In this document: piece after piece, positions 1 to 64,000 of the stretch | Layout of the letters: every line of letters starts with the position of its first letter | Numbering within the stretch: the stretch's first letter is position 1 | Assembly: GCA_951406725.2 (NCBI GenBank) | Contig: OX597819.1 | Location: 135,346,001 to 135,410,000 of the forward strand | DNA length: 64,000 bases | DNA from: Octopus vulgaris | Taxonomy: Eukaryota | Direction of reading: 5' to 3' | Notes under the pieces: model-generated | The model's input: the letters and a program-made list of their open reading frames with translations, nothing else | What the model was told of the DNA's origin: nothing | The model's database searches: none | Translations under genes and position numbers: made by a program

Positions 1-572
1 TGTCTTTTCATTTTCTGGTTTTCCTTCTCCCTATCTCTCTTTTCTCTCTTTCGCTCGTTTTCTTTGTCTGTTGTTTCTTTCTTTCTCTATATCTTTTTCT
101 CTTTCTGTCGCTCTTTTTTCTTCTTCTCACTCTTTTGTTTTCTCTCTTCCTTTCTCTATTTCTCGTTTTCTTTTTCTCGTTCTTTCTTTCTCTCACTCTC
201 TTTCTTTTCTCTCTTTCTCTCTCCCTTTCTTCTTCTCTTTCTTCGTCTCGTTTCTTTTTCTCTCTCTCTTTCTTTTCTCGCTCTCTCGCTTTTTTCTCCT
301 TCTTTCTCCCTCTCGTTTTCTTTTTATCCTTCTTCCTCTCTCTCACACTTTCATTTCTCTCTTTCTTTCTTTCGTTTTCTTTTCTCTCTTTCTCTCTCGT
401 TTTCTTTTTCAATCTCATTCTCTTGATCTTTGCTCTCTTTCTTTCTCTCTCTCTTTCTCTGTTTCATTTCTCTTTTTGTCTTCTCTATAGTTCTCTCTCA
501 ATTTTCCTTTTCTTTCTTCTATTTTTCTCTTCCTCTCTTCGTTTTCTCTTTCTTTTTCTTTCTCTCTTCTAC
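1..572. repeat. Pyrimidine-rich (CT/CTTT) low-complexity tract
   Basis: Almost pure C/T sequence; the overlapping ORFs are F/S/L- or K/R/E-only artefacts. Confidence 0.95.
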
Positions 573-810
573 TTGTTTCAGTCATGAGGCTGCGGCCATG
601 CTGGGGCTCCTCCTCGATTTTGTCTTTTATGTGTGGTACCTTTTCTGTCTAATTAGCAGCAACCTATAGATCTCTTTTGCTTAAGGGATAAGTAACAGGG
701 ATGCAAATACACCAACACCGGTTATCAGTTAGCAGTTGAGGACACACACTAACATAGATACACATGCACACACACACAATCTCCACTCCAAAATACAGAC
801 ACATCTTGTC

Positions 811-878
<68 letters not shown>

Positions 879-924
879 CGTGTTAATATCACCCATAAGA
901 ATGTGTTTTATCTATTCACCAAAG

Positions 925-2330
925 TGAATGGAGCCTCGTCCCGGAGAAACCAATGTCGTCAGACGTTATCCTCGTCCATCGGATGTTTCGACTCTGAACC
1001 GTAACACCCTACCGTTGATGGGTCAACAGAGGTGGCCAATTCACTGCTCCTCAATTCCTCATGCCTTCCAGCGTTAAGCTTCTCTCTTACACCAAAGCCA
1101 GCAAAAGGCTCTTTCAGTTGCCTCTCCCATCATGCGCACAGCCACCCTTCCCTCCTTACCTCACATTCCAGTTGCTGTATAAATCCTCCATGCCGACTGG
1201 GCAAGGAATCCCCTACAGCCAACCGCGACTGGGAAAATCCATACCTGCCATCCCTTCTCCCTGCAATCCTGCAGAAGGCTCTTATATCTGTCACACTTCC
1301 ATTCATGGGCCTCGTTAGAACCGGCTCCCCACGGGACTGTTCGTTCAATTATGATAATTTTCTGGGCCTTTTCAGACCACAGGACCACATCAGGCCTCAG
1401 GGTTGTATGGACAACCTGGGGAAACTGCAATCTCTTCCCTAAGTCTACCTTCATATCCCATAGTTGAGACCCTTGCAGCAAGCTGTGTATTGCTTTTGCT
1501 GGCTTTACTGGTTTCTCTCACTCTTTCACGAACTTAATTGCGGCAGTTATCTTCCCTTGGTGATGATGTTTCTTACACCTTTACGGCTCCAGGGTGTGAG
1601 CAAGTATTTTTATCTGCCTTGAGAAAGAGTTATTCTGCACCTTGCCAAGATGTGTGCCAGTGTGCCCCTTTCTCACAAAGTCTACACAGCTGGTCTTCCC
1701 TCAAACCTTATCTGTGCTGGTTTGTTGGCGTCGGGAGTGTGTCATACACAGCTCCATGCAGGAAGGAGATGTGCAAAGGTTCCAGCCCCCATAGGTCAGT
1801 CCATGAGAGCTTCCTCTTAGGGAGATCCCATTTAGTCCATGCACTCAGAGATACCAACTCCACAGCTCTTGATTTCCTTTTATCTTCCTCCTGGTACCGC
1901 ACCGCTGTCTCGGTCATAGCCCGCCTCTCCTTGGTGTCTGCTTTCTTCTATTGTTGGAAATAGGAAGAGCCAAGTCCCTGGTGACCCCAACATGTAGCTC
2001 CAATTATAGCGCGTAGCTCCAGCACGCCTTCAGCCTGAGCGACACCGGTGCTAGTTACCCACAACTTGTGGTAATACCTGCCTGTCTGACAATCTTGTCC
2101 TTAGAGTCCCTCTACACCATTACATTACATTTTGCTACTTTAAATTTCTCCACTACAGATGACAGGGGAAATTGTAACTGTCCCGATTTTATGTACAGGC
2201 CTATTCAAGTAAAGCTTTGGGAACTCCTAGCCATTTTTGGGGGAAGGGGGTATTTATTTACCTTTCTCGCCACTCTGGTGGGTGACTACTTACCACAACA
2301 CCACCTCACAATAACTGAATATTTGATGCA
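925..2330 (-). mobile_element. Degenerate 3' part of an RLE-type non-LTR retrotransposon (HERO/NeSL-like)
   Basis: Minus-strand fragments LRPDVVLWSEKAQKIIIIERTVPW...HEWKCDRY...GWQVWIFPVAVGCRGF (PD-(D/E)xK restriction-like endonuclease) and WTKWDLPKRKLSWTDLW...AVYDTLPTPTN ahead of a decayed zinc knuckle. Multiple stops and frameshifts. Confidence 0.8.
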
Positions 2331-2349
2331 TCACCATTTCGCTTTTTTT

Positions 2350-3666
2350 ACTCATTTAATCTTTAATACGAGGCTTCTGCCAAACTCAGTTATATATTCT
2401 TGGAGTGCCATATATACATAAACTAATATAAAATGTTCCCACGGCCCCCTCACATTGGTGGTAGTGACCATTTTGAGAAGCCCTGCTCTATATTCCTGCA
2501 GACACTATCCCATCTATTGACTGCCATCCTGTTATTCTAACTTCCAATATTTCAATTATGAAGTAAAACATCATAAACAAAATCACCTTTGTCCCTTTAG
2601 GTGTCTTTCTAGATTCAATGAACACCAGTACAGTTTTATAAAGTGGGGTTTGATTCCTATGTGACACACCAGTGTTTTCATATATTTAAAAAATTCTGTA
2701 AAAAATGGTGTAGCCCTTGACACCAGTAAAACCTTCGAATTTGTATGGCAAGAGGACTTCTTTAAAAAGTCACCATCCATTTATCGGCTCCATCTGTCTC
2801 TCATCTCTTGGACTGACTAAATACTTCCCGCCAGAACACCCCATTGCAGTGTGTGATGGATTTCTTTCTCACTCAGATTCCATCAGTTCTGCCATGTCTC
2901 AATGTTTGGTAAAATATTTATAAAAATGTCGATGATGAGGATTAGAGAAAAGAGGTGAAGAAAGAAATGAAATATCATGGACAAATATATGTGGCTACTT
3001 TTCATATTGTGTATAAAACATTTCATATTGTGTATAAAATAATAAAGTCAAATTTGAGAAGGCAATAAACAGAACAACTTACTAATGTTGGATCCATTTT
3101 TACGAGACTTTCCACTCCTTCAATGTCACCATTCCTAATTTTCTGTTTGATATCCTCCATGTCTTTTGAATAAAATCAGTCAAAAAAGAAAGAAAACAAA
3201 ACAGTTTTTAAAAACTTATAAAATGAGTTAAACAACAAAAAACAGAAGTTGATGGTTCTAAAATCTTGCAAAAGATAACATTGATATTGTAAACTTCAGT
3301 TTATCTAAAGTATTGTTCATAGCTAAATGTTCTTCTTGACACTAATAAACCTAACAACAGTCATTGTGCTGTGTCTCTAGGTTAGCTACAATCCTCTGCT
3401 TACATCTTCAGCTATAAATCTGTGGATCATACCCCAGCTACGATGGGGGACACATTATATGAAAAATAAATTGATTCTCTAAAGAAAAGTAAATTTATGA
3501 AAACTTGTAAAGAATCAATGAAACAGAATTTGTACAATAAAACCTGTATTGATCTTTGATTTGATCTCACTTACTTTGCTAATATTTCGACAGACACTAT
3601 CAGCAAGATCTTACTTCATAGATTTTTGCAAATATCTTTAATACTATTTTATAATTATTTAATTAG

Positions 3667-3670
<4 letters not shown>
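2350..3670 (-). repeat. Old inverted segmental duplication matching ~50850-53620
   Basis: By eye, rc(2940-3080) matches 52480-52620, rc(2400-2915) matches 53027-53560, and rc(3380-3570) matches 50945-51200. Confidence 0.85.
3083..3160 (-). CDS. First coding exon of an ankyrin-repeat gene, paralogue of the 52.4-62.7 kb locus; the rest would lie left of the window
   Basis: AG|AC-ATG, then 78 nt open (MEDIKQKIRNGDIEGVESLVKMDPTL), then a GTAAGT donor. Exon and following intron align with 52403-52479 and its intron. Confidence 0.65.
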
Positions 3671-3740
<70 letters not shown>

Positions 3741-4667
3741 TAACATCATCATCATCATCATCACCACATACCGTCCACCTTCTATGCATTTAAGAGTAAG
3801 ATGGACGACAGGAGCTGTCCAGGTAGAAAAAACTACCCTGAGCTACTGTCTGTTTTATCAGGTATTTTACTACTGGATGCCCTTCCAAACGCCAACCAAC
3901 AGTTTTGTCCCACTATATGACACCTTGGGCAAGTACCTTCTTCTAAATTCCATGGTTGATGAAGGCTTCTTATTGGATTAAATAGAGATAATCTGAGAGA
4001 AGCCCATCGTACACCGCTGGACAAAATCTGAGGACCAGTGACAAAACTGCCAAAATGAAGTGTTTGTGTGTTTGTGTGTATGTGTGTACGTGTGCATACA
4101 TATATATGTATATGTATTTGTGTGTGTGTGTTTCCATTTGCTTTTACTGAAAATTGCTCAGGTATGAACGATTATCATTTTCCCTGTTAATAGACAAACC
4201 ATTGTAATAAGTGATCCCTTGAACAATAGGTAAGGGTTAATAACATGAAGGGGATCCAGATGCCAAAAGAATGGATCAATAATATACTCATACAACCCAT
4301 GGTAGTATGGAAAAAAGGTGTAAAATGATTGCTTTATATGCATAAACGTACATATATAAGTCTATGTATGTGTATACTCGTGTGCATGTGTGAGTAGCTG
4401 TATGGCATAGTGATCCGGGTGTTACCCTCACAATAGCTAGATCGTTGGTTTGATTCTTGCAATGCCCTTCCTTTCCCACAGCTTCCAAATGTTCGTCTGC
4501 TTTCCTAACCAGTGGAGTGGCATCATTCAAAACGTAAAACCATGCAAAGCACATTGTGACCAGTGATGCGTAACATCTGACAGTATCGTCGATCATGTGA
4601 CTACATGACTATATATATATGTATATATATATATGTATATATATATGTATATATGTATATGTATATA

Positions 4668-4721
<54 letters not shown>

Positions 4722-4725
4722 TGTG

Positions 4726-4774
<49 letters not shown>

Positions 4775-5217
4775 ATATATATATAAGTGTGTGTGTCTAT
4801 ATGAGTGTGTGTACTTAAGGTTAGAATTTAAAATTATTTCTTGTGAAGAGTATCGACTTGTAACCTTTAATTAAGATCTTAATACATAAGCATTACCATA
4901 GATGTTTAATGAATACATTTGTGTTCACTACACACCGAGACAAAGGCCAGATGACTGCTCGTATATATTATACACACACATACATACATGCGCATAGCAG
5001 ACTTAATAACATAGGCTAAGAGAAGAATAAGAGAGGGAGGAAATGGAGGAAGCGGAGGCATTGAAATAAACACTGGGTTTACAATTCGAAGTTCGGAAGT
5101 GGGGAAGTTGTAAAGATAATTTATGGACAGGTGAGAAAGAAAGCTAATACAGTAAAAGGAGTGGGAGGGAGTTACAGTTACAGATAATAAATACATGAAA
5201 CTTGACTTTATCACTTT

Positions 5218-5259
<42 letters not shown>

Positions 5260-5302
5260 CACACGTATTAAGTTTTAAGTTATAGACACACATTAATTTA
5301 AA

Positions 5303-5493
5303 GGGTACTACCTAAGACGAGTGGTCCCGGTGCGCGCAATCGCGTACTAGCGCCTCCGAGCTAGCTAATCGTTGTGTTTCATTTACTTTGCTAGGTAGTC
5401 GTTGTAGGATCGACTAGTCACGACTATCTAGCGCGGTTGCGCGAGTAAACGAGTGCGCGCACCAGGACCACTCTTCTTAAATAAATGGTATCC
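5303..5493. mobile_element. Short inverted-repeat element (MITE-like); partial copies at ~10230-10385, 21520-21670, 24045-24195 and 49765-49952
   Basis: GGGTACTAC..GAGTGGTCCCGGTGCGCGC at the left end and GCGCGCACCAGGACCACTC at the right end; the 49.9-kb copy ends GTAGTACCC. Confidence 0.6.
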
Positions 5494-5910
5494 AGTTTTC
5501 ACAGCGGAGAAATCCACCCTTGTTATAACATATACACAAAACCCTACCATTTCAGGCTGACTTAACAGAGACCCTATTCTGTGTTACCTCCATATCTGTC
5601 CCCCACAAAGCGGCCACGCCCTTGTAAGTTTCATAACGAAAAACAAAAACATTAATTTCCTGATCTCATAATTGGATCACGCATATTTACGATAATTAAT
5701 ATCGTATCATTAATTTATAGACACACAGACAGAGTTAAAGAAGGAAGGATGCTCATTGAAGCGTTAAATGGCCCCAAAGACAATTAAAATGCCTTACCTC
5801 AGTTTAGTTTGAAACGGTAGCTACGTATCCGGGGTCTCAATAAATTTCAAATTTTCAGTTGCCGGATTTAAGTTCGATGGCAAGTAAGCGGAGATAACTC
5901 TCGAAATATA

Positions 5911-6200
5911 GGCGGGGTTGTGGTATGTGTAAAGTAGCTTGAGTACCAAGCACATGGTTCCGGGTTCAGTCCCACTGCGTGGCACCTTGGGTGAGTGTCT
6001 TCTACTCTAGCCTCGGCCGACCAAAGCCTTGTGAGTGGATCTGGTAGACGGAAACTGAAGGAAGCCCTATCGTAAATATGTACATGTTTGGCCCGAGGCT
6101 ATAGTAGAAAACACTTGCCCAAGCTGCCACACAGTGGGACTGATCTCGGAACCAGGTGGTTGGTAAGCAAGCTACTTACCACTCAGCCACTCCAACGCCT
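5911..6200. mobile_element. Inverted pair of tRNA-derived SINE 5' halves (duplicated at 10800-11090)
   Basis: GGTTCCGGGTTCAGTCCCACTGCGTGGCACCTTGGG on +, followed by its reverse complement. Confidence 0.85.
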
Positions 6201-6330
6201 ACAGTCTCAAAGACTGAAAATTATTTTAGAATTCTCTATCTTATATTTTCCTTACACGCCCCCATATATAGATATGTATATATGATTGATTGATTCTAGT
6301 TTCAGCTTATGAGCTGTGGCCATGCTGGGG

Positions 6331-6388
<58 letters not shown>

Positions 6389-6707
6389 ACCTTTTAGCTG
6401 AAGGCAGAGATTTATTGTATAGATTAAATTAAAGTATATGAAAAAGACAGGGTTTATATTTTCTATGTCAGGAAAAATTGATTCACAAATATTGAATTTC
6501 CTTGAAATATAAAAATCCAAAACATTTTCTTTCTTTCAAATATATCAATTATTTTTGAGATTCTTTAAAAACATATAAACATTCTCTTGTAAACATACTT
6601 GAAATCTTGGACACAATTATTATTGTTTATAAAATGATTTGAGAAAACCAAGTCAACTGTGAATATAAAAGTATATATGTTCGTGTTCATGCAAGCATGC
6701 ATGTATA

Positions 6708-6743
<36 letters not shown>

Positions 6744-8562
6744 TGTATGTATGTATGTATGTATGTATGTATGTATGTATGTATGAATGAATGTATGTAT
6801 GTATGTATGAATGTATGTATGTTTGTATGTATATACGTATGTATGTGAAGTATATAAATATTTATATAATGAGGAAGCTATAAAAATATACAATATATAA
6901 AAATTAGTGAGAAAACGGCAGATATACAGTAAATATATAATTACACATTTATTGGATGGCTGTTGATTCTCAAGAGTTCCTCCGCCCTTTAACGGGTTTT
7001 GTTTCTCTTGTCCAATAAACACCCTCCTCACCAAGCAAGCTAGGTGTACGTATGTATGTATGTTTAGAAAAGCCATCATTGAAGCATGCTGTAAATGTGT
7101 TAGTACTTGATAAACTTGCTACATTTCCGAATATAGCAGTTCCACAAATAGATACACTTAAAATATGCATTAGACTAAGAGAGAAAACCTGGGGTTCATA
7201 TGATCGATCGAACATACCAAATTAATGCTCCTGGATGGCCACGCTTCAATGATTAAAACATCTAACTCACATATTATACAGCTTGAAATCTCTCCACTGC
7301 CACCACCATTTAGTCTGTTAATTTATATCCATCTACAAATGTCACACTCACCCTTCAATTATTATTCATGTCTTTCTTTCTCATCTACAATCTACACTTT
7401 TACATAATTATTTCCATTTCTCTTTCAATTTACTGGACAATTCCAATATTTCGAAATTTAACAAATTATGATAGATTATTTTTTTCAAATACAATACTTA
7501 AATGTAATCTATAAAACTATAATCTTTTAAAACTTAATTGTATGTTTAACTTAAGTTAATTCTTATCCAGTAACACTATGGCCAAATGCGTTCTAACCAT
7601 GACCTTCCCATATTCTTTATTACCTAATATGTTTACCTTTCGCTGCATTTTACAGACTCCATTGTAGATTCATATTACTGTTTATAATTATTCAAATGTT
7701 AAAATCGAAATAAAATCATTTAAAAAATTTCATTGATTGAAAGACAAAAGAGACAATATTAGTAGAGTTGTTATTGGCATTAATATGACTCTTTGTACAC
7801 TGGGTTCAAATCCTGCTAAGGTCAATTTTTATTTTTATTATGAAAGTGTTGGTAAATAAAATACCAGTCTGAAGTGGTGGCCTTCTGGAATTAGATATTG
7901 GACGCGATGCCTTGCAGTATTTAATGTAGACCTATATTTTATGAGTTGAAATACCTATATTAATGTAGACCTATAATTTATCAGTTGAAATGCGTGGATG
8001 GTAAAATTTTCGCTGACTAAGCTTTGTAAAAAAGAAGTTATGAAAAAACAATTTTTAAAAATTTCACTCGGGAATTGGAAATCCAGTGTTAACTACATAA
8101 AATATTGTATCATTAGATGAACATTTCCAGTTTTTTAATTACCATCAAATAGATTTTACAAAGATATAACCAAATTATATTTTATATTATATTCTGGAAA
8201 TGAAGAGTTTCTTTACTTATAATATAACACCATAAAATGTTTAAAATGGTGTGTGTGAAAAGAAAACAAATTTCTATGAATCAGTATATTTACGTTTGAA
8301 ATAGTTGTAATGAATATTTAACGATGTAAATGTGTTAGTAATTTGTGTGTTAAACAAATATATATGAAAAGAAAATTATTTACCAAATTCGAATATTATG
8401 TTCTGATTCGGGTTGAAGTCTTTCTATCTGAGAAAAATTCAGCGTCCGCCTTGTTCAAACGACGTTGAAAATGTGACACTACCAACAGTTAGAAGGAAAC
8501 TTCTAATGAATCAGGATGTAGTAGGCACGACCTCCTCATGTATATGTGTGTCTGTATGTGTC

Positions 8563-8675
<113 letters not shown>

Positions 8676-8884
8676 TCTGTCAGCCCTTCACCTTAATTAT
8701 GATGATGACTAATTATGGCAAATACAGGATTCTGTTTCAGCACAAACATTGTAATTATCTCTTTAATTACTAACCAAACAGAAATAGCAGCTTGACAATC
8801 CCGTATATGCATAATGCATATATAGTTTTATTCATGTGTGTATATCATTCTATATATCAATATTTCAAAATGTATATATACATG

Positions 8885-9018
<134 letters not shown>

Positions 9019-9065
9019 TATATGAATAGAGAGAGATTGATTGCTAGATAGATAGAAAGATAGAT

Positions 9066-9105
<40 letters not shown>

Positions 9106-9863
9106 CATGCGTTAGTGTGTGCTAAAATATTGGTTCGTTTCTTGTTAAATAAATAACATTGTATTTCTGAGATACAAAGTTTATCCACCTATCCTTTGCT
9201 TAACAACCACTTGAGTTTACAGGCAAACACATCATGTGTGTGTGTGTGTCTGTGTGTTTCTAATACTCAGTGCAGATGGCATCCGTTTGATAGCAGTTCG
9301 TGGAATTTTAAATTTCGGATTTTGTTTTTCCCTCTTAAGTGCTTACACTCCAAATTTGACCAACTGGTGGATGCTGATAACTATTCCATCGACAAGTTCT
9401 GGCCATTTGAAGTGTTTTGTTTTTCTAAACAATTGTTTTCAAGTATTTTTATATTTTTCAGTATAAAACTGAATACATCCACCCCACCCCCGTCACTACC
9501 ATTATAGTTGTCATCACTATCATCAACATCATCGTGTCATTACATGAATTATTAATTATTATTAATATTTCCCGTTCATTAAAAGTTTTTCCAGTATTAT
9601 GCAAATTTTATTCTAGTTAATATATATTTCAATTGTTAAAAGGCAAATTTACAACAGTTACAGCGTGGTGAGAATTCTCTCTTCACGTAAAAGTATATAA
9701 AAACGCTATTTCTGTCCAGTGCCAGAATCACAGACGTTGATGTTTCTAGCACCTTCGCTGTTGAGATGGCGGCACTGGACACATATGTTGATTCAATACC
9801 TATTCACCTTGTCGTTCAGCAGTGGAAATATATCAGAAACATATTTCAACTAACCAAGATACA

Positions 9864-9932
<69 letters not shown>

Positions 9933-11374
9933 AATATATATATATTAAAATTAAAATGGCGGTGCCCCAGCATGGCCACAGCTCGTGACCTGAAACTAGA
10001 ATCAATCAACCGATCATATATATATATGTGTGTGTGTATGTAACATATATATATATATATTCGTGCAAGTACCACTGATGCTATATTCATGGTAAGGCAG
10101 CTGCAGGAGAAATTCCTAGCCAAAGATAAGCCCCTGTACCTGGCTTTTGTTGACATGGAGAAAGCCTGCGACAGGGTCCCCGATCCATTTATTATGGTCA
10201 ATGAGGAAACTAAGGTAGATGTATGGTTAATCGTGACTAGTAGATCATTACTTTGTGTTTTTGTGTTTCATTTACTTTCTTAGGTAGTCGTTGTAGGATC
10301 GACTAGTCACGACTAGCTAGCGCGTTTGCGCGAGTAAACGAGGGTGCGCACCAGGACCACTCTTCTTAAATAAATGGTATCCAGATTCCACAGCGCAGAA
10401 ATCCACCCTTGTTAAAACATATACACAAAACCCTACCATTTCAGGCTGACTTAACAGAGATCCTACTCTGTGTAACCTACATCTCTGTCACCCACAAAGC
10501 GGCCACGCCCTTGTAAGTTTCATAACGAAAAACAAAAACATTAATTTCCTGATCTCATAATTGGATCAAGCACATTTACGATAATTAATATCGTATCATT
10601 AATTTATAGACATACAGACAGATTTTAAGATTAAAGGATGTTCATTCAAGCGTTAAATGGCCCCAAAGACAATTAAAATGCCTTACCTCAGTTTAGGTTG
10701 AAACAGTAGCAACGTATTCGGGGTCCCGATTAATTTCTAATTTTCTATTACCGGATTTAAGTTCGATGGCAAGTAAGCGGAGATAACTCTTGAAATATAG
10801 GCGGGGTTGGGGTATGTGTTAAGTAGCTTGCGTCCCAAGAACATGGTTCCGGGTTCAGTCCCACTGCGTGGCACCTTGGGAGAGTAACTTCTACTATAGC
10901 TTCGGCTGACCAAAGCCTTGTGAGTGGATCTGGTAGACGGAAACTGAAAGAAGCCCCGTCGTAAATATGTACATGTTTGGCCCGAGGCTATAGTAGAAAA
11001 CACTTGCCCAAGCTGCCACACAGTGGGACTGATCTCGGAACCAGGTGGTTGGTAAGCAAGCTACTTACCACTCAGCCACTCCTACGTCTACAGTCTCAAA
11101 CCTGAAAATTATTTTAGAATTCTCTATCTTATATTTTCCTTACACGTCCTCATAAATATATATATATATATTACGGAGACGTACTCGCATAGAAAGTGAT
11201 TTGATCTGAGATCGTGTGCTGAAACGAAAACAATTGCAGCGTGGAAGGTGTTTGTAAGCCATTTAAGAAACACACAAAAGCCGTTCGATTCACTTCAACA
11301 TTTAAGTTTAATTTGTCAAAATATTTTAGGCGCTAAGATCCGCGACCTGTTCACTGACAAAAATCCGTGCTGCA

Positions 11375-11709
11375 TACATGTATGTATGTATGTTTGTATG
11401 TATGTATGTATGTATGTATGTATGTATGTATGTATGTATGTATGTATGTATGTATGTGTGTTTGTATGTATGTATGTATGCATGTATGTATGTATCTATG
11501 TATGTGTGTTTGTATGTATGTATGTATGTATGTATGCATGTATGCATGTATGTATGTATGTATGTATGTATGTACGTATGTATGTTTGTATGTATGTATG
11601 TATGTATGTATGTATGTACGTATGTATGTATGTATGTATGTTTGTATGTATGTATGTATGTACGTATGTATATGTGCGTATATGTATGTATGTATATATG
11701 TTCGTGTTC

Positions 11710-11741
<32 letters not shown>

Positions 11742-12080
11742 TTGTTTGTATGTATGTATGTTTGCATGTATGTATGTATGTATGTATGTATGTATGTATG
11801 TATGTATGTATGTATGTATGTATGTATGTATGCATTTATGAATGTATGCAGGCATGCATGCATGTATGTATGTATGTATGTATGCATGCATGTATGTATG
11901 TATGGATGTATGTTTGTATGTATGTATGTATGCATGTATGTATGCATATATGCATGTATGCATGTATTTATGTATGTATGTATGCATGTATGTATGTATG
12001 TATGTTTGTATGTATGTATATATGTATGTATGTATGTATGTACGTATGAATATATGTCTGTATGTATGTATGTATGTATG
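11375..12080. repeat. (TATG)n microsatellite, expanded in duplication copy 2
   Basis: About 700 bp, versus about 130 bp at the equivalent site in copy 1 (6715-6845). Confidence 0.95.
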
Positions 12081-13785
12081 TAAAGCATATAAAAATTTAT
12101 ATAATGAGCAAACTATAAAAATATTCTATATATAAAAATTAGTGAGAAAACGGCAGATATACAGTAAAAATATAATTACACATTTATTGGATGGCTGCTG
12201 ATTCTCAAGAGTTCCTCCGCCCTTTAACGGGTTTTGTTTTTCATGTCCAACAAACACCCTCCTCACCAAGCAAGCTAGGTGTACGTATGTATGTATGTTT
12301 AGAAAAGCCATCATTGAAGCATGCTGTAAATGTGTTAGTACCTGATAAACTTGCTACATTTCCGAATATAGCAGTTCCACAAATAGATACACTTAAAATA
12401 TGCGTTAGACTAAGAGAGAAATCCTGGGGTCCATATGATCGATCGAACATACCAAATTAATGCTCCTGGATGGCCACGCTTCAATGATTAAAACATCTAA
12501 CTCACATATTATACAGCTTGAAATCTCTCCACTGCCACCACCATTTAGTCTGTTAATTTATATCCATCTACAAATGTCACACTCACCCTTCAATTATTAT
12601 TCATGTCTTTCTTTCTCATCTACAATCTACACTTTTACATAATTATTTCCATTTCTCTTTCAATTTACTGGACAATTCCAATATTTCGAAATTTAACAAA
12701 TTATGATAGATTATTTTTTTCAAATACAATACTTAAATGTAATCTATAAAACTATAATCTTTTTAAACTTAATTGTATGTTTAACTTAAGTTAATTCTTA
12801 TCCAGTAACACTATGGCCAAATGCGTTCTAACCATGACCTTCCCATATTCTTTATAATCTAATATGTTTACCTTTCGTTGCATTTTATAGACTCCATTGT
12901 AGATTCATATTACTGTTTATAATTATTCAAATTATAAAATTGAAATAAAATCATTTAAAAAATTTCATTGATTGAAAGACGAAAGAGATAAAATTAGTAG
13001 AGTTGTTATTGGTATTAATGTAGCTCTTTGTACACTGGGTTCAAATCTTGCTAAGGTCAATACCAGTCTGAAGTGGTGGTCTTCTGGAATTAGATATTGG
13101 ACGCGATGCCTTGCAGTATTTAATGTAGACCTATATTTTATGAGTTGAAATCCCTATATTAATGTACACCTATATTTTATGAGTTGAAATGCGTGGATGG
13201 TAAAATTTTCGCTGACTAAGCTTTGAAAAAAAGAAGTTATCAAAAAACAATTTTTTAAATTTCAGTCGAGAGTTAGAAATCCAGTGTTAACTACCTAAAA
13301 TATTGTATCATTAGATGAACATTTCCAGTTTTTTAATTACCATCAAATAGATTTTACAATTATATAACCAAATTATTTTTCATTTTATATTCTGGAAATG
13401 AAGAGTTTCTTTACTTATAATATAACACCATAAAATGTTTCAAATGGTGTGTGTGAAAAGAAAACAAATTCCTATGAAACAGTATATTTACGTTTGAAAT
13501 AGTTGTAATGAATATTTAACGATGGAAATGTGTTAGTAATTTGTGTGTTAAACAAATATATATGAAAAGAAAATTATTTACCAAATTCGAATATTATGTT
13601 CTGATTCGGGTTGAAGTCTTTCTATCTGAGAAAAATTCAGCGTCCGCCTTGTTCAAACGACGATGAAAATGTGACACTACCAACAGTTAGAAGGAAACTT
13701 CTAATGAATCAGGAAGTAGTAGGCACGACCTCCTCATGTATATGTGTGTCTGTATGTGTCTATATATACACACACGCACACACAC

Positions 13786-13840
<55 letters not shown>

Positions 13841-13939
13841 GTAATATATATATCTATAGACATATATATATACATATATATATATTTATATATATAATAA
13901 TATATATATAGAGAGATTTGTATATATCTATATATTCTT

Positions 13940-16900
13940 TTTTTCTTCTTTCTTTCCCGTCTGTCTTGATAGACAATGGGTCGCGCCAAGGGTGGGGCCT
14001 ACTTTGATGATGAACAGCGTCTGCTGTGACTGAACAGTCCAATTCTAGAGTGGCAGTCCCTGGTACAGTTGCTGCACACGAACATCGATGGGTACGTGTG
14101 GGGTGTTGCTGCAGTTTTCCTCCTCCTGTCCTGCCTGTCCGACCACAGCTGTGCTCTCCTTTCCCCAGCCATGGAAACGCCTTTCCTCACTGTCCGACGC
14201 CAGGCAGAGCGGTCAGCAGCTGTTACCTCCCACGTGTCCACACAGATGTTGGCAGTCCTCAGGTCGCGCTTGCACACATCCCTGTATCGTAGCTGTGGAC
14301 GTCCCTTGGGTCGGGATCCCGTGGTGAGTTCGCTGTACAGGATGTCTTTAGACATGCGACCGTCCTGCATGCGGCAGACGTGTCCGAGCCAGCGCAGTCG
14401 TCTCCGCACGAGGAGGGCATGCATGCTTGGCATATTAGTCTGTTCTAGGATGACTCCGTTTGGTACTCGGTCCTTCCAGGAGATGCCAAGGATCCGTCGA
14501 AGACACCGCATGTGGAAGCCGCTGAAGCGGCATTCTTGCCGGGTGTATGTTGTCCAGCTCTCGCTGCCGTAGAGTAGGGTGCTCAGCACGCAGGCTCGGT
14601 ACACTGCGATCTTGGTGGTTATTGTGAGCATGTTGTTTTCCCACACTCTCCTGGAGAGCTTAGCCATGGAAGCAGCAGCCTTCCCAATCCGTCTGTTCAG
14701 CTCCGGCTAGAGAGACAGGCTGCTGGAGACCGTCGATCCCAGGTAAGTGAACTCGTTCACCACCTGCAAGCTGTGGTCGCCGACACTGATGTTGGGGACC
14801 CCTCCGACGTCCTGGCCCATGATCTCTGTCTTTTTCAGGCCGATGGTAAGGCCGAACTCTTGGCAGGCATCCGCCAGGGAGCTGACCAGCCTCTGGAGAC
14901 CCGGCTGGTTGTGTGATGTTAGGGCAGCATCGTGAGCAAAGAGGATCTCTCTGAACAGCACCTGACGGACTTTGGTCTTAGCTCTGAGGCGCGCAAGATT
15001 GAACAATCCACCATCAGCCCTGGTGTGGAGGAACACTCCGTCGTCGGACGTTCTGAAGGCATAGGACAGGACAAAGGAGAAGAAAATTCCGAAGAGCGTC
15101 GGCGCCAGAACGCAACCCTGTTTCACTCCACTCTGGATGGGGAACGACTCCGAGGACGATCCGTCAAACTGCACTGTTCCCTGCATACCGTCGTGAAAGG
15201 AAGTGATGAGTTTCAGCAGTCTGAGAGGGCAACCTATCCTACCCAGGAGCGCAAACAGCCCCTCCCTGCTGACTGAGTCGAACGCCTTAGCCAGGTTGAT
15301 GAAGGCCACGTATAGGGGCTGTCTCTGTTCTCGACTCTTTTCTTGAAGCTGCCTGAGTGAGAAGATCATGTCGATTGTAGATCTCCCTGCCCTAAAGCCA
15401 GACTGAGACTCGGGGTACACACGCTCTGCAAGCATTTGCAACCTCTTCAGGACCACCCTGGCAAATGCCTTACAGACAGTGCTGAGCAGTGATATGCCCC
15501 TGTAATTATTACAGTCGCTTCTGTCCCCTTTGTTTTTATACAGTGTGATGATGTTTGCGTCACGCATATCCTTAGGGACAGAGCCCTCCTCCCAGCACTG
15601 ACAGAGCAGCTCGTGGAGATGGCCCAGAAGGGCTGGCTTCCCGCACTGGATGACTTCTGCGGGGATGCCGTCTTGCCCTGGTGCCTTGCCCCGAGCGAGT
15701 GAGTCAATTGCTTTGCTCAGTTCTTCCTTTGTTGGAGGCAGGTCAAGCTCCTCCATGACAGGCAGAGCAGGAATGCCGGCGAGGGCAGACCTGATGACCA
15801 CATTCTCAGTGGAGTAGAGGTTCTGGTAATGCTCGACCCACCTCTCCATCTGCTTCGCTTGGTCCCTGATGACCTCGCCATCCCTGGACTTCAGTGGAGC
15901 AACCTTGCTGACAGTGGGCCCGAATGCTTTCTTCATCCCCTCGTACATCCCTTTCACGTTACCACTGTCAGCACAGCACTGGATGTTCTGGCATAAGTTC
16001 TGCCAGTAGATGTTGGCGCAACGTCTGGCCGTCCTCTGGGCGTCGCTTCTGGCTGTTCTCAGAGTAGCCAGGTTCTTTTCTGATGGGTCGCGCTTATAGT
16101 TGACCAGTGCTTCCCTCTTGGCAGCAATGACAGGCTCCATCTCAGGCAGGTGAGCTTCAAACCAGTCTTGATTTCTCCGCTCCCTCTTTCCTAGGGATGA
16201 CATGGCTATTCTGCAAGTGGTGTCGCGAATAAGCTGCCATCTCTCCTCGATGGACGTGGCTGCGTGTTCTTTAAGGGCCTCCTCCATGCAGTTGGTGAAT
16301 TCCGAGCGGAGGTCGGGGTTGGTTGTCCTGGCGGTGTTGATGCGTGGGCGGATTTTCCCTACGGGACGGCGGATTTTCTTTGGGGCCAATCGGACCCTGC
16401 TGCACACCAGAGAGTGGTCTGTATCACAGTCAGCACCATGGTAGCTGCGTGTGAGAAGCACACTGCCGAGGTGGGCTCGCCGGGTGATGACCATGTCCAG
16501 TTGGTGCCAGTGTCCGGACCTTGGGTGCCTCCATGAGACCTGGTGTTGTGGCTTAGTCATGAAGAATGTGTTGGTAACGCAGAGTTTCCGGTAAGAGAAA
16601 AGCTCCAACAGTCTCTGGCCATTCTCATTCATCTTCCCCACGCCAAAGCGTCCAAGGCAATCTGACCATGCCTCATGATCGGATCCCACCCTTGCGTTGA
16701 AGTCGCCCAGAAGAAAGATGGGCCCCGACCCTGGTATCTAGCTGATGGTGGCGTCGAGCTCCTCATAGAACCGGTCTTTTATTTCCTGAGGAGAGTGGAG
16801 TGTTGGGGCATAAGCACTAATTATGTTTACCTTCCCCGTTGATGTTGCAAGGCCAAGAGTGAGGATGCGCTCTGAGCCATTTGAAGGAGGGATCGCCATG

Positions 16901-18060
16901 GGGAGCAAGCTGTTCCTCACGGCAAACCCCACGCCATGCTGGCGGGCCTCCTCGACGGGTCTCCTCGACGGGTCTCCTCGACGGGTCTCCTCGACGGATC
17001 TCCCCTGCCAGTAGAAGGTGTAGTCCTTCTCCCGTAGCATGCCGTCTGCGGCGAGCCTGGTCTCTTGCAGCGCCGCTATGTCGATGTTCAGCCTTTTCAA
17101 TTCGGTGTTGATGACTGCTGTCTTCCTACTGTCGTTCATCTGTCGCAGATCGTCAATGATGCCAGGGCACATGGTCCTGACATCCCAGGTGGCCAGTCGC
17201 AAGACTGGTGACTGGATATTTGTTTTTCCTTTGTTTGCTGGTGCAGGGTTTTCAGTCTGCTTTTCAGATTTTGTCCTAGCTCCAAGCACCCATTGAAGCG
17301 GGCAGTCTGTGGCGGGTCAGCACCATTATTGGCCGGGGGCTGCCCAGCTTAAGGCGGGCGGTAGCTGACCAGTGGGACTTCAATGATCCCTCCCACCGTA
17401 GCACCCGGGATTACGCCAATTCACCCGGGCTTAAAACTCGTAACTGCCATCTCAGCTTGTTCCATCGATGAAGTAGTTTCTCCATGGCGCAAGCCTGGAC
17501 GGTAGGAACGAAGACACTGGGCTGCCCAGACACCAGAATCTCCCTCTCGGACCCCCCAGACATAATCCAAAGGAATGCAGTGCAGTACGTTTGGAGTCTG
17601 GTTGGCTGCAGGAGTTGCCGGAAAAGGGTCAAGATTCGACACCCTACCGCCTTCGGGGCTCCACTCCGGATTTTCTGTCTGGGTTTACTCCCATAGCCTT
17701 TCCCCCTCCCAAGAGCATCCGCAAGGCAGCGGAGCGAGGGTTTGGAGTCAGAGTTTTCCTTCTCCTAGACTGGCTGCCAACCAAGGCTAACGAGCCCAGT
17801 CTGCCCACCTGGTTATACCGCCAAGCACCTGGTCGCGCCACACAGCAGGCTCAGTGAGAACAAGGGTACCGCGTGAAGGTGCTGCTGTGGATACAGTAGT
17901 GCAGGAGAGGCCATAAGCAAGAACTTTCCACAAGGCGCAGCCAAGTAGAAGTTCTGCAGCGATCATTACACCTGGAGAGGAGAGGCTATGAGAGACGCAA
18001 TCACTTTCCTTTGCCCCCCATCACTTTCCTTTTCCCCCCTCACTTTCCTTTGCCCCCCAT
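13940..18060 (-). mobile_element. Near-full-length RTE-clade LINE (APE endonuclease + reverse transcriptase)
   Basis: GC-rich island with 5'UTR motif GGCAGCCAGTCTAGGAGAAGGAAAACTCTGA, ORF 17289 to 13999, and a short 3'UTR CCATTGTCTATCAAGACAGACGG followed by a GAA-rich tail. Confidence 0.95.
13999..17289 (-). pseudogene. RTE EN-RT ORF broken by two in-frame TAG stops (16738, 14707)
   Basis: Three collinear same-frame ORFs with AALQETR, SAYAPT, LLGDFNARVG, NYRGISLLS, GVKQGCVLAPTLF and YLGS. Catalytic motifs are altered (FINL for FIDL; FAHD for FADD). Confidence 0.92.
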
Positions 18061-18088
18061 CTATATATATGTATACATATATATATAC

Positions 18089-18143
<55 letters not shown>

Positions 18144-18174
18144 AAGATATTTGTATGGGTGTATGCATATATAC

Positions 18175-18233
<59 letters not shown>

Positions 18234-18489
18234 TATGTATACATACATGCATATAAATATACATATATATATATGTATGTATTCTGTCAGCCCGTCACCT
18301 TAATTATGATTATGACTAATTTAGGCAAATACAGGATTCTGTTTCAGCACAAACATTGTAATTATCTCTTTAATTACTTCGAATTAGCAGTAATTATTTG
18401 ATTTTATGTTTAGTTTCAAACTTCATAAATGAGATTATTATTTATATGTGTAGAAGCTTTCTTAGCCTATTATTTCTCATATCTTCTCA

Positions 18490-20285
18490 ACATGAACTAT
18501 AGAGGAGGTATTGTTGTGAGTCTGTAGGTTTGTGGTAGATGTCTGTTATGATGTGGTAGATGTCTGTTATAACAGACATCTACCACAAACCTACAGACTC
18601 ACAACAATACCTCCTCTTTAGTTCATGCCACCCAAAACACACCAAGACAAATATCCCTTTCAATTTAGCTAAAAGGGTATGCACCATTGTCTCGGATCCA
18701 AAAACACGAGAAATACGCCTTCAAGACCTCAAAAAAACACTATTACAACGTCAATATCCCTCCACCCTTATAGAGTATGGAATAAAACGCGCCGAAGAAC
18801 TAGACAACACTACACTGAAAACCACCCAACCTAACACCACACACAACCTCAAAATACTTCCATACATTTCCACCCACAACCCCAAAAATATCGAAGCATA
18901 CACCACAATCATACAAAACCTCAGTCTACTGTCAACAGACCCAAAAATGAAAAACATTATAAATACACACAAAATCCTCAAATGTAAAAGGCAACACAAA
19001 TCTTTAAAAACTCTTGACAAATGCCAAACTTCACACACCACATCCACCCCCAACAGTAAAAAAATGTGCACGCTCAAACTGTGGTACCTGCCCCTTTCTA
19101 CTTGAAGGCTCTGAATTTACCTTCAAACAAGGTACGAAGTTTAAAATCAAGACTAACTTCTCCTGTTCCTCCGAGAACCTTATCTACGTTCTCACATGCG
19201 CTGGTTGCCAACATAATTATGTTGGACAAACGAGTCTCCCGTTACGTAAACGAGTAACGGTGCATAAAGAACAAATAAATCTCCCAGAATACCGACAAAT
19301 TCCACTGAGTGACCACTTAGACTCATGTGCTAAAGACTTAAACCCCAAATTCTATATATTCCCCTTCTACCAATGTAAAGACGGGATCACCACACAGGAG
19401 AGAATTAACAAGGAGAATCTCTTTATTGAAAAATTCCAAACACAACTTAATATGCAAACTCCTCGTTGATCAAACTTCCTTTCTCTACCTCACTCTTCAT
19501 GGATGGACTAACACAAATATATAAAGATACCATGCATTCATCACTTCAAGCTAAAACTTATATTCTTTAAATATCATTTTTACTATTGTTGTTATTACTA
19601 TCATTTTTATTATAAATGATATGACAATTTGAAATGCAATTGTCTATGCAGATTTATATAATTAGAAAATAATATAAATAAAGTGTTAAAATCTGAAAGT
19701 TAAGATAACAAGCAATTATATAAAAAAGATAACGCAAATGAAGCTAAAATGATAATTTTATAATTTGGGTTTTACCAACAGCCCGTATTGAAGAACTCAA
19801 AAGAGTTGTCTCCCCTTACTCACAACACAGGAACTGAAGAACCACAATTACTACTACTTCCTGTCCTGCCAACATGCTGAATTAAACCACACAACACATG
19901 CTCTTAATCCCTTTGGATCTTAATACCACAAGGTAATTTTTTCGTGAACAATCATAAAACTCAAGATACACAACGAACTCACAATGTATCGGAGAACTTA
20001 TTTTTAAATTTTTGTACATTTTTATCATTATTCTTTTGCAAAAAACAATGCAATTTTCTTTTTTTCCCCTTTCTAATTTTTAAAAAAACTTATTAAAACA
20101 TAAATATTCTTGACAAGTCATACAATGACGAAAACCGGTTTAATAAATATATATTTATATATTTTATCAATTTCTCATTTTATTAAAATTTTCTTTCATT
20201 TGAGCATTCTGCATTTTTAAAAAAATTTTTCCTTACTTATCATTTCTCCACGTGCGGTCAACACAACCCCACCATTTATTGATCT
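18490..20285 (+). mobile_element. 5'-truncated Penelope-like element (probably Neptune-type): RT C-terminus + GIY-YIG endonuclease + 3' region
   Basis: TDIYHKPTDSQQYLLFSSCHPKHTK, Cys linker CARSNCGTCP, and NLIYVLTCAGCQHNYVGQT..LRKRVTVH. Frameshift near 19015. Confidence 0.9.
20104..20148 (+). ncRNA. Non-canonical minimal hammerhead-like motif in the Penelope 3' region
   Basis: TTGACAA-gtcat(aca)atgac-GAAA-accggtt-TA. Stem II is perfect and stem III palindromic, but the core is variant and stem I weak. Confidence 0.45.
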
Positions 20286-20331
20286 ATATATATATATATA
20301 CATATATAGAGGGAGAGAGAGAGAGAGAGCG

Positions 20332-20386
<55 letters not shown>

Positions 20387-20517
20387 CATGCGTTAGTGTG
20401 TGCTAAAATATTGGTTCGTTTCTTTTTAAATAAATAACATTGTATTTCTGTGATACAAAATTTGTCCACCCATCCTTTGCTTAACAACCACTTGCTTGAG
20501 TTTACAGGCAAACACAT

Positions 20518-20614
<97 letters not shown>

Positions 20615-21214
20615 CTAATACTCAGTGCAGATGGCATCCGTTTGATAGCAGTTCGTGGAATTTTAAATTTCGCATTTTGTTTTTCCCTCTTAAGTGCTTA
20701 CACTCCAAATTTGACCAACTGGTGGATGCTGATAACTATTCCATCGACAAGTTCTGGCCATTTGAAGTGTTTTGTTTTTCTAAACAATTGTTTTCAAGTA
20801 TTTTTATATTTTTCAGTATAAAACTGAATACATCCACCCCACCCCCGTCACTACCATTATAGTTGTCATCACTATCATCAACATCATCGTGTCATTACAT
20901 GAATTATTAATTATTATTAATATTGGCCGTTCATTAAAAATTTTCCAGTATTGTGCAAATTTTATTCTAGTTAATATATATTTCAATTGTTAAAAGGCAA
21001 ATTTACAGCAGTTACAGCGTGGTGAGAATTCTCTCTTCACGTAAAAGTATATAAAAACGCCATTTCTGTCCAGTGCCAGGATCACAGACGTTGATGTTTC
21101 TAGCACTTTCGCTGTTGAGATGGCGGCACTGGACACATATGTTGTTTTTATACCTTTTCACCTTGTTGTTCAGCAGTGGAAATATATCAGAAACATATTT
21201 CAACTAACCTAGAT

Positions 21215-21285
<71 letters not shown>

Positions 21286-21297
21286 AACATATATGTG

Positions 21298-21338
<41 letters not shown>

Positions 21339-21339
<1 letters not shown>

Positions 21340-21520
21340 TGCCAGGGAAAAGTACCACTGATGCTATATTCATGGTAAGGCAGCTGCAGGAGAAATACCT
21401 AGCCAAAGATAAGCCCCTGTACGTGGCTTTTGTTGACATGGAGAAAGCTTTCGATACTGTCCCCCGATCCCTTATCTGGTGGTCAATGAGGAAACTAAGG
21501 ATAGATGAATGGTTAGTCGT
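21339..21520 (+). mobile_element. RT fragment of a second RTE-type LINE (copies at ~10065-10232 and 23865-24045)
   Basis: PGKSTTDAIFMVRQLQEKYLAKDKPLYVAFVDMEKAFDTVPRSLIWWSMRKL. Confidence 0.88.
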
Positions 21521-22355
21521 GACTAGTCGACCATTACTTTGTGTTTTTGTGTTTCATTTATTTTCCTAGGTAGTCGTTGTATGATCGAATAATCACGACT
21601 ATCTAGCGCGGTTGCGCGAGTAAACGAGGGTGCGCACCAGGACCACTCTTCTTAAGTGAATGGTATCCAGTTTCCACAGTGGGGAAAATCCACACTTGTT
21701 AAAACATATACACAAAACCCTACCATTTCAGGCTGATTTAACAGAAACCCTACTCTGTGTTACCTCCATCTCTGTCCCCTAGAAAGCGGCCACGCCCTTG
21801 TAAGTATCATAACGAAAAACAAAAACATTAATTTCCTGATCTCATAATTGGATCACGCACATTTACGATAATTAATATCGTATCATTAATTTATAGACAT
21901 ACAGACAGAGTTTAAGATTAAAGGATGTTCATTCAAGCGTTAAATGGCCCCAAATGACTTTAAAATGCCTTACCTCAGTTTAGTTTGAAACAGTATCTAT
22001 ATATCCGGGGTCCCAATTAATTTCAAATTTTCTTTTGCCTGATTTAAGTTCGATGGCAAGTAAGCGGAGATAACTCTCGAAATATAGGCGGGGTTGAGGT
22101 ATGTGTTAAGTAGCATGCGTACCAAGCACATGGTTCCGGGTTCAGTCCCACTGCGTGGCAACTTGGGCGAGTGTCTTCTTCTATGGCCTCCCCCCGAACA
22201 AAGCCGTGTGAGTGGACTACCAACAGTTAGAAGGAAACTTCTAATGAATCAGGAAGTAGTAGGCACGACCTCCTCATGTATATGTGTGTCTGTATGTGTC
22301 TATATATGTATAAATATATATATATATATATATATGCATATATATATATATAAGC

Positions 22356-22423
<68 letters not shown>

Positions 22424-22650
22424 TCTGTCAGCCTGCCACCTTAATTATGATGATGAATAATTATGGCAAATACAGGATTCTGTTTCTGCACAAACATTGT
22501 AATTATCTCTTTAATTACTTCCAAACAGAAATTATCTTTAATTACTAACCAAACACAGAAATAGCAGCTTGACAATCCCGTATATGCATAATGCATATAT
22601 AGTTTTATTCATGTGTGTCTATCATTCTATATATCAATATTTCAAAATGC

Positions 22651-22719
<69 letters not shown>

Positions 22720-22821
22720 CATATATATATATATATACATACATATATACATATATACATATATACATATATATATACATATATACATACATATATACAT
22801 GAATAGAGAGAGATTGATAGC

Positions 22822-22909
<88 letters not shown>

Positions 22910-23666
22910 CATGCGTTAGTGTGTGCTAAAATATTGGTTCGTTTCTTGTTAAATAAATAACATTGTATTTCTGAGATACAAAGTTTATCCACCTATCCTT
23001 TGCTTAACAACCACTTGAGTTTACAGGCAAAGACATCATGTGTGTGTGTGTGTCTGTGTGTTTCTAATACTCAGTGCAGATGGCATCCGTTTGATAGCAG
23101 TTCGTGGAATTTTAAATTTCGCATTTTGTTTTTCCCTCTTAAGTGCTGACACTCCAAATTTGACCAACTGGTGGATGCTGATAACTATTCCATCGACAAA
23201 TTCTGGCCATCTGAAGTGTTTTGTTCTTCTAAACAATTGATTTCAAGTATTTTTATACTTTTCAGTATAAAACTGAATACATCCACCCCACCCCCGTCAC
23301 TACCATTATAGTTGTCATCACTATCATCAACATCATCGTGTCATTACATGAATTATTAATTATTATTAATATTGGCCGTTCATTAAAGATTTTCCAGTAT
23401 TATGCAAATTTTATTCTAGTTAATATATATTTCAATTGTTAAAAGGCAAATTTACAGCAGTTACAGCGTGGTGAGAATTCTCTCTTCACTTAAAAGTATA
23501 TAAAAACGCCATTTCTGTCCAGTGCCAGGATCACAGACGTTGATGTTTCTAGCACCTTCGCTGTTGAGATGGCGGCACTGAACACATATGTTGTTTTTAT
23601 ACCTTTTCAACTTGTCGTTCAGCAGTGAAAATATATCAGAAACATATTTCAACTAACCAAGATACA

Positions 23667-23713
<47 letters not shown>

Positions 23714-23833
23714 CATAAATATATATATATTAAAATTAAAATGGCGGTGCCCCAGCATGGCCACAGCTCGTGAGCTGAAACAAGAATCAATCAATCAATC
23801 ATATATATATGCGTGTGTGTGTATGTGTGTGTG

Positions 23834-23864
<31 letters not shown>

Positions 23865-24604
23865 TCGAGCCAGGGAAAAGTACCACTGATGCTATATTCA
23901 TGGTAAGGCAGCTGCAGGAGAAATTCCTAGCCAAAGATAAGCCCCTGTACGTGGCTTTTGTTGACATGGAGAAAGCCTGCGACAGGGTCCCCCGATCCAT
24001 TTATTGTGGTCAATGAGGAGACTAAGGTAGATGTATGGTTAATCGTGACTAGTAGATCCTTACTTTGTGTTTTTGTGTTTCATTTACTTTGCTAGGTAGT
24101 CGTTGTAGGATCGACTAGTGACGACCAGCTAGCGCGTTTGCGCGAGTAAACGAGGGTGCGCACCAGGACCACTCTTCTTAAATAAATGGTATCCAGATTC
24201 CACAGCGCAAAAATCCACCCTTGTTAAAACATATACACAAAACCCTACCATTTCAGGCTGACTTAACAGAGATCCTACTCTGTGTTACCTCCATGTCTGT
24301 CCCCTACAAAGCGGCCACGCCCTTGTAAGTTTCATAACGAAAAACAAAAACATTAATTTCCTGATCTCATAATTGGATCACGCACATTTACGATAATTAA
24401 TATCGTATCATTAATTTATAGACATACAGACAGATTTTAAGATTAAAGGATGTCCATTCAAGCGTTAAATGGCCCCAAATTCAGCATCCGCTTTGTTCAA
24501 ACGACGATGAAAATGTGATACTACCAACAGTTAAAAGGAAACTTCTAATGGATCAGGAAGTAATAGGCCCGACCTCCTCATGTATATGTGTCTCTGTATG
24601 TGTC

Positions 24605-24694
<90 letters not shown>

Positions 24695-24887
24695 TACATA
24701 TATACATATATATATATACACATATATATATTTATATATTTCATATATATATATATATATATGTAGCAATAATAAGTCTCTGAACAATGGCTAGTATACT
24801 TTACGTTTTATATAGAGATTTATAAATATCTCTATATATCTCTCTCTATATATATACATTTATATACATATATATATATATATATAT

Positions 24888-24918
<31 letters not shown>

Positions 24919-25005
24919 TATTTGTATGGGTGTATGCATATATATATATATATATATATATACATACAGACATATATATATATATATATATATATACATA
25001 CAGAC

Positions 25006-25063
<58 letters not shown>

Positions 25064-25659
25064 TTATACATACATACATACATACAGATACGTACATATA
25101 TATATATATGTATGTATTTTGTCAGCCCACCACCTTAATTATGATGATGAAGATGATGATGATGATGATGATGACGATGACGATGATGATGTTGACGATG
25201 ACGACAATGTCAACGGCAAAAAAGTAGTAAGAAGAATCTTGTTGATAAGAGTCAGATTGATTATATTAAAGAAGTGTTTGTTGTTGCTTGTAGATGCTAA
25301 AATATTTTGTTACAAATAGTCACACGGGTTTATATCTTTCAATATATTATATTTTCTTTTTTTTAAAAGAGGTACATATCTTTGTTATGGAGGCTGAAAA
25401 TGTTCAGAGTGATTTGTTAAAATCTTTGTATTCTTCTTCAAATGAAATGGATATAAAATAATTTTCTTTCATTTCGAATTACTAATATTTACATTCTTTG
25501 TTTAGAATGCATCTTTCCCAATGTAATTCCTCCCTCCCCCTCATTCTCTCCTTCTCTCTTCCCGCTCATTCGCTCTTTCTCTGAGGACTTCACACTCTAT
25601 AATGATTCTCTCATATACATACATACACACACGCATACATACATATATATATATATAAA

Positions 25660-25826
25660 TACGACAGGCTTTTTTCAGTTTCCGTCAACCAAATCCACTC
25701 ACAAGGCATTGGTCGGCCCGGGGCTATAGCAGAAGACACTTGCGCAAGATGCCACGCAGTGGGACTGAACACGGGGCCATGTGGTTGGTTAGCAAGCTAC
25801 TTACCACACAGCCACTCCTGCGCCTA
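25660..25826 (-). mobile_element. tRNA-derived SINE 5' half
   Basis: Reverse complement of GGCGCAGGAGTGGCTGTGTGGTAAGTAGCTTG...; same family as 36436 and 40097. Confidence 0.9.
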
Positions 25827-25828
25827 TG

Positions 25829-25924
<96 letters not shown>

Positions 25925-25939
25925 TTATTATATAGAAGG

Positions 25940-25990
25940 AGCTTCTACAGGACTAGTACTGTTTCATTCAAGAGAAATCTTCAGGAAGCT
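25940..25990 (-). ncRNA. Type I hammerhead ribozyme motif (left arm copy)
   Basis: Exact reverse complement of 30665-30715. Confidence 0.7.
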
Positions 25991-26375
25991 ATTTAACAAG
26001 AATTGTATTAGCATTTATACATTTAGAGGAGTGGTGGTGGGGGACTTTTTGGGGGTAGGCATAGCGCAAAATATCATACTTGGGGGAGTGGTCAAGGTAA
26101 TAAAAAAATAAAAAAATAAAAAATAAAAAAATAAAAGGATAAAATAAAAGAATAAAAATAAAAAATATAAAAAATATAAAAAATATAAAAAATATAAAAA
26201 ATATATATAAAAAAATATATAAAAAAATATATATATAAAATATATATATAAAATATATATATAAAAAAAGGGGGGATAGAGTTATAGGTAAATAAGGAGA
26301 TTCTCACTTATACCTATACACACATGTATACGTATCTACACACACATACGCACATACACATATATCTACACACAC

Positions 26376-26425
<50 letters not shown>

Positions 26426-26882
26426 CCTACACATACACACATACATACATACAAATATACATATACATATATATATATACAATCCAATACAGGCCCATTC
26501 CCTAATTTTAATTTTATTATCTTCATTTATTACTTTTGTTATCTTTGATCGCTAGGGCTAAGAATCCTGGCAATAGCTGCTTGTCCGTTTGTCTGTCTAC
26601 TAGAAGGCAAGTACTCATTCCCGCACGCACACTCATTAGCACGTACATTCACCCATTCGTACACTCATACACATACACGTACGCACGCGTTATATTCATA
26701 CATACAAACATCTACATACGTTCACGTATATACACATACGTACTCGTACCTACAGATTCGTGTCTACACTTTAGGAGGCTAGTCTATACATATACACCAA
26801 TAAATATACATATATATATATATATATATATACCCGCATATACATACACACACACACATATATACTCCTACATACAGATACA

Positions 26883-26945
<63 letters not shown>

Positions 26946-27139
26946 CATATATACACATACCTACACATACACACATACACATACACACACATACATACAC
27001 ATATATATACATACACAAACATATATACACACACATATATATACATACACACATACACACATACATACGTATACATACATACATACATCTATACATCCAT
27101 ACTTACATGCATTTATACGCATACACACACCCATCTATA

Positions 27140-27176
<37 letters not shown>

Positions 27177-27455
27177 TCACACATACATATACAAATCTAC
27201 GCACACACATACATACATACACGTATACGCATACACGCACATACACATATACATGCGTACCCATACACGTGCACACACGCACGCGCATCCATATAAATAC
27301 ACACACACACATATATATATACACGTGTGCAAGCATACATACATACTCATACGCGCACACATACTTACAAATACATATATGCACACACTTACACACATAT
27401 ATATACATACACATATACATGCATACATACATATATGCATACATACACACACGCA

Positions 27456-27515
<60 letters not shown>

Positions 27516-27812
27516 TATACATACATAGACATACATACACATACATACACATACACATACGTACACACACATATACACATATATATATACATATATATAT
27601 ATATACACATACACGCATACATATATACACATATACATACATATACATACACACACACATACATATATACATATACACTGATACACATACCCATACATAC
27701 ACATGCATATACTTATATTACTACATACTCACATATATAGACATATATACATATACACACATACATATATACATGTACATACACATACGCATGCATATAT
27801 ATATATATATAC

Positions 27813-27859
<47 letters not shown>

Positions 27860-28465
27860 TACACACACACACACACATACATATACACATATACATGTAT
27901 ACATACGCAAAAATGATACGCATATATACACATACACACACACAGACAGATGCATATACATACATATATATATATATAAACTACATATCTATATAAATAC
28001 AAACATAATACACATATACACACACATATATATACATTCATGCATATATATATATAATGTATATATATATGTGTATATATATGTATATATATATGTATGT
28101 GCTTGTATGTGTGTAAAATATATGTGTATATGTGTTTGTATGTATATGTGTATATATGTATATGCATATGTATGTGTAAATGTATGTGCTTATGTATGTG
28201 TATGTATGTATAAAATATTATATAATTAGGGCTTAGGAAAATAAAATAAATTACTTTGCCACATACTAAACTTTCTAGAAATAGCAGCCAATAAAGTTTT
28301 TAGCCTCTTCCACTACTTAGAGAATTTTTTTCCCTCTAACATTGTTTACTCAAAATAATAATGGTCCCTTTACATACTGAACACTTGATGAAATTGATTA
28401 ATAACTAATTAACTTTACCCTCCCTTGTTGATATATATATACATATGTATATGTGTACATGTATG

Positions 28466-28504
<39 letters not shown>

Positions 28505-29127
28505 ATGTGTGTATGTATGTATTTGTATATGTGTGTGTGTATATGTATGTGTGCGCGTGTGTGTGTATGTTTGTGTATGTATACTTGTATATGTATATGC
28601 ATGAATGTATATATATGTGTGTGTATATGTGTATTATGTTTGTATTTATATAGATATGTAGTTTATATATATATATATGTATGTATATGCATCTGTCTGT
28701 GTGTGTGTATGTGTATATATGCGTATCATTTTTGCGTATGTATACATGTATATGTGTATATGTATGTGTGTGTGTGTGTGTACGTATGTATATATATATA
28801 TATATATATATGTGTATATATATGTGTGTTATATATATATATATATGCATGCGTATGTGTATGTACATGTATATATGTATGTGTGTATATGTATATATGT
28901 CTATATATGTGAGTATGTAGTAATATAAGTATATGCATGTGTATGTATGGGTATGTGTATCAGTGTATATGTATATATGTATGTGTGTGTGTATGTATAT
29001 GTATGTATATGTGTATATATGTATGCGTGTATGTGTATATATATATATATGTATATATATATATGTGTATATGTGTGTGTACGTATGTGTATGTGTATGT
29101 ATGTGTATGTATGTCTATGTATGTATA

Positions 29128-29185
<58 letters not shown>

Positions 29186-29464
29186 TGCGTGTGTGTATGT
29201 ATGCATATATGTATGTATGCATGTATATGTGTATGTATATATATGTGTGTAAGTGTGTGCATATATGTATTTGTAAGTATGTGTGCGCGTATGAGTATGT
29301 ATGTATGCTTGCACACGTGTATATATATATGTGTGTGTGTGTATTTATATGGATGCGCGTGCGTGTGTGCACGTGTATGGGTACGCATGTATATGTGTAT
29401 GTGCGTGTATGCGTATACGTGTATGTATGTATGTGTGTGCGTAGATTTGTATATGTATGTGTGA

Positions 29465-29501
<37 letters not shown>

Positions 29502-29695
29502 TATAGATGGGTGTGTGTATGCGTATAAATGCATGTAAGTATGGATGTATAGATGTATGTATGTATGTATACGTATGTATGTGTGTATGTGTGTATGTAT
29601 ATATATGTGTGTGTATATATGTTTGTGTATGTATATATATGTGTATGTATGTGTGTGTATGTGTATGTGTGTATGTGTAGGTATGTGTATATATG

Positions 29696-29757
<62 letters not shown>

Positions 29758-30216
29758 TATGTATCTGTATGTAGGAGTATATATGTGTGTGTGTGTATGT
29801 ATATGCGGGTATATATATATATATATATATATGTATATTTATTGGTGTATATGTATAGACTAGCCTCCTAAAGTGTAGACACGAATCTGTAGGTACGAGT
29901 ACGTATGTGTATATACGTGAACGTATGTAGATGTTTGTATGTATGAATATAACGCGTGCGTACGTGTATGTGTATGAGTGTACGAATGGGTGAATGTACG
30001 TGCTAATGAGTGTGCGTGCGGGAATGAGTACTTGCCTTCTAGTAGACAGACAAACGGACAAGCAGCTATTGCCAGGATTCTTAGCCCTAGCGATCAAAGA
30101 TAACAAAAGTAATAAATGAAGATAATAAAATTAAAATTAGGGAATGGGCCTGTATTGGATTGTATATATATATATGTATATGTATATTTGTATGTATGTA
30201 TGTGTGTATGTGTAGG

Positions 30217-30277
<61 letters not shown>

Positions 30278-30664
30278 AGATATATGTGTATGTGCGTATG
30301 TGTGTGTAGATACGTATACATGTGTGTATAGGTATAAGTGAGAATCTCTTTATTTACCTATAACTCTATCCCCCCTTTTTTTATACATATATTTTATATA
30401 TATATTTATATATATATTTTTTTATATATTTTTTTATATATATTTTTTATATTTTTTATATTTTTTATATTTTTTATATATTTTTTATATTTTTTATTTT
30501 TATTCTTTTATTTTATCCTTTTATTTTTTTATTTTTTATTTTTTTATTTTTTTATTACCTTGACCACTCCCCCAAGTATGATATTTTGCGCTATGCCTAC
30601 CCCCAAAAAGTCCCCCACCACCACTCCTCTAAATGTATAAATGCTAATACAATTCTTGTTAAAT

Positions 30665-30715
30665 AGCTTCCTGAAGATTTCTCTTGAATGAAACAGTACT
30701 AGTCCTGTAGAAGCT
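30665..30715 (+). ncRNA. Type I hammerhead ribozyme motif
   Basis: agcttc-CTGAAGA-tttc(tctt)gaat-GAAA-cag(tactagtc)ctg-TA-gaagct. Stem I 6 bp, stem III 3 bp, stem II weak. Confidence 0.7.
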
Positions 30716-30796
30716 CCTTCTATATAATAAATTAATTTTACTCTGCTATGTATTGAGTACCTTACTTACTGTGGTTAACCCCGTATCAACCCGGGA

Positions 30797-30829
<33 letters not shown>

Positions 30830-30833
<4 letters not shown>

Positions 30834-33800
30834 ATTGATTGATTGATTGATTCTAGTTTCAGCTTATGAGCTGTGGCCATGCTGGGGCACCGCCATTTGG
30901 TGTTGCTACTTGGTTTCACTTCATGGAGGCTTTCTAGCAACTGCTATTTGGTGCATGAGAGAGTTCGATGCAACTGCCCTCATCTGCCCCTCCTGCCGTG
31001 AAGTTGGTTCATCTGGGACACCTGACAGGAAGAGATCCAGCTTCATTTTAAAGACATCTGTATCCACCCCATGCAGGTCTCTCAGGTTCTTCGGGAGGAT
31101 ATTGAAGAGCTGTGGGCCTCGGAAGCCCAGGCTATCACAGAATCTTGTCCTACATCTTGATGGCAGGTTTGGAGTCCTAGGCACCACGCAGTGGCGCCCA
31201 GTTCTGGCATTTGCGTAACTCTCGATGCCAAAGTTCAGGACACTTCCCTCCAGGATCTTCCAGATGTATATTATGGCATATCTTTCCCGCCTACGCTCCA
31301 GGGAATATAATTTTAATCTCTTGAGTCTTTCCCAGTAGCTTACATTCTGCATAGAGGCTATCTTCTTTGTGTAGCTTCGTTGGATCGCCTCAAGTTCTGT
31401 GATCAACTTGACACTGGATGGTGACCATAGCTGAGAGCAATAGTCAAAGTGGCTTAGGACAAGTGTCTTCCAGAGGACCATCATGGTTTCTTGTTCTCTT
31501 GTTCTAAAGGTTCTAAGAATCCATCCAGCCAGCCGTCTACATTTCATTGTCAGTTTAGCAACATGTACATGAAAGGTCGCGTCATCACTCATGTGAATAC
31601 CCAGGTCACGCACTGATTGTGCCTCTGGGATTGCAATCCCTCCGGGTCCAGTGTATTCATTGGGTATTGCATTCAGTTTTGCATGCTGATAGTATAAAGC
31701 TTGAAACTTTCCAGCATTGAACTGCATGCTATTCTTTTCAGCCCACTTGTATATTTCGTCCAGCTTACATTGCAGGTGTTTAGTGTCCTCAGGGTTCTGT
31801 ATTGCCTGTGAAACTTTTGTATCATCTGCATAACTTGTGATCGTGGCTCTCTGCGTGGCTGAGGGAATGTCTGAGAGGGCCATTATGAACAGTAGTGGTC
31901 CCAGAACAGTGCCCTGCGGAACACCGCTCACTATTTGTGTGTTAATGGAGGTGGCCCCATTGGCTACTACCACCTGACTTCTGTCCTTCAGAAAGTCATG
32001 AAGCCATTCTCCCAGTTTTCCAACTATGTTGAGATCACGCAGTTTGTGACATATCATTCCATGATCGACTTTATCAAAGGCCTTTGCAAAGTCGAGATAT
32101 ATCACTTACACATTTGAGTGGTTGAGCAGCCGTTTCAACACCCAGTCATAGTGTTGTAGGAGCTGAGTTAAACAGCTTCTCCCTGGTCGGAAACCATGTT
32201 GGGTGTCGGGCAGCAAGTCATTCTCTTCAAGGAAGGTGATCAGCTTCCTTCTGACTATTCGTTCCATGACCTTGCTGATGTGTGAGGTCAGAGAGATAGG
32301 TCTATAGTTCTTGGCTTCCGCTCTGCTACCTCCTTTATGAATGGGGCATATTTTACCTTCCTTCAGTTTTCCTGGAAGTTTGCCAGCTGCAAGGAAGCTC
32401 TGAAAGAGGAACTGCAGTGGTCTTGCTAGGACTCTCTTACATACTTTTAGGAGGATTGCCGGGAATCCATCGGGGCCAGTAGCTGAGTCTGTTTTCATTT
32501 CATCTATAGCCTTGGTTACATCGTCTTCCTTTATATCGATGTAATCTATCGTCGCCGCCTCTGATTTTATATCTGCAGTGGTAAAAAAGTCAGTTGGATT
32601 GGTGATTTGGAGATGCCCAAGGGGTGGAGTGAAAACACTTTTGAATTGCTCATTCAGTATTTCACTTACCCTCATTGGTTTTCCTGTAAGTGTGCCATCC
32701 TTTTCGAGGAGTGGCCCTATTCTACAGTGCACTGTAGCTGTTTCTTTGGCATACCTGTAGAAAGCTCTGGGGTTAGATTTTATGTTTTCTATAGCCCAGG
32801 CTTCTTTGTCTGCTCTTTCTTTTTCATGGGAGAGTTGCAGACATTTTTCGATTTCCAACAGTTTTATTTTTAGGCGGGACTTTTCACTGCTTTCAATCTG
32901 TTTGTTTAGGCGATTTGAAAATTTTGTACGCCGTCTCATTAAAATTTTCCTCTCTCTGGGGATTTTGTTCTTGTGTACAGTGGCCTTTCTCTCTGGGACA
33001 CAATTGTAGCATATGGCTTGCATTACAGACATGAATTGTTGAAGTTTCACGTCGATGTCTGGCGAGGAGAGACATTTAGGCCAGTTTTGTTTGAGGATCT
33101 CTTTCTCGATTTGTTTCCAGTTTGCCTTATGGTAGTTTAAGCTGGAAAGATTTTGAGGGTTTCTTGTAGGCTGCATGTCCGTGCTCTCTTTTGGCCCGTA
33201 CATGGTCAGCTCTATCATGTTGTGATCCGAGAGTAGTGTCGGTGTCACTTTCACATTATGGATGAGATCCATGTCATTTGTGAAGCAGAGATCCAGTGTG
33301 TTACCTGCCCTGGTTGGTTGGAGTATTACCTGCTCCATGTACAGGGTGTTGATGAGGTTCAGGAGGGACCTCGCCTGTCCTCGTTCACATCTTGTCATTC
33401 CTGGGAGAGAAAGGCCCTCGGGCCATCTGACATTGGGCAGATTGAAGTCTCCCATAAGAAGTACACTTATGTGTTGTTCTAATGTGGTTAGAATTTCTTC
33501 TATTTTTATAAGGCAGTCTTCAAACTTGCCCACATGGCTTGGGGCATCTGGAGGGCGATATGTAGCACACACAACTACATCAAGTTGCCTAATATGTACA
33601 ATTAGTGTGTCACACACCGAGTTTGAGTATGACAAGAGGACCTGGGGTGTGAGGTCCTCACGGATGTACATAGCAACACCTCCATGACTCCTTTCTTTCC
33701 TGTCGGTCCGTAGTACAGCATACTGTGGTATGTGTAACTCCGCATCTGCTATGTCCGGTTTCAGGTGCGTTTCTGTAAGTGCTATGCATATGGCTTGATT

Positions 33801-33875
33801 GCATGTAACAAAGTCTCTCAGGAACTGGATCTTTGTCCTGTTACTGAGTGTTTGCAGTCCTCTGATGTTCAGTAG

Positions 33876-33880
<5 letters not shown>
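30830..33880 (-). mobile_element. CR1-group LINE, truncated at the start of the endonuclease, with intact 3' end and (ATCA)n tail
   Basis: LLNIRGL..ALTETHL..MGDFNLP..LSDHN (APE); NYRPISLTS, YLDFAKAFDKVDH, GVPQGTVLGPLLF, YADDTK (RT). Confidence 0.93.
30921..33880 (-). pseudogene. LINE ORF2 (EN-RT) with a single in-frame TAA at 32106
   Basis: ORFs 33671-32106 and 32105-30921 are contiguous and in frame; YADD is intact. Confidence 0.9.
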
Positions 33881-33911
<31 letters not shown>

Positions 33912-33923
33912 CTATATATATAT

Positions 33924-34928
33924 TGTTACGGGGGGGACCTCCGATTCGTACGAACGAAAGCTGTTACGGAATCCCTCACACAGGAGAGGAGAGAGAGATA
34001 CAACAACAACTACAGCCGCCGCAAGAAGAAGACATAGAGGCAACCGAGAGAGACACAAAGGGGCAAGGCACTTGGCTACGTTTAACAACTACTTTATGAC
34101 AATCAATTGTTACAACATCAAATACATATCAGATACATTTAAAAGAGGACATGCAAGTAACAACTCAATACATCATACAGGTATACCACAGATCAAAGCA
34201 TTTAAACATGCAGATACAATATAACCGTCCGGTAACAACACATCAAGTTCAATAACAACAGCATTTCAAGAGTACACGTCCGGAGACACAGTTCTGTTTC
34301 AAAACACATTAAAGGCATATACAATGTTCATTACACAGTTCTCTTTTTAACAACTCTGTACACAATGTCTTTACACATTTCAATACATCGATTCTTTTCA
34401 CTGTCTCATTTCTTTAGCACTGTTCTTTTCGTTAACATAATGTCTTTATACATTTCTTTTCAACATTTCGATACATCGATTCTTTTTTCCTTCTTTTTCT
34501 TCACATATCATTACACAATTCACGTACCTTAATTCCTACTAGAATAGCCAGTGTCCCATATTGCACCTCATCTCTCTCAGTACCGCTAACTCCAACTTGC
34601 CAAACTCTTGCCCCGAATCCCAAATCCTCGCTCCTAAGTCCAACCTCTCGCTTTGACGACCAAATACCGACTGCCAAAAACCTCTTGCTCTGTCACCACC
34701 CCCAATCTGTCTTAGCACTGCTAATACTCTCTCTATCTGCTCTCAGATTCCTTAATCTGTCTTCCTCACTACTTTCTTCTTCCTCTTCTTCAGTGTCTCT
34801 CACACACTGAACTGCTTACTTAAGGGGGCAGCCCTCCCAATGAACCCTAATTCACCCGAAGGGGTCGGGGAGTCTCCAAGCCAGCAAAGTAGGTCAAGAA
34901 ATACTGCACCAGCCGAACCATTCACAAC

Positions 34929-34929
<1 letters not shown>
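33924..34929. mobile_element. Probable solo LTR (~1.0 kb)
   Basis: Unique non-coding block bounded by TGTT...AACA and embedded in (TA)n. No clean target-site duplication visible. Confidence 0.5.
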
Positions 34930-34997
<68 letters not shown>

Positions 34998-35127
34998 TAT
35001 ATATATATATATACATATGTATGTATATAAAGTTAATCCAAACAAGAAAGCACAAAAAACACAACAACGCAAGGACGTGGAACGAATATAGTATTATTGG
35101 ACGCTCAGGAAACAAGGAAAGAAGGAG

Positions 35128-35164
35128 GGTTTAACATTTCGAGCGGAGCTCTTCGTCGGAAACA
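35128..35164 (-). ncRNA. Minimal hammerhead-like motif within a ~190-bp insert (35030-35220)
   Basis: rc: gttt-CCGACGA-a-gagc(tcc)gctc-GAAA-tgt-TA-aac. Variant core and degenerate stem III. Confidence 0.5.
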
Positions 35165-35484
35165 AAAGAGAAGGGAAGACAGAGGAAAAAAATCGCCAAT
35201 GGTACACACGCGGTCAAATTTTATATATATATATATATACATATGTGTGTGTGTGTGTTCACATATATACACATATACAGGAATATAAAGGAAAATAAAT
35301 TGGGAAATTCCTGTATGTTATATTTTAATAATTACTGATATTTATGTATATCTTATATGTAAAGCATAATGTTATATATGTATGTATATTCTTGTAATTG
35401 TCAGTTTAGTAAATAAATAAATTGACATAATATAATGTGTAAAAGTTGTTGACCCACTTATTGATCCCCTCCGTTTTCTTATTG

Positions 35485-35522
<38 letters not shown>

Positions 35523-35539
35523 TATATATATATATATAT

Positions 35540-36040
35540 ATCATCATCATCGTTCAACGTCCGTTTTCCATGTTAGCATGGATTGGAGGGTTCGACCAGG
35601 GATCTGGGAAGCCAGAAGGCTGCACCAGTCTCCAGTCTGATCTAGCAGTGTTTCTACAGCTGGATGCCCTTCCTAACGCCAACCACTCCGTGAGTGTAGT
35701 GGGTGCTTTTTACGTGCCACCTGCACAGGTGCCAGGCGAGGCTGGCAACGGTCACGATTCGGACGGTGCTTTTTACGTGCCACCGGCACGGAAGTCAGTC
35801 TAGGCAGCGTTGGCATCGGCCACATTCAGACGGTCCTTTTTACGTGCCACCGGCACAGGGATCACAATTGCATTTTCCATTGATTTTGATATTGGCGTAC
35901 TTGACACAATGGATCTCCTCAAGCACAGGGTCGAAATGGTGTTTCTTCACTTGCCACCTGCTCAGGAGTCAGTCCAGCGGTCCTGGCAACTGCCGGGTGC
36001 CAGCCATAGGATTGGTTCAATTTCGATTCCGATTTAACTT
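35540..36040 (-). mobile_element. RTE-related non-coding repeat with (GAT)n tail; other copies at ~3745-3900, 38885-39176, 44385-44740, 53640-53838, 54748-55140 and 59077-59385
   Basis: Shared core TTGGCGTTAGGAAGGGCATCCAGCTGTAGAAAC...GCATGGAAAACGGACGTT. The 44.2-kb copy is preceded by the RTE-like C-terminus LGLTEEMTRDRDLWKYAV. Confidence 0.8.
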
Positions 36041-36041
36041 G

Positions 36042-36098
<57 letters not shown>

Positions 36099-36600
36099 AA
36101 AGAAATCAACAGAAAGAGAAGAAAAGAACTGATACACAAAAAAAAGATTCAAAGAAAACTAGAGAGAGTGGGAAGAGGGAGAGAAGAGAGAGAATTGGGG
36201 ACACAAAAAATAGAGTTAACAATTATTAACTATCACAACAGCAGGTTATGAAGTATTTCGTGAAATTTCGACAGCTAGATGTTTGTTCTCAAGATAAGGT
36301 TTGTTTTTCTTTACCTTGAAAGTACAGCCTAGTCTTCTGGAGAACATTATTTCCAATATATTTACAGGCAAAAGTCTGGTAAAATTCTAAGAAATATAAG
36401 TTTGTAATTTTATAAAAAACATTACTTCAAACATAGGCGCAGGAGTGGCTGTGTGGTAAGTAGCTTGTTTACCAGCCACATGGTTCCGGGTTCAGTCCCA
36501 CTGCGTGGCACCTTGGGCAAGTGTCTTCTACTATACCCTCGGGCCGACCAAAGCCTTGTGAGTGGATTTGATAGACGGAACCTGAAAGAAGCCCGTCGTA

Positions 36601-36637
<37 letters not shown>

Positions 36638-36642
<5 letters not shown>

Positions 36643-37262
36643 AATTAGTAAATAAATGGCACAACTAAGTACCGATATTTACTGGAAATAGCGAACGTAA
36701 AAATACGACGCTAATGTGTAGCTTCACCGCGTATGTATTAGCAAAAATGCGTGTGTGCAACAAATTAGAGAAAAAACCCGTCTTACCTCCAGGGAGAACA
36801 TCTGAAAGATGAAACACCCGGAAAAGGATAATGTGGTACCTGCAGGTTTCAGGTTTTACAAGATATGTCTCTCACCCATATTTTGTTTTACCTTCATCAG
36901 CCAAACATATACCAAGACGAAATCTACGATGTTACCACATTAATACTAACACACTCGACTGAAATGCGGAACGCTAACAGTACGAGAAACGGCGAAGAAG
37001 TTTCAAATATCAGTAATGCAATACAAAGTATTGCCTTCCAGTAAAAAGTAGCTCGTGAGGGAAAAATACACAAATTAGTAAATAAATGGCACAACTAAGT
37101 ACCGATATTTACTGGAAATAGCGAACGTAAAAATACGACGCTAATGTGTAGCTTCACCGCGTATGTATTAGCAAAAATGCGTGTGTGCAACAAATTAGAG
37201 AAAAAAACCGTCTTACCTCCAGGGAGAACATCTGAAAGATGAAACACCCGGAAAAGGATAAT
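36638..37262 (-). mobile_element. Retrozyme/pLTR-like 1.5-mer, 430-bp period
   Basis: 36638-36832 is repeated almost exactly at 37068-37262; a hammerhead abuts the repeat; no ORF. Confidence 0.8.
36831..36908 (-). ncRNA. Type I hammerhead ribozyme
   Basis: rc: atgtttgg-CTGATGA-aggt..(acaaaatatg/catatcttgt extension)..acct-GAAA-cctgcagg-TA-ccacat. Canonical core with palindromic stem III. Confidence 0.85.
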
Positions 37263-37732
37263 ATATATATTCGTGTGTGTGTTTGTGTGTCTGTGTTTGT
37301 CCCCCTAGCATTGCTTGACAACCGATGGTGGTGTGTTTATGTCCCCGTTACTTAGCGGTTTGGCTAAAGAGACCGATAGAATAAGTACTGGGCTTACAAA
37401 AGAATAAGTCCCGGGGTCGAGTTGCTCGATTAAAGGCGGTGCTCCAGCATGGCCGCAGTCAAATGACTGAAACAAGTAAAAGAGTAAAAGAGAGAGATAT
37501 GTATGTATATTGTCCATTTGCACGTATTATATTGTGTATGTGTGTATGTGAGAGTGTTTATCAGTGTATGCTTCTGTGTATACTGTGCCTAGTATATGCA
37601 TGATCAAGTACTTTAGATTCAGATGAATATGGTACTTAAGTTAAAGGCACCAGAATTTGGTATGGTACTATCCATATAAATCAAATGGGGTGATTATAAT
37701 CAAAATAAGCAACAAGGATATCCAAAGTTAGT

Positions 37733-37817
37733 GTAGTACAATCGTTTCATGCTACTTCATTTAATTAATCAATGTAAGAATCACATCAGTTTTAAAATGT
37801 AGAGTGCTCTTCAGCCA
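37733..37817 (-). ncRNA. Degenerate hammerhead-like motif
   Basis: rc: tgg-CTGAAGA-(long, poorly paired stem II)-GAAA-cgattg-TA-cta. Confidence 0.35.
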
Positions 37818-38352
37818 TATATGGAATTTTTAAAATTAAATTGATAATGTTCATTTTTATACTTATTCCATTTGCCAACAGACACAACGAGTGTAGGTAT
37901 ATAGACAGAGATACCGAAGATTTAATCCCACTGCATAACTTCTAGGACAAGTGTCTTCTTCCATAATCTTGCATCAACCTAATCATTATGTGTCCAATTA
38001 GGTGAACAGAAATTCTATGAGGGCTCATAGGATGTACCTCATTGGTATTTCCAAAGCCAACTTTATTATACCAGTTGCCATGCTGATTTTGTCTGAGAAT
38101 AAGATTAAGAATACGTGTCTCTGTAGAATACTAAGCCACTTGTGTGTGAATACATCGTTTTTGTTTTTGGTTTTCAAGATTCTTTATGTGAATTCGTGTG
38201 TTGAAGCATATTTTGTTGTGTCTGGGGAGAGTCATTCTCTTTTGGGTGCCTTATTACTTAACACACTCACCGGTTCGATTTCCACTCATTTATTTATTTA
38301 TTTAATTATGTATTACTTTTGACAGATATTTGTCCTCATCTTGTTCGTTGTT

Positions 38353-38398
38353 AACACAACTTTTCGGCTGGTATACCCTCCAGGCTTCATCAGGTGTC
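38353..38398 (-). ncRNA. Hammerhead motif of the tRNA-headed family seen at 58.2-58.7 kb
   Basis: rc: gacac-CTGATGA-agcctgg(agggtata)ccagcc-GAAA-agtt-gtgtt; flanks match 58350-58460. Confidence 0.65.
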
Positions 38399-38657
38399 TT
38401 GAGGAAATTTCGAACCTGGGTTTTCATTCCTAAGGTATTTTTCAATACTCTTGTTCTTCTTTTACTCTTTTACTTGTGTCAGTCATTTGACTGCAGCTAT
38501 GATGGAGCACCGCCTTTAATCGAGCAACTCGACCCCGGGACTTATTCTTTGTAAGCCCAGTACTTATTCTATCGGTCTCTTTTCCCGAACCTCTAAGTTA
38601 CGGGGCCGTAAACACACCAGCATCGGTTGTCAAGTGATGTAGGGGGGAGAAACACAG

Positions 38658-38774
<117 letters not shown>

Positions 38775-38775
38775 A

Positions 38776-38820
<45 letters not shown>

Positions 38821-38839
38821 CATTAGTATTATTATTAAA

Positions 38840-38884
<45 letters not shown>

Positions 38885-39474
38885 AAAAGCACCGTCCGAA
38901 TCGTGGCCGATGCCAGCGCCGCCTTGACTGGCTTCCGTGCCAATGGCACATAAGCACCGAGCAATAGTGGCCGTTGAAAGCCTCGCTTGGCACCTGCGGC
39001 ACGTAAGAAGCACCCGCTACACTCACTGAGTTGTTGGTGTTAGGAAGGGCATCGAGCTGTAGAAACACTGCGAAGTCAGACTAGAGCCTGGTGCAGCCTC
39101 TTGGCTTCCCAGACACCGGTCGAACCGTCCAACCCATACTAGCATGGAAAACGGACGTTAAACAATGATGATGATGTTATATATATATATGAATAAATAA
39201 AAGATTGCATGTTGCACCCTTTATTCCTTTGGAATGAAACTATGTTGTCTTCGAAACATATGTCGAGAGTAAAGGAATTTTGCTAACATCTTCGTTCGAC
39301 TCCATTCTTTTATTTATTCATATATAACACAAATTTCTGTACATGAACCCGGACTTTCTACCCTTGGACAGGTCGCTTCAATCATGTTTCTGACGTGAAT
39401 TTGCTACCCTGGTATCGGTTCATCGAATTTTCCATGCTGATGGTAAACATAGGATAATTCATTCACCTATAGGA

Positions 39475-39562
<88 letters not shown>

Positions 39563-39565
<3 letters not shown>

Positions 39566-39721
39566 GAGTGGCTGTGTGGTAAGTAGCTTGTTTACCAACC
39601 ACATGGTTCTGGGGTCAGTCCCACTGCGTGGTAGCTTCGGCAAGTGTCTTCTACTATAGCTTCGGGCCGACCAAAGCCTAGTGAATGGATTTGGTAGACG
39701 GAAACTGAAAGAAGCCCGTCG
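39563..39721 (+). mobile_element. tRNA-derived SINE 5' half
   Basis: Same family as 36436. Confidence 0.9.
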
Positions 39722-40017
39722 TATATATGTATATATATATATCTCAATTTTCACTCATTAAATTCCTGAAATTTCTATAACCATATTAATCTAAAGAAAC
39801 TTGTCCCTTTTCATATCTTAGATAAACTTTTTAGGTCACTTTTAGAAAAGCAGGACGTGTGAGTACATATCCATCAGTTTATCTATCTAGCTAGTTAAAC
39901 ATACACGCATAGATACATACATACATATATATTTATACATATACACACATATATGTATGTTTGTATGTATGTACATATGTCCTATGTGTACGTTTTGTAG
40001 CATTTAATGTATTTTTC

Positions 40018-40082
<65 letters not shown>

Positions 40083-40096
40083 TATATATGTATATA

Positions 40097-40472
40097 GGTG
40101 CAGGAGTGGTTGTGCGGTAAGTAGCTTCTATGAACCACATGGTTCCGGGTTCAGTCCCACTGCATGGCACCTTGGGCAAGTGTCTTCTACTATAGCCTCA
40201 GGCCGACCAAAGCCTTGTGAGTGGATTTGGTAGACGGAAACTGAAAGAAGCTTGTCGTATATATGTATGCGTGTGTGTGTGTCCAGTATCGCTTGACAAC
40301 CGATGGTGGTGTGTCTATGTCCTCGTAACCTAGCACTTTGGCAAAAGAGATCAATAGAATAGGTACTAGGCTTACAAAGAATAAGTCCTGGGGTCGATTT
40401 ACTCGACTAAAAGCGGTGTTCCAGTCAAAATGGCCACAGTCAAAATGACTGAAACAAGTAAAGGAGTAAAAG
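40097..40472 (+). mobile_element. Full-length tRNA-derived SINE
   Basis: A/B-box-like head, central microsatellite, and 3' tail ...ATGGCCACAGTCAAAATGACTGAAACAAGTAAA. Confidence 0.9.
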
Positions 40473-40474
40473 AC

Positions 40475-40514
<40 letters not shown>

Positions 40515-40591
40515 TTCAGCAAATGTATATACCTACAAATATACACACACTAGCATGCATTTAGATAGATAGATAGATAGATAGATAGATA

Positions 40592-40666
<75 letters not shown>

Positions 40667-40670
<4 letters not shown>

Positions 40671-43600
40671 GAGTTCCAGTGATTCGGCTGAGGTGACTAA
40701 CCTGGTAGGCGCGTATCTATTAAAATGCATAAATAGGGATATCCCAGAATTACAAGGTGGTTTATATAGGGATGATGCTCTGTTTGTTATCCCTAGTAAT
40801 AATAAATCTAGTATAGAAAGGATTAGAAAGAAAATTAATAAGTTCTTTAAGGATTTCAACCTTAGCATAACGTATGAACCTGGCACTAAAATAGTTAAGT
40901 TCCTAGATATTACGTTAGACCTTAACTTCAAGCTGCATTACCCATTTAGAAAGGAAGGTGAAATCACGAGATACGTAAATAAATTATCCAATCATCCTCC
41001 AAATATAATTGAATCTTTAGTCGGAAATATTCACTAAGAATCTCAAAATAATCATCCAATAATGATATATTTAACTCTCATTCTGAGCATTATAATGCGA
41101 CGTTATCTAGGGCAGGATACAACCAAAAGATTACCTTTATTGATAAGAGGAGCTTACATATTCCTAATAAAGAAGATATCAGTAACAACGTAAGCAGCAA
41201 TATAGACAACGCCCGAAATAGAAGTAGAAGTAGATTTAAGGTAACTGCAAATCTAGCGTACAAGCCCAATCATACAAATAGAAACATAGACCAAAGCATA
41301 AGTAACGCAGATAAAATCAAATTAGATAAATCAAAGAAGCATACAAATAATAGTAATAAATACAATGACACTGGTGAGAATATTAATAATTCAACGAACC
41401 CTAATTCTAATTCAGGAAATTTAATAAGAAAGATATAATCTGGCTGAATATTCCTTTCAACTGTGCGATTCTATCGGATATACAGAGCAAATTCAAAGTA
41501 ATTCTAGAAAAAAATTTCCCAATCTCCCATAGATATCATAGAATTATTTCTAAAAAAACAGTTAGGATTTCTTATTCAACCCTCCCAAATATGTCCACTT
41601 TAATAGCTAAGATTAATAATAATAACATTAAGCTAGCCAGGAAAGATAAAAATAATACCAACATGAATACCAATAACAATTATAATAATACTATCAAAAA
41701 TAATGGCAATAAACGCAACAATAGTAACTATCAAAACATGGGTAGAATCAGTAACCACAGAATGACTAATAATAATATTAATATTAATAGGAGTAATAAT
41801 GTTAATAATAGAAGTAAGACTAATAGAGAAATTACAGGGAATGAAAACATCAGTGATATCTATAACAACAATATACATTCAGATAAAAATACTAGCAATA
41901 ATAGTTACAATACCAATAATGTAAGTAATCATGGTAGGACTTTAGATCTAAAGGATGGAGCAAAAGGTTCAATAAATAATAACACTGCTTTAGATAACAG
42001 CACTAACTATAATAATAATAATAATAATAACGATAAATATACTCATGATAATCAAAATAATAGGAACATGAGACATCTATCCATGAATAATCCAACATCT
42101 GAAGTTGACCCTCCTACGTGTAATTGTAGAATTAGGTCAAAATGCCCGGCACCTGGTCTATGCGGGGTAAATAACGTAATCTATAAATGTACCATAACTA
42201 CTGAGAATAACAAATTTTTTTACATTGGTTGTACTGTAAATTTTAAGAAAAGAGTTAGAAACCATATCTCATCTTTTAACTTACGTCATAAAGCTGGTAC
42301 CACCACGCTTTCAAATAAGATCTGGGAACTCAAAAATAATAATAGTAATTATAACCTTAATTGGGAAATAGTTAGAAGAGCAATGCCGTATAAAAATAAC
42401 AGGGTTGGTTGCCAACTCTGCTCCATGGAGACGTATGAAATTCTAATGCATAGAAAAAATAAGAGTTTGTTAAATAACCATATAGAATTAGGTCAATTTT
42501 GTGTTCACGCAAAATTGAAGACTCTAAAATATTTTAAATGAATAACAGTATATAATAATCGTAAGGAGATAGATAGATAGATCTAGCTTGTTTTTTTACT
42601 AGTAAAGCATAACTTTAATATATTTTTAAAATAGATAACTGCGAGCTGTTACACTATGTTTATCTCTTTCTTTATAACTGTACCTGATTTTGAACACAAA
42701 GAAACAAATAGTACTTGTACGTTGCTTAAATGAAGTTTTAATTGACTTGATAGTTAATTCTAAATTTTAATTTTTAATTTAATCTAATTTTTAATCTAAT
42801 TTAGGTAACACAACTCAAATAAAATAAGTTAATGATACTTCATAATTCTATTACAAAATTTAATAAGTAATGCTACTCCCTTGAAAAATAGTATAAGAAA
42901 TTTCAATATAATAAGCAATTCCCTCACACCTTGTAAACTGACTTCTAAGTATAAACCTGTAGTCGGTCAATGTATAGATAGTAACAACAACAATGTAATA
43001 CAGTAACAGTAATAAATAAATTAAATTAAATGACCTCTTTCTAGTATTGCACTCATTTTCTCTTAATGTATTTCCCTTTAATGATAGCCTTTGACCCCTC
43101 AATCCCTTACCCTGTTCTCTCTTTAGATTCTCATATCTGCTTTAGCTACATCAGGTTGGCAATTAATAGCTGTTTACTGGTCAAAAATAATATTCCCCTT
43201 ATAGCTCTTAGATTCCTGCAAATTCTAAGCCAGCCTGACCGTCTCAATATTTAAGAGACTTTTTTCTGTGTAGAGGGTTACCTGCGACCCCTTACCTCTC
43301 AGTTGTCACAGTATACTCTATGTGGGCGCTTTTTCTTTTTTCTTTTTTGTTTTCTTTTTTTTTTTTTTTTTTCTTCTTTTTTCTTTTTTCTTATTTTCTT
43401 TTTTTCTTCTTTTCTTTTTTCTTTTTTCTTTTTCTTTCTTTTCTTTTTTCTTTTCTTCTCTTTCCTTTTCTTTTCTTTGCTCCACAAAATTCCTTCAGCC
43501 TTTAGAAGTCATAACATAGCAGTTTTGTGAAGAGAACAGTAATGTGACAAATACCTTATCATATAGCATGAAATTATACCCACTTCATTGTGGATTAACC

Positions 43601-44082
43601 ATGAATAAATTCACGTCTGTGAGTATGAAATACCTCCTCATATCTCTGGAAATTTACACCTACACTATGGATGGATTAAACTTCTCTGCGAAGCTAATAA
43701 GCTTTTTTAAAACCTGTGATAAGACTGTGCATCATCATTAAAGAACTTTGGAACTCTGTTTACAACCTGAATCTGCTTTTAATGAAATTATCTCCAATAC
43801 TTCATGAGTGTAGCCTCACCCACTAAGATGTTTGGAGAACTCATATGTGTTTTAGCTGATGAGTACGGGACACTTTTATCTGCTGCAATATTTGCAACTT
43901 TTAATAAAGCCTGTCTTTGTATGAAACAATTGTACTAAAAACTAATCCATTCTTGTTGCTTCTTTTCTCGTTTATAATCACCCCACACTACTGTATTGGT
44001 TAACACCATATAGTTTTCTGGTGCATCTAAGTTAAGTACCGCATTCAAGTGAATTCATTAGAATCGACTTGAATCTTAATTG

Positions 44083-44090
<8 letters not shown>
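40667..44090 (+). mobile_element. 5'-truncated Penelope-like element (YRDD type, Nematis-like) with Asn-rich linkers and a long 3' region
   Basis: DSAEVTNLVG, GLYRDDAL, VKFLDITLDL, SNHPP; CNCRIRSKCP; VIYKCTI..FYIGCT..FKKRVRNHISSF (GIY-YIG). Frameshifted. Confidence 0.9.
43849..43941 (+). ncRNA. Type I hammerhead ribozyme in the Penelope 3' pLTR
   Basis: gttttag-CTGATGA-gtacgggaca...tgtctttgtat-GAAA-caattg-TA-ctaaaac. Perfect 7-bp stem I and palindromic stem III. Confidence 0.9.
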
Positions 44091-44148
<58 letters not shown>

Positions 44149-44759
44149 CATGGATATATGACCAAACTTTAGGTCTCACTGAGGAAATGACTAGAGACCG
44201 AGACCTTTGGAAGTATGCTGTGCGTGGGAAGACCCGGTAGGACAAGTGAGACCATGACCCGTGGCCTCTACTAGGGATGTAGCAAGTCCACTTATGCATA
44301 CCTTTCCTTCTTGGGACACAAAACTCTACTTGCGAAGACCTGTTGAGGCAAGTGAGAATCAAAATCAAAATCAAAATCACGATCAAAATCGAAATTGATC
44401 AACATCAGTGGAAATTGTAGTTGTGATACCAGTGCCGGTGTCACGTAAGAGAACCATCCGAATGTGGCCGTTGCCAGCGCCGCCCGACTGGCCTCCGTGC
44501 CGGTGGTACATAAAAGGCACCATCCGATTGTGGCCGTTGCCAGCTTCGCCTGGCACCTGTGCTGGTGGCACGTAAAGCACCCACTACACTCACGGAGTGG
44601 TTAGCGTTAGGAAGAGCATCCAGCCGTAGAAACATTGCCAGATCAGAGTGGGCCTAGTGCTTCCCAGACCCCAGTTGAACCCTCCAAACCATACTAGCAT
44701 GGAAAGCGGATGCTAAGCGATGTTGATGATGATGATGATATATATATATATATATATAT

Positions 44760-44972
44760 AAAAGGGCAAGAAGCAGGTTGCTTAGAAATATTAGAAATAG
44801 CAGTCAAAGACCGTTTATTTCTATTTTATGCAAATACAACTCCACTAGAAATAGCAGTCAAAGACCGTTTATTTCTATTTTATATTTGTATAAAATAGAA
44901 ATAAACGGTCTTTGACTGCTATTTCTAATTTTTTTTCGGTATGTGGCTAAGCAACCTGTTGCTTGCTCTTTT
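44760..44972. repeat. Nested fold-back with internal direct duplication
   Basis: TAGAAATAGCAGTCAAAGACCGTTTATTTCTATTTTAT occurs twice and then as reverse complement; outer CAGGTTGCTTAG / CTAAGCAACCTG pair. Confidence 0.85.
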
Positions 44973-45265
44973 ATATATATATATATATAATTTTTTTAAA
45001 AGTTCCTACCGATAATAGTTATATTTACATACCGAAATCTACCCGGGAATAATTGTTGGTTTTTAAATTTAATAATTATTTACCCTTATATTATTATATA
45101 TATATATATATATATATCCATATATATAAAAATATATTATGTCTAAATATCTTTAATGCTTTAGACATTTCCCCTACCAAGAGCATTTATTTGAAATTCA
45201 GTATATTGTATCCTCATTGAATATATTTCATTAACTATACACACTCTCTCTCTCTCTCTCACACA

Positions 45266-45353
<88 letters not shown>

Positions 45354-45354
45354 T

Positions 45355-45575
45355 ATTTCTTTATTGCCCACAAGGGGCCAAACATAGAGGGGACAAACAA
45401 GGACAGACAAAGGGATTAAGTCGATTACATCGACACCAGTGCGTAACTGGTACTTTATTTATCGACCCCAAAAGACTGAAAGGCAAAGTCGACCTGCGCG
45501 GAATTTGAATTCACAACGTAACGACAGACGAAATACGGCTACGCATTTCGCCCGGACTGCTAACGTTTCTGCCAT
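45355..45575 (-). mobile_element. Second tRNA-derived SINE family (Nin/Deu-like central domain); copies at 51203-51438 (+), 56735-56882 (-) and 56884-57112 (-)
   Basis: Shared GAGTTCAAATTCCGCCGAGGTCGACTTTGCCTTTCATCCTTTCGGGGTCGATAAA..GTACCAG. Confidence 0.85.
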
Positions 45576-45658
45576 GCATGTATAATACACACACACACAC
45601 ACACACGTATCTATATATATATACATAATACATGAGTATGTTTGTGTGTAAATTGTGT

Positions 45659-45694
<36 letters not shown>

Positions 45695-45843
45695 ATCATG
45701 TTACTACAATGCATAGACGTTGGCCAATAAAACCGCAATGCGCCTTTAACAACAAAATGTGTTCGGCTTTTATCGCTCACGAAATCCAAAACGATTTCAA
45801 TGGGTTAATAACATACAATCAACATACGTAGGTGTTGCCCACC

Positions 45844-45893
<50 letters not shown>

Positions 45894-46210
45894 GTCTTTA
45901 CATACACACACATACATATACACATAGCTCTTTGGACAATTAGGGTAAAACTAGGTCACAGCTTTAATTTCAGAAATTCATATGAGTGAAAGGGTGACAG
46001 GATATTTGAGAGATAAGAATGAAAGGCGATCCAACAAAGAGAAAATATAATGAGTCGCTTTATTGGCTGCCCTGAATGACCTCCTGCTTAACATTAAATA
46101 TATTCTTAAGAACTGAATACAATTTATTCATCCGCGCGAACCAGAGCCAGACTGAAATGGCTTTTGGGACTCCTGGAAATATTCTGTCTTTCGGTAAGGT
46201 AAAGATTTTT

Positions 46211-48144
46211 CGGTTAATATAGGGCGTTACGATTATCAGAAAATAAAAAAAAAATGTGTGTAATAGGTGTAAAACAACTTCCTATGAACGAATATGAAAA
46301 AAAAATTCGCGCACGCGAAAGGGGGTGGGGAGAGGCCTCGGAAAATTCACATCGGGAAGTTCCGAAAGCGTCTGAGGAGCTGACCCGGGCACCAAAACAA
46401 AAAAAAATAGTGTAATATGTGTAAAACAACTTGCTCTAAACGAATATGACAAAAAAATGCGCTCTCGCGAAAGAGGGGTGGGGGAGAGGCCTCGGAAAAT
46501 TTATATCGGGAATTTCCGAAAGCGTCTGAACCGGGCACAAAAACAAAAACAAAAACAGCGTAATAGGTGTAAAACAACTTGCTCTAAACGACTATCATGA
46601 AAAAAATGCGCGCTCGCGAAAGGGGGGTGGGGGAGAGGCTTCGGAAATTTCACATCTTCAGTCCACGGCCTTTAAACTAAGAAAAAATAGTGTAATTGGT
46701 GTAAAACTACTTGTTCTAAACGAGTATCAAGAACACACACTCACACATGAATCATAAAATCATATTTCGCAAAAAAAAAAATAAAGAGAAGAAATTCTGG
46801 AAAAAGTGAAGAAATGTTGGATCTCCGCCATGTGAATCAAAATACGTGTCAGAAACATCTTGAAATACTACAGAAATTATGTTACGAAAATGATAATGTA
46901 TACATACCTCTTTGAGTGGTCCATCGATAATGATGATAAAGAAATGAGTTGGATTTGAACTCAGAATATTGACTAACACAACTACATACTACAAGACTCA
47001 AAATATTCAGCCAAGTCACCACCCTTTAACTAGCAATAATAATAACATCAATAACATAACAGCCAAAAGATTTATTTGTTCTGAAAATAACAATCATAGT
47101 AAATAAATATGTTCTTTAATATTCACATTCATGTGCACAGTTAACCACACTTACATACAAACAGTCACGCATGCATAATACAGAACGGAACACATAAATG
47201 AAGGATGCATTACTTAGTATATATTACATCTAGAGAATTTTGATTAATAAGTCAAATATGCAAATTATAAAGATAATTAATTGCTTTACTAAACAGTGTT
47301 GTAAAGGTGAAAAAATAAATTTGGGAAAAAAATACACGCCAAAACTAATTAATAAAGGATAATTAGGGAAGGATTGACACAAAATAATAATTTTTTCTGT
47401 CTTTTTTCTGATAAATGCATCTTAATAAGTGAGAAGAATTGCATATATCTGAACTATTTCAAAGAAAAGCATAAATTTAATGTTTAAAATAGCTTTAACC
47501 AAGGAATGAGATCCAACATTTCTTCACTTTTTCCAGAATTTCTTCTCTTTATTTATTTATTTTTTTTTTTGCGAAATATGTACAAAAATACGGAGTTTAT
47601 GATTCATGTGTGAGTGTGTGTTCTTGATACTCGTTTAGAACAAGTAGTTTTACACCAATTACACTATTTTTTCTTAGTTTAAAGGCCGTGGACTGAAGAT
47701 GTGAAATTTCCGAAGCCTCTCCCCCACCCCCCTTTCGCGAGCGCGCATTTTTTTCATGATAGTCGTTTAGAGCAAGTTGTTTTACACCTATTACGCTGTT
47801 TTTGTTTTTGTTTTTGTGCCCGGTTCAGACGCTTTCGGAAATTCTCGATATAAATTTTCCGAGGCCTCTCCACCACCCCTCTTTCGCGAGAGCGCATTTT
47901 TTTGTCATATTCGTTTAGAGCAAGTTGTTTTACACATATTACACTATTTTTTTTGTTTTGGTGCCCGGGTCAGCTCCTCAGACGCTTTCGGAACTTCCCG
48001 ATGTGAATTTTCCGAGGCCTCTCCCCCACCCCCCTTTCGCGTGCGCGAATTTTTTTTTCATATTCGTTCATAGGAAGTTGTTTTACACCTATTACACACA
48101 TTTTTTTTTTATTTTCTGATAATCGTAACGCCCTATATTAACCG
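46211..48144. mobile_element. Foldback-like element: ~620-bp inverted arms (46211-46825, 47508-48144) built of ~150-bp tandem subrepeats
   Basis: Arms are near-identical reverse complements. Subrepeats start at ~46260, 46411 and 46560. ATTTTT flanks both ends (possible TSD). Confidence 0.75.
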
Positions 48145-48349
48145 ATTTTTCTTGTCTTATATCTTGTCATAAGATAGAGTTTACGTATCTGTGTATGGAT
48201 AGGTGGATAGATGCATGTTTATATGTTATTATTACTGTTACAGTAGAACATAGAAATTCGTTACCCAGACACAAACAGACAAATTGATGAAATCACGAAC
48301 GTAGATTAAGTTGTATATACACTGACATCCATGCTTTTAAACGTATCTC

Positions 48350-49212
48350 TGCCTACCTATCTATATCTGTCTATATCTCTATCTATCTGTCTCTCTCTCT
48401 ATCTCTCTCTGTCTGTCTCTCTATCTATCTGTCTCTCTCTATCTATCTGTCTGTCTCTCTATCTATCTGCCTCTCTCTCTCTATCTATTTACATACTATT
48501 TCTCTCTCTTTCTCTCTATCCATCTGTCATTCTCTCTATCTATCTCTCTCTATCTATCTATCTCGTTACCTTTCTATCTATCTCCCTCTCTCTATCTATC
48601 TAGCTATCTACCTCTCTCTCTACCTATCTCCCTCTCTCTCCCTCTATCTATCTCCCCCTCTCTCTATCTATTTATCTCCCTCTCTCTCTAGCTATCTATC
48701 TCCTCTCTCTATCCATCTCCTTCTCTCTATCTATTTATCTATCTCCCCCTCTCTCTATCTATCTATCTCTCTCTCTCTCTATCTATCTCCCTCTCTCTCT
48801 CTATCTATCCATCTCCCCCTCTCTCTATCTATTGATCTCCCTCTCTCTCTAGCTATCTATCTCCCTCTCTCTATATCTATCTCCCTCTCTATCTATCTAT
48901 CTATCTATCTCCCCCTCTCTCTATCAATTGATCTCCCTCTCTCTCTAGCTATCTATCTCTCTCTGTATCCATCTCCCCCTCTCTCTATCTATCTCCCTCT
49001 CTCTCTATCTATCTATCTCCCTCTCTATCTATCTATCCATCTCCCCCTCTCTCTATCTATTGATCTCCCTCTCTCTCTAGCTATCTATCTCCTCTCTCTC
49101 TAGCCATCTATCTCCCTCTCTCTTTATCCATCCCCCTCTCTCTCTATCTCCCTCTCTCTCTCTATCTATCTATCTCCCCCTCTCTCTCCCTCTCTGTCTA
49201 TCCATCTCCCTC
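48350..49212. repeat. (CT)/(CTAT) compound low-complexity array
   Basis: Direct inspection. Confidence 0.95.
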
Positions 49213-49225
49213 GCTACGGAAAATG

Positions 49226-49749
49226 GGATTTTTTCTAGCGGTGTCAAATGAAATTGTCACCCATGATTATGACCCTAGTATCGATCTATTGCATTTCAAT
49301 CTATTTTAGGGTTAGGTTTAGAGTTATGGTTAGGGTTAGGGTTAGGGGTGGGGGAAGGGTATCTTTTTTTCTTCACAAATGTAAAGAAACCCAATCTGTT
49401 TCTTAAACGAGGGACATATTCATACAGCACGGAATGTTAAAATTGCTGAAATGCTCGAAATTAAAGTCGAAATATCTTACAACATATAGAATTTTCTCAA
49501 TAGTAGAAGACACTTGCCCAAGGGGACTGAACCCGGAACCATGTGGTTGGTAAGCAAGCTACTTACCACACAGCCACTCCTGCGCCTATTTATTTACATT
49601 TCTGAACAAAAAAGATACCATACCCTTCCACCCACCCCTAACCCTAAAACAGATTGGAATGCAATAGATTGATACTAGGGTCATAATTATGGGTGACAAT
49701 TTCATATGACACCGCTACAAAAAACTGCCGTTCAAACCGAAAAGATCCA
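49226..49749. mobile_element. MITE-like element with ~85-bp inverted repeats and internal TTAGGG-like repeats, interrupted by a SINE fragment (49503-49587)
   Basis: TAGCGGTGTCAAATGAAATTGTCACCCAT..TTTTAGGGTTAGG mirrored at 49635-49720. Confidence 0.75.
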
Positions 49750-50472
49750 AAAAATTATTCATTTTGTGTTTTATTTACTTTGCTAGGAAGTCGTTGTAGG
49801 ATCGACTAGTCACGACTAGCTAGCGCGGACACAATATAAATAATTTTTTAAAGCAAAGTAAATAAAACTCAAAAACACAAAGTAAGGATCGACTAGTCAT
49901 GACTAGCTTATGCGAGTGCGCGCACCGGGACCACTGTTCTCAAGTAGTACCCCATGGTTTTTATGAAATGAACTATTTTGACTTACTTCTTTTTTTGTTT
50001 GAGGGTAGTAAAAAAATCTTTTTAGTCAATTGATATTTTATTTAGGTTTTTAGTCGCACGACACACTTTAGAATTCTTAGTCAATTATATAAACCTTCTT
50101 GATAAGCCATTCTATATATCTGTATTTTTATTTGCATGCATATTTTTTACCTTCTGTATTATTTTTATATATGTATTCTTTTTATATGTTTAAAGGCCAG
50201 GGTAGTATTTAGATATGATCAAATGTTTGATAAGGGACGGTGTTATGTATAAAGTTGTTGAATCGAATTTCATGTTTCTTCTCTGATCGATGTTTTTTTA
50301 TCTCTCTCTGTCTCAATTACACTTGAGTACTTCCTTTCTGCAGCCTTATAAACCCTCTTTATCTCTATAAAAAGCGGCAAAAATTATTTCTTGTCATATG
50401 TATGTGTGTGTGTATATATGCATGTGTATGTGTGTGCATATATATGTGTGTATATATATGTGTGTGTGTATA

Positions 50473-50505
<33 letters not shown>

Positions 50506-50732
50506 ATATACGTATGTGTGTATATATATATATATGTGTGTGTGTATATGTGTGTGTATATATGTGTGTGTGTATATATATATGCGTGTGTGTATATTTG
50601 TGTGTGTATGTGTATGTGTGTGTATATATATATATGTGAGTGTATATATATATGTGTGTGTGTATATATATATGTGAGTGTATATATATGTGTGTGTGTA
50701 TATATATATTTGTGTGAGTGTGTGTGTGTATA

Positions 50733-50800
<68 letters not shown>

Positions 50801-50815
50801 TATATAGATAGATAT

Positions 50816-50847
<32 letters not shown>

Positions 50848-51459
50848 GTGAAATTGATTAATTATGAAATAGTCATAAAGATATTTGCAAAACTATATAA
50901 AGTAGCCACTTGTTGATAGAGTGAATCTTAATAGTAACAAAGCAGATGAGATCAAAGCAAAGACCAATACAGGAGGTTTTATTGTACAAACTCTATTTTT
51001 CATTGATTCTTTTGTTATTTTTCATTAATTAACTTTTCTTTATAGAATCAATTTGTTATTTATGTAACGTGTCTCCACCCAGCTGGGAAGTGATCCGCAG
51101 ATTTATAGCTCAAGATGTACAGTGATCAACAGAGCACATTCCAGCATTCAGGGTTGAACTGTAACCAATCGAACTGTAATAAGCAGAGTAATGTAGCTAA
51201 CCAAGGTGGCAAGCTGGCAGAATCGTTAGCACGCCGGGCGAAATGCTCAGCAGTATTTTGTCTGTCGCTACGTTCTGAGTTCAAATTTCCGCCGAGGTCG
51301 ACTTTGCCTTTCATCCTTTCGGGTTCGATAAATAAAGTACCAGTTACGCACTGAGGGTTGATGTAATCGACTTAATCCCTTTGTCTGTCCTTGTTTGTCC
51401 CCTCTGTGTTTAGCCCCTTGTGGGCAGTAAAGAAATAAGTGACACAGCACAGTTACTGT

Positions 51460-51681
51460 TACTTTTTTACTGGTTTCAGTCATTTGACTGCGGCCATGCT
51501 AGAGCACCGCCTTTGGTCGAGAAAATCGACATCAAGACTTATTCTTTGTAAGCCTAGTACTTATTCTATCGGTCTCTTGCCAAACCACCAAGTTAACGGG
51601 ACGTAAACACACCAGCACCGGTTGCCAAGCGATGTTGGGGGACAAATACAGACATACAAACATATACACACACATACATAC

Positions 51682-51730
<49 letters not shown>

Positions 51731-51984
51731 GCGGTTTGCATCTCGAGGACCGAATGTACTGATGAAGTCACGGACACTTGAATTATGCAAGTAATTCTTT
51801 TGTTAAGACCGAAACCGAGGTATGCATTTAAGTCTGTTTTTTATTTAATTTTTCATATGTCCTGCCCGCCAAAGTTGGTTCTGGTGTTCGCTGAATTCTT
51901 CCTCTAGAGAATTTCCCTTGTAGTTTGATCGTTGATGATCTTCTTCTAGCATTCTGGCCGGCTACCTAGCAGGCCAGCCCTGCA

Positions 51985-52048
<64 letters not shown>

Positions 52049-52210
52049 GACGGGCTTCTTTCAGTTTCCGTCTACCATATCCACTCACAAGGCTTTGGTC
52101 GGCCCGAGGCTATAGTAGAAGACACTTGCCCAATGTGCCATGCAGTGGGACTGAACCCGAAACCATGTGATTGTTAAGCAAGCCCGTTACCACACAGCCA
52201 CTCCTGTGCC
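51460..52210 (-). mobile_element. tRNA-derived SINE split at its central (TA)n by a ~260-bp hammerhead-bearing insert (51725-51985)
   Basis: 5' half at 52047-52210 and 3' half at 51460-51680. Confidence 0.85.
51753..51828 (+). ncRNA. Type I hammerhead ribozyme
   Basis: aatgta-CTGATGA-agtc..(gaatta/taattc hairpin)..gacc-GAAA-cc(ga)gg-TA-tgcatt. Confidence 0.8.
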
Positions 52211-52641
52211 TTGGATTATTAGTGTCAAGAAGAACATTCAGCTATGAATAATAGTTTAGATAAACTGAAGTTTACAATATTTTTGTTATCTTATGCAAGA
52301 TTTTAGAACCATCATCTTCTGTATATTGTTGTTTACCTCATTTTAGGAGGGTTTTTTAAAAATTGTTTTATTTTCTCTTTTGACATCTTTCATTTAAAAG
52401 ACATGGACATCTATGAGATCATGAAAAAAATGGTGACATTGAAGCAGTCAAAATCTTCATAACTGAGCATCCAGATGAAGTAAGTTGTTCTGTTTATTGC
52501 CTTCTCAAATTTGATTGCTTGTTTCTTATTTTATACACAATATGAAATGTTCCTAAGTAATCACATACATTTGTCCATAATATTTCATTTCTTTCTTCAA
52601 CTCTTTCCTTTAATCCTCATCATTGTCACTTTTTATATATA

Positions 52642-53025
52642 CTAGCAGTATAGCTCAGGGTTTTTTTTACCCTTTAGAATTGGAATTTTTTGAAAAGTAA
52701 AAATTTTGCGTTATGTAGCTTTTTATTCTCTTTAAGTGAACATTTTTCTGGTTGAAATACACTGAACAATGGCGACACATCAGTCAAAAAATCGTTAAAA
52801 AATAGGGATTTTCATAGACAAAATGCAACTTTTTGATGTAAATAATTTTTGGTCTTAACATGGTCTGATTTGAATTTTATCTTCTACGAAATGAAGAGCA
52901 AGGCTTCTTCTATCATAGTCTCAATTTTGGTCAACTTGCGCCTCAGGGTCTCGGAGGAGATAGTGTTAGTTGAAGGCTACCAAACCTGCCACACACAGAC
53001 AACTTCAGCTTTATAGAGAGAGAGA
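52642..53025 (-). mobile_element. Non-autonomous Helitron
   Basis: rc begins A|TC..TATAAAGCTGAAG and ends CTAG|T. Absent from the paralogous intron (~2915); same family as 62056. Confidence 0.75.
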
Positions 53026-53958
53026 TTTAACCAAACATTGAAGCATGCTAGAATTAAGAGAATGTGAGTGAGAGAGAAACCCATCCTCACACACTGCAAT
53101 GGGGTATTCTGGCAGGAAATATTCAACCCAAGAGATGAGGGAAAGATGGAGTTAGTAGATGGATGGTGGCTTTGTCAAGAAGTCCTTTTGCCACAAACAG
53201 TTGAAGCTTTTATTGATGCCAAGGGCCACAGCAATTCTTTTTCAGAATTTATCAAAATGCGAAAATACTGGTGTGTCACAAAGGAATCAAGCCTCAACTT
53301 GATCTGGCTTTATAAAACTGTACTGGTGTTCATTGAATAGAGAAAGATACCCAAAAGGACAAAGATGATGGTTCTTGGTAGCTTTTTACTTCATAATTGA
53401 AATATTGGAAGTTAGAATGATACGATGGTAGTCAGTAGATGGGATATTGTCTGCAGGAATATAGAGCTGGGCTTCTCAAAGAGGTCAGTACTACCAATGT
53501 GTAGGGGCTGTGGGAAAATTTTATAAGAATTTATGTGTATATGAAACAGGAAGAATGTGTACCTGAGTTTGGCTGAAGCCAGGCAGTAAAGGTTGGGTCA
53601 GTAACAAAAGTGAATCAGTGATTCAAATATTCACATCCCTGGCACCTGTGCCGGTGGCACGTAAAATGCACTCACTACACTCATGGAGTGGTTGGCGTTA
53701 GGAAGGGCATCCAGCAGTAGAAACTCTGCCAGATCAAGATTGGAGCCATGTGCAGCTTCCTGGATTCCCAGACCCCAGTTGAACTGTTCAACCCATGCTA
53801 GCATGGAAAACGGACGTTAAACGATGATAATGATGATGTGTGTGGATGAGGTAAGTAGTTACCCATTTCAAGACTGGGAATCAAAACAGCGATCCTACGA
53901 CTGCAAGTCTGCTGACCTAACCACTGGGCCATTGCGCCTCCACACACACACATATACG

Positions 53959-54009
<51 letters not shown>

Positions 54010-54121
54010 CGTGTGTGTGTGTGTGTATGTATATATGTATGTGTGTGTGTATACACGTATGTGTAAATACAGTATAAATTCCATTTCATTACTCCCTGCC
54101 CCAATCATTCCACCCCTTTAA

Positions 54122-54342
54122 CCCTTTCCTTGCCATATTTCTGTTGAGGTTCTCTGTGTTTCTTTCAATTACTTTAAATATAACAAAGAATTTAGTAAAA
54201 TAACTTAGTTATCATTCAGCTAGTGTTAGGGACATAAATTGTGACTAAGGTTTGGTGGAAGATTTTAATTCAGAATGTATGAAAACAAGACATTTGTACT
54301 ACAGAGCCAGAGGCGGTTTCAGCCATGTTGGTAACGAAAGGG
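54122..54342. mobile_element. piggyBac-type MITE (second copy 59913-60103; related element ~61716-61940)
   Basis: TTAA|CCCTTTC...GAAAGGG|TTAA. Confidence 0.8.
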
Positions 54343-55833
54343 TTAATTAATTAGATTCTTTTTCTTATCTTTTTCTGTGTTTTTTTTGCTTTCAATTTTT
54401 CTCCTCCCCTTCCAACACCATTTTTACTATTTTTTTCTTCTTTTCTTCGGGTGAACCAACGAGATAACTCCTTACACTACACCTGTAGTTCTGGTTACAC
54501 AGACACAGTTGACCTGTTAATTCACATTGGCATTAATGCCAATATCGGAGAGAAATATGGTGACACACCCTTACATTTGGCTGTTTGAAAGTAAGTCCCT
54601 TTCGATTCTGGAATATCCAAATCTGTTTCTTTTGCACTTTCAATAATGTTTGTCGCATTTTTTCAATGAGTCATTCATGCCATAATCCCACCATGGGGTT
54701 GTTGTCGTTCTTCCCTCTTTCACACTGTAATGTCACTGTAATCTTCTTCATCATCATCGTTTAACGTCCGCTTTCCATGCTAGCATGGGTTGGATGATTT
54801 GACTGAGGGCTGGCGAACCAGATGGCTGCACCAGGCAACAATCTTGATCTGGCAGAGTTTCTACAGCTGGATGCCCTTCCTAACGCCAACCACTCCGAGA
54901 GTGTAGTGGGTGCTTTTACGTTCCACTGGCACGGGGGCCAGTCAGGAACGACCTCACTCGAATCTTTTTACACATGCCACCGGTACAGGTGCCAGTAAGG
55001 CGAGGCTGGTAACGATCACACTCGAATGGTGCCTTTTATGTGCCACTGGCACGGAAGCCAGTTAGCTGCTCTGTCAACGATCACACTCGTATGGTGCTCT
55101 TTGTACCCCACTAGCACAGATGCCAGTCATCGAATTTGATTTTAATTTTACTTTAATTAATCATCACCATAGTTTTTGTCGTTGTTCTTACCTGACTGGT
55201 TATCTCATTCTCCGTTACCTCAACGTTACAGGTTCAAACCCTCCATTTTCTTCTGTTCATCGCACGTAAAACTTCCGTCTTCTCTCTCTCTCTCCCTCTT
55301 GTAATTTCCCTTTTTCCTCTGACCCTGGGCTAAATACAGAATCACCCCCTTTCAGTATTTACATTTGTTTCTTTATGTCCCATGTTCAAATCTTGCCAGA
55401 GTATCTATTACCACTCTGGGGTCATTATAATATGTACCAGTAATATCCAGGGGTTTATGCAATAAACTGTTTTCCCTCTCCTCTGTGGTTCTTGTGTCTT
55501 ATTACTGTTGGACAAAATACCTTGTGGTATTTATTTATGACTCTATATGTTCTGAGTTCAAATCCTGCCAAGATCGACTTGTCCTTCCATCTTTGCAAGG
55601 TTGATAAAATGCAATACCAGTCATATAATGGGGTCCATACAACTATCTATAGCCCTTGTTTCCTTCCTAAATTTCATGTTTATATAACTGTTGTTCATTG
55701 TACCATATATACATTTCTGTGTTTACTCAGGTGTGTATATATCATTTTTGTACTGTGTAGAGTGTGTAGTGAATAAATATCTATGTGAGTGTGTGTAACT
55801 AATTGCTGTAATTATGTTGACTTAATTACATTT

Positions 55834-56520
55834 GTTTTCTCTAATGACCTAATAATTATTAATTATTTCTATCATTGTGATGTTTGTATTTTTCACGTTT
55901 TTCTTCCCTCTTTCCATAACTTCCAGCCAACATCATGATGTGGTGGCTTTGATGCTGGCCGAGGTTAGTTAACAAATGCATATTATATACACTCTCTAGT
56001 CTTTGATTGATCTGTTAAATATTGATATCATTAAGGTACCAGTGAAATAATGGGGGTAGGTTTAATCACCTGTATACTCTTTTACTTGTTTCAGTCATTT
56101 GACTGTGGCCATGCTGGAGCACCACCTTTAGTCGAACAAATCGACTTAGTGATTCAGCAAAAGAGACCGATAGAATAAGTACTAGGCTTACAAAGAATAA
56201 GTCCTGGGGTCGATTTGTTCGACTAAAGGTGGTGCTCCAGCATGGCCACAGTCAAATGACTGAAACAAGTAAAAGAGTATACAGGTGATTAAACCTACCC
56301 CCATTATTTCACTGGTACCTTAATGATATCAATATTTAACAGATCAATCAAAGACTAGAGAGTGTATATAATATGCATTTGTTAACTAACCTCGGCCAGC
56401 ATCAAAGCCACCACATCATGATGTTGGCTGGAAGTTATGGAAAGAGGGAAGAAAAACGTGAAAAATACAAACATCACAATGATAGAAATAATTAATAGTT
56501 ATTAAGTCATTAGAGAAAAC
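55834..56520. repeat. Near-perfect inverted duplication (arms 55834-56145 and 56209-56520) that includes the 37-nt ankyrin exon
   Basis: About 310-bp arms with very few mismatches and a 63-bp SINE-derived spacer. Confidence 0.95.
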
Positions 56521-57696
56521 GAAACTCAAACCAGTAACTCCCCAATACTGTGATAATTTATGTTTTGAAGGACCACCTAATTGGGGCTCCACTATTTTTA
56601 CTGCATTTCAAAATAAATATTTGGCATTGGAGCAATGACGATAAATTTCATACCATGAATGCCCAGGGAGTATCGTAAGGAGGTTCGATTTCTTTTCTAC
56701 TCTGGGCACAAGGCCCGAAATTTTGAGGCCTGTCGAGTAGATCAACCTCAGTATGCAACTGGTACTTCATTTATCGATCCCAAGAGGATGAAAGTCAAAG
56801 TCGACATTGGCGGAATTTGAACTCAGAACATAAAGACAGACTAAATACTGCTAAGCATTTCGCCCGGCGTGCTAACGTTTCTAATTTCTTTACTACCCAC
56901 ACGGGGCTAAACACAGAGGGGACAATCAAGGACAGATAAATGGATTAAGTCGATTACGTCGACCCCAGTTCCTAACTGGAACTTAATTTATCGATGCCGA
57001 AAGGATGAAAGGCAAAGTTGACCTCAGCGGAATTTGAACTCAGAACGTAGCGGCAGACAAAATACCACTAAGCATTTTGCCCAACGTGCTAACGTTTCTG
57101 CCAGCTCACCACCATAGGAGTTTCAATTTAATTTCTGAAGGGCCTCTTAAATGGGGCCCCACTTACCCCCTTCTCCTATTTTTACTTGCTCCTGTGTTTA
57201 TTGATTGAATTATGACCAGCATCAGTGCTTAGCATATTTACAGAAGCTAATCTTGAAGCTGCCTTACCATAGTAAGGGATAAAGGTAGCTTAGGCTGAAG
57301 CAATTTGTTTATGAAGCCTTTATCGTGTATCTAACACATACACAGAGCAAATTATAGAAGACATCATGAAGGTTAACTTTATTGACAGACAGCAAATGTG
57401 TCTGATCAGTTTGATCAAATACCCAGTAGAAGATAATAACGACACATTGATATTCACCTGGATTTTCATGTAAATTTTCATTTTCTATTTTTACCTCCAC
57501 AAAGGGTTCAGTGAAATCAGAATTGAAGAACAATCAGAAAATGACACTGTTGCTTGAAGCCGTTTCCAGGGGCCACCTCGCGAAATGCTGTTGATGGTGA
57601 AGGCAATAACTGTTTGCACCTTGCTTTGAAAAGAGATGTTTAATTCCGAGGGTACACCCATGGATATTTTAGATGAGATAAATTTTACAATTGTTT

Positions 57697-57759
<63 letters not shown>

Positions 57760-58199
57760 CTGTGTGTGAGTGTGAGAGAGAGACAGAAAGACAGACAAGT
57801 TTTGCTTGTCATGTATCAATTCTCCCCTATCAACCCCATCCTCCATTACCATTCCGTGATCCAGTCTCCCCTTATGACCCGAGTGATATTATGTAACAAA
57901 CAATATTCCATCTCCTTTCACTCTCAAAGATGTCGTCTCACCACGGTCGAGAGGTGACCCATCTCGGTTGTTGGCCATATAAACCCAACCATCACAATGT
58001 GACAGAGAAGTGGCCTATTTAATAGAGGAGATATTATTCTCAATTAACAATGATGCAGGATAGAAGAGATGTCTGAGCTTTATAGTGCTGGTGCCATGGT
58101 ACATATATCCGGCCCTTTCCATGAATAATTCTGACTGAAACTGCTCTCTATCACACTTCTTGTACATGACATGAATCCACTGACTTCTTGTAGATATAT

Positions 58200-58720
58200 A
58201 ACAATTCTATATTTAAGAGATGAGGAATTACGTACATTATTTACATTTGACACGCATATGGCATAGTGGTTAAGAGCGCAGGCTACTAACCCCCAAGATT
58301 CCAAGTTCAATTCCAGGCAGTGACATGAATAATAATAATAATATCGAAAATACCTTAGGAATGAGAACCCAGGTTCGAAATTTCCCCAAGACACCCGATG
58401 AAGGTCGGAGGATATATCAGCCGAAACAACAAGATGAGGACAAATATCCGTCAATTGTAAATAATGTAACCACTACACCATATGCATGTGGGCATATGGC
58501 ATAGTGGTTAAGAGCGGGGGCTACTAATCCCAAGATTCTGAGTTCGATTCCAGGGTGTGACCTGAATAATAATAATAATAGCATCGAAAAATACTTAGGA
58601 ATGAGAACCCAGGTTCGAAATTTTCCCCAAGACAATTGATAAAGGCTGGAGGGTATATCAGCTGAAACGTTGTGTTAACAACAAACAAGATAAGGACATC
58701 CATCAAATGTAAATAATGTC
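58200..58720 (+). mobile_element. Tandem dimer (238-bp period) of a tRNA-headed, hammerhead-containing short element
   Basis: Each unit has an A box (TGGCATAGTGG), a B box (GTTCRATTCC), (AAT)n, then a hammerhead-like motif (58390-58426, 58631-58676). Confidence 0.8.
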
Positions 58721-59385
58721 ATAACAATGTTCAACGTTGGGACACTAGAGAATGGATACAATGAAGCATGGTCCTTAGTGAGTTTTCCTGTATTTAAGTT
58801 TTGTATGTACAGTTAGGTACACGCACACACACACATGAAAGTAATGATTTTCAGTTTAGGTATACACCTTCTAGTATGCTGGTTAAAGCCTGTTCACCGT
58901 ATTCGGCTATCTGATGTCATCAACAGTACAGATTTAAATACCATTGGATTTACTTCATGTCTGTAGATTTTTATGAAATATGAGAAAAAGAATATGGAAT
59001 GAAGAGTCTCATGAATTCCATTTTTCATTCTTCCATATTTTCTCATATCATATATATATACATATATATACATACATATCATCATCATCATCGTTTAACA
59101 TCCATTTTCCATGCTAGCATTAGTTGGACAGTTCGACCAGGGTCTGCGAAGCCTGGAGGCTGCACCAAGCACCAGTCCGATCTGGCAGAGTTTCTACAGC
59201 TGGATGCCCTTCCTAACGCCAACCACTCCGTGAGTGTAGTGGGTGCTTTTTACGTGCACAGGGGCCAGAGGAGACTGGTTAACGGCCACGATCGGATGGT
59301 GCTTTTACGTGTCACTGGTATGGGTGTCTTAACTACAATTTCCATTCAATTTTCATTTGATGTTGGTGTTAATGTACTTGACTCA

Positions 59386-59461
<76 letters not shown>

Positions 59462-59536
59462 TTATATAGAGAGAGAGAGAAAGAAAAAGATAAATTAAGA
59501 CATGGAATCAAACACATGCTATTTAAACCATCTATA

Positions 59537-59626
59537 CTTCCAACATATGTTTCGAGAAAAGTACTGAGATTCTTCCAGAGAGAATAAAAAATTATGTAAA
59601 ACAATGCAATCATCTCATCAGGGAAG
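59537..59626 (-). ncRNA. Type I hammerhead motif with long stem II insertion
   Basis: rc: cttcc-CTGATGA-ga...tc-GAAA-catatg-TT-ggaag. 5-bp stem I and palindromic stem III. Confidence 0.65.
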
Positions 59627-60624
59627 GAAAGGAACAAAACACATCAATAAACCATTTTAACAGAATGTGATTACCGCGTACGTTAGTAGTATATGATGTA
59701 AGGAGAAAGCGAGCAAGTTATTTTTTTTAAAAGCCTTTAATAGATTGTCAAAAAGAATATTTCACCATTTTTCTACATTTAGACATATCGACAAACGCAA
59801 CAATACTGGGCTTCGTAAATTAATGTCGAAAATAAAGTAAAAAACGAATGAGAATGGGAAATGATATGAATTAGAGATGATGGAGGTAGTTAATATTTTA
59901 TAATTGGTTTAACTCTTTCGTTACTGTATATATTTTGAGATGCTCTGTTTCTTTCAATTATTTTAAATATAACAAAGAATTTAGTAAAATAACTTATAAT
60001 TCAGCTAGTGTTAGGAACATAAATTGTGGAAGATTTTAATTCAGAACTTTTGAAATCAAGACATGTGTACTACAGAGCCTGAGCTGGGTTGGTAACGAAA
60101 GGGTTAATTACTGGATAAACAAACTATGACTAGATTTATATGATCTGTTCTGTAATTAGAGGCATCTGTTATGAATATCTGTGTAATATTGTTATCATTT
60201 TATATTTCATCATTTGTAGTGCTGCACTGAGCTCAGCTTGAGAAAAGACGAAAGGTTCTCTGGCCTTGTGGTTACCAGATATCTAGCCAGCCAGGGAGCC
60301 GACTTTTACTATAAAAATGGCAAAAATAACACACCATTGGACCTCATTAAAAACCCAAATTTGAAAACAAAATTACAAACACTTTTACTGCCACAGTATT
60401 TCCTGGCAATGACAAGATAAACTATTTTGTATATAATAATCATGTTTATATGTGTGTTTCGTTTAAATTCTAACAATAAATAAAACTGTTGCTAGTGTTT
60501 TGATGAAAGGTAGCAGAAAACAACAATTATAGTTGTTGGGTGGTCAAAGAAAGAACACTGTTTCAATTACATTCACATAATGGGTTCTATTGACAGAGGT
60601 ACCTCACTGGCACCCCACATTTTT

Positions 60625-60656
<32 letters not shown>

Positions 60657-61223
60657 TGGACTATTTAGCTACACACAAATCTGCCAATATGTAATGGTTT
60701 AAAGAATTTCTGATGTACTCTTGATTGTCACTGAAGTGTCTCATAATATTATCTTCTGTAAACACGTACGCAATGTCATATTTCTTATAAATGAATGTTA
60801 TTGATTAGATATGTTTGTATTTCATTGCACAGATGATTGTGGTGCAGAAATAAAGCGGCCACAACAAAAGTTCATCCCTGTGGACACCTTGTGACATGTG
60901 AAGAATGTTCAAACGTTTCACTGAAACGATGTCTGAGGTGTTTAAAACCTGTAACAAGCAGAAGTCGAGTTGGTAAGAATGCTCTTTGATGATCTGTCTG
61001 TTTGTCCTGCTTGTCTCATTGCCCTTATTGTGTAGAATAATCTACTACATGTAAAATTAAATACTATCAGCAGCAATGTTTAACAAAGAGATTAGGTGTA
61101 TGTTTATCCTTCTTGAAGTGGTTGTGACATTTGTTTGTCACTAGATCTTTGATGAATAACTTGTCTGACATTGGAATTAAGATTAGTCTTGAGAACAATG
61201 CCATGTAATAGATTTGGCATACG

Positions 61224-61550
61224 GAAAGAGAGCGACCCCTTCAGTCATGACTGTCCATGAGATTGAACCTAGAAAGTTACTTTCCCAGACACAAGTCCGG
61301 ACAAAGTTGATTATGGAAGACCAGCAGTTGCCCAGGCCTCCCCTCTCCGCGCCACCAGTGTTATCCATGGGGAGGGCAAAGGGGCCGATACAGCTTGGCC
61401 ATAGCTTTTGTTACAGCTGAGTGAACTGGAGCAACGTGAAATAAAGTATCTTGCTCAAGAACACAACACGCAGCCCGGTCCGGGATTCGAACTCACAACC
61501 TCACGACCATAAGCTCAACGCTCTAACCACTGAGTCATGCGCCTTCACAT
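61224..61550 (-). mobile_element. Third tRNA-derived SINE family
   Basis: rc head GCATGACTCAGTGGTTAGAGCG...GAGTTCGAATCCC, then TTCTTGAGCAAGATACTTTATTTCAC. Confidence 0.75.
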
Positions 61551-62055
61551 GATTTGGCACAGATATAAGCAAAGTAAACAAAACTTAGAGATAAACTGTA
61601 ATTAAGTGATAATTAAGTGATATAATTGCAACATTGTTAGATTATGTAAGATGTCTTAATAGAGGAAATTTACGAAGATCAATCAAATGTTTGTTTTGGA
61701 TCTAAATATTGTTGAATCCTTTAGTGTTCAGATTACTCTGTTAAATGTAATATTTTTTTATTCAAATTGTTTTGAATTAATCATGCATTATCTTATATCT
61801 TTGAGGTTTCAATGGTGCGATTGTTTATTTTTAGAATGTCAATTTAGGTTTGGTATGAGAGGCTTCATATTGCCAGTTTGAATATAAAACATATAGAATA
61901 TTTGGGCCGGATATGGCCGGTTTAAACACTAAATGGTGAAAGTATAAAATTATTGTCCAAAGCCATTGTGATTGCTGGTTGACCATTCATGTTAGGAATG
62001 TCTCTCAATAATAAAATTTAGATTGTTAATAAAGATAAAGAATTTTACTATAACA

Positions 62056-62436
62056 CTAGCAGTATCGCCCGGTGTTGCTCGGGTTTGTTTCGACACCTTA
62101 GAACTGGAATTTTTGAAAAGGAAAATTTTGGCATTATATAGCTTGTTATTCTCTTTAAGTGAACATTTTTCTGGTTGAAATACACCGAAAAATGGCGTCA
62201 CAGCAGTAAAAAAAATCGTAAAAATTAGGGATTTTCATAGAAAAAAAGCAGCTTTTTGATGTATATAATTTTTGGTATTAACATGGTCCGATTTGAAAGG
62301 AAGGAAGAACAAGCCTTCTTCTATCATACTCTCAATTTTGGTCAACTTGCGCCGCAGGGTCTCAGAGGAGATAATGTTAGTTGAAGGCTACCAAACCTGC
62401 CATACACAGACAACTTCAGCTTTATATATAGAAAGA
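62056..62436 (-). mobile_element. Non-autonomous Helitron
   Basis: rc 5' A|TC, subterminal hairpin CCCG..CGGG (62068-62083), 3' CTAG|T. Confidence 0.8.
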
Positions 62437-64000
62437 TTGTTAATACTGTTACTGTTATTTCTTATTGTATCTTTTGCAGGTATTTTTTTAGGAATTCCAG
62501 CAATTGACCAGGATATTATCAAGAACGATTTCCCTTGTGACACAGTAAAACGGAGTTATCAAATGCTTTGTGAGTGGTTTATAAATTATAAACCAGAGGA
62601 ACATACAGTTGAAACCCTCAGAAAAGCCTTTAAAGATGCTGAGTGCTTTGCTGCCCTTGAGTATCTCTCATTAGATGAACGGTGAATTTCTGTGTAAATT
62701 CTGCTGTTGTTTACTCCAAGGTGAATGCTGACCAAAGAGAGACCTTTGACGAAAGTATAGAGAACCAAGAACCACATTCTCCAATGTGTCCTCCTTTACA
62801 ATGATGAGGTGTGGAGTGCAGTGGATTTAGCTACTAATTCTAGCAGATCTATCTCTCACATAAGAGATACCCTTCACTTGTTTGGTTCTTTTGTTAGAAA
62901 TTAACTTTTGAAATAAAGATAAACTTTGAAATATCCGTTCGTTGTTGTTGCCATACTTAATTGCCTCCTTAAACGCTTCCATTGTTATATCGGCAGATTT
63001 AACATCCTCCCATACGTTGATGGTTATCTACCTTCATTTATAGCTGAGAGTAGAATGCTTGGTACTTAAGGTTATCCGGAAAGTTCATGTCGATTATTTA
63101 AGGAAATTAGAAGAGAAAACAATATTATGTGATTGAATATTTATTCAACTAAATATGAACCATTTTGTTGCACAACCTTTCTCCTTTCTCCATTTTTCCT
63201 TCAACATAAAGATTCCAGCATCCCAGAATTGGCTCCTATGCCAGCTTCCAAATCCTGTTTTATGATTAGGTAATATTTGTTAAACCTTAAACCTCACTAA
63301 CCTTTTTCTGCAACTTTTCTGCAACAAATAAATAACAAAGTCATTTCAAGTTACTAAATTTGGAAATATTGACCTAGTTATACTCTCCCAAAATATGTGA
63401 CAGTAACAGGGATGTCCCCACAAAATTAGAGAGACAGACAGTTATAGGACGTGTCACACACACACACACACGTTTAAATACGTACACACAGGGAATCACG
63501 AGTTTAAAATGTTGTATAATAGACATATGCATGTACCCTGTATATATATATATTCATATGTATGCGTGTGTCTATGTGTGAGTATTTCTTTGCCGATAAA
63601 CATCAGAAAAGCCACCCACTCTGTCTCTCATGAAAGCTACGTATTCATAAAATACACCCTTCTCTGTGTATGTGTGTGTTGTATCAATGTATTTACAAAA
63701 GTATGTATGCAGCGCCGCGTGTTTATGACAGCTATATTATCATTAAAATCCCATTCTTGCTGATGTTCTCGCCTTCACTGATAGAATTCTCCCTCTCTCT
63801 TTGATACTCTCTTTCAGTCAAATTAGTACATTTTGCAACTTTATCATTTTAAAATTTTATTTGTTCCAATGCCCCTGGGTTGCACATTATAGATTTTTAT
63901 AGGAATCCAATTAGCTTATCACTTAACTGAATGTTAGTGTAACATGAACGGAAAGTTTCGTGAATATTGGTTCATTGGTTTAAACATTAAGATGGTAAAA

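What the first reader, a model, noticed from the sequence alone, without database searches (positions are those of the whole stretch)
36638..37262. 430-bp 1.5-mer whose start coincides with its own hammerhead cleavage site
Seen: on the minus strand the insert begins about 4 nt downstream of the predicted GUA cut site, runs one full 430-nt monomer ending in a canonical hammerhead, then repeats about 195 nt. No ORF. Inference: this is what reverse transcription of a self-cleaved or circular monomer RNA would leave, i.e. a non-LTR retrozyme or solo pLTR insertion.
Basis: partly seen in the sequence, partly recalled or inferred. Interest (0 to 1): 0.75.

Follow-up and report, generated by a model that had tools for sequence, protein, structure and literature searches.

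The report
Retrozyme carrying Penelope two-start footprint
This is one of several hundred young copies of a 430-base non-coding repeat with a predicted self-cutting RNA motif; its copies end at two fixed points next to TA microsatellites, one point per arm in back-to-back insertions, which likely records a Penelope-type retrotransposon enzyme copying one small, probably circular, RNA from both cut DNA ends.

Summary
The anatomy is right: 430-bp period, 197-bp repeat, one type I hammerhead, no long ORF, start 4 nt past the predicted cut. The inference from the start is wrong. In 99 copies picked by their 3' end, 5' ends are scattered; 3 lie within 6 nt of the cut (3.0 expected) and 58 run through it. 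What is fixed is the 3' end: unit position ~197 or ~260, followed by (TA)n. Of 34 inverted partners of a 197-arm, 33 end at 258-262 and none at 197. A sister subfamily (13 of 13 pairs) and an active Penelope-like element (10 of 11 pairs) follow the same short/long rule. This is the Penelope 'tail' and two-site internal initiation on a non-coding retrozyme. Repeats and arms within one insertion share rare variants (26 vs 3.6 in controls), which favours one template, probably a circle. Stem II shows compensatory changes. Cleavage, circles and the partner enzyme are untested. It is a new member of animal non-LTR retrozymes with an informative footprint. This scan already noted the same pattern in other families of this genome and in other genomes.

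The parts
36638..37262 (-). Whole insertion, single-armed: unit positions 5-430 then 1-~199 (about 1.45 units)
36837..37262 (-). First unit, 5'-truncated by 4 nt (positions 5-430), joined to the upstream (TA)n stub through AT overlap
36638..36836 (-). Second, partial unit (positions 1-~199), one mismatch to the first
36831..36908 (-). Type I hammerhead motif: stem I (bulged), CUGAUGA, 43-nt extended stem II, GAAA, palindromic helix/loop III, predicted cut after GUA (36837|36836). Activity untested
36636..36640 (-). Proximal 3' end site (unit position 197-201), used by this copy; inferred reverse-transcription start 1
   Evidence: 148 exact junction matches in the genome
37005..37009 (-). Distal 3' end site (unit position 258-262), internal in this copy, used by inverted partner arms elsewhere; inferred reverse-transcription start 2
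   Evidence: 46 exact junction matches; 33 of 34 inverted arms
37007..37069 (-). 63-nt 'tail' between the two end sites; includes a 7-bp hairpin (37018-37034) whose stem is kept in the sister subfamily while the loop changes
36599..36638 (.). (TA)n microsatellite at the 3' junction, likely target; any target duplication is hidden in it
37263..37270 (.). (TA)n stub at the 5' junction, at the end of a flanking interspersed (SINE-like) repeat
18505..20284 (+). Separate 5'-truncated copy of an active (TA)n-targeting Penelope-like element (RT thumb region, GIY-YIG at 19008-19469, hammerhead-like motif ~20105-20146, long-type 3' end). Same end rule; no sequence likeness to the 430-nt unit; candidate kind of helper only

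Best explanation
This is a single-armed copy of a young, dispersed, non-coding 430-nt hammerhead repeat (non-LTR retrozyme) that is likely pasted into (TA)n microsatellites in trans by a Penelope-like (PLE) reverse transcriptase-endonuclease, which likely starts copying at two fixed internal sites of a probably circular unit-length RNA. Shown: the family, its (TA)n junctions, the two fixed 3' ends 63 nt apart, random 5' ends, read-through of the cut site, the rule of one short and one long end in head-to-head insertions, and the same rule in an autonomous PLE of this genome. Inferred: (1) transcripts with two hammerheads cut themselves and the monomer is ligated to a circle; (2) a PLE protein, probably a dimer, binds one RNA at two hairpin-flanked sites (197 and 260) and nicks both strands of self-complementary (TA)n; (3) the first DNA end is extended from site 197 and may run on round the circle (copies up to 1045 nt in the sample); (4) in about a third to a half of events the opposite DNA end is extended from site 260 on the same RNA and the two cDNAs join by a few shared bases, giving a head-to-head insert with the tail on one arm; otherwise the single cDNA is joined to the upstream flank, often through TA/AT overlap. 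This copy is such a single-arm product; that it stopped 4 nt from the cut is coincidence.
For: Family: 1237 candidates, 57 matches among 40 scored, best copies 91-100%; 148 exact 197+(TA)n junctions, 46 exact 260+(TA)n, 118 exact cut-site junctions, reversed-pattern controls 0. In 99 3'-anchored arms (first 100 of 148 listed places, two duplicate loci merged): lengths 27-1045 nt, 58 cross one cut site, 9 cross two; 34 have an inverted partner (33 loci, L082 counted twice), 33 ending at 258-262, 1 at 247, 0 at 197. Conversely, 23 of 27 loci picked by the 260 end have an opposite arm ending at or near the proximal site (19 found by the script, 4 by eye or). Sister subfamily (453 exact matches), picked by an internal word: 13 of 24 loci two-armed, all 13 short+long; all 11 scored as single end at the proximal site. 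PLE-A: 10 of 11 loci with both ends in view are short+long, tail ~48 nt; PLE-B also has two ends 32 nt apart. Within-insertion segment pairs share 26 non-majority alleles vs mean 3.6, max 9, in 300 between-copy controls; this includes alleles seen in 1 of 85 and 1 of 44 copies on both inverted arms, and a private allele on both tandem units of L005. 13 of 32 inverted junctions overlap by 2-7 nt vs 16% expected, p=7e-4. 9 arms are 424-436 nt, i.e. one unit, vs 1.3 expected. 5 of 34 two-armed entries would need a linear template longer than the longest arm in the sample. Hammerhead: 3 stem II pairs change on both sides, one with three pair types; core varies only at N7 and the cut base among the 43 variants collected by a pattern that fixes most core bases. 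Circular fold z=-4.2. Literature: PLE RT starts at two internal sites whose interval is the genomic tail (PMC11167929); tail on one of the inverted pLTRs (PMC3846280; PMC8557442).
Against: No circle, cleavage or expression was shown. In vitro the anole PLE used uncut RNA and did not need its hammerhead, and its two start sites did not differ between target strands (PMC11167929); the first point favours a linear template, the second does not predict the asymmetry seen here. None of three active PLE families examined shares sequence with the unit, so the helper is unidentified. Allele sharing within an insertion can also come from a homogeneous tandem master or from later gene conversion, and 81 within-copy sites are discordant. 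The unit-length excess coincides with a TA-like stretch at 193-203, so microhomology can explain it. 18 of 32 junctions were scored with a gap rather than an overlap, partly through nearby mismatches. Covariation rests on two related subfamilies, hence few independent events; the pair-count measure was not above shuffles (335/500). A 2.7-unit arm (1140 nt, 91-93% identical to this unit) exists at L117, so long linear templates are possible. Li et al. saw cleavage in only 1 of 9 predicted retrozymes tested.
Confidence: 0.62

Rival explanations
1. Same PLE enzyme and same two start sites, but the template is a linear, uncut read-through transcript of a tandem genomic copy; the hammerhead and any circle are bystanders.
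For: Uncut RNA was the dominant substrate in vitro and hammerhead mutants inserted normally (PMC11167929). Autonomous PLE-A shows the same end rule and overlapping arms. Genomic arms of 1045 nt and 1140 nt exist. Helix III is short and palindromic, a type said to cut poorly as a monomer (PMC4209133).
Against: On a multimer a second 197 site would be free upstream, yet 0 of 34 partner arms use it. Private alleles occur on both tandem units or both arms. No three exact cut-site junctions in tandem among the 100 of 118 listed. The hammerhead is kept with compensatory changes.
Confidence: 0.25
2. Inverted arms arise by fold-back (self-priming) of one cDNA or of an antisense template, with the tail set by endonuclease resolution, as proposed for rotifer PLEs.
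For: Proposed in PMC3846280 and PMC8557442. A few insertions have near-symmetric centres (L068, L003, L306).
Against: In 10 of 34 entries the two arms share no sequence at all (partner covers only ~215-260, main arm ends at 197 and is under 367 nt), which fold-back of either arm cannot make. Arm lengths are uncorrelated (rho 0.08).
Confidence: 0.06
3. One reading: the insert is a complete copy of a linear RNA whose 5' end was made by hammerhead cleavage.
For: This copy starts 4 nt after the cut; one sister arm starts at position 3 (L309). Five arms stop at positions 12-20, just short of the first cut.
Against: 3 of 99 near the cut equals chance; 0 of 99 at 197+-6 nt; the other two near-cut copies begin upstream of the cut; 58 of 99 read through it.
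Confidence: 0.04
4. Solo pseudo-LTR or stub of an autonomous PLE, or a local tandem duplication.
For: Same ends, target and hammerhead type as PLE termini.
Against: The unit closes on itself at 430 nt in many loci; no copy runs into shared or ORF-bearing upstream sequence; hundreds of dispersed loci.
Confidence: 0.03

Closest known systems
Animal non-LTR retrozymes (Cervera & de la Pena 2020, PMC7229834, parts 2-3 of 6 and passages read; Li, Clavereau & Pollet 2026, 10.64898/2026.07.22.740005, parts 1-3 of 5 read)
   Same: Short non-coding unit, type I hammerhead with short palindromic helix III, GC 38%, self-paired predicted fold, partial tandem copies, co-occurrence with PLEs.
   Different: Dispersed 0.1-2.7-unit insertions rather than long arrays; (TA)n junctions; two fixed 3' ends and head-to-head arms, which the text I read does not describe for retrozymes; 43-nt stem II; no sequence link to a PLE pLTR found, whereas 24 of 57 Xenopus families matched known elements, nearly all PLEs.
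Endonuclease-positive Penelope-like elements: inverted pLTR plus tail (PMC3846280, PMC8557442, passages read) and two-site internal initiation of Poseidon_Ac (PMC11167929, main text and methods read)
   Same: 5'-truncated partial tandems, inverted copy at the 5' end, an extension on one end only, two start sites downstream of the hammerhead cut, AT-rich or (TA)n target.
   Different: No ORF; tail 63 nt instead of 30-40; near-strict assignment of one site to each arm, whereas in vitro the sites did not differ between target strands; tail described there as optional, without counts in the passages seen.
Non-autonomous Chlamys PLEs such as MRC1 (PMC8557442, passage read)
   Same: Non-coding PLE passengers forming pLTRs and head-to-tail copies.
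   Different: Those resemble autonomous families at the 3' end, and the clade is reported to lack canonical hammerheads.
LINE-1 twin priming (search listing only; details recalled)
   Same: Two target ends prime on one RNA and the cDNAs join through short shared sequence, giving a 5' inversion.
   Different: In L1 (recalled) the second primer lands at variable sites upstream of the first product and arms barely overlap; here the second site is fixed, lies downstream of the first, and arms can overlap by hundreds of bases.

Membership tests
Animal non-LTR retrozyme | Type I hammerhead in each repeat unit | tested here: met
   Motif, 43 variants and stem II covariation; Rfam did not detect it
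Animal non-LTR retrozyme | Short non-coding unit, GC below 50% | tested here: met
   430 nt (above the 170-400 of PMC7229834, within the 51-972 of Li 2026), GC 38%, longest ATG ORF 25/59 aa
Animal non-LTR retrozyme | Head-to-tail repeats in many genomic copies | tested here: met
   58 of 99 arms cross a unit junction, 9 cross two
Animal non-LTR retrozyme | At least two consecutive complete hammerheads ('active' criterion of Li 2026), this copy | tested here: not met
   This copy has one; other family copies have two
Animal non-LTR retrozyme | Self-cleavage in vitro | not testable with these tools
   Bench assay needed
Animal non-LTR retrozyme | Expression as abundant circular RNA | tested here: inconclusive
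   Only contigs of runs guessed to be RNA were available; they cannot show circles, strand or level
Autonomous EN+ Penelope-like element | ORF with RT and GIY-YIG endonuclease | tested here: not met
   No ORF in the unit; none upstream of copies in shared form
PLE-mobilised non-autonomous element | Two 3' ends separated by a tail | tested here: met
   197 and 260
PLE-mobilised non-autonomous element | Inverted 5'-truncated copy and partial tandem structure | tested here: met
   34 of 99 entries; 13 of 24 sister loci
PLE-mobilised non-autonomous element | Sequence shared with the terminus of an autonomous PLE of the same genome | tested here: not met
   No significant match to three active families; other families exist and were not examined
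PLE-mobilised non-autonomous element | Target site duplication | tested here: inconclusive
   Junctions lie in (TA)n
Plant LTR retrozyme | Type III hammerhead in LTRs | tested here: not met
   Topology is type I, open at stem I

The most novel reading that the evidence does not exclude
A PLE protein dimer grips one 430-nt RNA circle at two structure-defined sites, each subunit extends one end of a double-strand break in (TA)n, always 197 first and 260 second, and the two polymerases run round the same circle with strand displacement. This one mechanism would explain retrozyme mobility, PLE tandem pLTRs, head-to-head inversions and the one-sided tail, with recognition by RNA structure and no sequence homology to the helper.
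Probability: 0.4. Interest if true: 0.75.

Novelty: new member of a known kind. Interest (0 to 1): 0.5.

Why it matters
Which enzyme moves animal retrozymes was left open by their discoverers (LINE or PLE) and is argued so far from co-occurrence and pLTR phylogeny. How PLEs build inverted ends with a one-sided tail is also called unresolved. This family carries the PLE start-site signature on a tiny RNA with no ORF, in hundreds of copies about 1% diverged, and gives a near-strict short/long rule. That supplies a 430-nt substrate and sharp predictions (start positions, strand assignment, circle versus linear) for the existing in vitro PLE assay. The element itself is of a known kind, and the scan has noted the pattern on other DNA.

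Tried and rejected
Rfam: no hit at gathering score in the window, no hammerhead at E<=10 in 36500-37400. Expression: no RNA holder listed; 14 holders were only guessed to be RNA. Contigs of four such runs cover the unit and some bridge the cut site, but beside neighbouring repeats the unit was not deeper than in a large run of unknown, probably DNA, kind; no verdict. Helper search: PLE-A (753-aa frame), PLE-B (775-aa frame) and PLE-C show no significant likeness to the unit. A pattern for the same helix III with a shorter stem II found 0. A 75% relative beside L012 appears single-copy. PLE fragments near L005, L008, L041 are separate neighbours. The first DNA search ranks copies by coverage of this insert and so overstates starts near position 1; I replaced it by 3'-anchored sampling and dropped L012, L019, L030 and L117, which lie outside the listed range. 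An alternative 10-bp helix over the cut site (unit 325-334 with 428-7) is in the sequence but is not in the minimum-energy folds. The low mutation rate of core positions (4 of 708 vs 181 of 8705) is inflated by subfamily variants and was not used. The isolated hammerhead segment is not unusually stable (z=-1.0). PMC12602865 held nothing relevant. Paper searches found no description of two fixed ends or a short/long rule in a retrozyme; subscription journals and Repbase were not searched, and supplements of Frangieh 2024 (Fig. S2), Craig 2021 and Li 2026 were not seen and may bear on this.

Full report
Observation. The minus strand of 36638-37262 holds a 197-bp direct repeat at a spacing of 430 with one mismatch. 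A type I hammerhead motif spans 36908-36831: bulged stem I, CUGAUGA, a 43-nt extended stem II, GAAA, a palindromic helix III and GUA, with the predicted cut between 36837 and 36836. The insert begins at unit position 5 after a short (TA)n stub and ends at position ~197-201 in a 40-bp (TA)n run. The longest ATG frames are 25 and 59 codons. Rfam does not detect the motif. The unit folds better than shuffles, linear (z=-4.4) and circular (z=-4.2).

Family. The window lies in a 2.8-Gb genome. A DNA search gave 1237 candidates; of 40 scored, 57 matches came back, the best at 91-100%. Exact patterns found 148 junctions of position 197 with (TA)n, 46 of position 260 with (TA)n and 118 intact cut-site junctions, with 0 in reversed controls. 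Copies differ from the majority by about 1%. A sister subfamily, about 85-90% alike with a unit of 425-431 nt, has 453 exact matches to one 30-mer. It is not a local duplication.

I took the first 100 of the 148 listed 197-junctions, which are not selected by 5' end; two duplicate loci merged, leaving 99. Lengths run from 27 to 1045 nt. None is 197+-6 nt, the length of a cleaved linear 3' fragment. Three lie within 6 nt of a cut site, this copy included, against 3.0 expected if uniform round the unit (p=0.20 without the index copy). The other two begin 5-6 nt upstream of the cut. Fifty-eight cross one cut site and nine cross two. 5' ends instead gather near TA/AT words (positions 156-160, 355-357, 192-203), and 30 of 65 single arms have TA directly upstream. 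The start at the cut is coincidence.

What is fixed. Of the 99 arms, 34 (33 loci) have an inverted partner at their 5' end. Thirty-three partners end at 258-262 followed by (TA)n, one at 247, none at 197. Taken from the other side, the first 30 of 46 matches to the 260 junction fall in 27 loci, 23 of which have an opposite arm ending at or near the proximal site; 19 were scored by script, 4 read by eye or. In the sister subfamily, sampled by an internal word, 13 of 24 loci are two-armed, each with one proximal and one distal end, and all 11 scored as single end at the proximal site (one of them, L297, shows a short distal partner by eye). Thirteen of 32 inverted junctions overlap by 2-7 nt against 16% expected; 18 were scored with gaps. 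In 10 entries the arms share no sequence, which rules out fold-back for them. Each end site lies shortly after a hairpin whose stem is kept while the loop changes in the sister subfamily.

The same rule in autonomous elements. The window also holds a truncated Penelope-like element with a GIY-YIG frame. Its family is young and abundant (150 scored matches at 99-100%), has a 4.6-kb unit with RT and GIY-YIG, ends in (TA)n about 100 or 150 nt after a hammerhead-like motif, and 10 of 11 loci with both ends in view have one short and one long end. A second active family has two ends 32 nt apart; a third also ends in (TA)n. None shares significant sequence with the 430-nt unit, so the helper is not named.

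Template. Within one insertion, tandem units and inverted arms share 26 non-majority alleles against a control mean of 3.6 (max 9), and differ at 81 sites against 120. Alleles seen in one copy only sit on both arms of L068 and L104 and on both units of L005. Nine arms are one unit long against 1.3 expected, though TA overlap at 193-203 could cause this. Five of 34 two-armed entries would need a linear RNA longer than 1045 nt if the arms were laid end to end, but a 1140-nt arm exists at L117. That the partner never uses a second 197 site fits an RNA with only one such site. These points favour one unit-length template, probably circular, without proving it.

Ribozyme. Among 43 distinct variants, found with a pattern that fixes most core bases, the 5' core differs only at N7 and the cut base is A or C; helix III varies in length but mostly stays self-complementary. 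On 28 of these variants, chosen by me to span both subfamilies, three stem II pairs change on both sides, one with A-U, G-C and U-A; 96.7% of cells pair against 13-39% in slid controls, while the pair-count measure does not exceed shuffles. The events are few because the sequences are related. Activity is untested.

Mechanism. Shown: family, target junctions, two fixed 3' ends, random 5' ends, read-through of the cut, short/long rule in retrozyme and PLE. Inferred: cleavage and circularisation; binding of a PLE protein at two sites; nicking of both strands of (TA)n; extension from 197 and, in two-armed events, from 260 on the same RNA; joining by short overlaps. I put PLE mobilisation at about 0.85, one shared RNA for both arms at about 0.7, a circle at about 0.6-0.65.

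Comparison. Cervera and de la Pena (PMC7229834; parts 2-3 of 6 and passages) defined animal non-LTR retrozymes, showed circles in coral, mussel and axolotl, and left the mobilising enzyme open. Li et al. (10.64898/2026.07.22.740005; parts 1-3 of 5) argue PLE origin from co-occurrence and pLTR phylogeny. Frangieh et al. (PMC11167929; main text and methods) showed two internal start sites that bound the tail, no strand difference, and no need for the hammerhead. Arkhipova et al. (PMC3846280, passages) and Craig et al. (PMC8557442, passages) describe the tail on one of the inverted ends. Cervera 2014 (PMC4209133, passages) proposed circular templates for PLEs. Searches found no account of this footprint on a retrozyme or of a counted short/long rule; supplements and Repbase were not seen. 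L1 twin priming is cited from a listing and recall.

Earlier notes. After I had recorded my reading, a look-up showed that this scan reported two-armed retrozymes with two fixed ends in other families of this genome and in other genomes.

Verdict. A real, ordinary-class element (new non-LTR retrozyme family) whose headline feature, the start at the cut, is chance, but whose 3' ends give a clean and testable record of PLE-type copying. Interest 0.5.

Noticed in passing
window 18505-20284 (+): Truncated copy of a very young, abundant (TA)n-targeting Penelope-like element with a short 5' inversion; its hammerhead-like motif reads UUGACAA in place of CUGANGA, i.e. a U3-A8 pair instead of C3-G8.
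   Followed up: partly
L229:3785-3835 (PLE-B): Second active PLE family (775-aa frame, 88 near-identical scored matches) with a minimal hammerhead-like motif reading CCGAAGA and a GUAC palindrome; two 3' ends 32 nt apart.
   Followed up: partly
Unexplained.
   Followed up: partly
L127-L130 (G000:C3 near 174.87 Mb): Micro-array of unit positions 226-260 alternating with (TA)n, at least 9 copies in one locus and 6 in another 5 kb away: a satellite born from a distal-end stub.
   Followed up: no
L008/L009, L041, L038: Retrozyme copies sit directly against PLE copies through a shared (TA)n: in L008/L009 and L041 upstream of a 5'-truncated PLE in the same orientation, in L038 tail to tail. Either serial insertion into the same TA run or template switching.
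   Followed up: partly
L008 and L009 (G000:C6 32.21 Mb and C1 85.25 Mb): Same insertion with the same flanks on two contigs: segmental duplication or co-mobilised block.
   Followed up: no
L012:1098-1342: A single 75-78% relative of unit positions 12-190 with its own (TA)n end, next to a normal copy; no second copy found.
   Followed up: partly
window 13999-17316 (-) and 30921-33911 (-): Two LINE-type elements with apurinic endonuclease and RT frames, each interrupted by stops.
   Followed up: no
window 46240-46656 and 47698-48108: Two 152-153-bp tandem arrays (2.7-2.8 copies) whose consensus units look reverse-complementary, about 1 kb apart: possibly the ends of an inverted-repeat element.
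   Followed up: no
window 62269-62685 (+): Weak Death-domain match (E=0.0025, below cut-off), possibly an exon.
   Followed up: no
window 41411-42541 (+): 376-codon stop-free frame with no Pfam match at E<=0.01.
   Followed up: no
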